Part shown: positions 1 to 64,000 of the stretch, in pieces
Layout: the number at the start of each line of letters is the position of its first letter
Position numbering within the stretch: the first letter of the stretch is position 1
Assembly: GCA_000165345.1 (NCBI GenBank)
Contig: CM000433.1
Coordinates: 128,001 to 192,000 of the forward strand
DNA length: 64,000 bases
Direction of reading: 5' to 3'
Made by a program: the position numbers and the translations under genes
Notes under the pieces: generated by a model
The model's input: the letters and a program-made list of their open reading frames with translations, nothing else
Told to the model about the DNA's origin: nothing
Database searches by the model: none

Positions 1-1363
1 CTTCTTGTCTAAGTTCGTGAAGATTTCCTTTCTTCCCAAGCTTATTAAGAATACTAATAATTTCACCAAAAAGAATTATATTGTCGTAAGTGTGTGCTGA
101 AGCAAGAATACGCAGTAGTTCTTCTTGAAGTACGAATTTTACTGCATTTATTCTCTCAACTTCTTTTTCATTAATTTGAATGAAAAGTTCCTTTGAGAGT
201 TCTATTATCGAGGAAATGAATCTGCTAAGATAAATTCCTTTTGAACTACAAAGCCAACCTATAAATTGAATCCAGTAACATATATTGAGGTAATTAATTT
301 CTTTCAATCTCAATAAAAATCTTCCTGATAATTCTATTGAATCTGAAATACTTCTAATAACATTTTCAAAAACTGTTATCGAACTTTTACATAAAATTAC
401 TTCTATTGGTAAAATACATCCAAATTGATTAAAATAAACATAATTACCATTACTTTGATGATCGTATGTTACTATTACTCTTGAATTCTTTTTTTGATTC
501 AAATTAAAGTTACCTGGATAATCCCAACATTGGTGATTTACTCTATTTCTTGACTCTATTATTAAATTTGATTTTACCTCTTGTAAAATATTTGTATTAA
601 TCATACATATACGTAATATTTTAAAGGCTAATTTAAGTGTCTTCTTATATAATGCCTCTCTTTTCCATTCATCATCTATTTGATAAGAATTTAAAATCAC
701 TAAATCTCGATCTTTTTGTTTATTATTAATTGTTCCACCATTACCATAAGTTTCTAATATTTTTGAGATTAATTTAATTAATGAATAAAAACTATTTAAT
801 GATTCATCTGTTGCTAAATGTAATTTTCTGCAAATTTCAGAATCCCACCAAGAATCCTTATTAAATGTGCTTTCTTGTAATTCTTCTATTTGTTTATAGC
901 TTTCCTCTTTTTCAATTATTAATTGTTTAATAGAATATGGTAAAAGTAAATCAGAAATTATTACCTCAATTTGATTATATAATATATCAATTATAGCCTT
1001 AATTACATTAATATCATTATCATTAATCAAATTTGAAAGTTTAACAGTAACTAAGCAAGTAAATATTGGATCAATCTTCAAAATCTTTTCTAAATTCTTT
1101 GCTAATTTTACTCTTACATTAAAATCTTGGTCAAATCTACAATTTACTAATTCTTCAATTACCTTAATAGCTTTAAAATATTCATTATATAAATTTTTTA
1201 TTTCAATATTTGAAAATTTTCTATTATTAAGATTCTTATCATCAGTATTAGTATTTATATTCAATTCTTGCCTCAATTTAAATCCTTGTATCTTTCTTTG
1301 TACTGATAATTGCAAAAATTGGGAAAGTAAATTCTTATCGTCATCATCAATTTCCAAGCTCAT
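1..1363 (-). CDS. Hypothetical protein, N-terminal part only; the gene runs off the left edge of the window.
   Basis: ATG at 1363..1361 (preceded in frame by TGA). The minus-strand frame is open for all 454 codons to position 1 (MSLEIDDDDKNLLSQFLQ...). No domain I can recognise from sequence alone. Confidence 0.5.
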   Translation of the reverse strand, partial: MSLEIDDDDKNLLSQFLQLSVQRKIQGFKLRQELNINTNTDDKNLNNRKFSNIEIKNLYNEYFKAIKVIEELVNCRFDQDFNVRVKLAKNLEKILKIDPIFTCLVTVKLSNLINDNDINVIKAIIDILYNQIEVIISDLLLPYSIKQLIIEKEESYKQIEELQESTFNKDSWWDSEICRKLHLATDESLNSFYSLIKLISKILETYGNGGTINNKQKDRDLVILNSYQIDDEWKREALYKKTLKLAFKILRICMINTNILQEVKSNLIIESRNRVNHQCWDYPGNFNLNQKKNSRVIVTYDHQSNGNYVYFNQFGCILPIEVILCKSSITVFENVIRSISDSIELSGRFLLRLKEINYLNICYWIQFIGWLCSSKGIYLSRFISSIIELSKELFIQINEKEVERINAVKFVLQEELLRILASAHTYDNIILFGEIISILNKLGKKGNLHELRQE

Positions 1364-1998
1364 TATTCAATTAATTCTTCTTTTCAATGAAATTATGTAA
1401 TATTGTATTTGTATAGTGCTAATTAATACTTTTAGTAATTACCTTTTCATTAACTGAGAAGTAAATGTTAAATTAAAAATAACTTAATTTATTAATTCTT
1501 TCATATGAATCAACGAGTTATAATTAATTTTTATTAACTGGAAAAAAAAAATTAAAATGAGTTGAATTTATAATATATATTTATATAATTTTACTGGTAC
1601 CAAAAATAAATAAAATAATTATTCAATTAATGAAATATTAGTTTCTTCATCTAGCATTTCATTTCGTAAACACAATAACCTGTGTTATAACAATTTATTT
1701 TAGTATTCTAATGTTTTCCTTTTAAAGTTTAATTGAAAAATTACTGTGGGAAACACAATTAGTCGGTATCAAACACTTTAATATATGATTTCCTTTTGAG
1801 TAAATTCTCTATCTTATTTTTATATTTTATAATAATAATATTGATTATTCCAGTAATTATTTTAAATTTTAATATTCCAGATTTATTTTCAACGAAAAAT
1901 CACATATAATTTGACAATTTTTTCCATTTATTTTAATTATTTTTTTTAAAAAAAATTATAAATATATATATGTAAATATATATATATTCGGTACCGTT

Positions 1999-2031
1999 AT
2001 TGGCGCCAATGCCATGATCACCTTTGGCGCC
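1999..2031. promoter_or_regulatory. Two tandem palindromic E2F-like boxes (ATTGGCGCCAAT at 1999-2010; TTTGGCGCCAAT at 2023-2034) about 100-130 bp upstream of the CTU1 ATG.
   Basis: Perfect GGCGCC-core palindromes. The same core recurs upstream of many other genes in the window (see findings). Confidence 0.4.
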
Positions 2032-2129
2032 AATAGCTGAATTAAAATTAAATGTCAAATGAAGATTAAAATAAAGTTAAAAAAAAAAAAATAGTTGGAA
2101 TTTATACGAATATATCGAGCAATCAGATA

Positions 2130-3327
2130 ATGAGCAGTATTGTGAGTTGTTACTACTGTAAGGAAGGGAAGGTTGTAATGAAAAGGTGCAAAACAGGGTA
2201 CCTAAGTTGCAAGAAATGTTTTATTGATAACTTTGAAGAGGAGGTACATGAATATATAATGGAAAATAGGTAAGTAAATAATGATTGAATGGAACTTTCC
2301 ATTAAGAAAAATTTGAATAGGTTTTTAATATGACTGCGTTTCATATTTAATACCTTATTGTTAATATTTAAAATTCTAACTTGTTTTAATTATCTTATTT
2401 TATTGAATGAAATACAGTATGTTTAAAAGAGGAAATAGAGTTGGAGTATGTATTTCAGGAGGAAAGGATTCAAGTGTTTTATTAAATGTATTATATGAAC
2501 TAAATAAAAGAAAAGATTACGGTATAGAATTGGAATTAATTGCGGTAGATGAAGGAATTAAGGGATATAGGGATGACTCTCTAGAAGTTGTTAAATATCA
2601 GCAGGAATACTACAATTGTCCCTTAACTATTCTATCCTTTAAAGATATGTTTAATACAACAATGGACGAAATTCAAAGTAAATCAAGCAAATCAAATTCG
2701 TGCACATATTGTGGTGTATTTAGAAGAAAAGCATTAGATATTGGAAGCTATAAAGTTAATGCTGATGTTATTTGTACAGGTCATAGTTGCGATGATACAT
2801 GTGAAACTTTATTATTAAATATACTACGTGGCGATTTTAATAGATTAAGAAGATGTATTAACCCAATAACAAATAATGAGATTACTACAACTAAAGATCA
2901 AATGCAAAATCATGATTCTCAAAATGAAGCTTTCTTAAATATAAAGCCTAGAGTTAAGCCTTTAATGTATTGTTATGAAAAAGAAATTGTATTATATGCG
3001 CATTATCTTAACCTCAAATATTTCTCAACAGAATGTACTTATTCTGTGGATGCATATAGAGGAGTTTCACGTGAATTCATACGTAAGATTCAAAGCTTTG
3101 ATTACAAATACTCTTTCAATATGATACTTGCAGCTCAAGAACTTAACCTTGAACAGTCTAATTCTAGTCCCAATTATATAGCTAGAAAATGTACTATTTG
3201 TGGATACATTTCATCATCTACTATTTGTAATGGATGCAACCTTATTAACGCTCTTAAACATGATAATCCAAACTTAATTCTTAAAAATCAAAGACAGAAA
3301 AAGAAAATTTTATTGCAAGAAAGTTAA
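2130..3327 (+). CDS. CTU1: Cytoplasmic tRNA 2-thiolation protein 1 (CTU1/NCS6/ATPBD3, PP-loop ATPase). Two exons: join(2130..2269, 2418..3327), intron 2270..2417 (148 nt, GTAAGT...ACAG), 349 aa.
   Basis: Exon 2 carries the SGGKDS PP-loop, CTYCGVFRR, and the C-terminal CxxC...CxxC. Exon 1 encodes MSSIVSCYYCKEGKVVMKRCKTGYLSCKKCFIDNFEEEVHEYIMEN. That is the conserved N-terminal CxxC...LCxxCF..FE.EVH zinc-finger of Ncs6/CTU1. The splice is phase-2 consistent (AG+T = Ser). The ORF-track start at 2407 is internal. Confidence 0.85.
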
Positions 3328-3611
3328 TATAAATCAATTATAAGTCTGCCCGCTTTAACACATAATATAATATTTCTTGATAATTATTTTATTACCAAGT
3401 GTTACATACATGATATATTTCAACTCAATATTTACAATATTATCAAATATGTATTATATATTCTATCAAATTCAATCTACAAATAATAAATCATACTTTA
3501 TTATTATTTTTTTTTTATTTACTAATTTACAACTCTCCTCACTTTTTCCTCACTTTTTCACACATCTCACAATATTTTAATATGACCCAATTTTTACCAC
3601 TCGTTAGCGTC

Positions 3612-3687
3612 GCCTTCGTAGCATAGTCTTGGTTATTGCGTCGGTCTTGTAAACCGAAGGTCACGAGTTCGAATCTCGTCGAAGGCT
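3612..3687 (+). tRNA. tRNA-Thr, anticodon UGU.
   Basis: Cloverleaf read by hand. Acceptor GCCTTCG/CGAAGGC. Anticodon stem TCGGT/ACCGA with loop CTTGTAA (U33, anticodon TGT, A37). T-arm ACGAG-TTCGAAT-CTCGT (B-box GTTCGAATC). Discriminator T. Confidence 0.85.
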
Positions 3688-3689
3688 CG

Positions 3690-3694
3690 TTTTT
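3690..3694 (+). terminator. Pol III terminator T-run (TTTTT) 3 nt after the tRNA-Thr discriminator base.
   Basis: ...gaaggcTCGTTTTTacg. A run of 5 or more T's directly downstream of a tRNA. Confidence 0.5.
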
Positions 3695-4167
3695 ACGAAT
3701 TTCTCAAATTGTTTAACCTTGGGGCCCCCCTTTCCCGCTAAAACTAAATAGCGCGTGTACAAGTAAACGTGTAATTTATTATTTAAGTATTTTTTTAATA
3801 AAAATTTTGATTTTTTTTCAAGTATTAATAAATGTTATTAAAAATATTTATTTATATAATTAAACTCAACTATATGCTTTAAATTCCCAGTTTTTTTTTA
3901 ATTTACTATCATTTAACTAAGTGAATATTTCAAAAGCACTCGCTTGTGCCGCTCAAAAATTTTATTCTTGAAAATTAAACTAATTACATGTAATACTATT
4001 CAATAATATAAATTTCCTTTTCATTTCACGAACTTATTACTTAAAAAACTATCTATAACTGTATCAATTTTTTCCTATTAATACTCTATTATTATGAATA
4101 TCATCAATAGTTATTTGAAATATACTCTATAGGGAAATTAATTGAAAAAAAAAATAACGCGAATCAT

Positions 4168-4992
4168 TTAAAATAAAATTCCTTCATTCTTTTGCTCCAA
4201 AATTGAATCACCAGAGTTCTTGATTGTATCGTATGAGGAGGAATCGTTTTCTTTAGAATTACTTTTATCCTTCTTTAGTTTCTCTTGAAGTTCAGCTTCT
4301 GCCCATTCCTTCTTCTTCTCTTGAATCTTCTTCAATCTAAAGAATTCTTCTCTCTCAATTTCATCCAATTCTCTTAAAATGTAATTCATACCATCCTCTA
4401 ATTTTGGTAAAACTACATTCTGTAATGCATTTACACGACGATTTGTCATCTTAATCTCTTCATCTAAAGAAAAGAATGCAGTCTGTAAGCTAGCTAACTT
4501 GACTAAATCCCTTAATACTTTCATGTAAATTTCTCTAGTTGATTGAATTACTTGACCTCCACTTGCTACACCAATATGACATGTTTCTGTAGATGAATTA
4601 TTATCAACATTCATCTCAAAAATTGGTAATCTAACACCTGCAATATTCTCAGTACCAACTTCCATTGTTACTGTTGGTCTTTTACATGATTCTATGATTC
4701 TATCTTTGAAATCACCAGCTGCCCATGTTGCCTTTGCCAATGCAAATGACGCTTCTTTAATATCATTACCTATTGAACGTTTTGTTTCAACAATTTCTTT
4801 TAACATTCCTCTAAATTTGTTTGATAAAGCATCACTCTTTCTTTTCAATAAATCATATCCTTGTTTTGCTCCTTTGCTCTTCAACTTTATTGCTTGTAAA
4901 GCCCTATAAATTAACAATTAATTTTCAATATTAAAAATTATTCTATATAAATTGTAAACTTACATTCGACTTGGTGTTGGTTTCTGATCCAT
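4168..4992 (-). CDS. V-type proton ATPase subunit D. Two exons: join(4168..4903, 4964..4992), 60-nt intron 4904..4963, about 254 aa.
   Basis: Strong similarity to V1 subunit D throughout (LKRKSDAL, ASLQTAFFSLDEEIKMTNRRVNALQNVVLPK, RLKKIQEKKK). The ORF-track start at 4917 is a TTG. The upstream 29-nt exon is ATGGATCAGAAACCAACACCAAGTCGAAT|GTAAGT. It splices (AT+G) to give MDQKPTPSRMALQAIKLK, matching the conserved PSRMAQT N-terminus. Confidence 0.85.
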
Positions 4993-5563
4993 TTTTCTTT
5001 TTTCACTAAAACACTATTTTCTCCTTTAAATTGCTTTTGTTTTACTAATAATTAAATTATTTATCTATTTATCTTCCTCTTATTTATATATAACCACTTT
5101 ATTCTAAATACTATCCTATATTGTTATTATTTATATATATATATACATATATTCAATTACTGATATCCAATTAAAGAGAAAATATTATTTATACTTCCTA
5201 TTATTATCCTTTGATAATATTTTATTTATTTATTTATTTTTCTCTCTTTTATTTTTATTATTATTATTATTTTTTTTGCCTCCTTTTTTTTTAACGAGAA
5301 AAAAAAAATTCGAATTTTTCCGATAATTTATATTAAAAAATAATTTCGGCGGGAACTCGTGGGGATTTGACCGCCATTTCACTATATAGGTATCGAGATC
5401 TTTATAAGTAATGAAAATAATTAATTAATTAGTTACATGTAAAAAAAAATTATAATTTTTTTTTTTTCTTTTTTGTGTTCTTTAAAATTATTATAAATGC
5501 AATTTTTTATTATTTATATTTATTTAAAAAATAATAATAATATTAATAAAAATAATAATAATA

Positions 5564-7556
5564 ATGAATTACCAACTTTTTTTATTTTATTATTTAATTA
5601 TTAACTGTTTAATATATGCATTTTATTGTAATGATGAAATTACATATTTAAAGGAAAAGGTGAAATTTATAATATTTGATGACTTTCATATTGGACCAGA
5701 TGTAAGTAATTTAATTTATTATAATTAAATTATTATTAAATAATAAATTTTCTTATTCTATTTTTTTTTTTTTTAAATAGAATAAATCCATTTTAGATAT
5801 TTTATTAATTGATAATAAGATTCCAAAAGATAATGTATATTATTTATCAGAAAATATTCCATACAAATATCCACAAGATACATTATTATTACCTATACTA
5901 TTTAGATATGTTAAAGAATCCAATAATAATAATTTTGATTGGTTTTTTATAATTAATTCTTATACACGTTTTAATCCAATATTATTAAATGAATTATTAT
6001 TTAAATTAAATAAAGAACAAACAATATTTGAAAAGATACAAAATGTTCCAAATATTAGTAGTAATATTAAATCTCCAAATAATAATTTTATTGGTGTTCA
6101 AATTAATGACAATGTTCCATCTATAGTACATCATTATAATTTGGATAAAAATTTTAAATATCCATTCCATCATTCTGGATATGCTATTAGAAGATTTACT
6201 ATTGAATCTTTACAAGTATCAATAAAATCATCATCAAATTATATTAATAATAAAAATAATTACAAAATTTATACTGATGTAAATTTTGAGGTATGTTATT
6301 TCATTATGAGTTTACTATTAATAATAATAAAATTAATTAATTTATAGTTATCAAAATTAATTTATGATGAATTAAATATTAAATTAAAAGATATACCAGA
6401 ATTTTGTATAAATATTGATGATACTGATCCAAAATATCATAAAAAAAATAGTATAATACCAAAAAAATGTATTACTTGGTCAATATCTTATCGAATTTCA
6501 AATAATTGTGTATCATTTTCACTTCCTTAAATAATATAAATCAAAAATATATTATTAATCCAAATGAAGTTGTTATTGCCATAAAAACTACTCAAAAATA
6601 CCATAATAATCGTATTTCACAAATTAATCAATTATGGGCAAATAAAAAATATTTAAATTATAATTCAATTAATTCAAATCCTTATTGTAAGAATTATTTT
6701 AGTTCAATCTCACATTTAATTAAACCATTTAATGATAAATCTATTCATATTGATATTTTGAGTGATCATAATGATATTATTAATAATATACCCATAAACG
6801 ATTTAAAAACTGGAAATCAATCTAATGGTCATTGTTTAAAATTATATTCTATTATACACTTTTTATATAATAAATATATTATTAATAACATCAATTCAAA
6901 TTATAAAATCAAATATTTTGCTCTTGTTGATGATGATACTCTAATCATTCCATTTTCTTTACTTAATTCTCTAACTTATATAAATCACCAATATAATGAT
7001 AATGATCATTTTGATTTATATCTTGGATTAAGATACTCATTTGGATCTATTATTGATAATTGGTCTATTGATTATATTACTGGTAAGTTTTACCTTTTTT
7101 ATTTATTTATTTATTATTATTATTTTTTTTTTTTTACTATTNATTTAGGGGGGGGGGGTNTTATTATTAATTCAAATNCCTTATCTAANCTTGCAAAANG
7201 TAAAGGTAANGTTAAAATTTTATAATTATTCCATTATTATTTATTAATTTCAATTATAGAATGTATTTGTAATAAACCTGATGAACCTGATGATATGGCA
7301 CTTGGTAGATGGTTTAAATTTCTCAATATTAAAGCAATTAATTTTAATGGATTCCATCAAGCTGAATCAATTCACTATCATTCTTATTATAATTATTTTT
7401 CACATATTATTTCTTTTCATAAAATTGAATCAAATATTTATAATACAGCNCAAAAATATAATCCAAAAATATTTAATTTATTATATCCACNNATNGAATG
7501 ATCNNANTNNNTACNNANAAAATAATCATGATAATAATAAATTTGATGAATTATAA
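5564..7556 (+). CDS. B3GLCT: B3GLCT-like ER beta-1,3-glucosyltransferase (GT31). It has a signal peptide, an N-terminal DxD-less GT31-like domain, a C-terminal fringe-like GT31 domain with DDD, and a C-terminal KFDEL. Proposed exons: 5564..5701, 5781..6290, 6348..6507, 6570..7082, 7149..7205, 7260..~7556. The last exon contains N bases and a frameshift.
   Basis: Exon 1 reads MNYQLFLFYYLIINCLIYAFYC... (signal). Domain 1 has WFFIINSYTRFNP (DxD lost) and HHYNLDKNFKYPFHHSGYAIRRF. Domain 2 has VVIAIKTTQKYH, NGHCLKLYSIIHFL, YFALVDDDTLI, LYLGLRYSFGS, DYITG|GGGG.IINSN.LS.LAK, PDEPDDMALGRWF, FHQAES. These match human B3GLCT motif for motif (FVAVKTCKKFH, GHCGKTF, VIVDDDTLI, YITGGGGMVFS, PDDMVLG, FHQA). 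It ends ...NKFDEL* (human ends REEL). Introns are canonical GTAAGT/GTATGT...TAG and phase-consistent. Confidence 0.6.
7142..7518. other. Low-quality or ambiguous assembly segment: at least 16 N bases around a G10-11 homopolymer and at the 3' end of the B3GLCT-like gene.
   Basis: n at 7142, 7160, 7178, 7190, 7199, 7210, 7450, 7491-92, 7495, 7504-05, 7507, 7509-11, 7515-16, 7518. Confidence 0.9.
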
Positions 7557-7864
7557 TAAACAGTAATTATTACTAAGTTATTATTGTTTTTTTTTTTTTA
7601 TCATTTCCATTTTATCTTAAAATTACGTGTCATGTTAAATTTTAATGTCAAAATAAAACAGCCCGCCTTTTTGTTTAATACTTGTAATAATTTAATATTA
7701 TTCTTAAAATAATAATAAAATTATTACAAGCTTCCCACATTTTTTTTATTACCAATAATTTAGTTAAAATAATCCATAATATGTTAAAATTTTTTTAACA
7801 TATTTATATATATATGTATATATGAATCCATATATTTAAACATTTAATATACTTGCTATAAATT

Positions 7865-10859
<2,995 letters not shown>

Positions 10860-10873
<14 letters not shown>

Positions 10874-13758
10874 TCATTGGAATATTATATGTATTAGCAA
10901 AAGCTCTCGTTAAACATATTTTTTTTTTCTTTTCAGTTACTTTAACTTTTTCTTTCTTATTATGTTTTACAAATGAATTCCACATTCTTGGATCACCAAT
11001 TTGCATTAATAATTTTTGATTGTTATGTAATTCTCTATAAACTAATAAATTCTTATGTTCAAAAGCATTTACTCTTTTTAATCCATTTTCACTAGATGGA
11101 CACTTTAAACAATCTTCTCTTACACATTCTCTTAAACCACAATGATATGGAATAATATTTTGATCTTTAATTGTTAATGGATATGGTATTGATAAATTAC
11201 ATGAATCAAAAAATACTTTAAATGATAAATTATTATATATATTATTATAATATTTATCTTGCAAATAAGTAACAGACTCTGATTCCAAAATTTCGTCTTT
11301 TGTATTATGTAAATGTAATCTTATTGGCCAATTTACTGTTGAATTAAAAATCAATGATGCTGGTGGCACAGCCATTAATCCACATGTTGATGAATGTGAT
11401 AATTTCCAGTGAGATTTTTGACATTTATCTGAGCAATAACTAACAACAAAACAACGTCTGCAATATCTAAAATCTAATTCTCCCTTTTTTTCTTGTTTGA
11501 TTTTTATTTCTTTATTTAATTCAGCAGTTCTAACTTTTGAACCAACTGTGAAATTATTACAACTTGGATGAAAACATGGTACTTTTGCGCTTTCTTCTAA
11601 TTTTCTTGAAATTGTACTTTCCTATATTAACAAATAATAATAAATAGTTAATTTTGTTGTTAAAACTTACCTTTATTCTACGATCTGTAATCCATTCTTG
11701 TAAACGTTTTAGATCAATTTCTTGTCCATTATATAACAATCTCAAATATTTTTTAACAATTTTTGTATCTTCCAATAAAATCTGTGAAAATGACCCTTCA
11801 TTGCCGATTTCCTTTATAATTATTAAAATATGAAATAAATCATCAAACAATTAACTTACTATTAAAGCTTTTTTGAAATGTTTGTTTAACTGAATAATTG
11901 AAATTAATAAATTCTTTAAACTATCATATTCCCAATTCACCTCGTATACAAAAGAAAAATACATTGCATCAGCTAAAAATAATACTATTGGATATAATAT
12001 TGATTCTTTATATTTTGGATCGCAAACAATTGAAAATATATCCCAAATATTATATTTCTCATTATTATATCTTAAATTCATGTTAGTTTGATTTCTATCA
12101 TACCCAACAACTGAATATTCTTTTGTTTCTCGATTACTTCTGTTAATATTTTCACCACTTTTATCTAAATATATATTATCTGCATCTAATTCTGAATAAA
12201 ATTTATATCCTTGGCCAAAAGTTGAGTAAACAATATATTTATTTACGAATTCATCTGTTGAAACGTAACTTAATAATTCCTTTGAATGCCCAATTAATAA
12301 ACATTCATTCAAAAATTCAATATAGCAAGTAATTAACTTAAGATTGTTTCTATCATGTACCAAACTAATTGGAGAGTTGACCAGATGAAAGAATATTATT
12401 GAAGTCAAATTACTTGAAAAGACTCTAATAGCCAGCTGTTGAATATCCACATCTTTCGATTCAGATAATGAAGTCAATAAGGTTCTTAATGAATCAATAT
12501 TGTTAAGTAGGGATGAAATTTTAATGTAATCAACCCATAATTCCATTGGGTTGTTACAAAATAATATTAATGTATTAATTCTGCATTCATAATAATACAT
12601 CATATTTAATCTAACCAATAATCTAAGCACGCCAGGAATTTTGGTGTCAACCATTCCTGAAAGTAAATAATTGATAGCAATAAAATAATCCGGAAAAATT
12701 TGATTTCTTTGCAAATTACTTTCTGATTGATTAGAAGTATTTAGACTTTTAAGTATTTTTTCAGTTGATTGATCCCCAACTTTCAAATTATTATGTTGTG
12801 AAACAATAATAAAAAGCCATAATTCATGCACAACTGATGCCCAAAAATTTGGATTAGTAAATTTATATTTAACCACAGATAAAAGCATTGGAACTAATCC
12901 TATTAGCCTATTTGGATCAAACTGGATAAGTCCTTTTATTACAAAATCAGCGCTTGCTTCAGGTATTTTTGATATAATTGATTCTTTTACGTGTAGTAAT
13001 CTATGCCTTATTCTTGTTACCTCAGATGTATCAATATCTTCTAATAATTCAAGACCAGATAATCCCAAAACACTATGAATGGTTGTTATATCTATTTCAA
13101 TCTTTCTTTCACCCCTTCCTGAATCTTGCCCAAATTTTGTCTGGTTGAGTAATTCAGACTCGTTATTTTCTGCATTATCACTTTTTCCTTTATCTAAATT
13201 TTTTTGATTTTTTAATTCAGACTTTGATTTATTTTTAAATTTTTCAATCGCAGTTGGTAGCTTAGCCTTAATATATATACAAACTCCTCTCATCTTCTGC
13301 AAGGTCTCTCTTTCATGAAGTATTTTGCTTCTTACTAAACTTTTTTTAACTGCCAATGTATTTGTTTCCAAATACAATAGTTTGTCTACATTTTTATTTG
13401 TAATATGAGGGTGATAATCTACTGAGTAATCCATAAAAGGTTGTCTACTAGTTTCCATTTCACGAACTTTTGCTGCTGCTCTTGATATTATTTTTAATGA
13501 TGTTATTTGATTCTCCACTGTTGGAGCTCTCTTCTTTTTCACATTATTTTTTTTATCCTTTGTTTTGCCTGCTTGCTTTCCCCTTTTATCAAGTCCTTTG
13601 AAATGCGCTATTAACTTCTCGGCCTGTGTTTGTTTGTTTCCAGATTGTACTTTACTTGCTATTTTTTCTTCGACCTTATTTCCCACTTTTTTTTCTTGTT
13701 TCTCCTCCATCTTTTTACCATGATTATGAATCTTTCCCTTTAACTTTCTGAGCCCCAT
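10860..13758 (-). CDS. Lys-rich protein with a C-terminal MYND-type zinc finger. Three exons: join(10860..11621, 11671..11811, 11860..13758). Introns 11812..11859 (48 nt, GTAAGT...AAAG) and 11622..11670 (49 nt, GTAAGT...ATAG). About 933 aa.
   Basis: Three ORF-track pieces (635, 97 and 171 aa) are in one orientation. Piece 1 ends ATA|GTAAGT. Piece 2 ends WITDRRIK|GTAAGT. Exon 3 encodes CFHPSC...FRYCRRCFVVSYCSDKCQKSHWKLSHSSTC, a MYND-like C4-C2HC pattern. The N-terminal 630 aa are unrecognised. Confidence 0.6.
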
Positions 13759-14316
13759 CTTTATAATTTGGCTTATAATTTAAAAATTCTCCTTATTTTA
13801 AATTTTTTTCTATTTAAATTTTTTCATTAATATATTTTTTAAAAAATTCTGCATGCATTTCTACATGCACTTTTGTCCACATAGACTTTGGCGCCTGATG
13901 TGTTGACTATTCACGATATATTTGGAGTAATTTCTAATAATGGTCATAATAATCATATAAAATAGCTTATGAAATAATTTAATAATAGTTTATATCATGG
14001 TTTTATTTAGAGTTGAAGATTAGCTGAGAGTTTTGAGAGGTGAAGAATAATGTAATATAAATTACTAAAATATTCTATTTTATTAAATTGCGACAAATCG
14101 AAATAATTTGGGAAAACAAATAATTTATCAATATTAAGAATAAATTCTTTTATAAAATTTCTTAATATTTTTCTTAAGTCCTTATCGGCAGTTATGAATA
14201 ATCCCGGACGTAAAGTAAATGAAATAAAATCTAATTCAAAAATGACTAATAAAAATGGGAAAAACCCCTAACCTAATAAAATATTATCTATTTAAATATG
14301 AATTTTTTAATCAAAT

Positions 14317-14724
14317 ATGATCTTTAAGACAAAAAATCAATCCAAACTTACGCAAAAAAAGTCAAATACAGAAAGCAATCACGGAAAATGTAATAATCTA
14401 ATTGAAATAAGTAAAGATATGGACAATTCTACATATAAAAAATTTATCAATCGAAAAAGAAATGTATCTATATTATTAATAGTAATTATCTTTTTATTTT
14501 TCTGGTTTTTAATCATTAATAAGCAAGAGCTTTTTTCTAATTTAATATTTTTGAAAGAAAAATTTAATTTGCTTGCAAATAAGTTTAATACAAGTTTAAA
14601 AATATTTCAAAATTATCATTTATTCAGCTTTGATGAGAATTTAACTAAAACTCTTATTGGAAAAATATATGAGCTTTTTAACAATATATATTTAACCTTC
14701 GAGAAATGTTCAAATTTTCATTAA
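14317..14724 (+). CDS. Small ORF (135 aa) with one predicted TM helix. Possibly the 5' part of the following gene.
   Basis: ATG start. Hydrophobic ILLIVIIFLFFWFLII. The stop lies 17 nt before the next ATG in a different frame. Confidence 0.3.
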   Translation: MIFKTKNQSKLTQKKSNTESNHGKCNNLIEISKDMDNSTYKKFINRKRNVSILLIVIIFLFFWFLIINKQELFSNLIFLKEKFNLLANKFNTSLKIFQNYHLFSFDENLTKTLIGKIYELFNNIYLTFEKCSNFH

Positions 14725-14740
14725 TAGTAAACTTAGTTTA

Positions 14741-17725
14741 ATGTATATATGGGCCAAGTATATTATTAATTTATCAATTTCAAGTATGAAATTTGAATAC
14801 AAAAAGCTTTCAAGAAAGTACCAAATAATAATGCTTACAAATGCAATCATTCATAGAATGATTCAAATGATTGTTGCCAAATACTTTGATTTAATCCAAG
14901 GAATCAAGCATTTTATTATTAATTCTTCAAACTATACGTTTTATTTTACAACAATATCAATATTGGTGATAAATGTGATAATTTGGGATAATATTATAAT
15001 GAAAAATATTGTTGAGGATTATAGACTTAATAATTTGAAGATTGTTACTAGTACTATTTCAAGTCTGCTAACAGTATTTTATCTATCAAATATTGAAAAA
15101 TATACTAATCACTTCATTGGGAAGTATAATAATTATATTTATGGATTTTGTTCAAGAGCCTTCTTACAATCCGACAGCAAACAAAATAACGAATTTGGTT
15201 ATTATAGTAAGAGGAAATTTACATTTATTTCAAATGAATGGTGGAAGATTCACAAACTTGAAAGTGTATTTAAAGGAGTAGAAATTATTAACGAAATTAA
15301 GAAAAGGTCCCACCCGGAAATAACAACTGAAATTACAAATAAAGTCTCTATATTTAACTTTGAATTTCTTAAAAAATTAAAATATAAAGGACAAATTTCA
15401 AAAGACATTTGTAATTTTTTAATAGATGGGAATCAAGAAATACGAATAATAACTAGAATTCTCATTTTTTCTATCAGCACATTAAGTGTCACTTATATAT
15501 TATATAGTGAACATAAAAGAATCAACATAAACAATAATATCACCTCCCACTCAAAAATTTATACATTTTTTACAGTTATTTCAGGTTTGATTATTCCTAT
15601 ATTATTAAACAATATACAGAAATTTAGTGCATATAAAGAACAAGGACAGGTTATTTTTTTATTATTGTTTTTATCATTAAAACTAATAACCAACCATAAG
15701 CATTTTCTAATGTTAATATTCGAGTTGATTAACAATATAAAATCTAAATTTACTTCAGAAAATAACTTTGAAAAAATAATTCTACAAAACCAAGATAGGG
15801 AAGTATTACCAGAAGAAATTAAAGATATTAAGAATAGTTTGCCACAAATTAATGAAAACTCTTCATTATCAAGAGAAACAAATAAAAAAACTAGCTTATT
15901 ATTAAAAAGTACTAAAACCCATTCAAACTCTTCAAGTTGTGAAAATAAATACAAAAACATGAAAAATCACTCAAATCAAAGAAAGCAACAATCATCCAGA
16001 GATATAAGCAAGACCAGAATAAAGTATTTGAATGATATAATTCGTACAAAAATAACAAGTAAGAATGGAATTCAAGAAATATTTGATAATGTCACAGATA
16101 TCAAATCAATTCAAGAAAAGAATTCATATTTATCTTTTTTTGCCAAAACAATAGAAATATTTAAAAAGATTATAATTTTTTTAAAGGACTTGATAATTAA
16201 TATATTTAATGAAAAAATTGTGGGTTCTATATTTTACTTACTATTCAAAGATTGTAGAGGAATAGTATTAAGCTCATTTGATCATTACAAAATAAATAAA
16301 TATATTCAAGAAAGTAAGATCTCAATGGAATTAAAAGAAGAGTTACTTAGAAGCATGACACTTTGCTACACAAATATTGGAAATCCACAAATTATTAGAT
16401 CAATCAATCTTTCAAAAAAAGATTTAATACAAGATTTAGAGAATTTGAAGATCATTTTGCCAAATACACTGGTAATGGAAAAATTAAAATCAATTCAAGA
16501 TAAATCATCTTTAAGTCAAATTGAAACAATATTGCAACCATTTTCCGGAATTAATTCACTTGAGGAAAAGATTAATGCAGAAATTCAGTATTACTTAATA
16601 TTAAATTCAATTAATATATTATCAGATAGTTGTGAAGCCATTAAAGAATCATGCAAAGCAATTATTAATTCTGAAAGCCTTATTGAATTAATTAATAATA
16701 TTACAAATCATGATTTAGATAAGATTAATTTACTGTTAAATACAAATATGGATTACAATATTATTTCAAGCATTATTAAATCTGTAGTATTAATGGATGA
16801 AAATAAAGCAGGTATTTGGAATAGATTTTCACTAATAACTAATTCAATAAGTAAAGTTCATTTAGAACTTGTATGTAAATTAAATAAATTAAAAGATATT
16901 GAGATTAATGAAATATTTATTCAATGGAATATATTAAGAGCAGGATTGAAATATATTTTGCATCAGATAAAAAATAATCGTAAATCTTATGAAGATATTT
17001 ATATGGGAGGATTACCGTTACATACGTTACAAATGGCATTACATTATTTAAATACTTCAGCAAGAAAAACATCCGACTTAGTTCAAGAATCTATTATAGC
17101 TTGTAGCGAATTCTGTTTATACTTTAATTTAAAAACCATTGAAGAGTTACACGAATTAAATAGAACTTCTTTAGGTCAATCAAAGTTATTTGAATTATGC
17201 AAGAGAGATTGTAATGATATTTTAAGATTAATTCAAACAATAAAAAGTGTATTAGAAGAATTATGTGAAAATAAAATAAGAATTGATGGAAAAGAAATTG
17301 ATATTAGTTATTTATCATCAATGTTGCCTGCCGTAACATTAAATTCGGAGCATAAGTATTGTAGAAAGGAAACAGAATCCAGTTGTAAGCTACATGGTAA
17401 AGGATTACATGACACATTTAGATTGTATGCTGAAGGAAATTTTCCTGCAGTTACAAACACTATTCAGCCTATCCAATCTAAAAGAGAGACTTCAAAATTT
17501 ATTCCAGAAAGGCCAAGAAGTTCAATTCCAAGGGAAGCCTCAGGGAATAAAGAAGGAATCTCAAGTATTAACACGGAGGAAAAAAATCACATTGGTAAAA
17601 ACAATGAGTCATTTTTAAATCAAACAGGACTAAGAAAACCAAAAGAAATTATTAGAAAAGAAGGAAATAATAATAATGAAGAGAATTTACCTTTTTTACC
17701 ATCAACCCCGGATGAGTTGATTTAA
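14741..17725 (+). CDS. Hypothetical polytopic membrane protein (994 aa). About 6 hydrophobic helices sit in the first 330 aa, followed by a long hydrophilic C-terminal region.
   Basis: Long ORF with ATG. Hydrophobic segments are ISILVINVIIW, IVTSTISSLLTVFYL, ITRILIFSISTLSVTYILY, IYTFFTVISGLIIPILL, VIFLLLFLSLKLI. No family recognised. Confidence 0.5.
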   Translation: MYIWAKYIINLSISSMKFEYKKLSRKYQIIMLTNAIIHRMIQMIVAKYFDLIQGIKHFIINSSNYTFYFTTISILVINVIIWDNIIMKNIVEDYRLNNLKIVTSTISSLLTVFYLSNIEKYTNHFIGKYNNYIYGFCSRAFLQSDSKQNNEFGYYSKRKFTFISNEWWKIHKLESVFKGVEIINEIKKRSHPEITTEITNKVSIFNFEFLKKLKYKGQISKDICNFLIDGNQEIRIITRILIFSISTLSVTYILYSEHKRININNNITSHSKIYTFFTVISGLIIPILLNNIQKFSAYKEQGQVIFLLLFLSLKLITNHKHFLMLIFELINNIKSKFTSENNFEKIILQNQDREVLPEEIKDIKNSLPQINENSSLSRETNKKTSLLLKSTKTHSNSSSCENKYKNMKNHSNQRKQQSSRDISKTRIKYLNDIIRTKITSKNGIQEIFDNVTDIKSIQEKNSYLSFFAKTIEIFKKIIIFLKDLIINIFNEKIVGSIFYLLFKDCRGIVLSSFDHYKINKYIQESKISMELKEELLRSMTLCYTNIGNPQIIRSINLSKKDLIQDLENLKIILPNTLVMEKLKSIQDKSSLSQIETILQPFSGINSLEEKINAEIQYYLILNSINILSDSCEAIKESCKAIINSESLIELINNITNHDLDKINLLLNTNMDYNIISSIIKSVVLMDENKAGIWNRFSLITNSISKVHLELVCKLNKLKDIEINEIFIQWNILRAGLKYILHQIKNNRKSYEDIYMGGLPLHTLQMALHYLNTSARKTSDLVQESIIACSEFCLYFNLKTIEELHELNRTSLGQSKLFELCKRDCNDILRLIQTIKSVLEELCENKIRIDGKEIDISYLSSMLPAVTLNSEHKYCRKETESSCKLHGKGLHDTFRLYAEGNFPAVTNTIQPIQSKRETSKFIPERPRSSIPREASGNKEGISSINTEEKNHIGKNNESFLNQTGLRKPKEIIRKEGNNNNEENLPFLPSTPDELI

Positions 17726-17748
17726 TTCAATTCAATTTTGAAAAGAAA

Positions 17749-18375
17749 TTACCTTTTAAGTATCTTATAAATATATGGAGTGAGTGTAATAGTAGAAAAT
17801 AATCTAAATGGTTCAACAATTTTTGTTGATATCCAAGCTATAAATAGTTTACCAAATGGAGTTTCCATTCTTTGTTCAATTTTAGAAGAATTAATGTGAT
17901 TATCTAACCTTAATACTGAAATCAATTTTATCAATTTTGCTGCATTTATAATATTATTAATTGCTAAAATCCAGAATGAAATAAATGTTGCTAAATATAT
18001 TGTAAAATATGTGAATATACTGGTATATCCGTACTTATTCCACAAATTCTTCATTTTTCCAAATCCGTCTAATAGCCTAAACTTTTTATCCAAATCACTG
18101 ATATTAATTTTGCTAAATTGGTTTTTCAGACTGTGATAATAATATGGGCAAAGTCTTTGACTTCCAGATAAACAATAATTTAAATTCTTGAAGGAATTAT
18201 CATTTCTGAAAGGAGAAAAATATTGATTAAAGGTACTTGAACTGTTAAATAAGAGTCTAGAACTACAAAAGGAAGAAATTGGAATAAATATTGAATTTTT
18301 GTAAGTTAAATTTATTGTCTTTGATACTTTTTTCAATGTTGATGAACTAAAAAATAATTTATTGCCAAATATCAT
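17749..18375 (-). CDS. DUF1279/FAM210-family (mitochondrial-type) membrane protein, 208 aa.
   Basis: KMKNLWNKYGYTSIFTYFTIYLATFISFWILAI resembles the FAM210 core KKTFRQYGKVLIPVHLITSGVWFGTFYYA. GKLFIAWISTKIVEPFRLFSTITLTPY resembles GNALTAYALFKIATPARYTVTLGGTS. Confidence 0.55.
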   Translation of the reverse strand: MIFGNKLFFSSSTLKKVSKTINLTYKNSIFIPISSFCSSRLLFNSSSTFNQYFSPFRNDNSFKNLNYCLSGSQRLCPYYYHSLKNQFSKINISDLDKKFRLLDGFGKMKNLWNKYGYTSIFTYFTIYLATFISFWILAINNIINAAKLIKLISVLRLDNHINSSKIEQRMETPFGKLFIAWISTKIVEPFRLFSTITLTPYIYKILKR

Positions 18376-18430
18376 CCTTTATAACAAATAATTGCGAAAA
18401 TTTAAACATTCTTTTTTTTTTTTAATAATT

Positions 18431-18497
18431 ACCGGTGACACGTAATTTAAAAAAAAAAAATTTCCACAATATTACGTGTTTACATGTAATACCGGTA
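18431..18497. promoter_or_regulatory. Large imperfect palindrome in the divergent promoter between the FAM210-like and Arp genes: ACCGGT-gACACGTAAT ...32 nt... ATTACGTGT-ttacatgtaat-ACCGGT.
   Basis: ACACGTAAT at 18437 and ATTACGTGT at 18471 are exact reverse complements. ACCGGT palindromes flank both. The ACGTGTCA 8-mer also occurs at two other promoters. Confidence 0.3.
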
Positions 18498-18672
18498 TTG
18501 AAAAAAAATAAATTAGAATTTTGTGAATTTTTTTAATAATTTTTTTTCAATTTAAAATTGGTTTAAATTATCAGCAGAGGAAAAAGGAAAAAAATAAATA
18601 AATAAATCTTCAAAGGAAAAATATTAACAAGTTAGTAAATGTACTTAACAATTTTGAGAAACAAAATATTTA

Positions 18673-19929
18673 ATGAAAACAATAATTTTTGAACCAGGGA
18701 GAACCATTTGTAAAGGAGGGAATAGTGAAAACTTATTGCCAACTGTTGAAGTTCCATCAGTTTGTTTCCTAAAAAATTTTGAAAAAGAAGGCAATGAAAA
18801 TAAACTTTCAGAGCTTAATAATTTACAAGAAACAAATAAAAATATCCGCAATTTAAAGAGTAATATTTTGTCAAAAGATGAATTAAAAAGAATTGTTCTA
18901 GTTGGAAATGAAGCAATTAAGAGCTTGGAATCAACAAATGGGAATTTAATATATCCTCTTCATAGAAATTTAGTAATGAGCGATTGGTTACTCTGTGAGT
19001 TAATTTGGGAGCAGGTATTACTGGAATTAGGAGTAAAGACTAAAATTGAAAAATTTAAAAATAAAAAGTTATCATCTGAATCTGGATCTGAATCTGAAAA
19101 TCAAGTATTAATGGTTATATTGCCTTCTACAGGAGGAATTCTCATCAAAGAGAAAGTTAATGAATGGCTCAAAGAAAATTATGATTTTAATCAAGTAACT
19201 TTTATTCCAGCATATTTACTAACTTTATATTCATATGGTAAAGAAACTGGAATAGTTGTTGATATTGGATCATTTTGGACTAATATTACTCCAGTAATTG
19301 AAGGAGTTTCTGATGATAATTATTCTTTAAGCATTCCAATTGGAGGAAGAAGTTTGGAGGAATATATGAAAATCTTATTATCTAGAAGAGGATTAAAATT
19401 CTCTGGAAAAAAAGATACCAAATTTATTGAGGAAACAAAAGATGACTTGCTAGTTAGAAATATATTAAGCGAAAATTGTTTTGTTTCTACAGATGAAAAA
19501 AATACTAGAGAAATTATTTCATACACAACTTCATATTTGGAACTTATAAGAGTTAACTCAAAATTAAATAATAGTAAATCTATCTTCTTAGAAGAGGAAA
19601 GATTTCAAGTTACTGAAAATGTTTTCTTCAAACCATATAAAATTGGAATTGAATCCCCATCCATTTGTGAAGCTATACTTAAAGTAATAAATAAATGCCC
19701 ATTAGATACTAGAACCCTTTTAATGGAAAATATTTTCTTAACAGGAAGGTCATCATTATTTATTGGGCTGCCTCAAAGAATCCAAGTTAATCTAACACAA
19801 CTATTCTTAGACAGCAAGTTAAGAGGAGATACTAATCGATTAAATAAGTACAAATTCTACGTAAATGATGATCCTATGAGAGATGTTTCAACTTTTAAAG
19901 GTGCTAATATTTATTTGCAGTTAATTTAA
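18673..19929 (+). CDS. Divergent actin-related protein (possibly ARP6-like), 418 aa.
   Basis: Actin-fold motifs. LVGNEAIKS...[25 protein letters not shown] resembles VGDEA...[31 protein letters not shown]..., [22 protein letters not shown] resembles [34 protein letters not shown] resembles LAGRDLTDYL. Confidence 0.65.
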   Translation: [418 protein letters not shown]

Positions 19930-19931
19930 CT

Positions 19932-22900
19932 TCAAAAAAAAGTTATCATTGGCCTTGATGGAATAATTTGAGATAATTTATCAGCAGATATCTCTGAACA
20001 ATCTTGTTTTGTGTGTTTTACTTTTACGCTCTCCAAACCTAAAGATTTTGAAATAAAGTATGATTGAGTTGAGAAAAGTTCAAATTCATCAAATGGAAGG
20101 CATGTACTGAATGCTGAATCATTCTCTTTAAATTCACTGGCTTTTAATGAAATAAATGAAAGCACATTCTTAAGCATATTCTTATCCATCTGTTCTATTA
20201 CAGGTGTTTTTCTTAATTTTGAAACATAATCTTTTGGAAGAACTCCTCCCTCTTCATTGATAATCTTCTGAACTTGATTCAAGCCTTCTATTTGCCAGTC
20301 TTGATATTCATTTGAGACATAAATTATTGCTGAACTTGCTTTCTGTTTACCAACTCCTGTTGATGCAGATCCACCTTTTTTAGCACTACTCCATTTATCC
20401 ATTGATTTTCTAAAATCTTCAATTGACTTTATTATCAAATTCAACATTTTACTATGATTTGGAGAGAATCTAAATTCTTTAATTGAATCATCATTGAAAT
20501 CTGGCCATTTCATATTTACAATAAATCCTTCATTCCCTAAAATATCTCTCCAAATATATTCACATGTATGTGGAGCTATTGGCGTTAAAATCTTAATTTG
20601 TGTTTCTAAAATTTATGAAGTTAATATATTTGATTTAATATAGATTTATTAAAAATTATAGAGAAACAATTAATTCCAATTAAGCCAAGTCGAGTTTAAA
20701 ATTATTGTTTTTTTTCAACCAATTCTTAAATAAGTTAAGTTTGAAATAGTAATGATTAATCGAAGTCATTTTTGGAAATATAGAGAATGAAATCGTCCTT
20801 CAAGAATCAAAGTACTAAACTTATTCTTGAAAGAATTAAATATTATACTTTCACTCCCAAATTGTTATCCTCCTGGAGATAATCTAAAGACAAACAAAAT
20901 AGTAGAATATTGTAATTAGGATTAGAACAGGAGGTTTTGCTTTTATAACCAATATAATAAAAGATTTACTTGACTTTTAGATTAATATTTGATTTCATAT
21001 TATTACAAACCTTGATATAGCAATATTTTTGACTCCATTTTAATTGAAATAATGTTTCTCATAATGAAATAAACTTACCTATAAATAACTTTAATACATT
21101 GGTATTTAAGAAAAGATCATTAGAGTCACATAATAGACGATATTGATCTCTTCTAAGTTGAAATTCAAACAAAGCATACTTTAATGCATCTCTATATGCA
21201 AAATTCTTATATGAATTATAAGCTTCATTAGCAAGACGAATAACTTCACTTGTAAATATTTGATCAGCCTGATTTAAAGCATTTAAAGCGTTTGGATTTT
21301 CTTTAAGGAAAGTTTGCAATTCAGAATTGGACATTTCCTGAGATCCACATCTCAGTTTATCTTTATTCTCAACATAAAATTGAGCAGATTGAATTATAGA
21401 GTAAAGTCTCATAATAGCAGAATTAGCAATATCTCGGCAGAAGTTTGCATCATCAATAGTATCGCCGGCATCAGCTAAAGCAATTCTACAAGCATCTGCA
21501 GAATATTCATTAATTCCATCCTCTAGTGTAATCCAATTTCCAGTGGATTTACTCATTTTCATGGAATCGATCATAACATGACCATTACAATAGAAACTTC
21601 TTGGCCATAAATCTTTCCTATCCTCCCAAATAGCAGCATGATTATATAAACACATTGTTAGATGGTTAAATATTAAATCTTTTCCTGAAACTCTACAATC
21701 CAGAGGATAGAAATATGAAAACTCATTTCTCATTCTATCAAGTTGTCCTCTACCAATATTCTTAATTAAATCTTCAGATGGCTCATCTGTTAAACAAAAG
21801 ACATAGTTAAAAAGATCATCATTAACATATTCAATAGGAATATCCATCAATCCCTTTGATCTGCCTTCAAAGTCAGAATGGAAGAAATGGCAAATTGTAT
21901 AATAAGCCATATAAATTGTAGAATCGGATAAAGACTCAATTAATACCTTTTGGTTATTTTCAGTATCCCATGGAAGATAAGTCCCTAAACCATAAGATCT
22001 AGAGCATGCCCACTCTCTTAACCAATTAATAACTTCCAAGAATGAAGTTCTTACTTGTGGATAGAATGTTTCAAATGATTTTTCATCATTAACCCAGTCA
22101 TAAACATCTTTTCTCCATTTTTCTTCTCCATATTCAATATACCATTGTTTACATAAAGCAATAATGCAAGATTCTCCTGTTCTACTAATTACGGTATTTT
22201 CAGGCTCCAAATAAACGAGAGCATTTTTATCATCTATTAATTTTTGTTTAGCTTGGTCCTTAATCTCCGAAACTTTCATACCCTTAAAGTCACCTGATAT
22301 CATTACTCCGTCGTAAAAGCCTTTTTTGTAAACCTCTTCCTTAGCTTGTTTTAATTTAGCTGAATCATTTTGACTTTGAATCTTATATTTTAAATATACA
22401 GCCTCTCCAGCCAAAGTTCCAAGTTCTGGAGTATCAATAATTGGAACCAAATCTAATAACCAATCTTCTTGAATATTATATTTTTCTCTAATTCCTACTT
22501 TCGATTTAATATCATTCCAAGCAGCATAATCATCTGGAGAATCGGAAGGTACTGATGAAACTACTCCAGTACCTTTATCCATTGAAATTGAAAACATTGG
22601 TAAGGTATAAATCTTAGAATAGTATGCATTAGGAGGCATTAATGGAGTTCCAATTAGTTTTTCTCCACTAATTGTTGAAAAAGAGATAACCTCAGGTAAT
22701 GAATTAACACTTTTACCTGTGGGTATTGATTTTTCACTAACAAGTGGTACTATTCCTTGATATGCCATATTATAAGCGCTTTTCTTAGAACATATAAATA
22801 CTGTGTTACAATCAGCAAGTGCTTCTTCTTTGCTATCATAAACTTTCCTCAAAACACCATCAGTAGTTTCTGATGATTTGCAAATTGGAGAGTCAAATGC

Positions 22901-23890
22901 TAAAATTAAATCGTATTCCCCAGTGGGTAATATCCAACAGTTAGTTTGGCCATACATAGTTTCTGGTCTTAAAGTTGCACAAACTAAAAACACATCCCTT
23001 CCGCCCACTAATTCCTCAATATCTTCTGGTAAACTTAGTGCTTTCAACTTAATTAAAGTATATTCTTGAGGTCCAACGCCCTCACCTGAAGATCTATCGT
23101 GGTCAGCACAAGGCTGATTTTCTATTCTACTAAATACTGCAGGCCTTAGTCCATATCTTATTTTATCTTTCTTAAACTATAATGTAATTAAAAATTAATA
23201 TTATAATTTTTAAAAAAAAAATCCAAGTATTGATTTAAAACTTACCTTCAAAGTTCTGAACTGCCATTTAACGAAAGCATCATAGTAAGGATTAATATCA
23301 GTTGTAATAAATGATCTCCTCCAATCAACAGCAGTTCCAAAATTCTTTAAATCTTTCTTTGTAAGTGGGGGAAAATATTCTGTCCAATAAATTGGGTCAG
23401 TAAATTTACTAATTTCTTCTTCAGGAATACCCATTGCTTTAAGAATTTCTGATTGGGTTTTTGCTCCCCCAGTTTTAGCTGCAACCTTACTTTTAAGTTG
23501 TACTTGGCTTGTCTCTTGTTCTTTATCATCATCAGTTTCAGCTAACTTTGGTGAATTCAACTCCATCTTTAACTTATCTGCGCTTGCACAAATTGGCATT
23601 CCCGTACAATGAAAACCAAATGGAAATAATACATTTTTATTATTCATTCTTTGGAATCTTGCTTGAAAATCTGCTTTTGTCAACGTAAAGGCATGCCCCA
23701 AATGTAACCTTCCATTCATATATGGATATGGAAATGTAATCATGTATTTTTCACGAGATGGATCTACATCTGCCTCATATATTTGACTCTCTTCCCAGAG
23801 TTTTTGAACCTGATGCTGTACCGAAAGTAATTTATCCCTTCTTTGTCTTGAACCTCCAGTATTTCCAGAATCATTGGCTTTTGTACTCAT
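19932..23890 (-). CDS. LARS1: Cytoplasmic leucyl-tRNA synthetase. Three exons: join(19932..20605, 21079..23176, 23246..23890). Introns 23177..23245 (69 nt) and 20606..21078 (473 nt). 1138 aa.
   Basis: Aligned by hand to human LARS1 across both junctions. ...VKWQFRTLK|FKKDKIRYG...[26 protein letters not shown] matches [41 protein letters not shown]. ...NVLKLFI(E)|TQIKILTPIAPHTCEYIW matches [23 protein letters not shown]. HLGH-type motif FPYPYMNGRLHLGHAF and KMSKS are present. The ORF-track starts at 23047 and 4917-type positions are TTG. Confidence 0.9.
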
Positions 23891-24042
23891 ATTCACTGAT
23901 AATTAATCCGCCCCTCAAACAAATAATCACGAGGCTAAAATTGAAAATTAAAATATAAATATAGAATATATATTTATATCACTAGTTTACATCAAAAGTC
24001 AAACTTTTCAAGTTAAATAATAATAGAAAAAAAAATTGTAAT

Positions 24043-24059
24043 GACGTGTTTTCGGCGCC
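24043..24059. promoter_or_regulatory. TGACGTGT plus TTCGGCGCCA elements in the divergent LeuRS/PLPBP promoter.
   Basis: ACGTGT at 24044-24049 immediately followed by GGCGCC at 24054-24059. Confidence 0.3.
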
Positions 24060-24214
24060 ACCACAATTAGTTACTACTTAAATATATTTAATGTCATGTG
24101 GATGGTATTTATTAAATAATAATAATATTAACAATAATATGTTGAATGAATATAATAAACCAGCACAATTTAAATACAATATATAGATTCTGAGGGGAAA
24201 ATATTTTATTTAAA

Positions 24215-24931
24215 ATGTCAGAAAATGAAGTTATTGATAACTATATGAAAATTAAGAACCAAATTAAAGAGCTTTGCTCAGGTTTTGAAAGTTTTCCCGA
24301 ACTATTGGTTGTAAGTAAGTACCAGAGTGAGGAGAATATCAAGTTACTGCATGAAAAAACCGACCAAAAGATATTTGGAGAAAATTATGTACAGGAGTTG
24401 ATGGAAAAATCTAGGAATTTACCCAAATCAATTAAATGGCATTTTATAGGTCACTTGCAAAGTAATAAAGTTAAAACTTTATTATCTATTGACAACTTGG
24501 AAGTTATAGAAACAGTTGATTCAATAAAACTTGCGCAAGTGTTAAATAAAGAATGTCAGTTACAAGGAAGATCAGTTTTGAAAGTAATGATACAGGTAAA
24601 GACTTCAAATGAAGTCAACAAATCAGGAGCTCAAATTTCTGAAGCTATAAATATTTTTGAATATATAATTTCTGAGTGTAGGAATCTCAAATTTCAAGGT
24701 TTAATGACAATGGGAGATTCAGATGTTAACCTTACTAGTGAATGTTTTAATAAGATGGTAAATTTGAGAAATATTATCAATGAAAAGATTTCAAAGAATG
24801 GCAACTATGATCAGTCTATTGAATGTAGGCTCAGTATGGGAACTACAAGAGATATGGAAATAGCAATAAAAAATCATACGAATGAAGTAAGAATTGGAAG
24901 TGCAATTTTTGGAGATAAAAAGAAAGGTTAA
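24215..24931 (+). CDS. PLPBP: PLP homeostasis protein (YggS/PROSC/PLPBP, alanine-racemase N-terminal-fold family), 238 aa.
   Basis: LVVSKYQSEE, FGENYVQEL, KWHFIGHLQSNKVK, ETVDSIKLA, and a C-terminal RIGSAIFG. Collinear with PLPBP/YggS. Confidence 0.85.
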   Translation: MSENEVIDNYMKIKNQIKELCSGFESFPELLVVSKYQSEENIKLLHEKTDQKIFGENYVQELMEKSRNLPKSIKWHFIGHLQSNKVKTLLSIDNLEVIETVDSIKLAQVLNKECQLQGRSVLKVMIQVKTSNEVNKSGAQISEAINIFEYIISECRNLKFQGLMTMGDSDVNLTSECFNKMVNLRNIINEKISKNGNYDQSIECRLSMGTTRDMEIAIKNHTNEVRIGSAIFGDKKKG

Positions 24932-25066
24932 AGTTTAAGTCCTGATAATAAATATAGATATTTACGTTAAAGACAATAAAATTTATCAACAAGTTTACAT
25001 TAATATAAAATTATAGATATATCTTATAAAGCATAATAAATATATGAGGGGGGAAAGTAAATTTGA

Positions 25067-26374
25067 TCATTCTACTTTGGTATCTTCCTTTATATTCACT
25101 TCGCTCTTTAAATTAAATAGCTCAGCTTCTTTATTAAGAATCGAATCAATATCTTTACTAGATTTCAAACTATTGAAATGTTGTTCGATCGCCTTACAAA
25201 GAATTGAAACACTTGAATCTGGCTTATTGTAAAGATAACAATTAGAAAATATTTGCTGTATATCTGCTATTGTTTCCCTACAAAGTTCGTACTCACCATT
25301 TCTAAGTTTCTTGCGTATTAGACTAAAGTCCATTGGCTTTGTAATAATCTTATAATAATCTGAACAGTTCCAAGCTTTCTCATCAACAGGCTTATCGAAA
25401 ATCCAGGCACCCTCTTGTTTTCTGAGCTCTTCAACACATTCGCTGATAGTTTTATACCACGATGCTCTGAAAGGATCAGAATTTGGCTTCAAACTTGCGA
25501 CTGGTGACTCTTTTGACCAAACTGCAATGTTTGGAAATTTTTCTTCAAACTCCTCAATTTTTATTTTTGGAGCGAAATACCACTTTCCGTCACTCCCCTT
25601 AAATTGTAATCTATAACACTGTCTTATTTCAGAATCTTTAATTCCTCCCTCACCCACAATAGAATTACACAAAGATACTCTATCAAGGCTGGCATCCTTT
25701 TCTAAGTTACCCGAGCCTTCAAATGCATTAGCACCCATTCCCGCTCCGCCAGAGCTAGCCATCCTATTTTTTAAAATATTTGCTAATTGTTTATGCCCAC
25801 TTTTTAATGCATAAGAATGTGCTGCTTGTCTATTCTTATCCTTAATCCCTGCATCAGCTCCATTATCTAATAATAACATACATGTTTGAGATCTCCCATC
25901 TCTTGCTGCATAAAATAAAGCAGTTTGGCCAACATTGTCAGAAAGATTCGGTTCTGCGCCTTTATCCAATAAAAGTTTTACAGCTTCAAACCTACCATCC
26001 CTAGCTGCATAAAACAAAGCTGTCTGATTTACTCTATCAGTATGATTGACGTTGCAGCCATTATCTATCAAAAATTCAGCTGTCTTTACATTTCCATCCC
26101 TGCAAGCAAAAAACAATGCAGTTTGTAAGCTAAAATCTGTGGATGCAACATCTAGCTCTGGGCACTTCTCCAAAATCTTCTTACAAACCTGAAGTGCTTC
26201 ATCATCGTTTGTTCTTTGAACTGCATAAAATATTGCATTAGCATTCGTAACTGAACATTTTTTCGATAATTCACTACTATCTAATGTATCTATCAGATCC
26301 AATGTTGACTGTACACCATCCCGTCGAATGGACTCTATTAGACGGCTACTTTCAAAACTCACTAACTCTCCCAT
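25067..26374 (-). CDS. Ankyrin-repeat plus C-terminal bromodomain protein, 435 aa.
   Basis: About 4 ANK repeats (TALFFACRDGNVKTAEFLIDNGCNVN; TALFYAARDGRFEAVKLLLDKGA; TALFYAARDGRSQTCMLLLDNGA...). Bromodomain motifs are FDKPVDEKAWNCSDYYKIITKPMDFSLIRKKL...YLYNKPDSSV. Confidence 0.8.
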   Translation of the reverse strand: MGELVSFESSRLIESIRRDGVQSTLDLIDTLDSSELSKKCSVTNANAIFYAVQRTNDDEALQVCKKILEKCPELDVASTDFSLQTALFFACRDGNVKTAEFLIDNGCNVNHTDRVNQTALFYAARDGRFEAVKLLLDKGAEPNLSDNVGQTALFYAARDGRSQTCMLLLDNGADAGIKDKNRQAAHSYALKSGHKQLANILKNRMASSGGAGMGANAFEGSGNLEKDASLDRVSLCNSIVGEGGIKDSEIRQCYRLQFKGSDGKWYFAPKIKIEEFEEKFPNIAVWSKESPVASLKPNSDPFRASWYKTISECVEELRKQEGAWIFDKPVDEKAWNCSDYYKIITKPMDFSLIRKKLRNGEYELCRETIADIQQIFSNCYLYNKPDSSVSILCKAIEQHFNSLKSSKDIDSILNKEAELFNLKSEVNIKEDTKVE

Positions 26375-26854
26375 TTCATATAGAGTCTTTTCCTATATTT
26401 TTAATTTGGGAGGAAAAAACTCGTTTTTTCCTATTTTATTCTTCCTTATTCGCCGATAGTTAACTATCCAATTTTTGACTAAACTATGGCGCCGGCGGCA
26501 ATTTCCATGCCCACACTTTTTTATTACCGCCTGTCCGATGCATGCTTGAAAAAATTAGTGGAAATTGAAAATAGTGCCTGAAGAGGAGAAATAAATTATT
26601 CTTCCCAACTGTCATCTTTGTTTAAAACAAGAGCAGACTAGGAAGCCTACTTTTTTCTTTGATTGATCCCTGAAAAGTAAAATAAAGGAACAAAGTAAAT
26701 CTAAAGCTTATAAATATTGCAAATAAAAAATATTATTCGAAATTTTTATAATAATATACACCCATTAGAAATTGTATCATAAATTTAGCAATCTTCGAGG
26801 TGAAAAAAAAAATACTTCTTCTTACAGTAACATATTGTAGCCCACCCAAAGAAG

Positions 26855-28124
26855 ATGGAGAATGGTAAGTTTAAATATTTAGAAAAATTACATTTAAGAT
26901 TATAACTTTTAATTTACTATTTGTAGATATTGACTCAAAAGGAATGCATTTACCTCCGAATATTTCTCTTGTGCCTCCAGAAATACCAACCAAATTGATG
27001 GCACAGGGAGTATTTCATGTAAGTTAATCATTTTGAACATGTAATGTGCAATTTATTCTTAATTTTAGGAGAGAGTTGTGGAAAAGCCTAAGGTTATTAA
27101 TGAAGAAGAAATTGTTGAAATAGAAACAATAGAGTACCGAGAAAAGTTGGTCGAAGTCCCAGAGATTATTTACAAAGAAAACATTATAAAAGTTCCAAAA
27201 ATTGAAATACAGGAAAGAATTATAGAAGTTCCTAAAATTAATGAAGAAGAGAAAATAGTTTATGTACCAGAAGTGAGATATGTGGAAAAATTTGTGGAAA
27301 AGAAAGAAAGAGTATTAAAGGAAAAAACAGTTTTTGTTCCAAGAGTTGAAGTTCAAGAGAGAATCGTAGAGGTGCCTAAAATAGTAATCGAAGAGAAAAT
27401 TGTTGAAGTTCCACAAATTCAGTACAAAGAAGTTATTATGGAAAAGATCTTAGAAATACCACAAATACAAGAAGAAATTGTGTGGAAAGATGTGGTTGTT
27501 CCAAACATTCAGCCAAGATATATTGAAACTGAAAAAATCGTAGAAATTCCTGTTGTACAAACAATAGAAAAGTTGGTACATGCGTCAGTTCCTCAGTATA
27601 AAATGATTAAACAAGATATCAATGTCCCAATCGTAGATATTAAAACAGTTCCAAAAGATTGTGTATTAGAAAAATTGAAATATGTGCCTGTTCCTGTTGA
27701 TAGATATCAAGAAGTACAGGTGCCAAAATATGTACTTAAAACTGTTGAAGTTCCTGTTCCTGTTCCAATTGAAAAAATTGTTGAAGAAGAAGTACCGGTA
27801 CCAATATCTGTAGAAAAAGTTGTACATGTGCCAAAAATAATACAGAGGCATGTACCGCGTACATTTAATGTTCCAATACCTGTATATTCAGATGCATTGA
27901 TAGAATCAAGGGTAGGACTAATGCCATATAATACATTTTTATCTATTAATCATGAATCAGCAGAAGAATCATCTCAGCAATTAACACCACCAAATAATAT
28001 TAGTCATATTCAACAAAATATACAGGCTAGAAGTAGTTATGGAACTGGAGTCGAAGTTAGTTCTAGCATCTCATTATTCAAATCCCCGGAAAGAGAAGCA
28101 GAAGATAGAGATTACTTAAATTAG
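26855..28124 (+). CDS. Alveolin / inner-membrane-complex (IMC) articulin-like protein. Proposed three exons: join(26855..26864, 26927..27018, 27069..28124).
   Basis: The main exon is built of EKIVEVP-type repeats (EEKIVEVPQIQYKEV, ERIVEVPKIVIEEKIVEVP, VEVPVPVPIEKIVEE), the defining alveolin motif. The ORF-track start at 27078 is GTG. Upstream, ATGGAGAATG|GTAAGT (10 nt), a 62-nt intron, a 92-nt exon (DIDSKGMHLPPNISLVPPEIPTKLMAQGVFH|GTAAGT) and a 50-nt intron all splice in phase into the repeat exon. The in-frame ATG at 26944 is the alternative start. Confidence 0.7.
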
Positions 28125-28724
28125 ATTAGTCAAAACCACCTTACATCTAATACTAATATCTAAAGAATTTAAAATAATGCTATTTTTAATTATAATAAAT
28201 ACTTTTATCCAAAAACTCTTATATTTAACTCTTTATATTTAGCCAATTTTTCTTTTTATAATAAATCATTACGTATTTTGCAACGCCATGCATCTTCCCC
28301 CAAAATAAAAACTTGCTAAGTTGGCGCCCTATTGAGATTGTATTATTTAAGATAGAATAAATCGAACTAAATGAAGGAACTGAAAATAGAGTGTATATAA
28401 ATTCTATATATGGGATAAAATTAGAATAATGGATTTTATGTGTGTTAAGTAAGCATTTGTCAATCGAATGTTTATCTATAGCTTAAGATCAGTAAACTAG
28501 GCTTTAGATGAATATTTAGAATAGCAGATAGCCATAATTAATAAAGCTATAATTATTTTTTTATTTGAGTTAAAGTTCTTGGATGAGCATATTAAAAATT
28601 GAAATTTGGTATAATTTTCTGCAATATTTCAGAATTATAACCTATTGTTCTTAGTTTTTAACTAAATTATTTCAAATCAATTGATAAGTTGCTTTAACTT
28701 AAATATCGTACTCAACCTCCGGAA

Positions 28725-30689
28725 ATGCTAAGCAATGAGAATAATATAAAAACAAAATCAAAAATCTCCAATATGTTCAAAAAACCAATTGATTCTAATA
28801 TAGAAATCCAAACATCTTCAAATGATTCTGAATTGAAAAATACTTTTGAAAGTAAAATATATCATCAGATTAAAACATGGAAAGATAATAAAATATCTAA
28901 TAAGGACTTAGAAGATTTGGATGGTAAGTACTTGGTATGCAATCTTGAGTTTGATGAGAAGAAAAATATTGAATTTGATAGTAAAGAACAAATCAATAGA
29001 AGAATGAAAGGAAGTATATTAAATCCACTGATGTTTAGCTTTTCAGATACAGAAACTCCAAAATTTGAACTTAAAGAACTTCCTGGTAATGATTTGAATA
29101 ATATAATTCAAGATAATGTCAAAAAATCTCAACTAAAACAAATCAGTCATGTGAATTTAAAGGTAAAACTTTCAATAGAAAATCTACTAAAATTAAATGA
29201 AATACTCAGAATAAATCTAGAAAGCGAAACACCAACTGTTGTATCATCTTCTGAAACTCAGCTTGAATTGGATCAAAGTGCTTTGGATGAATTGTTTTGC
29301 GATCAACATGATGGTAATTCTTCAAAAATTGACTTTATTGAAAAGTTGGCAGACCAAATTGTATCTAGTATTAAAAGCCTAATAATGGGAGAAGCTTTAT
29401 TAGGAGCTGATAATGCAAGACAAATACTTGTCTTCGAGTTGAAATCGCTTCAGAAATTGTTTATTGAAGATAAAAAAGAAGAGATTTCTAAATCTATTGA
29501 ATCTTTAATATTGCAAACTAGTTCTGATGACGATATTCAGATGTTAATTTTTAAGATAGACCAAATCCGCTCTGCATTGAAACATTTTAACCTTTCAAAT
29601 AGGTTTCAGGATTTTAATTTCGGATATAACAACTCATCCAATGAAATAGAAGATGGAGAACGGACACTACAAACCAATCAAGCAAATAACTTTTTTGCAA
29701 AGCATAAACTTCTAAAGTTTAATAAATGGTGCAAGCAATTGAATGCTTCATCAGAGAATACTGGAAGCAACGTTGCAAGTGGTGAAAGCAATTCAAACAA
29801 TCATCGTCTCGCTCATCATCATGATGGGCATTCTCATCACCATCATATTCTTTCACACTATAAGCATCACCAGCATCGCAATATTAGTAATAGCAATGAA
29901 AAAAATAGAGACATTGTAAAAAGAGAAGAAGATTTTGATTCTCCTCATGCGGAAAATTGTGTCCAACTGTTTTCTCCTGACAATTATGATGGCTGGAATA
30001 CAGAACATTCAAAAGGTGTTTCATTATCATACAAAATAGACTCATCATCAAATGGGCATTTGTCTATAAATGTAGTAATAAAGAGTGATATTAATTGTAA
30101 ATTACTGAACTTACTTACAATATTGAATGAAGTTGAACTTTCAAATATGTGGGTACCATATATCTCTTATTCAAAATGCTTTTACAACTTTAGTCGTGTA
30201 AGCAAGTTGGTACAACAAGTATATGATCTTCCATGGCCAATAGGACAAAGAGAAAATATCATGTTCTGCTTTGGAGTAGATACATTAAAAGAACATGACT
30301 GCATTATGATTTCATGTGGGGATCCTCAAACTTCAAATAATAAATTCTTTGGAGCCAATATTCCCGATCCACCTCCAAAAGTACCAAGAGAGAAATGCAG
30401 TTATCTTCTGTTTATTCTAACTCCTTCAGAGAATGACAAGGACCTCACTACTCTGGAAATGTTTTCTAGTTTCTCTGTGACAAAGTATGTTCCGATTAAA
30501 CTTACATCATTTTTGATTAAAAGAATGACTAGGAAAATGTATACTGATATTACAACCTTAGCTTCGAATATTAATGGCTCCCCTTATGAGACTGCATATA
30601 ATAATAACTTACAACTCTATTCGTGGCTAGATATGAAGCTATCACAATATGAATCGAAGCAAAGAAAAAATGACAAAGATTTCATATAG
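28725..30689 (+). CDS. Hypothetical protein (654 aa) with a His-rich tract and a possible C-terminal START/Bet v1-like lipid-binding domain.
   Basis: Long ATG ORF. HHHDGHSHHHHILSHYKHHQH. C-terminal 220 aa (W...GVSLSYKID...ELSNMWVP...YLLFILTPSENDK...) has START-like spacing. Weak call. Confidence 0.45.
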   Translation: MLSNENNIKTKSKISNMFKKPIDSNIEIQTSSNDSELKNTFESKIYHQIKTWKDNKISNKDLEDLDGKYLVCNLEFDEKKNIEFDSKEQINRRMKGSILNPLMFSFSDTETPKFELKELPGNDLNNIIQDNVKKSQLKQISHVNLKVKLSIENLLKLNEILRINLESETPTVVSSSETQLELDQSALDELFCDQHDGNSSKIDFIEKLADQIVSSIKSLIMGEALLGADNARQILVFELKSLQKLFIEDKKEEISKSIESLILQTSSDDDIQMLIFKIDQIRSALKHFNLSNRFQDFNFGYNNSSNEIEDGERTLQTNQANNFFAKHKLLKFNKWCKQLNASSENTGSNVASGESNSNNHRLAHHHDGHSHHHHILSHYKHHQHRNISNSNEKNRDIVKREEDFDSPHAENCVQLFSPDNYDGWNTEHSKGVSLSYKIDSSSNGHLSINVVIKSDINCKLLNLLTILNEVELSNMWVPYISYSKCFYNFSRVSKLVQQVYDLPWPIGQRENIMFCFGVDTLKEHDCIMISCGDPQTSNNKFFGANIPDPPPKVPREKCSYLLFILTPSENDKDLTTLEMFSSFSVTKYVPIKLTSFLIKRMTRKMYTDITTLASNINGSPYETAYNNNLQLYSWLDMKLSQYESKQRKNDKDFI

Positions 30690-31110
30690 AGTATTGAAAA
30701 GAATAGGTAAATATAAGTAAAAATATTATTCATGTTTTTATTATTTTAATATAAATTTTTTTTTCTTGATTTACATTTAATTAAAGGAATTAATATATTA
30801 TTTTTTAATATCTCCACGTGTCACAACTTCCTGATAATTTAACTCATTAAATTTCAACCAAGTTTTGTTAGGTATGTTATATGTTTTAAATTAAAAGCTA
30901 GAAACAAAATACTTCAGAATTTCTGATATATTCACGTATTCAGCAATTATTTCGAATTTTTTTTTTTTACCATTTAACAAATGCTATTTCATTTCGCATG
31001 TGATTAAATATTCAAATAAATGGCGGGCAATTGATTTGAATGAAAAATAAATTTCTGGAGAAACAAAAATTAGTAATTTTTTTTGGCAATGAAATAATAG
31101 CTTAGTAAAA

Positions 31111-31713
31111 ATGATAATATGTTTGGGACCATTTTGTATTCCAGTATGGAATATTTTTCTGTTTCTATTTGCTCTGATCGGTCCAATAATTAATTTTTTG
31201 AAGAGGATATTTCTCGGAAAAAAGTCAAATATAAAAAATAGGGGTGAGCTAACTATTGGTAATCATGAGAAAATCTTAGAAGAGAAAGATTTAGCTGAAA
31301 TCGGTATAGAATCGCACCTTTTTAGGGAAAGTTACGAGAAAATCTTGAAATTAGTAGAATCACGAAATGTTTTGGAACTTGAAAATATTAATGATTGGGA
31401 AATATGTAAGCTTTTAGGAAAGAATTTGGAGCTTCCCATTCTGGTAGATTACTATGCAGATTGGTGTAACCCATGCAAAAAGATCTCCACCACTTTTAAG
31501 AAACTATGTAAAGAATATAATGGTATATTTATAAAAATTGACTACGAAACTCATACCAATTTTTGCTATGATATGGGCGTTTTCAGCCTTCCAACTTTTC
31601 ACTTTTGGATACTGGACAACAACTCCTATATTCTAGTAGACAAATTGGAAAGATCAGATTCTAAAGAATTAGAGAACCTCTTGGTAAAAAATAAATTCAA
31701 AATTATAAAATAA
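31111..31713 (+). CDS. Membrane-anchored thioredoxin-fold protein (WCNPC active site), 200 aa.
   Basis: N-terminal hydrophobic anchor MIICLGPFCIPVWNIFLFLFALIGPII. Thioredoxin motif VDYYADWCNPCKKI...GVFSLPTFHFW. Confidence 0.7.
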   Translation: MIICLGPFCIPVWNIFLFLFALIGPIINFLKRIFLGKKSNIKNRGELTIGNHEKILEEKDLAEIGIESHLFRESYEKILKLVESRNVLELENINDWEICKLLGKNLELPILVDYYADWCNPCKKISTTFKKLCKEYNGIFIKIDYETHTNFCYDMGVFSLPTFHFWILDNNSYILVDKLERSDSKELENLLVKNKFKIIK

Positions 31714-31814
31714 CTATTACTTTTATTAATTTAAAAAAAAAGAGAAATTAATCCTCATATGAATGTTTAAACTATTTTCAAACGTAGTATTAATTCTTTT
31801 AACTTTTTTGTGAC

Positions 31815-33260
<1,446 letters not shown>

Positions 33261-33702
33261 TTAGTGAAAGCACAAATTTCATATATTAATTTTCCTTGCT
33301 TCAACGTTGATTTTTCCTCTCAATAATTCATGTTGAATTTAAGTTCCTCTACACGGTTTTTATTATTTCCTTTAAATATACAAATTGACTATGGCGCCCA
33401 CCACTTTCTTACTATTCCCCGCCATTTATTAATTATTTTTGACCAAAACGCCTTAAAGATTTAACAAATTTTATTGAGGCCATAAAGTATAAGATGGAGT
33501 CGTATAAAACTCAGAAACATGTATTGACTGCTACTGAAAACATGCTAGTAATGTTTTGCTTTAAAAAAAAAATAGTAACAACTTAAACTGATAGAAAAAA
33601 GAAATTTAATTAATCATTAAAAATAGAAAAAATTTTCCTCGAAATCTCGAAGTTAATTATTAAATATATATAGTTTTCTTGACTATTTTGTTGTATCACT
33701 AA

Positions 33703-34786
33703 TTAAGGGTCTAGTTTTAAATATTCATCATCGAAATGATTAATACGCACAAAGCCATCCTCTCCACCAGTAGTAAAACTCATACCATCAGGGGCATAGA
33801 CTAAGGCATTCATAGTACCAAAGTGACCTTTAATAGCGCCAAGCTCAGTACCATAAATCATGTGCATAATTAGAGTCTGAAATTTACCTTCTTGAGTACC
33901 AGTAGTCGTGACATCTTGTGCGAGTTGGCCACCTCCAAGTAAAATGTGTCTCTTTGGGTCTTTTTCTTTGTTAAAGTTTGGAGATATAGAACAGCCATTC
34001 AAAAGACGATTAGTTGTATACTTTCTAATTTCCTTTAAGTTTACCATATCCCATAACTTTGCTGTCATATCATGGCTACATGTTAACATTAAGGTTCTAT
34101 CCTCAGAGAATGAACAGCATGTGAGTAACTTAGAATGGGCTCTAAGAACCTCATATGGCTCCGAACTTTGCCTGATATCCCAAATGTAAATACCTCCATC
34201 TTCATGACCAGAAATAATATTTTGATCAAACATACCCCAGTGAGCTCGTGTGATTCTGCTGTTGATTCCTGTAATTCTAACGCCCTCCATATTTGGATCA
34301 CCGACTTTCTTTATAAGTAACTGACGAGGCTCTGGATAGAATTGGTCTACAGCAACAACAAACTTGTCTTGATTATCATACTTTCTATTGAACTCAACAA
34401 AACGGCAAGTACCGCTCATAGGATAAGAGGAGATTATCTCTGCTCTTTCGATATCAAAGCTCACGCACTTCTGGTCTGCTGAAGACATTATCAAAGTTTT
34501 CCCATCTAATGATGGGTCACAATTCCAAACTGCTGCTCTTCCGGCCTCGTATTTAGCAGCAACCTTTCCATCGGATGTAAATGAACATGCAACTGAACCA
34601 TCCTATAATTAATAATATTAATATTAGTTAAATTAGTTCTCAGTAATTTTCCCAGTATTACTTAAATGGAAAAATTTACAAAATTAAATGACTTACCTTG
34701 CCACATGAAAATACCAGATCTCCGTCAAAATTATAAGTTACAAATGTAATAGGACGCTCATGAGCTTGTAATACTATTGGCCTCAT
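33703..34786 (-). CDS. EIF3I: Translation initiation factor eIF3 subunit I (eIF3i/TRIP-1, WD40). Two exons: join(33703..34602, 34697..34786), intron 34603..34696 (94 nt). 329 aa.
   Basis: Exon 1 [30 protein letters not shown]|GTAAGT matches [31 protein letters not shown]. The C-terminal ...[22 protein letters not shown]...[34 protein letters not shown] is near-identical in pattern to human eIF3i. The ORF-track M at 34494 is internal. Confidence 0.85.
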
Positions 34787-35331
34787 TTTATTTATTCTTT
34801 TCAGAGTAAGTGTTTATTAAACTTTGAATATAACTCTTAATCAACATATAATTTTTTACTATTTCAAAAATCCCTCTCAACCCGGCAGTCTTCAATTTCA
34901 GGAGAACTCCAAGATTAAGCTAAAATTAGTTCCTGAATCCTTCCTGTATCAAGTATTAAAGTTGCGGCTGCTAAAAAGCCACCTTGATTACTCGAATATT
35001 TCTTTTTTCCCAGTCAAGAGGAAAAAATTTTTCAATAAATATTCCTCTGAATTTCTATTGGCATCTTTTACATTTAATGAGACGGACGTATTTGCCGCGC
35101 GCGGTATTATTGCTATTTATTTGTTATTCAATACCTTATTACAACCAATTTGGAATGCATGCAGAAATGCGGCTACAATTCATAAATATTAAAAATCAAT
35201 TATAAAAGCCTAAACCAAATAATTAAATAAATAAAAGACCACATTTAATCAAATCAAAAACTACGTGCTAAATCACAAATAAATGTGAATTTGCTACAAT
35301 TAATTCTGCTGATAGAACATCAAGCTAATTA

Positions 35332-37530
35332 CTACATATATGATAGCTTTAAAGGAATATATTTTTTAGGTTTGAATTTGTTTACATTCCAATGCTGGCT
35401 TGGATCATTTGGATCACAGTCCAATAGTTCTGCCTTATGCTTTGTTGAGGAATCATTGTCTTCAGTCAATGAAAGACATACATACTTATTGGGCTCAACA
35501 TTAGCCTTAATCATTTCATTTTCTAGCCTCCAAACATTTGTCATTTCACTATTAGAGCATGCAGCATACTTCAAATTAGATCCTATGCAATAGCTCTCCT
35601 TAGAAACAATACGAATTTGTTGTGTATGATTAGACATCATAAATGCTTGAGTACCTTTTTTCCCATGGCAATGGAACACTCCAATCTTGTCACCATCGGT
35701 TTGCCCCCCCATAGAGTCTAAGCAAATATTATCTAGTTTTTTGTTCCTAATTTCCCCCACGAAAAGTAGATGATCCAATTGAGTTATGTAAGTCTCTGGA
35801 GCAACATTATCCAAGAACCATCTAAATGGTTTGCATTTAAGTTTTTTCTTAAGATGTAGCATGTCATCAAATGAACCAAGTTTAATATTAGGATTAGGTG
35901 CAAGCATTTCAGTTATTTGGTAGAATTCGTCCATCCATACTCTGGCTGTACGAAGTCTATTGTGCCATAAGCTTTCCGGAGGTGAACTGTACCCAACGCC
36001 TTTCTTTCTGAAAATATGGAATACTCTAGAGCAAGGAGTGCATTCAATTTGACCCCCACACATCCATATCCTAAAGCTTATTTCAACATTTTCGGCACCC
36101 CAATGCCTAAATTTCTCATCATAACCACCCAAATGCCAAAAATAGTCTCTTTTCATTGCAAAAAGACCCCCTGCCATGACTGGAGATTTTATCGGAGTAG
36201 TATCATTTATAGGCCCAGTTAATGTAGCCTGTTCTAAAATTGAATATTTGAACCCGAGCCTGCATCCAATACCCGAAAAATTGCTAAATGCAAAGTTAAC
36301 CGGGTCTATTGAATCAATTTGTGGCATTACCACGGATTTCGGTGATTCTTTAAGCCTTAAAAGTTGAGGTTCGAGCCACTGTCTCGAAGTCTCAATATGG
36401 CTATCTAGTATTACAATCACAGGAGCAGAAGCAGCCCTGACACCGCTTAGTCTAGCACCTACGATACCTTTACGTTCAGTTAAATGGACAACTCGGACTT
36501 TAGGAAGAAGTCGAATATAATCGTCAAGAAAACCACCCGGAACTAAATCAATCATATCTGATCCGTCATTGACAAGAATAATCTCACGTAGTAACGGTGG
36601 TGGTGTATTGTTTAAAACGGAATGAACTGATCTTAATAAAGTAGAAAGAGGTTCATTGTAAAAAGTAATTATGACGGACGCATCATCAAGATCTTTTATC
36701 GGGTAAATCATGTTTCTGCAAATAGGGTCTCTAACTTCCAATGGAACTCTATCCAAAGAAAGGAAATCGGATAATTGTCTGTTGAAACCGCCTCCTTTTG
36801 CTAAAAAACTCTCCTCGTTGTTTTTATTAATTTCTGGAGGCTTTTCAATAAAAGCAAAAGGAGTAGTACCATTCGGAAAAATACCAAGAATACCATGTTG
36901 TCTTAAATCGTTATAACCTGGAAATACTGCAAGTGAATTTAAGTACTGACTTGAAGTATTTGAAAACAACGCTGAATACTCTTTGTGTTCAATATAAGGA
37001 AGTAATTTTGAGCCGAGGTCATATAGCTTTACAAGAGTAAGCCCCAAATCAGTGTTGTAATCTATTCCAGTATCCTCTGGGGATGCAAATGCTAAATTAT
37101 CAAAATATTTAGTAATTGCAGTGCTTTCCGTTAAGTTCCTAACATTACCATAATTTGTAAGATTATATTTATCTGGCATTGTTCTTAATTTAATAATATA
37201 GCTTTGATGTCTTGAATCAGACTCACCAACTAGCTTCATGAAATCTACATTAATGTCTTCATTAGTAGTATTAATGCAATTACCCTTAATTAAGCATCTG
37301 AAAACTTTCATGCCTCTTCCACTAATACCCCTTAAGCTCTTGCTAACCGAAGAAGACATATAATTACCTGTACTTGATATAACTAGTTGGTGCACTATTG
37401 TGAAAGATAATGCCCAAAGTAAAATAATTACTAACACTAAGTAGAGGAGCTTATTCCTACATACGAATGCTCTTCCAAGCTGGTAATGTATCCTTCTGAA
37501 AAATCTTCGAAATATATTTGTTTGGCTCAT
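35332..37530 (-). CDS. Polypeptide N-acetylgalactosaminyltransferase (ppGalNAc-T, GT27 with C-terminal ricin-B lectin), type II membrane protein, 732 aa.
   Basis: N-terminal signal anchor LLYLVLVIILLWALSFTIV. GT-A catalytic region IITFYNEP...LREIILVNDGSD...VVHLTERKGIVGARLSGVRAASAPVIVILDSHIE (DxH). Gal/GalNAc-T motif WGAENVEIS. Ricin-B QxW repeat (QHW) at the C-terminus. Confidence 0.85.
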   Translation of the reverse strand: MSQTNIFRRFFRRIHYQLGRAFVCRNKLLYLVLVIILLWALSFTIVHQLVISSTGNYMSSSVSKSLRGISGRGMKVFRCLIKGNCINTTNEDINVDFMKLVGESDSRHQSYIIKLRTMPDKYNLTNYGNVRNLTESTAITKYFDNLAFASPEDTGIDYNTDLGLTLVKLYDLGSKLLPYIEHKEYSALFSNTSSQYLNSLAVFPGYNDLRQHGILGIFPNGTTPFAFIEKPPEINKNNEESFLAKGGGFNRQLSDFLSLDRVPLEVRDPICRNMIYPIKDLDDASVIITFYNEPLSTLLRSVHSVLNNTPPPLLREIILVNDGSDMIDLVPGGFLDDYIRLLPKVRVVHLTERKGIVGARLSGVRAASAPVIVILDSHIETSRQWLEPQLLRLKESPKSVVMPQIDSIDPVNFAFSNFSGIGCRLGFKYSILEQATLTGPINDTTPIKSPVMAGGLFAMKRDYFWHLGGYDEKFRHWGAENVEISFRIWMCGGQIECTPCSRVFHIFRKKGVGYSSPPESLWHNRLRTARVWMDEFYQITEMLAPNPNIKLGSFDDMLHLKKKLKCKPFRWFLDNVAPETYITQLDHLLFVGEIRNKKLDNICLDSMGGQTDGDKIGVFHCHGKKGTQAFMMSNHTQQIRIVSKESYCIGSNLKYAACSNSEMTNVWRLENEMIKANVEPNKYVCLSLTEDNDSSTKHKAELLDCDPNDPSQHWNVNKFKPKKYIPLKLSYM

Positions 37531-38891
37531 TTTTTAAATATTCAATTTATTTGTGTATTAATACGTTTTTTTGTTTTTTTATTCTGTACTTTACGGTGCA
37601 GGATATTTTAATAAAATCAATTATGCAGAAATAATTTCTGGATTTACCTCTTGTCAGATAAATACTCAGGAATGTAATAATAACAGCAATTCACTCATAC
37701 AACGGTACAATACTCTTTAATCATCACTAATCCATTGAAAATATTCTCCAAAAAACTTCTCCTCACTTTATAAAACTTATTAAAAACTCTTCATCCATAA
37801 ATATGCCCCGCCCAATACCTGCATAAACTACATGTGGCAAGAAAAAAAAAATTAGGAAATATTTGCATAAATATTTGTAAAAGAATCCGATTCCTAATTT
37901 ACTGCTACTAAAAATATTTTTGGGGTATTAATTTAATTATTATTAGAAATATCACACTACAAAAAAAATGATTATAAGACTTCATTTTTCGAGTCTGCAG
38001 ATGCCCCCCTGCACATCCTAATTTGTGTACGAAATCAAAACTCCTACTCTACTCATCTTGAACTAAAAAAGTAAATAGTTTTTCTTTGAATTGGGAAAAG
38101 CAAGAAACATTTTTGGCTGAACCTAAAACCTTTAGCCTAATGCTTTTTGCAAATATTGATAAAAAAAAAAATGCGAAATATTTGTGTGAAATCAATTGTT
38201 TATCATCTCCCTTAATATATCTTTCCATTCATTTATCGTAAAAATCTAAGTAATAAAAGACTAATAGAATTACAAATATTATTTAAATATTTATTCATTA
38301 GCAATGATAAGAAAGCAATACGTACTGAACTGCAATAAGTGTAAGATAAAAGAATAGCCAAAAAAAATATAAACTTTGACAAAAAAAATAATACATTCAA
38401 ATATATCTTGTAAAAGTTTATCAATATTTCGTATTGCTTATCTTTCAAAATGCAGAGACGTCTCCAAAATAAAAATCTGGTCGAATTGCTTGTTACCATG
38501 CTTTTTTTCCTTTTAAAAGCAAATTACATGTAAAATTAGGGATCCCTATTTCAAACCATGTATCATTAACCGCAAGCAATAATGCGATAAACTGCAAAAA
38601 TTCTTACTTCGCATATTTTGCTTGTAAATATTAAATCAACACAGAAAGCCACAATTCTAATACAAAAGTAGAGCTGCTGATCTTATTTTTTTTTGCTAAT
38701 CCGCTCTTACAAAGATTCTTGAAATATGCAAAAAATTGAGTATTTTTGCTCAATGATGAAAATCTTGGTCAGAAAATCATGTAAACAAACCGCTTCTGAC
38801 ATCAAAATTCTGAAACACATCACTACACATTCTACTTTTTCCAACAACTTGCAATCTCTTTTCTTATTCATCTCTCAGAAAACCTATTTTG

Positions 38892-40400
38892 TCAATACAT
38901 ACCTCTTAGCCTTCCATGGGTTGGAACAGCGCCGGGTACCGAATATGGGAGAGCTCCTGAAGGTGCATACCTTCCTTGAGCATATGGTCCAGGGCGTGCC
39001 ATATTTGGAGCATACATATGTGGAGGGGGTATAGCAGGTCTAGGTGGATGAGCTCCAGGTGCGGCAGCCGATGAAGTGCTTGCTGTTGATGTTGCAGGAT
39101 GATGATATGGATGAACATTTGAATCAGATACCCCTTGTTGCTCCGAGAGGTAGTCTTCCTGATTGTCGTAATTTGGAGCGGAACTGGAATTATTATTACT
39201 TACATTACTTGCGTTCAAATTAGATGCATTAGAAGCGCCCGCTGATCCAGCAGTTTGGACCTGGAGATTGCCAGTTTGCTCTGGCGAAACGTCTCCATAA
39301 TGGGAGCCTAAATTTGGAATTACTGGAGGCATAGACACCGATACACTTGCAGATGACTGAGGTCCAGGTGCAGTTGCATGGTGTATAGGAGGAGCAATTT
39401 GGCCGTAGCCCCCAGTGGCATAAATATTTGATGAGTATCCAGAAGCATACCCTGTGTACATATACCTAGGGTCATGCCTGCCGTATCTTCCATAAATTTG
39501 CTGGCTTGGAACACCGCCAGCATGCACAGGTAAGTACGGGTTTCTGTAATAGTCAGCATAATTTGAATTGGCTGTGGTAGATGCTGCAGCAAGTGCAGGG
39601 TTCGTCCTAACTCTAGGATTTCCTAATGAGGGAGCGTGCCCCCCCGAATTAGATTGATTTGAGTTTCCTGCCATAATTTCTCTAGGAAGAGCTTTTTTAC
39701 ACTCAACCCATTTATTATCAATTTGATGATCATAATAATGCCTCATAACCTCCTCCACTGCATCCGGTGATTCATACTCAACAAATCCAAAACCCCTATG
39801 TCTATTAGTATCTCTATCTACCATAACACTAAGATTCTTAATAGTACCGTATTTCCCAAAATGCTCTCTAAGTTTCTCATCAGTACAGCTCTGAGGAAGT
39901 CCTCCAACAAATATCTTGGTTGCACTAAAACCTCCTGAAGAACCTCCTGCGCCCCCAATATGGGATCTTCCAGTTACATTAGAATTGCTATTTGCAGTAT
40001 TACTTCCACTATTTCCACTGATATTTGCATTATTCGCGTTAGTATTGCCCGAATTATTACTAGCCTGATTATTGCTATCTGCAGATTCATCTGCTTCATT
40101 TGCTTGAATTACACCTCTCGGGACTGCTCTCTTACAATCTATCTCTTTTCCATCAACAATCTGAGGAGAAGATAAAACTGCATCAACAGATTCCTCTGAG
40201 GCAAAAGTGATAAAACCAAATCCACGTGATCTGCCTGTAGTCTTCTCTGTTAACACCACTGAGTCCACTATCTCACCATATGGAGAAAAATGAGTCCTCA
40301 ATGAAGCATTTGTTGTGACATCACTTAATCCTCCACAAAATATCTTAGCAGGTACCGTAGGACCTCCACTGCTACCACCCTCTGTTTGAAGTGTCGTCAT
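38892..40400 (-). CDS. hnRNP/Musashi-like RNA-binding protein with two RRMs and a Gly/Tyr/Ala/Pro-rich C-terminal low-complexity domain, 502 aa.
   Basis: RRM1 KIFCGGLSDVTT...RGFGFITFAS. RRM2 KIFVGGLPQSC...RGFGFVEY (RNP1/RNP2 consensus). The locus is locally GC-richer, which produces several spurious overlapping ORFs. Confidence 0.8.
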   Translation of the reverse strand: MTTLQTEGGSSGGPTVPAKIFCGGLSDVTTNASLRTHFSPYGEIVDSVVLTEKTTGRSRGFGFITFASEESVDAVLSSPQIVDGKEIDCKRAVPRGVIQANEADESADSNNQASNNSGNTNANNANISGNSGSNTANSNSNVTGRSHIGGAGGSSGGFSATKIFVGGLPQSCTDEKLREHFGKYGTIKNLSVMVDRDTNRHRGFGFVEYESPDAVEEVMRHYYDHQIDNKWVECKKALPREIMAGNSNQSNSGGHAPSLGNPRVRTNPALAAASTTANSNYADYYRNPYLPVHAGGVPSQQIYGRYGRHDPRYMYTGYASGYSSNIYATGGYGQIAPPIHHATAPGPQSSASVSVSMPPVIPNLGSHYGDVSPEQTGNLQVQTAGSAGASNASNLNASNVSNNNSSSAPNYDNQEDYLSEQQGVSDSNVHPYHHPATSTASTSSAAAPGAHPPRPAIPPPHMYAPNMARPGPYAQGRYAPSGALPYSVPGAVPTHGRLRGMY

Positions 40401-41596
40401 TGTATTAGTAATTAGTTAATATATATATCATAAATATAAAAATATATACATATATATATATATATTTAATTAAATATACACATATATTTATTATACTTAA
40501 ATGTGATTTTTAAGTTATTCAATCAATATCTGTGATTTTTACGATAACGATGCTACTCACTTATACTCTCATTCTAAATTCTCGTTCGAATAATTAACCC
40601 TTCTTTAGAGCTTATGCTAAGTCTCTTCTAACTTATGGGATATCTACTTATACACACACGAAACTACCAAAATCCTTGAAATCTAAAAAATCACAATACT
40701 TTACTTGAACCAAGTTTCATATGTTAATTCCCCTTGTATTTATACTCGTACAAATACAAAAATAAATCTCAATATTTATATATAGCTAGTATATATACTT
40801 ATTTAGCCTTACTCGTACTGACTAATATAAATATTTTTCCGTACAAAAAGAAGAAACTAAACTCCCTCCTGCACTTTATTGCTTCCAACACCTCTGTCGT
40901 GAAGATAATAATTTATTTATTTCACAACTTCATTAATCCAAACTCAACTCTTTCTCGAGAGACCTCTCGTTATTGCGGCAAAGACGACAGTGGATGCGTC
41001 GGGTGCGCCGCCATCTCGTCTTTTATTATTTTATATATAAAATTAATATTAAATATATCTTTTTAATAAACCAAATTTTATTTAATTTTGCTTTCAATAA
41101 CTTTTCACTACGTTTTCTTCACTATTATTCCTTTAAATTTTCACTCCCAATGTTAATTTCAAGTTAATAAATACTTATTAATTGCCAAATAACGTTTGGC
41201 GCCCAAATGTTTGTTAACTTTCATTATTTTTGTCTATACGAAATAAATGGCTCGAATTATAAAAAAACATAATTTCGAAAATGCATGCCAATTTTTGTTA
41301 GTACATGCATTTTTATGTTTTGAATATTTGTCTGCAAAGCACCACATTTAATTCATGTTTTTCCTCCCTAGTACACAAAACACTTTTTGAATTATCTGAA
41401 TAAACTAATAAAAAATACATATATAAATATATCTGTTTTTCCTGTAAATTTTTTAAAGGATGTACAATTTCATTTCATTTCTAGTAGAATTCACAAAAGA
41501 ATGGTTCAGAAAAAGAAGATAAACCTATTGATATCTTCAAAAATTATTGAACTCGAAGCTTATTCAATTAAAATAGTTAATAAAAGTTATACTTCT

Positions 41597-42799
41597 CTAA
41601 ATGGAAGGTAAAAGAATCCAGCAAAGCGGAATCTGGACTAACGATGAAATAATGATTACAATCGTAAGGCCCGACTGTTGAATCATGCTGAATTGATTGC
41701 TAAAGCTTCGTGTAGATATTACTTTGAGCATCATATAAACTAATAAAGAAGATGAAATGGAAAAGTATATAAAAAGTGCCCAAAAGAGATAAGTTTTTAT
41801 TCCACCTGTGGATAAGAGTGCGAAATCACACAGAACAATCGAAGTATACTTGTATCCCAAAGTACTAATTAGGTCCAAAGTTGATAAAACCCTTGCGGCA
41901 AAAATATAAGCGACTAATTGGAAAAGAATTATCTCCGTTATTAATAGCACTATTGAAAATGTCGCAGTTGAACCAAGCATCTGGGGATTGAATTGAGAAA
42001 ACACACCATTAATTACACCGTCTGCCAAAATATATGTTATAAATCCCATCAATGGAATATAAAGATCGGAGAAAAGTGTTGGAAGGTTCACTCCTCCATC
42101 GTTTGCATTAGAGGAAATAGAAGTATGGTTTTCATAAGAAAATGATTTTCTTTTATTTTGAGTAAAAAATGTGATGTAAGGGCAGATAATCAAAAGTATT
42201 TTCTTTATTACATATTCATGGCTTACTGCAAAATGGGACCTTAGTGAAGCAATTGTTTGTGGAAACCAAAGCTGGAGTTGGCTGATCTTCTCAGAATTTA
42301 ATCCAGTTGTCTCTTTAACGGTATTTGACACAATACCCATCACAAGCTGGGATGTATTATTCCCGAAATTAAGCATATTATTGCCAGGGATAGAGCCTCC
42401 GTTATTCACTCCTCCAAATCCACCATTTGATCCATTACTGTTCATTTCTGGAGCATTGTAACTCTGATAGTTATCATTACTAAAGGCAGGGAATTGTTGG
42501 TTGGCATTATTGAATGTATTGAAAGTATTTGAATCCGCATCATTTGTATTTAATGAAAATGCTCCAGATCCAACGTTGAAACTATTATTGGTGTTACTAT
42601 CCCAGTTATAAAAATCCATCTGTTGGCCACTTAGATGTCCATTTTGGCTATAACTCATAGAGGGGTTATTGCTATAATAATTGTTTTCAGGAAAACCAGA
42701 AACATTAGCGCGTGCTCCGAAAGGATTATTTAATGGCTTATCGCCTCCATAGTTGTGCATATGCTCTGATGTATTGTTTACTTTTCTAATTCCGTTCAT
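41597..42799 (-). CDS. YIF1: YIF1 (Yip1-interacting factor; ER-Golgi transport, Yip1-domain family), 400 aa.
   Basis: HEYVIKKILLIICPYITFF resembles AYVAKKLGLLVFPYTH. DLYIPLMGFITYILADGV resembles DLYIPTMAFITYVLLAG. STLGYKYTSIVL resembles LAYSGYKYVGMIL. There are 5 C-terminal TM helices and an Asn/Gly-rich N-terminus. Confidence 0.7.
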   Translation of the reverse strand: MNGIRKVNNTSEHMHNYGGDKPLNNPFGARANVSGFPENNYYSNNPSMSYSQNGHLSGQQMDFYNWDSNTNNSFNVGSGAFSLNTNDADSNTFNTFNNANQQFPAFSNDNYQSYNAPEMNSNGSNGGFGGVNNGGSIPGNNMLNFGNNTSQLVMGIVSNTVKETTGLNSEKISQLQLWFPQTIASLRSHFAVSHEYVIKKILLIICPYITFFTQNKRKSFSYENHTSISSNANDGGVNLPTLFSDLYIPLMGFITYILADGVINGVFSQFNPQMLGSTATFSIVLLITEIILFQLVAYIFAARVLSTLDLISTLGYKYTSIVLCDFALLSTGGIKTYLFWALFIYFSISSSLLVYMMLKVISTRSFSNQFSMIQQSGLTIVIIISSLVQIPLCWILLPSI

Positions 42800-43755
42800 A
42801 TGGATAGTATTATACTTAGAACAATCTATTTATATAAGATCAAACTTAAAAGGACTTGTATGCGTTGTTTTATTGATATAAACTTCCTGTTAGCTTTAAT
42901 TCATATATTTACAGTTATATTAAAATAAACGCCATACTAAAACAATAATATATTAATATACTCGAAATGTAAAATTTAATGTTGCCAAAAATTTTGAGAA
43001 AATAAGAATCTTTTAACAAAGCAGCGGATGTTAAATTTGTGTATTGTATTAGCAAATTACCTAATTGTTGTAATTTGTAAATACAAAAGAAGAAGCTGCT
43101 TTTTTGGAAATTAAAAAAAAAAAAAAAAAAAAAACCTGATTATATTTTAATAGATTATGAACTTTATACTTTCTTTTAATTTTGAATAACTTTATAAATT
43201 AATAATATCAAATTAACGCATAACAACTTTGGAATTTTGAGCTAATGTAAACGTTCACTCATGCAAACCCCCATAAATATATTTATTTATTTTTTTATGG
43301 TCAACTTTCTTGAAAAATATGTAATCTCGGTGATTTTTTTTTCGTTTTGGAATTCACAAATATTTACCACTCACCACATAGAAACTAATTTGAATTTGGG
43401 CGGGCACAAAATATAGAGCAATATTTTTTAGAATTTTTTTGTTTGAAAAGATCTAAGCCTATAAGAAGAGGAAGGAGGGAAAAAATAACAAACTGTTGTA
43501 TGATAACTGCTTAAAATAGAATTGTGAGTTATTTTATATGGAGTTCGGCAATATTTTTTTTAATTCCTCTATTTTTTAAAGCAGTATTAATAATAAAACT
43601 TATTGGCTTATATTTGTATACATCAATTTATACATGATATTCCGAACATTAATAAGATTGATTACGGCATAAATATAGCTATTCTGAAGAAATACAATAA
43701 AAATTTATTTTATTGTCTGATCACATTTTGTCATTTATTTCAAATTATCTTTAAA

Positions 43756-45087
43756 ATGACTTGGAATACAAACTTGTTAGAAAGTAAGCTAAAGGAGGCT
43801 GAAAGAGTGTCATGGAAGCTCTTCAAAACTGGAATATGTAAATGTTGCGATCCTGATAAGCTAATTAAGTCCAAAATTCTGACAGGTGGCTTATCTAATA
43901 TTTTGGTTTTAATTTCAATTTCAATAGATTCGTTTTGTGAAGATATGAAAAGGGTAAATAAGAATATTTTGATTTCAAACCTTAAAGTTAGATTTTATTC
44001 TGAAGAAAGAAAAATCTTTGTAAATGAAAAACGTGAACAATTAATTCAGAATTTACTTGCAAATGCAGGAATCATTAAACCAATACTACAATATTTTCAA
44101 GGAGGGCAAATAGAAGAATTTGTTGAAGGTAGGACTTTAGAAGTAGAGGATCTTAGAAATCGAAAAACATATATTCAGGTTGCAAAAAAAATTGCAAGTT
44201 TACACTCGATAAAAATTTCTCAAGATATTTTGGAAAATATTTGTTTGGAATATAATTCCGAAATTCATCAAAGCTTGGGAGACGTACCGTATTCTGAATC
44301 TAACAAGTCTATATCTATTTTATGGCCCACTCTGGACAAATGGGCATCTCTTTCGGAAAAATCTTTTAAACTAAATCATGGCAAATACCAAACTTGTATT
44401 AATTTTGAAAAATTAAGAATTCTTATCTGTAAATTAAAGAAAAGCCTATATTCTGACACTCTTTCCAAGTTAACTTGCTCAATTGTTGTTTCTCATTCCG
44501 ACTTACTCCCAGGAAATATAATTGAAACCTTGAATAATAATTACACTTTTATTGATTACGAGTTTTCTGGTACAATGGAATGTGTGTTTGATATAGGAAA
44601 TCATTTATGTGAATGGGCAGGATTTACCTGTAATTGGGAATATCTGCCAAATGATGAAACGATTTCTGAATTTTTAAAGTATTATATTGCAGGTCTATCA
44701 AGTAATAAATTTAAAGAAAACAGATTTGAATCTAAGAAAGATGAAGCTGTTAGTAATACTAATTTAGGTATTAAGAAAGACGAATTAGAAAATAATTACC
44801 AATGTATTAATCATGAAAAAAAAGAAGCTTTTGAATTTGAAAATTCTGACTCATCTTTAACCATTAAATCTTACGTAAAAGCTGTAAAAATTTGCATGGT
44901 TATTTCGAATATCTTTTGGGGGCTGTGGGGAATTTGCAAATCTGACATTAGATCAAATAACTCTTCTAACTCAGTTTTTGACTATAGGTCTTATGCATAC
45001 AGAAAACTTGAGTCAATAAATACTCAACCATATTTCCGAGATATATTAAAAGGGATTGATCAAGATATTGAATTCCCTGTATTTTAA
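43756..45087 (+). CDS. Choline/ethanolamine kinase, about 444 aa.
   Basis: Brenner motif HSDLLPGNII. Choline-kinase motif IDYEFSGTMECVFDIGNHLCEW. The N-terminal lobe is collinear (LTGGLSNILV...VRFYSEE). The ORF-track start at 43603 is TTG. The first in-frame ATG is at 43756. Confidence 0.75.
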   Translation: MTWNTNLLESKLKEAERVSWKLFKTGICKCCDPDKLIKSKILTGGLSNILVLISISIDSFCEDMKRVNKNILISNLKVRFYSEERKIFVNEKREQLIQNLLANAGIIKPILQYFQGGQIEEFVEGRTLEVEDLRNRKTYIQVAKKIASLHSIKISQDILENICLEYNSEIHQSLGDVPYSESNKSISILWPTLDKWASLSEKSFKLNHGKYQTCINFEKLRILICKLKKSLYSDTLSKLTCSIVVSHSDLLPGNIIETLNNNYTFIDYEFSGTMECVFDIGNHLCEWAGFTCNWEYLPNDETISEFLKYYIAGLSSNKFKENRFESKKDEAVSNTNLGIKKDELENNYQCINHEKKEAFEFENSDSSLTIKSYVKAVKICMVISNIFWGLWGICKSDIRSNNSSNSVFDYRSYAYRKLESINTQPYFRDILKGIDQDIEFPVF

Positions 45088-45869
45088 TCTTGAAATCAAC
45101 AATAATTTTTTAATAATATTTTGTATTATCTCACCATAATAATTTATTTAATTAACAGTGAATAAATAATTCTAAAAATAAGCTAATATCTTGGATCAAC
45201 TGAATATTAATTCCCTTTTATAGCATTATTTCAAGTTATAAAGCTACTTTATAATTAACAAATTACTTTAAATCACCAAATTTTCAATTTTGTAACAAAA
45301 TTTATACATCAATCATCACAAATTAACAACAGAATCCAAAGTAAAATTAATATCAGCTATGTTAGACTTAATTTGCTCTATAATCTTTGTATTTTTAATG
45401 AACTCTTGTCCATCTTAGGTGTTTTTTAATATATTAAATTATTTTAGGCTGTGATTTCTAAGTGGCCTTAGTATTTATCTGCAAAATAAGATTGTGTTTT
45501 TCATGAATTTTAATTTGTGAATTTTAATATTTGAACAATCCTTTTAATTGACCCAAATGTATTTTCTTGTTATTTCACATGTAATTTATTTTTCCAACTT
45601 GTCTTAGGCAACTCTGGAATTATCAGAAAGAATGCATGGCGCCCGTATTTGCCGCCTTGAACTAGTTATGAATGACCATTTTAATAAGATAGTAAAGTTG
45701 AATTTTAAAAACTGGATTAATTCCGTTTTTTTCTTTATAAAAAAGAAATGGATGGATATCAGGTAGGGTCAAACTAAAAAGGTAAATAGAGATTATTGTA
45801 AAATAGAGAAGAGTTGCCTGTTAATCATTTTATTTGGTAATCAGTTTGGAAGAATAAAAATATCGGAAA

Positions 45870-48800
45870 ATGAATTCAGCACCAATATGCTCTGACATTC
45901 ACAGTGCCTCATTTGACCTTTTGAGAGCATCCGAGGTTAAAAAGCTTTCTGTTTGTCATGTAACCTCAACAACAACTTTTGAGTCTACTGGTGAAAGCAA
46001 AGTTGGTGGTTTGCATGATTTAAGAATGGGGCCATTAAGTAACAGAGATTTCTGTGGAACATGTGGAAGTAGAAATGAATGCCCAGGTCATATAGGCCAC
46101 ATTGAATTGGAGCTTCCCGTATTTCATCCTCTTTTTTTGGGAAACTTGGTCAGAATTTTAAAATGTTGCTGTTGGCACTGTTGTTGCATAAGACTTTCAA
46201 AAAAGGTATGTAATGGTTATGTAAAAAGGTTTGAGTCCATTGGAAAGAATTCAAATGTAGGTTCCAAAGACTTGGAAATTTACAATGTAAATGATGCGCA
46301 ATCAACCGATGGGATTGCGTCTAACAGTTATTCACTGGAAATTTGGGAAGGAATTAAAAGAGAATTTTTAGATAAAGCATCTAAACACTCTTCTTGCAGT
46401 TCTTGTGGAAATGCATTTAAAGGCAGAGTCAAAGAATCTCAGCTTGGAATTGGTATTACTCTTTCTTGGCCTGAAGGCTCTAAACCCCCAGTAAGCCTAG
46501 GAAGTACTTGGAGCTCAAGCTTAAATCAAGAAGATACTAGGAGTGAATATAGTGACTCAGGATCTGAAAGTGGTAAAGAGCCAGATTCGTATAATTCTGG
46601 TGATTCTGACAACCAGGAAGAAGGCTCTATTAGCAGCAGTCAACAGAGTAATGAATCTAAGAAAAGGAAAAAGAATACAGAAACTAAAAATAAAAGTTCA
46701 GCAAAGTTGTTTAAACGTTCTTATTATGATGACTTCTCAATGAATATTCCTCAAGAGGCTAAGTCTCATACTAAACAAGGAAGAGGAATGATTACCCAAC
46801 ATTTTCAGGCTTTTCAAATAGTGCCAATAATTAAAAATATTTGGGAAAATAACAGAAAAATCTTCGAATTTATATTCCCTATATGTAAATCCCTAGGTTG
46901 GGAAGCGTTCTTTATGTTTACAGTTCCTGTTTCTGCAAATAAATTTAGACCTCTTGGAATGGCTATAGGAAGAAATATATCACTATTGCATCCAAGAACT
47001 TCAGGACTTCTCGAAATTCTAACTGCGAATGACAGGCTGAAGTTCTATGTTGATTTACAAAGAAAGGAAAATACTAATGAATCTTCAATTGAAGGAGAGG
47101 ACAGTTCCAAAACTGGAAAGGGGACAAAAACAATTAAAGAAGAAATTGAAGTTAACTCAAACAACTTGATTTCTTACGTATCTTCATTACAAGAAAAGGT
47201 TAACATGTATTTGGATCAGAGCAAAAGCTTCAAACCATCATCAGCCCCTCCAGGTATTAGGCAATGGCTTGAGAAAAAAGCAGGCGTAATCCGTCAGAAA
47301 ATGATGGGAAAAAGAGTTAATTATTCAGCTAGAACTGTTATTGGACCTGATCCATATCTTGATACCAATGAAATAGGAGTCCCCCTTATGTTTGCTTTGA
47401 ACTTAACTATCCCAGAACGTGTTGGTACTCATAATGTCTCATTAATGGCCAACTTGGTTGAAAATGGCCCAAATTTATATCCAGGTGCAAATAAACTTTT
47501 ATTAGGTGGAATTCTTTATGATTTATCAAGATTAGATCAAAATCAGAGAAAAGCAAAGGCCAGATTGCTTTTATCTTCTGTTTTATCAGCTTCAAACCCA
47601 TTTTTGGGAAACCATCATCCAATTGTTTATAGACACTTGATTGATGGAGATATTGTATTAATGAACAGACAGCCTACTCTACATAGACCTAGTATTATGG
47701 CTCACTATATAAGAATACAACCAAAAGATAACATTATGAGGCTAAATTACGTCAATTGTGGTACTTATAACGCAGATTTTGACGGTGATGAAATGAATCT
47801 TCATCTTCCTCAATCCCTTTTTTCTAGATCTGAAGCAAAATATATTATGGATGCTTCCAGGCAATATTCAGTTCCAAAAAGTGGTGAACCACTTAGAGGA
47901 TTAATTCAAGATTCTTGTATTGGAGGTGCATTTTTAACATCTAAATCAACCTTCTTGAATAGGGAAGAATACTTTCACCTTCTATATACATCTTTGTCAT
48001 TTATATTTGACAAGAAATCTTCTGCGCTTTCAACAAGTCCTATGATTTATTCTTCCCAAGGTCAAGTTATATTTGGATCAAATAACAGATTTTCTGAAGT
48101 TAATTCTCCCTTAGGAAAGGTCAAAATTGATGAATGTATTCTGAGAAATCAATCAAACCTAAATAGCAATGTTCAAAATGGTAATTTTGAAATTGAATTC
48201 TCTCTTGATTCATTGGATACTTGTATTGCTCCAAAAAACATACCAAAAAATGATTCATCTTGTAAAACCGATTTTAAAATCCATTCAAATATCCATAACT
48301 CACATATATTTAATAATTTAATCTTAGAGCCACCAACAATTATCAAACCAATCCATTTGTGGACAGGAAAACAAGTATTTACATCTCTCTTGAAAACTTT
48401 ACTATATAACCTTGTCAGCACTGAACCAAGTGTATATGCAGGGATTAATTTAATATCAAAGAGTAGAACTCCTGGTGATTCATGGAACGGAAAAGAAGAT
48501 GGAGAGAAGGAAGAGGCCGTAGTAATTATCAGAAACAGTGAACTTTTACAAGGAGTCATTGATAAGAACCAGATCGGATCCAACTCGTACTGTTTAGTTC
48601 ACTTATGTACAGAGCTTGTTGGTCCTCTAATTGGAGGCAAACTTTTATCTGCTATTTTCAACCTTTCACAGGTTTATCTTCAAATGAGAGGTTTTACTTG
48701 TAGTATTAGCGATATGTTGCTCACTCCCCAAGCAGAATCTGAGCGTATTGAATTAATGAAGAAATATAACCATGCTTCTGTCTTCATACAAGAGGCATTT

Positions 48801-51800
48801 CAATATTATATTTTTAAGGAGATTGGTGGTAAGAATGATTTAAATAACCAAACTTACTTTTCAGAGAAATTTGATATATATAAAGGGTTCAATTCAAATA
48901 ATGAATTTGAAAAAACTAAAAAAGCTATATTGGAATTGAGAGATTTGAAGAAAGACAAGTATTCTTCCAAAATTTCCAAACTAGGGCAAAAGAACGATAA
49001 TTATCTGGAAATCAATCCTTCAGAGTTGGTTGACTTTTCAGACAATAAAAATCTGACATCAACAGTTCTTGATGTACTAATTGATACGATCAGAAACTTT
49101 AGTGAAAATAGCAATAATAAACTAGAAAAGAAGCTTTTGCTTTTAGAACTTGTTAAATCATTAAAACAACAAAGACTTAGCATCGATGGTTTATTTAAAG
49201 TCGAAGAAAACCCCGATAAGTTCACTCATGACGACTCTGGGATACTTTTCCCAAAAGATGTGTCTACCAATAACTCAAATAAAGATTCAGATCCTTCAAA
49301 AGACTTTCATTCAAACCATGATGCTATTTTATACGATGGTAGTTGGCTCTCTATTGGTAAAATGGAAGAAAGTATTGAAGACAAATTCGATGACGAAGAA
49401 AATGAGTTTAATAACCATGGTGATTTCTTTGCATATCCAAATGAACTAACAAGACGTAAATTAGAGTCTTTGATAGGCAATAAACTTAATACTAAGAAAG
49501 ATTCTCTATTAAAAATCATGGATGCAATTTCAAAGATTGGATTAGGAGATATTACATCAAAGTTAGGTAACTTATTAAAAGGATCTTCTTCTAAGTTCCC
49601 TTTTCCATATAATGGGTTTTCTTCTATGGTTTTAACAGGAGCAAAAGGGTCAAGAGTTAATTATAATATGATTTGTGTTATGCTAGGTCAGCAAGAACTT
49701 GAAGGAAGAAGGGTTCCAATTATGCCAAGTATGAAGACTTTACCATCTTTTGCTACTTATGATTTGGGTTCTAGAGCAGGAGGTCTGATTACAGATCGTT
49801 ACTTGGACGGTCTTCATGCTCAAGAATTCTTCTTTCACTGTATGTCTGGAAGAGAAGGTTTAGTTGATACTGCAGTCAAAACCGCACGTTCTGGATATTT
49901 GCAAAGATGTATATTAAAAGGATTGGAAAGTATGATTGTTAATTATGACGGCACTGTTAGAAGTGAAGACGATACAATTGTTCAATTTATATATGGTGAT
50001 GATGGAATCGATGTCTCTAAATCAAGTTATTTGTCCAAATTGGAGGATCTAGTTAGAAATAAAACTTTGTTGGAAAGAGATGTGAAATTTGAAGAATCTA
50101 TGGGAAATAAATTTTTGAATAATTCTTTTGAGAAGGTATTCAAATATGAAAATAGGCAAAATTTGTTTAAGACGTGTCTAAACCAAAATATCTTATCAGA
50201 TGAAAAATCTTTCAAAAAAGTAAAAAAATCAGTAGAAAGGGATTGTTTTGATAACTTAAATATATCAGAGGATAATAATAAGACCAATGCAATTGATGTT
50301 GAAAATGTTTCATCTACATCTTTAAATGAAATGACTGTCAATTCATTACTACCTACAATCTTAAATGGAGGATCAGTTTCAGAATTATTCCTTAATAGCT
50401 TATCTGAGACAAATATCCAAAAGCTTACTAGAATTTCAAGTGATTCAAAATATTATTCAAACAACAATTATTCTTTCAAAGGAAAAAGAAAATCAAGAAA
50501 CTCGTTAGTTAATGATAAATATAGTGCTGAAGAATACGAATCCATGTTAAACATGGAGAAATTACTTCGTCTAAAGTATATGAAAACTCAAATTTCTCCA
50601 GGAGAAGCTGTTGGTTGTCTTGCTGCTCAATCTATTGGAGAACCGGCCACACAAATGACTCTTAATACTTTTCACTTGGCAGGTCACGGTGCTGCTAACG
50701 TTACTTTGGGTATTCCAAGACTTAAAGAATTACTTCAAACAGGAGGAGATTCAAAAACTCCATACATTTTTATCCCATTATTGAAAGATATTAATTCAAA
50801 GAAAGATAAATCATCCAAATTTGCTGATGAAGAAAATGACAATAAAGATTTTATTAATTATGCAGAAAAGGTTTTGGACTGTTTCAAATCAATCCCATTG
50901 TCAGATATTATTGAAAATGTTGGAGTTGAAAGTTCAATAGTATATGATGAAGATGGAAAATTTAAATCATCCCACAAAAAATCTGCATATTGTTGGAATT
51001 ACGAAATTTCTATCCAATTTTCAGATTTGGAAGTATTTTGTCAATCTTTACCTCATTACAATATGTCATCTTTAATGAATTTGACTCTTTCAAAATGTAT
51101 TAAACCTTTTTTGAGAAATGTAAGTTTAATTCTGGGAGATATTTTAAATAATTATTATTGGAAATTATTGTTATTTATTATAATTCGGAGGCATTCATTA
51201 ATTTTTTTTAAATTAAACTCTAAGTCAATTCTTTTAACTAATTTTACTCAATTAACCCTAATAAGGCTTAATTCTTCGAGATATTAGTTATAAGATTTCT
51301 TTGGTTTTAAAATATAATTTAAATTCATTATTAATGATGAAATAATATTAAAACTTTCGTTCTTCTGTAAAGTTGTCAAATTTCTAATTTTGGAGATTTA
51401 TTAACAGAATGATGGAGAAAACTATACTATTTCTGAAATATGATATAATTAAATTATATTTTAATAATTTTTTTTTCAGAAAAAATGAATTTTGATGGAA
51501 ATCTCCTTGTAATTAATAATATTTTAATTTCCAAAAATATTAAAATAAAATATCTCTATTGAAATTAATTAATAACTTTAATTTTTAGGTAAATAACATG
51601 TACACAATTTCATCGATAAGAAGTAGCAAATTTTCCAACCAAGAAAATGATGAGACAGACGAATTTGTTTCAAAATACGTCTTGGGACACAATAGTGATC
51701 GAAACATTGGGATTTTCAAAGGTGCTTTGAACTCAATGATTCAAAAAGGTAACTTTTCTTTTGGAGGAGGAGGAGGAGGAGGAGAAGGAGGAGAATTAGG

Positions 51801-53022
51801 ACAATATGAAGATGATTTTGATGGAGGGTCTCGGCCTGATCGCAAAAAAGAACCAAAGAGTGAGGATGACAGTGGAAATAATACTAAAAAGGAAGAAATT
51901 GATGATGTAGATAATGATATGAATAATGAAATGGATGGAGATGATAAAGATAAAAACGATGATGATGATAATTCATCGGTAGAATCTTCATCATCAACTT
52001 CCGAGGAGGAAAATGGTAAAGATGATAGTGATGAAGAAACTGAAATGAATAATGGAAAATTTACTGAAGAAGCTAATGAGAATGATGAATCTGGAAGTGA
52101 AGAAGATGGAGATTTAGTTAGGAGGAGTTTAAGTGCAAGGAATAGTTTTACTGGTGAAAATCTAATGGAGAATGATTCAAAAATACCATGCATAAACTTA
52201 AAAATCTTGACTAAAGATGTATTAAAACATGTCATTGATTTTAACATTGATAGAAAAACCAATATTTTGAGTATTAAATTGGGGTGGCCGGTTATAAGAT
52301 GCCCACATTATATTGATTTCTTACCTGTCTTAAAAAATTGTATTTTAAAGACAAATATCCAGTCAATTTCATGTTTGAAAAATGCAAGAATTACTAGGAA
52401 CCAGAAAGAAACTTCAGACAAAAGTTTGTCTCAGTTTGAAGTTACCGTGGAGGGAACCAATGTAGGGCATATTTTTAAGATTTCGCCACGTTACATTAAT
52501 CACGATAAAATTAGATTCAATGATATTCAAACAGTATATAAATATTATGGTGTTGAAGCTGCCAGGCATTGTATTATCAACGAGTTAAGGAACGTCTTTT
52601 CAGTGTATGGAATTAATGTTGATTATAGACATTTGACTTTGATTAGTGATTCAATTACAGCAAGTGGAAAATTAAGAGTATTCAATAGAATGGGAACAAT
52701 TTCATACAATGTTTCACCATTCTTGCAGATGTCATTTGAAACTAGTATGAAATTTTTGACAGAAGCATGCTTGAGAGGCGCTTTAGATAATTTAAAAAGC
52801 CCAGCAAGCTCAATTTCAGTTGGGAAAATGGTTAGTGTTGGTACAGGGATTTCTCGTACATATACTAATTTCTACCAAAATAGTTTTGGTGGAAAAAGAA
52901 AAGATAAAGATGGATCCATTCAAAAAAAGACCAAGGATAAAAAAGAAAAGAATGATGATGAGACAAAGAAAGGTAAAAAAACAAGTAAGAAGGAAATAGA
53001 AAACTATTTTAAGTTTCTTTAA
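45870..53022 (+). CDS. RPA1: DNA-directed RNA polymerase I largest subunit (RPA1/A190). Two exons: join(45870..51119, 51589..53022), 469-nt intron. About 2227 aa with large low-complexity and acidic insertions.
   Basis: Zn-binding N-terminus GGLHDLRMGP...CGTCGS..ECPGHIGHIELELPVFHPLF. Pol-I-type [26 protein letters not shown]. Catalytic NADFDGDEMNLHLPQS. No heptad CTD. Exon 1 ends ...KCIKPFLRN|GTAAGT. The open frame resumes at ...TTTTTAG|GTAAATAACATG and continues into the conserved C-terminal cleft domain (YGVEAARHCIINELRNVFSVYGINVDYRHLTLISDSITASGKLRVFNRMG). Confidence 0.85.
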
Positions 53023-53127
53023 TCGTTAGAATTCAGAAGTTAGGATAGTAATTGGGAAAATTTTTTCTTTTAAAAAAAAATTTAGTATGATTTATAATTG
53101 ATATTAATTAATAATTACTTATTTGAA

Positions 53128-54540
53128 TTAACTAAGGAAAGTATCAGAAAATTGCCAGAATTGAATAGTGTTGTCTTCTGAAGCGGATGCTACTAAAAGA
53201 GGGTCTCCGTGCTCATTTGGATTCCATGAAATACTTGTAATAGGAGCTGTGTGTCCATAATGGATAAAAATAGCATTTGGATCAAAGGAATCCTTTTGAG
53301 AATGAGCCTTGTTAGGATCTTCATATGTTTGGTTGTTCTGATTGATATTTTCGAGACCATTTTGTAAATATGCGTTATTTTCACTAGGATTGTGGTTTTT
53401 ATATAAATCCCATACAACTACCTTGTTATCAACTCCTCCTGTCATTAAGATATTTGGAGACCATTTAGACCATTCCATGCAAATGATAGGCTTTTTAGAA
53501 TGAAGGTTGAATGAAAATAGTTCTTCATTAAGATTCCTAAAATCCCAAATTTGAACAATTCCATCCAAATTACCAGTAGAAACCATGGTAGGAACAAATT
53601 GGTTAAAAGAAAGAGTGTTGATTCCAGATACTGTATTTTTAAATAGACTTGGGGAATTTTCGGATGAACTTCTTAGATCCCAAAGAGCAAAAGTTCCATC
53701 ATCTGATACGGACCCAAATACTGATAGAGAAGAAGGATGCCATTTTAAGTCATTAACATCAGAATTGTGCCAGGAGATACTTTTTATTGGCTCCAAAATG
53801 GGTGGAGAATATTCAGATGATTCTTGTGAATCTGGATCAGCTTTATTATTATAGATAAAATGATTTTTTGCACTTGAGTTCAGAATCCCATTAGTATTTT
53901 TATTAAAATCCCAAAGATTGATAATGCGATCGCTTCCGCCTGAGATCAAATAATCATTTGAAGTACTATTTCCCCAATCCATTGCATACCCTTCCTTTGA
54001 GTGACCTTTTAGAAGAAGCTGGGGATGCACAAATTCATCAGTTGGGAATGACTCATGCTTAGAATAATCAAAAACTAAAATATCACCATTAACAACTCTA
54101 CTGGCAATAATAAATGGATGTTCTGGCATATGTAATGCCTTATTAACTTCTTCTGGGTGATTTAATTTTGCCTTTACCTCAAATTGAACAATATTCATGT
54201 TTGTGTTTTCTGGATTATATGAATATTCAGCAAAGCTTTCAACATTCATTAAATCATCATTAGCTTCCAAGTCACCAATATGAACTTCAGCAATTATCAA
54301 ATAATTGGGTTCTTGGTCGCTAGTATGAGTTCCATAGATGATTTTGTGAACAGAATAACTGCCATCTGCTGATTTATAAGAATTTGGGAGCCAATCAATA
54401 GTCAATGTTGGCCATTCCAATGTATAAGATAGCATTGTATCATATAGATATGGACAATTCCTTCTCCAAATGTATTGAATATCATCATCCACATTGTTAT
54501 TAAGTGTCGTGGGTCCTTCGTTGCTCGTTAATGCTTGCAT
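53128..54540 (-). CDS. Histone-binding WD40 protein RbAp48/RBBP4-7/MSI1 (CAF-1/NuRD subunit), 470 aa.
   Basis: YIWRRNCPYLYDTMLSYTLEWPTLTIDWLP resembles [31 protein letters not shown]. ...LLVASASEDNTIQFWQ resembles ICSVSEDNIMQVWQ. Seven WD repeats with Asn-rich insertions. Confidence 0.85.
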   Translation of the reverse strand: MQALTSNEGPTTLNNNVDDDIQYIWRRNCPYLYDTMLSYTLEWPTLTIDWLPNSYKSADGSYSVHKIIYGTHTSDQEPNYLIIAEVHIGDLEANDDLMNVESFAEYSYNPENTNMNIVQFEVKAKLNHPEEVNKALHMPEHPFIIASRVVNGDILVFDYSKHESFPTDEFVHPQLLLKGHSKEGYAMDWGNSTSNDYLISGGSDRIINLWDFNKNTNGILNSSAKNHFIYNNKADPDSQESSEYSPPILEPIKSISWHNSDVNDLKWHPSSLSVFGSVSDDGTFALWDLRSSSENSPSLFKNTVSGINTLSFNQFVPTMVSTGNLDGIVQIWDFRNLNEELFSFNLHSKKPIICMEWSKWSPNILMTGGVDNKVVVWDLYKNHNPSENNAYLQNGLENINQNNQTYEDPNKAHSQKDSFDPNAIFIHYGHTAPITSISWNPNEHGDPLLVASASEDNTIQFWQFSDTFLS

Positions 54541-55041
54541 TTTGTTGTTTTGTATTCCTAATTTAATACAATATTATATCATAATCTTCTATTTGGTTTT
54601 AATTACAGATTTTAGTACAGTTTTAATCAGTAAATTATATATTAAAGTTGTTTATTTTCTTAAAGGTTGTTAGGAATTAAAATAAAACCCTCAAACCTGT
54701 TCAAAAAAGCCTCTACTGTATGTTAATAACTCAGAATCAATTAAATAGTATTATTCTACTTTTGTTTTAACTTGTTTGATTTTCTTGTTAATATTTAATT
54801 CGGAGGGTAACGTAAATCAAACTTAAGGCGCCAATGTGCATGTATTTAAATATGTAGTCAAAAATCTGAAAAATTGATAAATAAATGAATCTAGAGAAGT
54901 TTTTAAACCTTTTCCGGAAATTAAAAATATTTAAAGTTAAATTAGTTGCATTAAAAATAATAGGGTCTGTTTATATAAATTTCGTCCTTTTGAGTCTAAT
55001 TTTATCAAAGAGTATTGTGGGGTGAATAATATATATTAAAG

Positions 55042-56984
55042 ATGCATTATTTTAAAGGAAACAAAATAAAATGGAAGATGTTTAAAAAAAAACTTAACTT
55101 ATTTTTGTCATTTATTTTACAGTTTATGACACTTTTGATCATTATAAGATGCACAGAAAAAAATAAAGCTACGCATGTTAGAGTTCAAGATAGAATAGAA
55201 CCAATTAAATTAAATTTGGACGATAAAATGATAAAAAACTATACTACTTTAATAACAAGTGAAGCTTACCAAAGGTTAGTATTTTAATTAATCTGTTGGC
55301 TTTGATTATTTTTTTAATTTTTTTATTTTCAATTTAGTTTAAGCAACTATCCAATTTGGGAAGATACATCCGATACTGATATAATTGCCAGTAAAGAAAA
55401 CAATTTTGAAGAAAATAATGCAAAAGAAGATTACGACATTAAAAGAGGATTTATAGATTTAGCAAAAAACATAACGCATGTTTATGGCAATATGATTCAA
55501 TCTAATTTGGTTAATGAATTTCAAGATGATTATCAGATCCCAGAGCCCATTTTTGACGAAAATCCTGAATATTTCTCATTCCCTTATCAAAAGGATAGCA
55601 TAGGGAATGAAGCAAAAATACTGGATGGGCTAAATAAGGTAAGTAAAATAAACAAGAATTTTGATAATGCTTAATAATAAATAGACGAAAAATGCTGTAA
55701 ATCTTGGTAAAAATATTACAGTAATCAAACAAGATGATAGAGAGATGCTGAGAAATGCATTTCCAGAGGTAAGCTATAGTGCCAATAATTTTAACATCTA
55801 GAAATATCACTATATAAAGGACTTTTCAGTAAATTCAGGTGAAGAAGACTTTACGAATCAAAGTTTAAATTCTAAAAATGTAGAGGAGTTACTAAAGGTA
55901 TGATTATATTCAATAAAAAATACTTCTAACACCTTATTTAATTTTTTAAAAATTTAGGAAACTAGAGCGAATCACCAAGATGAGCATGAGAGGATTCAAG
56001 AGTATTTGCAGAGTTTAAATATTACTTCACCGGTAAGATGAATCATTAGTATTCTAATAGCTTATATAATTTACCTAATATTAGAAAGTTACATCAAAAG
56101 TTGGTGATTTGTATGATTCTTATATTTTACTTTCAGCATCAGCTCAGGAGTATAATGATATTTATAACAATACAGTAAGTTTATTATATTATTGAGATTA
56201 CAAATATTATTTCTTAAAAAAAGTTATATGGCAATAAGACAAAACAGCCTTTCTCAATTCCATTAAAGCCTTATTAGTAAGTGATAATGTTAAAATTAAT
56301 AATATATTTTTAATTAAGATATTTCAATACAGCATTTGGGAAGGGATAGACAATTTATGGGATATTAAAATGTCAAAAACAACAACTCCAAGTCCAAAAA
56401 CAAGAGAAGCATTAAACAAAATTGATAATTATAATTCATTCATTAGGTGGAAAAGAGAAGAACCATTCAGAGTTTATGATATGTGGTATGATGCGGTAAA
56501 AGAAAGAAAAGATGGGAGAAATTCAATCAGAAGAGAAGCAATCAAGCAAAGAGATAGAGTATTAGAAGAAAAAATGAACAAACAAAGAGCATTTTATTCA
56601 CCTGCAAAAGAAAAATTTGATGATATAGGAAATGTAAGTTAATTAATTTTACATAACAATCAATATTCCATTAAATTTAGGCAACAGAATTAATGGCAGG
56701 ACACATAGATAAAAGGTTTGGACAACTTTTCAATGAAGTCACTGAAATTATGGATAAAGAGGCAAAGGAAAGGTAAGATTAGACTAATTTATTTAATATT
56801 AATTGACTATTCGCTAATAATCAAATAATTTTCTATTATTTATAGAGAGCACAAATATTACGAGCATACTTTCAAAAATAAAATGGAAGAATTCTGTTCA
56901 ATTTACCCAAACTGCTGTATAAATATGTCACAATGCCCTGAATTTGTATATAACTACATTCAAAAGGCAAGAATTCTTTTTTAG
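55042..56984 (+). CDS. Ten-exon gene for a secreted or ER-targeted protein of unknown function (about 487 aa): join(55042..55274, 55338..55638, 55685..55768, 55802..55897, 55958..56032, 56085..56174, 56224..56276, 56333..56633, 56681..56772, 56846..56984).
   Basis: N-terminal signal peptide (MFKKKLNLFLSFILQFMTLLIII). Every junction is GTAAGT/GTTAGT/GTATGA/GTAAGC/GTAAGA ... (T)TAG/CAG and keeps the frame open. Alternative acceptors give immediate stops. Introns are 63, 46, 33, 60, 52, 49, 56, 47 and 73 nt. One micro-exon is 53 nt. Two ORF-track fragments (55492.., 56370..) fall into this frame. The Cys-rich C-terminus is ...EFCSIYPNCCINMSQCPEF. Confidence 0.5.
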
Positions 56985-57391
56985 ATATGTTTGATTAATT
57001 TCTTAGTTTTGTTTTCATGCACTTAAAAAAAAAGTTTTGGCGGGTAAATGCGCGCATCTAAAAAGAACTTAACGAAACCGATTTTAGCTGTAATATCCAT
57101 GATAAATATTCGTTGAAAATTCATAATTTGAAATAAAAGGTTTTCAAAACTAATCTATATTTCCCCAGTTTGAATTTGAGTACATTAATTGTTCAAAGAT
57201 CTCAAACATTACAAACAAAAATTAAGTTATTCTAAATTAAAATAAGCTCAAAAATATTATCAAAACTATTATTAATTCCAACAAAAAACTTTGTTAATAT
57301 TACGGCAAGTTCAGTATTTAGGAAAGCAACCCATAGATTATTTATTTGTACAAAAAAACATCTTTTTTTCTTGAATAATAAATATTTCAAA

Positions 57392-59080
57392 ATGGCTCCT
57401 TCGCTCAGAAAAAAACCAATTGAATTAAAAGGCATTGAATTATTAAGAAACCCCTTCTATAATAAGGGGTTAAGTTTCACTATGGAGGAAAGAAAGGAAT
57501 ACGGACTTGAAGGTTTGCTTCCTGCGAAGTATGAGACTATTGATGAGCAAGTTTCCAGACTATGGACTGCAATAAACAAAATTGACTCAAATATTGGCAA
57601 GTATACTTTTCTTGAGAATATCAGAAGTTCATCCTTTATTCTTTTCCACTCTCTTCTTGATAAATATTTTAAAGATTTAACTCCTTTGGTATACACGCCT
57701 ACTGTTGGTGAAGGTTGTATCGAATTTTCAAGGAATCCAACCATTAGGAATTGGCTAGGTTCTGGCCTTTACTTGAATAAATCTCATAAAGGACGCATTT
57801 ATGAAATTTTAAAAGACTTTAAAAGCGATGATATAGAAATCATTGTATTAACTGATGGTGGGAGAATTTTGGGATTAGGCGACCTTGGTCTTAATGGTAT
57901 GGGTATTCCAATGGGTAAATTATCATTATATATTACATTGGGTGGAATAGACCCTTCTAAAGTATTACCAATTTCCTTAGATATCGGTACAAATACTAAT
58001 GATATTTTAAGCGATAAATATTATTTAGGTATTTGCGAAAAAAGGATAGATAATGATGAATACTTTCCATTGATGGATGAGATCACTAAAGCAATTTTCA
58101 AAAGGTGGCCAAACACCGTTCTTCAATGGGAAGACCTTACAACTTCAAGAGCAATTGATATTTTGGATATCTATCAAGATAAATTTCGTTGTTTTAATGA
58201 TGATATCCAAGGTACTGCAAGTATTGTTTTAGCAGGTTTAGTTAGCTCACTTAAAATTGCCGGGAAGAATTTCGAAGATCAAAGAATTCTTATTTGTGGA
58301 GCTGGTTCTGCATCAATTGGTATTGTTAATTTAATTATTAAATCTATGGAAATTAAGGGAATACCTTATCAGTCTGCATTGGAGAAATTTTGGCTTGTTG
58401 ATTCTAAAGGATTAATAACCAATTCAAGAGATTTAAATAGTTTAGACAAATTCAAAGTGCCTTTTATCAGGAAAAATATTGACAGGAGTATTACTGACTT
58501 GGTAGAAATTGTTGAATTGGTTAAACCAACAATTTTATTGGGTGTTTCTGGCCAAGGGGGAATTTTTAATGAACAAGTAATCAAGACTATGGCATTAAAT
58601 GTTGAAAGACCAATTGTTTTCGCTCTAAGCAACCCTACCAATAAAGCAGAGTGTAATGCCTCTGACGCGTATAAATGGACGAATGGTAAAGTTATTTTTG
58701 CTAGTGGGAGTCCAATGAACCCTATCAAGGCAATTGATGGCACCGAGTTTATTCCATCTCAGTGTAACAATATGTATGTGTTTCCTGGAATTGGTCTTGC
58801 TGCTCAAATCGGCCAGCTTTCTCACATTCCCGATATTTGCTTTATTGAAGCGGCATACTCAGTTTCTAACTTTATTCATATAGATTCCAATTCTAATATT
58901 TTATTCCCACCGCTTACTGCTTCTGTTGGAAGAGAAATTTCTGCATCAATTGCAGCTGATATTATTCTTAGAGCAAAAGAAATGAACATCATCAATAAGA
59001 GTGTATGCCCAGATTTACCTTTGGATAATAGGGAAAACATCCTCAATTATATTAAAGATAGAATGTGGCTTCCTTATTAA
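57392..59080 (+). CDS. Malic enzyme (NAD(P)-dependent, decarboxylating), 562 aa.
   Basis: LRNPFYNKGLSFT, VYTPTVGEGC, malic-enzyme signature FNDDIQGTASIVLAGL, dinucleotide-binding GAGSASIGI, and divalent-cation site GLGDLG. The ORF-track start at 57371 is TTG. The ATG is at 57392. Confidence 0.85.
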   Translation: MAPSLRKKPIELKGIELLRNPFYNKGLSFTMEERKEYGLEGLLPAKYETIDEQVSRLWTAINKIDSNIGKYTFLENIRSSSFILFHSLLDKYFKDLTPLVYTPTVGEGCIEFSRNPTIRNWLGSGLYLNKSHKGRIYEILKDFKSDDIEIIVLTDGGRILGLGDLGLNGMGIPMGKLSLYITLGGIDPSKVLPISLDIGTNTNDILSDKYYLGICEKRIDNDEYFPLMDEITKAIFKRWPNTVLQWEDLTTSRAIDILDIYQDKFRCFNDDIQGTASIVLAGLVSSLKIAGKNFEDQRILICGAGSASIGIVNLIIKSMEIKGIPYQSALEKFWLVDSKGLITNSRDLNSLDKFKVPFIRKNIDRSITDLVEIVELVKPTILLGVSGQGGIFNEQVIKTMALNVERPIVFALSNPTNKAECNASDAYKWTNGKVIFASGSPMNPIKAIDGTEFIPSQCNNMYVFPGIGLAAQIGQLSHIPDICFIEAAYSVSNFIHIDSNSNILFPPLTASVGREISASIAADIILRAKEMNIINKSVCPDLPLDNRENILNYIKDRMWLPY

Positions 59081-59287
59081 TAATGAATTATTTTCTAATA
59101 ATTTCTATTAACTAACATTTTTTTTCCTTATCTTTCATATTTTGATATTCGCACGATCTTATATTTATTTAAATCTTTGCTCATCCAAATACTACGTTGC
59201 TTAACTCCTTAGGTTCAATTCCTAGCACAATAGGCACCGGTACCCTTTCTGCAGAAAATATTGATTCCCAAAAATATGCAAAATGAT

Positions 59288-61692
59288 CTAAAGTTTTAGT
59301 TGGAAATTAGGAATAATGGATAATTTTTTCTTCTGAAGTTGAACTTCAGAGTAGTAATTTTTCAACTTACTAATTTCTATGCCATAAGCAAATATTCTCT
59401 CATTAATGCTAGGGCTAAACTCAAGAATTACTCCAACATCATCAAGTTGAGTTTGAAAGGATACTATTGGAACCATATCTCGGCCAATCCCTGCCCCTGC
59501 TAAAACGAAAGATCTTCCTAATCTTCCTGCTCCAGCTCTAGTAACAATTGTTGGGTCATCTTTCCCAGGAAATGTTGAACTTAATAATAGTTGCCACCCA
59601 TTTCCCCAATTACCTAAAAAATCAGTTGTTCTTGTCGAAAAATTTCTTACAACCGTAAATTGATATCCTCTTAATCCAAATGCAAAACCATATGATTTAT
59701 TTTTAACATTAGTTGCAACATCAACAAATAAAGTTTTGAAGGATGCAATTGCCTGAATAATTATTAGAATTTTGATAGCAAACAATAAACCATTAAACTT
59801 ACCTCTGTTGAAAATTGCTGTCCCACAATTACCTCTTTTTGTGAGAAACTATGTCTCAAAGATAGGCCTATTTCTCTAACAGAAATATGTTGTGCATATT
59901 CTCTTAAACCAAAAGAAACCAATGTTGATGAAATAAAGTATCTAGCTTGTAAATCAACTCCCCATGCATTAATTGTTGAAGATCTATCAACTCTTACTCC
60001 GTATAAACCTTGGGTATATCCAAAAGTTAAAAATCTGCCAAGTTGGGCTAACCTTTTTCCTGATAAATACGATAAAATTGCCCTATCGTAGGAAAACCCC
60101 AGAGTAGCAGCTTCTTCAACGTAAGATTCTCCTAAAAAAGCAAAAGCAAAATTGGTTCCAACTCTCACAAAGTTACCATTATTTCCGACAAGTGGTGCAT
60201 ATCTTATCAACCAATCTCTCCATAAAATGTTTTGGAAAACTGAATGTATCATTGGTTCGCTAGGCAATCTTCTACTATACAAGTTTGAATCAGATTTTGA
60301 CACAAATTGGTCATTTTCTCCATTACCAAGACTTTCAGGAAAATTTTTTTGTAAGTTTTGGTTATTCAAACTTTCAGCATTTTCCTTATTGAATAACAAA
60401 TATGATTTATTACCTGATCCTCCACTGATACTTTCTCTTCCAATTTTCGGAGTGTTCAAAATTGATTTACCAGTGATTTCAGAACGCAAACCAACAGTAT
60501 TAGGTTGAATGTTAATAACCTCAGTTTGATCTAGTCTTGAATTAGGATCAAAACTCCATTGCCCCTCCATAAGCATTCTTCTTGTTGGTGTATTAAAATA
60601 ATCACTCCATTTCCTCTCTGACCACTCTTTATGGTTTGTTTTGATCTCTTCCCTTTCAACTTTATTGTTAAATTCCCTGTTAAAGTCCGTCCATCTCTTT
60701 TTTGGTTCTGAATTAATATATAAATTTTTATTTGTATTGGAGTCATCTAATTTAGGAGGCAAACATCCTTGAGATTCTAATGTTTGCTTTTGTCTGTATA
60801 ACTTAATTGCACATCTCATTGTTATGTTTTGATTGGAAATATTTGGAAGAAGGCTCCATTTCTCATCTGATAGTGAAAATATTAGAAGAGTTTCAATATT
60901 CACAAGTATACTTAACTTGACTCCTTGCACAGGACACCCGTTTTTTACTATGATATTGAAATAATCTATAATAGACATTCTTTCAAATTCATTTTCAATT
61001 GTTCTCATCCCGGTTTTTTCATTGGTATTAACTGATTGATTATCATTTTTCTGAGTTAAATTTGTTTTGTATTCACAATAGCTTGGCCAAAGATAAATTT
61101 TTCTAATATAATCTGTATTTTCTCCATTATCTTTCACATCCAATTTATTGAAAAAAATATGTTCATCTTCATCATTTGGGACATTTATATTATTTTTTAT
61201 TCCAGCTGTGAAGATTGATGATAGCAACATACCAAACATGGAAGAGTCTCTTAAATCATTATCTATTAAATATTTACCATCTCCGACTATTTTTCCTTGT
61301 AATTTTCCGGATTCAGACCTGTACAAAAGTCTTCCCCTTACGGATTTATACCATCTAGCATTTGAATAACATTGAGAATGAAAGTCATCAAATTCTTCAG
61401 AATCGTCACTTATTTTGGATATACAAACTGATATTATTGATAATGCTGAAGGAAGGTCAATTTCATCATTCAGATTATTCTTAGACCTTGAGTCCCAGTC
61501 AACTGTTCTTACATTTCTTACGTTTGAAATATTCTTGTTTGTGCTAATTCCATTTCTATTTTTAACTTGATCTTTCTCTTCTATCCACAATCTTTTATCA
61601 AATGGATCTATTTTATATACTCTATACCTATATTTATCTGTAATAAATTCATATACAAATTCGCAGTCTTTGTTTTTTGGAAAGTTTAACAT
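59288..61692 (-). CDS. Omp85-superfamily (Sam50-like) C-terminal beta-barrel protein with a 450-aa N-terminal extension. Two exons: join(59288..59752, 59803..61692), 50-nt intron. About 784 aa.
   Basis: Exon 1 ends ...GQQFSTE|GTAAGT. Acceptor ...TTATTCAG|GCAATTGCA. The C-terminal 330 aa show amphipathic alternation typical of beta-strands (FVRVGTNFAFAFLG, GVDLQARYFISSTLVSFGL, LAGAGIGRDMVPIVSF). They include an L6-like GLRGYQF motif (compare VRGF/IRGF/VRGY of BamA/Sam50/Toc75). The N-terminal region is not recognisable. Confidence 0.45.
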
Positions 61693-61768
61693 TAGTGAAT
61701 CAATTTTCTTGTTTCCTAATTGTTAATTAATAGAATTATACAATTTTTTTATAACAATTACTATTAAT

Positions 61769-62407
61769 TTATTTTTTGGAATTGTTATTTTTTCCCTCAA
61801 ACTTACCACTTATTTCGTAAAATGAATTCGAAATTACAGCCTTTCCGCTGCATGCAATATTTAAACCTTTAGAATAGAGTTGCCCATTATAATTTTGCTC
61901 AAAAAAATTGTCTAGAAAATCCTCGGTAATAACTGGAACCTCCCTACCATTAATTGATTTAATTTTTTCATTCAATATCTTAGAAACATTTTTAGTAATT
62001 GGTATACCCACAATTACACCATCTTCACTACACCATGCTGAAGGTGGTACTTCCTTTGGTATTCCGAGCTTTTTCAACCAATATTTGCTAAATTTATGTA
62101 GTTCATTTGTACTAGACCCTCTTGTACGATTTACAGTATTCTTTTCTTTGGTTTTAAATTTCTTCTCGAAATCATTTTTTTCATAAATTCTATTTGCTTG
62201 AATGTTTTCAGCGAATAAATTTAGTTCTCCCGAATTTGGTATATTTTTATTAAGTTCTTGAAAGTTTTTATAATTGAATAATGTACCAAAGTCTCTTGTT
62301 GGAGTAAAATTGTTGTTATTCGATAGACTTTTGCCAGATTTTATGGAAAAAATTATTAAATTAAAATACAAAATTAAATGTTTTTTACATTTCAAAAATA
62401 ATTTCAT
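61769..62407 (-). CDS. Small secreted hypothetical protein (212 aa, N-terminal signal peptide).
   Basis: ATG ORF. MKLFLKCKKHLILYFNLIIFSIKSGKS signal. No recognisable domain. Confidence 0.4.
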   Translation of the reverse strand: MKLFLKCKKHLILYFNLIIFSIKSGKSLSNNNNFTPTRDFGTLFNYKNFQELNKNIPNSGELNLFAENIQANRIYEKNDFEKKFKTKEKNTVNRTRGSSTNELHKFSKYWLKKLGIPKEVPPSAWCSEDGVIVGIPITKNVSKILNEKIKSINGREVPVITEDFLDNFFEQNYNGQLYSKGLNIACSGKAVISNSFYEISGKFEGKNNNSKK

Positions 62408-62763
62408 CCATTTGAATTACATTTGATTTATTTTTTTTACAATTACAATGACTGTAAAAACATTGAAATTGAAAAACTTTGAAATTCCAGCTTGATTATA
62501 ATTTCTAATTGAACTATTTATGCAAAATAAATCTACAAGTTTTCATTATATTTTATTTTTATAACTTAAATTTGCATGCTCGCATTTATGACAAGTATAA
62601 ATTAATATAATAATATATAAATCTACTCTATCGTTTTAGTACCTAAATAACATTTATTTTTTTTTTTAAATATTAAAAAGTTGATATTACTAATCTTTAA
62701 AGTAATTTTTCTTCTTCTCTTTCTTCATTCTTGTTTCCAATTCATTTATATTCTAAAGAATTG

Positions 62764-64000
62764 TTATTTGATATATTTTTTCCTATAGTTGCAAAAACTT
62801 ACCGTCCACGGAATGTGCACCCCTAAAAATACCCAAGTTGATAATATTCCTCCAACTAGTGGAAATATTTTTGGATAGATAAAAAAATGAGCCTAGACAA
62901 ATAATAAAAATGCGATTTCAATGAATTAATAACTAACCTCATCTTGTGGTAATTCAATGAAAATTCGGAATCTTTTTGAACCAACAATAAATGATCGAAC
63001 ATCATTGGGATCAGCTGTAGAAAAATGAATAGGGAATCCAGTAAATGTTGACATAGGAAATGTTGGGAAATTAATGGCTTGCCAATCGTAATAAAGCTGT
63101 TCCATTCTGTAATACCAGTTCCATTTTGAAATCTGGTCATTAATGTACTTTAAGGGTCTATTCAATTTCCTCCAAGGGGGAGGTTCAATATCTTCATCCT
63201 CATCAATATCTTGTGATTCAGAATTAGCTTGAGTATTATTTTTTGATTTTTCGTCCTCTCTTGTGGTAGTTTTACTTTCTGATTCTTGCTCCGGAATATT
63301 TTCTTTTTGAGAATCTTTATTTGCCTTATCCTTTTCCTTTTCTGGTTTTTTCCAATTAGAGATTTTTGCCTTCATCCCAATTTTAGATAAATTTACCCCT
63401 TCGTCCGGCAATTCTGGTTCAATTTCTAAATTATCTGCCATTTCATCATCGACTAGAGCATTCCAATACTTCATGTCATTTTCTATCTTTTCTAAATCTT
63501 TTTCGTTTTCTAATAATTTTTTTTCCTCAAGGTCAATTATTTCATTCTCCATATTTTGTTTAATGTCAGTTTCCAAATTATTTTTCTTTGAAGGAATTTC
63601 TCCTAAGAAAAATGATGAGCTATTATTTTCATTACTTTTCGATTTTGAAATTATATTTGCACCCGAATGAATATTTGGGGGAATATTCGAAACATTGAAT
63701 TTTTGGTCTCCTTTCAGAGATTTAGTTAAAGCTTGGGTCTTATTTTCATTAGTTTGAATTGTATCTGAGTTATCGAAAAACGAATGATAAGAACTCATTT
63801 TATTTGGGTTTGCTGACTTATTTACAGGATTTTTGACAAATTGTTGGGCATTATTTCCAAAGTTGTTCATATTAATGTTCTGATTATTTAAGTTATTTGT
63901 TGCAAGTTGTGAATTTTGATCATACTGTAATGAAGGGAACTCTGATTTAAAGTCCCTTCCTACTGCATTTTGATTGTTCGAATTATAAGAAGCATTTATT
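62764..64000 (-). CDS. Cactin-like spliceosome-associated protein, 5'-partial (continues beyond the window end). Exons join(62764..62892, 62938..>64000), 45-nt intron (GTTAGT...CTAG).
   Basis: The minus-strand frame is open from 64000 with no stop upstream of the ORF-track M at 63870. It is charged and coiled-coil rich (EKKLLENEKDLEKIEND). The C-terminal RPLKYINDQISKWNWYYRMEQLYYDWQAINFP...RFRIFIELPQDE | AHFFIYPKIFPLVGGILSTWVFLGVHIPWTVSFCNYRKKYIK* parallels the CactinC domain (RPKYFNRVHTGFEWNKYNQTHYDFDNPPPK...RFHAGPPYEDIAF...GFRCQFANGIFQLWFHFKRYRYRR). Confidence 0.45.

Follow-up and report, generated by a model that had tools for sequence, protein, structure and literature searches.

A conserved ten-exon gene of Cryptosporidium parvum encoding a candidate secretory protein whose C-terminal four-cysteine domain recurs in Sarcocystidae

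Results

Locus and gene model

At positions 55042-56984 (+) of the window (the whole 64,000-nucleotide stretch analysed here) lies the Cryptosporidium parvum chromosome-5 gene deposited as cpbgf_500743 and CPATCC_0022540. Between positions 43128 and 64000, about 21 kb, the window shows 0 mismatches to CP044418.1 of C. parvum IOWA-ATCC. Two GenBank proteins, both bearing only the product name "uncharacterized protein", represent the gene: WRK32219.1 (cpbgf_500743, C. parvum IOWA-BGF T2T, 481 aa), which shares the ATG at 55042 and the stop and matches exactly the corrected model described below, and QOY41508.1 (CPATCC_0022540, IOWA-ATCC, 469 aa), which begins at a second ATG, at 55078, ends at the same stop, and corresponds to the corrected protein without its first 12 residues. 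Each has the same nine introns, with intron 3 measuring 51 nt. Introns of the IOWA-ATCC annotation are described, in an annotation-wide statement, as 100% RNA-seq supported (Baptista et al. 2022; PMC8744675), and the BGF models as manually curated with Iso-seq, again in a general statement (PMC12179316). An earlier note on this DNA had treated the gene as unrecognised; the deposits QOY41508.1 and WRK32219.1 show otherwise, and the gene model is already known for C. parvum, cpbgf_500743 being contained in curated annotations. Its CryptoDB name may be cgd5_745, as suggested by 5g745-type locus tags in other assemblies.

The gene probably comprises ten exons separated by nine short spliceosomal introns (GT-AG, 46-73 nt), and would encode a protein of 481 aa (Table 1). 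The corrected coding sequence is 1443 nt long plus the stop, has GT..AG at 9/9 introns, and opens with an ATG (55042) that is invariant in 4 species. The ten segments as first proposed join into an open 1464-nt coding sequence (487 aa) running from ATG 55042 to TAG 56982-56984, within which the ORF fragments 55042-55287, 55492-55674, 56370-56642 and 56883-56984 represent in-frame parts of exons 1, 2, 8 and 10. Eight of the nine introns in that proposal agree with the public models and stand; the remaining one, a 33-nt intron 3, disagrees with them, and its wrong acceptor adds six residues (KYHYIK) that the GenBank models lack. At intron 7, use of a nearer acceptor (56317-56318) would lead to a TAA stop.

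Table 1. Features of the gene in window coordinates, with intron 3 and exon 4 as corrected
Feature	Position	Strand	Description
Exon 1	55042..55274	+	233 nt; ATG 55042; Lys-rich N-region, hydrophobic segment (residues 17-36), invariant Cys37
Intron 1	55275..55337	+	63 nt, phase 2, GTTAGT..TTAG; GT..AG kept in 4 species, lengths 63/61/52/73
Exon 2	55338..55638	+	301 nt; 301/301/301/292 in four species
Intron 2	55639..55684	+	46 nt, phase 0
Exon 3	55685..55768	+	84 nt in every species examined, including C. bovis and C. muris
Intron 3 (corrected)	55769..55819	+	51 nt, phase 0; conserved acceptor 55818-55819
Exon 4 (corrected start)	55820..55897	+	78 nt
Intron 4	55898..55957	+	60 nt, phase 0; internal CTAAC branch-like site
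Exon 5	55958..56032	+	75 nt in every species examined
Intron 5	56033..56084	+	52 nt, phase 0
Exon 6	56085..56174	+	90 nt
Intron 6	56175..56223	+	49 nt, phase 0; 56 nt in C. muris; absent from C. bovis
Exon 7 (micro-exon)	56224..56276	+	53 nt in C. parvum, chipmunk genotype I, C. canis, C. felis and C. muris
Intron 7	56277..56332	+	56 nt, phase 2
Exon 8	56333..56633	+	301 nt in 5 species; 81-88% DNA identity; most conserved part
Intron 8	56634..56680	+	47 nt, phase 0
Exon 9	56681..56772	+	92 nt in 6/6 species examined
Intron 9	56773..56845	+	73 nt, phase 2
Exon 10	56846..56984	+	139 nt including TAG stop 56982-56984
C-x5-CC-x5-C motif, coding sequence	56895..56936	+	Cys453, 459, 460 and 466 of the 481-aa protein

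The surroundings are intron-poor, as had been claimed: the genes for malic enzyme, a WD40/CAF1C protein and choline kinase are intronless, and comparison of span with product length leaves only about 0.2-0.5 kb of intron for Rpb1 and for a neighbouring gene encoding 1000 aa. This is the setting of the genome at large, in which about 90% of genes are without an intron; published figures for C. parvum are 2-10 exons, with a mean of 2.6, and about 10.8% of genes with any intron (PMC4637869).

Conservation of the exon plan within Cryptosporidium

The donor and acceptor dinucleotides of 9/9 introns are kept in four species (C. parvum, chipmunk genotype I, C. canis and C. felis), the C. felis intron-6 donor being shifted by 2 nt in the MAFFT alignment. 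A check of orthologues for conserved exon structure, which the earlier note had proposed, bears out the model, with intron positions and phases retained across 5 further species: 9/9 in chipmunk genotype I and in C. canis, 8-9 in C. felis, 8 in C. bovis, where one continuous 155-nt exon occupies the region of intron 6, and about 9 in C. muris. The 53-nt micro-exon is likewise real, its length recurring in the four other taxa given in Table 1. Additional introns produced by spliced alignment in the divergent N-terminal part of C. muris and in exon 4 of C. bovis proved spurious on direct translation.

Exon-length changes among five species were multiples of 3 in 13/13 cases, whereas only 7/24 non-zero intron-length changes were. 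Substitution rates at codon positions 1/2/3 were 0.09/0.04/0.27 against chipmunk genotype I, 0.19/0.13/0.39 against C. canis, and 0.25/0.15/0.52 against C. felis, with the third-position rate near that of introns. The order Rpb1 - WD40 - gene - malic enzyme is kept in six further Cryptosporidium species, C. muris among them. Judged from these comparisons, the intron-rich structure was in place before C. muris and C. parvum diverged, and purifying selection has maintained it.

Relatives outside the genus

The absence of a named family, noted earlier from inspection, was borne out by a Pfam scan of the protein, which returned only four sub-threshold, unrelated matches, and by a PDB sequence-profile search, which gave nothing below E 0.9. 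When 1.84 billion proteins were searched exhaustively with a profile, only Cryptosporidium pieces, Toxoplasma and three other sequences were recovered; additional searches added further Sarcocystidae homologues, bringing these to Toxoplasma, Neospora, Hammondia and Besnoitia. All matches fall within Cryptosporidium, these four genera, and four sequences of unassigned organism. No Plasmodium homologue was detected by HMMER profile search, an absence that divergence beyond the reach of HMMER could explain.

The Sarcocystidae homologues (T. gondii VEG BN1205_093690, CEL77267.1; H. hammondi HHA_309550; B. besnoiti BESB_070440; and a "conserved hypothetical protein" of N. caninum) are equally uncharacterised. 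They have in common with the C. parvum protein a C-terminal domain of about 125-135 residues, the coding sequence of which begins with exon 8 according to the profile matches; an hhalign comparison of this domain with the coccidian homologues gave a probability of 96.7% and E 4e-10. The shared motifs are YN-x-F-x-W...PF-x-x-YD, R-x-x-AI-x-x-RD-x-VL...KQ-x-x-FY-x-P and a terminal C-x2-[YN]P-x-CC-x5-C, and the columns P, R, I, RD, VL and P of alignment A3 are invariant. The order of the elements is PF-x-x-YD, RD-x-VL, FY-x-P, then the terminal C-x5-CC-x5-C. The cysteine motif itself occurs in the homologues from Toxoplasma, Neospora and Besnoitia, in two environmental homologues (contigs L010 and L011), and in every full-length family member. 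On these sequence features the proteins constitute an unnamed Cryptosporidium/Sarcocystidae C-terminal 4-Cys domain family, as defined in the present analysis. The homologues carry many N-glycosylation sequons and, in full-length form, a signal peptide; the full-length coccidian homologue P0038 starts with a canonical one, MASPLFFGCGCLLLWIAFLESVFG. On the other hand, identity to the C. parvum protein is only about 24-28%, and the methods used could not align the N-terminal halves.

The Neospora gene has one intron in the shared region, compared with two in C. parvum. In the MAFFT alignment, which is ungapped here, this intron falls exactly at C. parvum intron 8 and in the same phase, while a 7-residue gap introduced by hhalign places it 7 codons away; the position of intron 8 may therefore be common to both, in an alignment-dependent manner that we do not rely on.

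Protein features

The N-terminus is signal-peptide-like, as originally proposed, with a Lys-rich n-region followed by a single hydrophobic h-region at residues 17-36 (Kyte-Doolittle peak 17-39), long enough for an anchor, and a conserved [IV]-x-C ahead of a polar stretch. Cys37 is invariant in five species. The description "Cys-rich" does not apply, there being 5 Cys in 481 residues (1.0%), four of the five residing in the C-terminal C-x5-CC-x5-C motif; this cluster is indeed present, and none of its four Cys varies among five Cryptosporidium species. Two N-glycosylation sequons are invariant in 5/5 species and three more are found in 4/5. These sequons, together with the even number (four) of invariant Cys beyond the putative cleavage site, fit transit through the ER.

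Secondary structure is predicted by AF2 to be mainly helical. The full-length AF2 model, built on a 4-sequence alignment, was unusable (pLDDT 37); that of the C-terminal 180 aa, from 7 sequences, reached pLDDT 72 with pTM 0.28 and was essentially one long helix, a form that conflicts with two invariant prolines and is probably an artefact of the shallow alignment. A Foldseek comparison of this C-terminal model with the PDB gave no match.

Discussion

Several other readings of the locus deserve consideration. The possibility that the spliced ORF arose by chance threading of GT..AG pairs through AT-rich non-coding DNA, where GT and AG are common and short introns offer many ways round stop codons, is effectively nil: in 100 Markov-1 simulations of the region, run under the same donor, acceptor and length rules, spliced coding sequences had a median of 134 nt and 0/100 were above 299 nt, compared with 1464 nt observed for the model as first proposed, and the reverse strand yielded 98 nt under those rules. 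Codon-position periodicity, the confinement of exon indels to triplets, and orthologues 42-85% identical point the same way, and the earlier claim of a genuine multi-intron gene is upheld by the length of its ORF and by the conserved structure of the orthologues. That this first model is exact in every detail, with a 33-nt intron 3 (55769-55801) and a 487-aa product containing KYHYIK, is very improbable. The shorter intron has GT..AG borders, preserves the frame, and shows a branch-like TTTAAC 7 nt before its acceptor, which C. parvum might use as a minor alternative 3' splice site. It was not, however, the only frame-preserving acceptor, as had been stated, since a second one lies 18 nt downstream (55818-55819) and is both kept in other species and used by the public models (AFPE|DFSV), every curated one of which has the 51-nt intron. 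Chipmunk genotype I (TTTGG), C. canis and C. felis have no counterpart of the AG at 55800-55801, which is found in C. parvum alone; in these three the 18-nt stretch between the two acceptors carries +1 and -8 nt indels and is therefore non-coding. With intron 3 at 51 nt, the introns span 46-73 nt and the protein has 481 aa rather than 487.

The earlier note had further offered, as an alternative to a lineage-specific protein, an acquisition with unusual intron density. We give scarcely any credence to a recent acquisition, or a lineage-specific invention, in which intron density derives from foreign origin. It would accommodate the lack of a Pfam or PDB match and an intron density far higher than that of the neighbours, but the gene holds a syntenic position, with its introns conserved, in seven Cryptosporidium species (C. 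muris among them), neither its GC content nor its splice signals depart from those usual in the host genome, and Sarcocystidae homologues exist. Acquisition is refuted by the synteny in six species besides C. parvum and by introns that extend back to the C. muris split; in its strict sense, "lineage-specific" also fails, given the homologous C-terminal domain in Toxoplasma, Neospora, Hammondia and Besnoitia. A domain common to four Sarcocystidae genera makes the gene neither genus-specific nor an acquisition. A more substantial alternative, if still an unlikely one, concerns the protein: the hydrophobic segment might be an uncleaved signal anchor, making the product not a secreted protein but a resident type II membrane protein with a luminal housekeeping role in the ER, Golgi or a secretory organelle. 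The run of about 18-20 hydrophobic residues is long for a signal peptide, the many lysines ahead of it fit the positive-inside rule, and the residues just after it are unusually conserved (C-x-EKNK-x-T-x-VR-x-QDR-x-EP). Against this, the conserved [IV]-x-C at -3/-1 is consistent with a cleavage site, the signal peptide of the coccidian homologue P0038 is short and classical, and the C-terminus bears no KDEL/HDEL or other retention signal.

We favour, as the probable overall explanation, a known ten-exon C. parvum gene with ancient introns, whose product would follow a secretory route to an extracellular or luminal role. The Lys-rich N-terminus and the hydrophobic segment of 18-20 residues would direct the protein into the ER, with cleavage probably after the invariant [IV]-x-Cys37 and N-glycosylation expected at the conserved sequons. 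The mature protein would be acidic and mainly alpha-helical, and two disulfides formed by the invariant C-x2-[YN]-P-x-CC-x5-C could stabilise or cross-link it. Because matches are limited to Cryptosporidium, four Sarcocystidae genera and four unassigned sequences, its role would most likely be that of a structural or interface protein, extracellular or in an organelle lumen, tied to enteric or oocyst-stage biology; it is solely the phyletic pattern that points to these stages. Full-text literature gave no match for cgd5_745, cpbgf_500743, CPATCC_0022540 or TGME49/TGGT1/TGVEG/HHA_309550, and expression, localisation or phenotype of the gene or its Toxoplasma homologue was found neither there nor in the supplements of the Toxoplasma hyperLOPIT atlas, the cat-stage transcriptome papers and Isaza 2015, coverage of which was possibly incomplete.

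Oocyst wall proteins (COWPs) provide one point of comparison. They are present in oocyst-forming apicomplexans, in a comparable pattern, and the C. parvum protein resembles them in its apparent use of the secretory pathway and in cysteines capable of forming disulfides. COWPs have tandem Cys-rich repeat domains and a high Cys content; membership in that family was rejected on the single 4-Cys motif, 1% Cys, absence of a repeat, and lack of a COWP-like Pfam match at E<=1. COMP and the matrilins are extracellular helical or coiled-coil proteins in which a flanking cysteine cluster serves for inter-chain disulfides. The likeness is a long predicted helical region ending in a compact Cys cluster; there is no match in sequence or fold, and the comparison is an analogy only.

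A bolder and rather doubtful extension would see in these proteins an undescribed apicomplexan family (signal peptide, helical body, C-terminal C-x5-CC-x5-C knot) of the oocyst-forming Cryptosporidium and Sarcocystidae, undetected in Plasmodium, that may act in sexual-stage, oocyst or host-interface biology, the nine introns having been kept since before the radiation of the genus as splicing matters for regulation, for example by stage-specific intron retention. From a practical perspective, the C-terminal domain ties the gene to uncharacterised Toxoplasma and Neospora proteins in a small unnamed family, apparently secretory, that could be tagged and localised in either C. parvum or T. gondii.

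With ten exons the gene stands at the upper limit of the C. parvum range, which makes it a test case for splice-aware annotation and useful for asking why a few genes escaped intron loss. The suspicion that annotation easily breaks its model was well founded. Public models of the gene and its orthologues have eight lengths (360, 418, 433, 434, 468, 469, 481 and 482 aa); the annotations of C. bovis and C. muris divide the orthologue into two partial genes, the C. felis model is truncated and wrongly spliced, and C. hominis and some C. parvum assemblies have shortened versions. With the conserved exon plan, orthologue models in several public genomes would be put right.

Reality and annotation of the ten-exon gene

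The gene at window positions 55042-56984 (+ strand) of the Cryptosporidium parvum contig is real, and the earlier note, which had proposed it as ten exons separated by introns of 33-73 nt and encoding 487 aa, was largely correct in recognizing it. The proposed segments join into an open frame of 1464 nt (487 codons plus stop) from ATG 55042 to TAG 56982-56984, with GT at the start and AG at the end of all nine introns, and GC content is 14-30% in introns versus 24-39% in exons. Four ORF fragments (55042-55287, 55492-55674, 56370-56642 and 56883-56984) lie in the resulting frame, being parts of exons 1, 2, 8 and 10. Because the threading of GT..AG introns through AT-rich DNA (the window has about 22-38% GC) could in principle yield false genes, a null model was run on 100 Markov-1 simulations of the gene region, in which up to nine introns of 33-73 nt were allowed, each with a strong donor and an AG acceptor. 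The longest simulated spliced coding sequence was 299 nt (median 134) and the reverse strand of the real region, under the same rules, gave 98 nt, against the full 1464 nt on the real strand; a chance product is rejected on these figures.

The third intron required correction. Each donor had been said to have only one frame-preserving acceptor, but donor 55769 has two, at 55800-55801 and 55818-55819, giving introns of 33 and 51 nt, respectively. When the DNA of four species is aligned, conservation is seen at the downstream acceptor; at the upstream one, Cryptosporidium sp. chipmunk genotype I has TTTGG, and the AG is missing from C. canis and C. felis. The intervening 18 nt have indels of +1 and -8 nt in these other species, so that this stretch is non-coding there. 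All curated models have the junction AFPE-DFSV. The 33-nt intron is therefore wrong, the protein is 481 rather than 487 aa, and the introns range over 46-73 nt. The upstream acceptor, which does preserve the frame in C. parvum, may be in minor use in that species.

The gene model is already known, and thus not new for C. parvum; the gene described as unrecognised is present in public annotations as CPATCC_0022540 and cpbgf_500743. The former (QOY41508.1, C. parvum, 469 aa, 99% identical) was retrieved when the 487-aa product was used as a database query, as were orthologues from chipmunk genotype I (481 aa), C. canis (474 aa) and C. felis (441 aa). The latter (WRK32219.1, 481 aa) belongs to the 90% identity cluster, as do C. 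meleagridis cmbei_500743 (482 aa) and a C. tyzzeri protein (468 aa); for C. hominis and further C. parvum-like assemblies the cluster has shorter models (360, 418, 433 and 434 aa). WRK32219.1 is the originally proposed protein without six residues (KYHYIK) and otherwise exact, and QOY41508.1 is the same protein begun at the second ATG; ATG 55042 is invariant in C. parvum, chipmunk genotype I, C. canis and C. felis and the second ATG is not, which favours the 481-aa start. Locus tags of the 5g745 form occur on several of the shorter models or their cluster mates, and the numbers 745 and 500743, taken in the style of CryptoDB, come between cgd5_740 and cgd5_750; these tags suggest that the gene was added later than the 2004 annotation. 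One database match, P0019, is a Logan ORF over window positions of about 55668-55900 in which both window TAG codons (introns 2 and 3) are read as Gln, probably an artefact of a gene caller that applied a TAG=Gln table to that read-assembly contig, with no sequence difference.

Window positions 43128-64000 show 0 mismatches to CP044418.1 (C. parvum IOWA-ATCC), and one each to C. parvum IOWA-BGF (GCA_035232765.1) and GCA_031892065.1. Introns of the IOWA-ATCC annotation are described as fully supported by RNA-seq (Baptista et al. 2022, PMC8744675) and the BGF annotation as curated by hand with Iso-seq (PMC12179316), both being general statements rather than statements on this gene. About 10.8% of C. 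parvum genes contain introns, and those have 2-10 exons (mean 2.6), with a mean intron length of about 99 nt, in a study that also reported 74 genes absent from the original annotation (Isaza et al. 2015, PMC4637869). Ten exons is therefore the top of the reported range; the introns of this gene are below average length, not extreme.

Conservation and age of the exon plan

Each of the nine introns is bounded by GT..AG in C. parvum and likewise in chipmunk genotype I, C. canis and C. felis; MAFFT shifts one donor, that of intron 6 in C. felis, by 2 nt. Exons keep their length across species or change it in steps of three nucleotides: exons 3, 5 and 9 measure 84, 75 and 92 nt in each species examined, and the 53-nt micro-exon singled out originally (exon 7) recurs in all of them but C. 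bovis, which has it fused to exon 6. Intron lengths vary freely (63, 61, 52 and 73 nt for intron 1; 73, 43, 72 and 70 nt for intron 9). With the reconstructed C. bovis and C. muris genes included, exon-length changes are triplets in 13 of 13 cases and non-zero intron-length changes in 7 of 24. Substitutions per site at codon positions 1, 2 and 3 are 0.09, 0.04 and 0.27 for chipmunk genotype I, 0.19, 0.13 and 0.39 for C. canis, and 0.25, 0.15 and 0.52 for C. felis, the third-position rate approximating that of introns. This codon-position pattern is the mark of purifying selection on the protein.

Intron positions were mapped by a purpose-written protein-to-genome spliced alignment. All nine introns share position and phase in chipmunk genotype I and C. 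canis, as do eight or nine in C. felis. In C. bovis, the two halves of one nine-exon gene without intron 6 are annotated as the adjacent models FG379_003704 (194 aa) and FG379_003705 (250 aa); exons 6 and 7 form a single 155-nt exon there (about 4145-4299 of the fetched locus, L012). A 156-aa C. muris model and CMU_041150 (169 aa) belong to a single ten-exon gene that includes the 53-nt exon 7. Identity to C. parvum is 55% for C. bovis and 42% for C. muris. The C. felis model reads through an intron and omits the final exon, with its Cys motif. The expectation that such a gene would be easily missed or fragmented is thus borne out by orthologues split in two species and mis-spliced in a third, for several of which a corrected exon plan is a by-product of this work.

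Corrected features of the ten-exon gene and its orthologues
Feature	Position	Strand	Basis or remark
Intron 3, corrected	55769-55819	+	Conserved acceptor, indels, curated models
Exon 4 start, corrected	55820	+	Follows from intron 3 correction
C. parvum introns 1-6	After residues 77 (phase 2), 178, 206, 232, 257, 287 (all phase 0)		Spliced alignment
C. parvum introns 7-9	After residues 304 (phase 2), 405 (phase 0), 435 (phase 2)		Spliced alignment
C. bovis orthologue	L012 3012-5022		Reconstructed, 486 aa
C. muris orthologue	L013 3027-about 4900		Reconstructed, ~451 aa
C. felis orthologue	L008 3001-about 5000		Annotated as HWI79_2160

The exon structure is therefore conserved in chipmunk genotype I, C. 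canis, C. felis, C. bovis (one intron lost) and C. muris, and its persistence as far as the last two species places the ten-exon plan, on the evidence of spliced alignment, before the radiation of the genus, with one intron lost in one lineage. The earlier note had entertained acquisition as an alternative source of the unusual intron density; synteny, which is the same across all species compared, and the conserved introns together refute it. C. muris, on a deeper branch, retains the 53-nt exon; the loss of intron 6 is specific to the C. bovis lineage, in an exon plan that is otherwise frozen.

Protein features and relatives

The product is net acidic, with ten N-x-S/T sequons, cysteines at 37, 453, 459, 460 and 466, and a single hydrophobic segment (residues 17-36) that follows a Lys-rich stretch. 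In the five Cryptosporidium species compared, none of the five cysteines varies and two sequons are invariant, three more sequons being present in four of the five species. Of the description as a secreted Cys-rich protein with a signal peptide, the signal-like N-terminal segment stands, but cysteine amounts to 1% of residues; the C-terminal cluster was correctly seen, as a compact C-x5-CC-x5-C located 15 residues before the C-terminus. A signal-peptidase site would fit the pattern [IV]-x-Cys37 and the polar, highly conserved residues after it, and a mature protein cut after Cys37 would have exactly four cysteines; possibly, the hydrophobic segment is instead an uncleaved type II anchor.

The protein had been said to match no family, and indeed a Pfam search gave sub-threshold noise only and a PDB sequence search no match. 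The suggested HMMER check, with a Cryptosporidium profile against 1.84 billion representatives, yielded 15 proteins at E<=1e-3, mostly exon-sized fragments from Cryptosporidium assemblies. Four are weak matches to the C-terminal domain (E 2e-5 to 8e-4), namely Toxoplasma gondii VEG BN1205_093690 and three unnamed environmental/Logan sequences; the Cys motif is present in all three that reach the C-terminus (BN1205_093690, P0025 and P0027), and P0022 stops short of it. Follow-up searches extended the set to Neospora caninum, Hammondia hammondi (HHA_309550) and Besnoitia besnoiti (BESB_070440), as well as to a pair of unnamed coccidian-like sequences, of which one opens with a classical signal peptide. 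The Cryptosporidium and coccidian profiles align over 124 columns (96.7% probability, E 4e-10), with the conserved core YN-x-F-x-W...PF-x-x-YD ... R-x-x-AI-x-x-RD-x-VL ... KQ-x-x-FY-x-P ... C-x2-[YN]P-x-CC-x5-C. The protein is thus lineage-specific insofar as matches are limited to Cryptosporidium and Sarcocystidae, but its C-terminal domain extends beyond the former, and a small unnamed apicomplexan secretory protein family is thereby delineated.

Full-length structure prediction was uninformative (pLDDT 37); the C-terminal domain was predicted as a long helix with a small cap (pLDDT 72, pTM 0.28), in which two invariant prolines argue for breaks in the real fold, and a Foldseek search of this model against PDB gave no match. 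We found no data on expression, localisation or phenotype for the gene or its Toxoplasma homologue. The Neospora homologue (6001-7222 of the fetched locus, L009) has one phase-0 intron within the shared domain, which coincides exactly with C. parvum intron 8 (56634-56680) in an ungapped MAFFT alignment and lies seven codons from it in hhalign, which places a 7-residue gap; a shared intron 8 is possible, depending on the alignment. The models of HHA_309550, T. gondii COUG, P0038 (a full-length coccidian homologue) and P0039 run through the Neospora intron site into the intron.

This is, then, a conserved and selected ten-exon gene whose product has a hydrophobic targeting segment, conserved sequons, an invariant four-Cys end motif and Sarcocystidae homologues. 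The protein would enter the ER by its N-terminal segment, with probable cleavage after Cys37, and would be N-glycosylated; the terminal motif would form two disulfides, which either close a small knot or join chains. A structural or interface role linked to enteric or oocyst-stage biology is a speculative and rather doubtful extension, proposed solely because matches are restricted to Cryptosporidium and Sarcocystidae.

Neighbouring genes and candidate promoter elements

The local order is Rpb1, WD40/CAF1C (53128-54540, minus strand; identical coding in C. parvum chromosome-scale assemblies), the ten-exon gene and malic enzyme; judged by span versus product length, adjacent genes are without introns or nearly so, in keeping with the intron-poor surroundings first described. 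The malic-enzyme gene has no introns in C. parvum or any Cryptosporidium species fetched; its ORF (57371-59080) has TTG 57371 as listed start, and the annotated product of 562 aa implies a start at ATG 57392 (MAPSLRK...).

Between the stop of the ten-exon gene and this ATG lies TTTGGCGGGTAAATGCGCGCAT (57036-57057); four Cryptosporidium species share its core TTGGCGGG...TGC.C..AT without change, amid divergent intergenic DNA. It resembles the E2F-like promoter motif described for Cryptosporidium, and is probably the malic-enzyme promoter. Two further sequences are candidate promoter elements. ATTGTGGGGTGAA (55014-55026), 16 nt before the start codon of the ten-exon gene, is the same in chipmunk genotype I as in C. 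parvum, nearly so in C. canis (ATTGTGGGGTAAG) and not present in C. felis; GGCGCCAATGTGCATG (54827-54842) lies in the intergenic region that the ten-exon gene has in common with the divergently transcribed WD40 gene.
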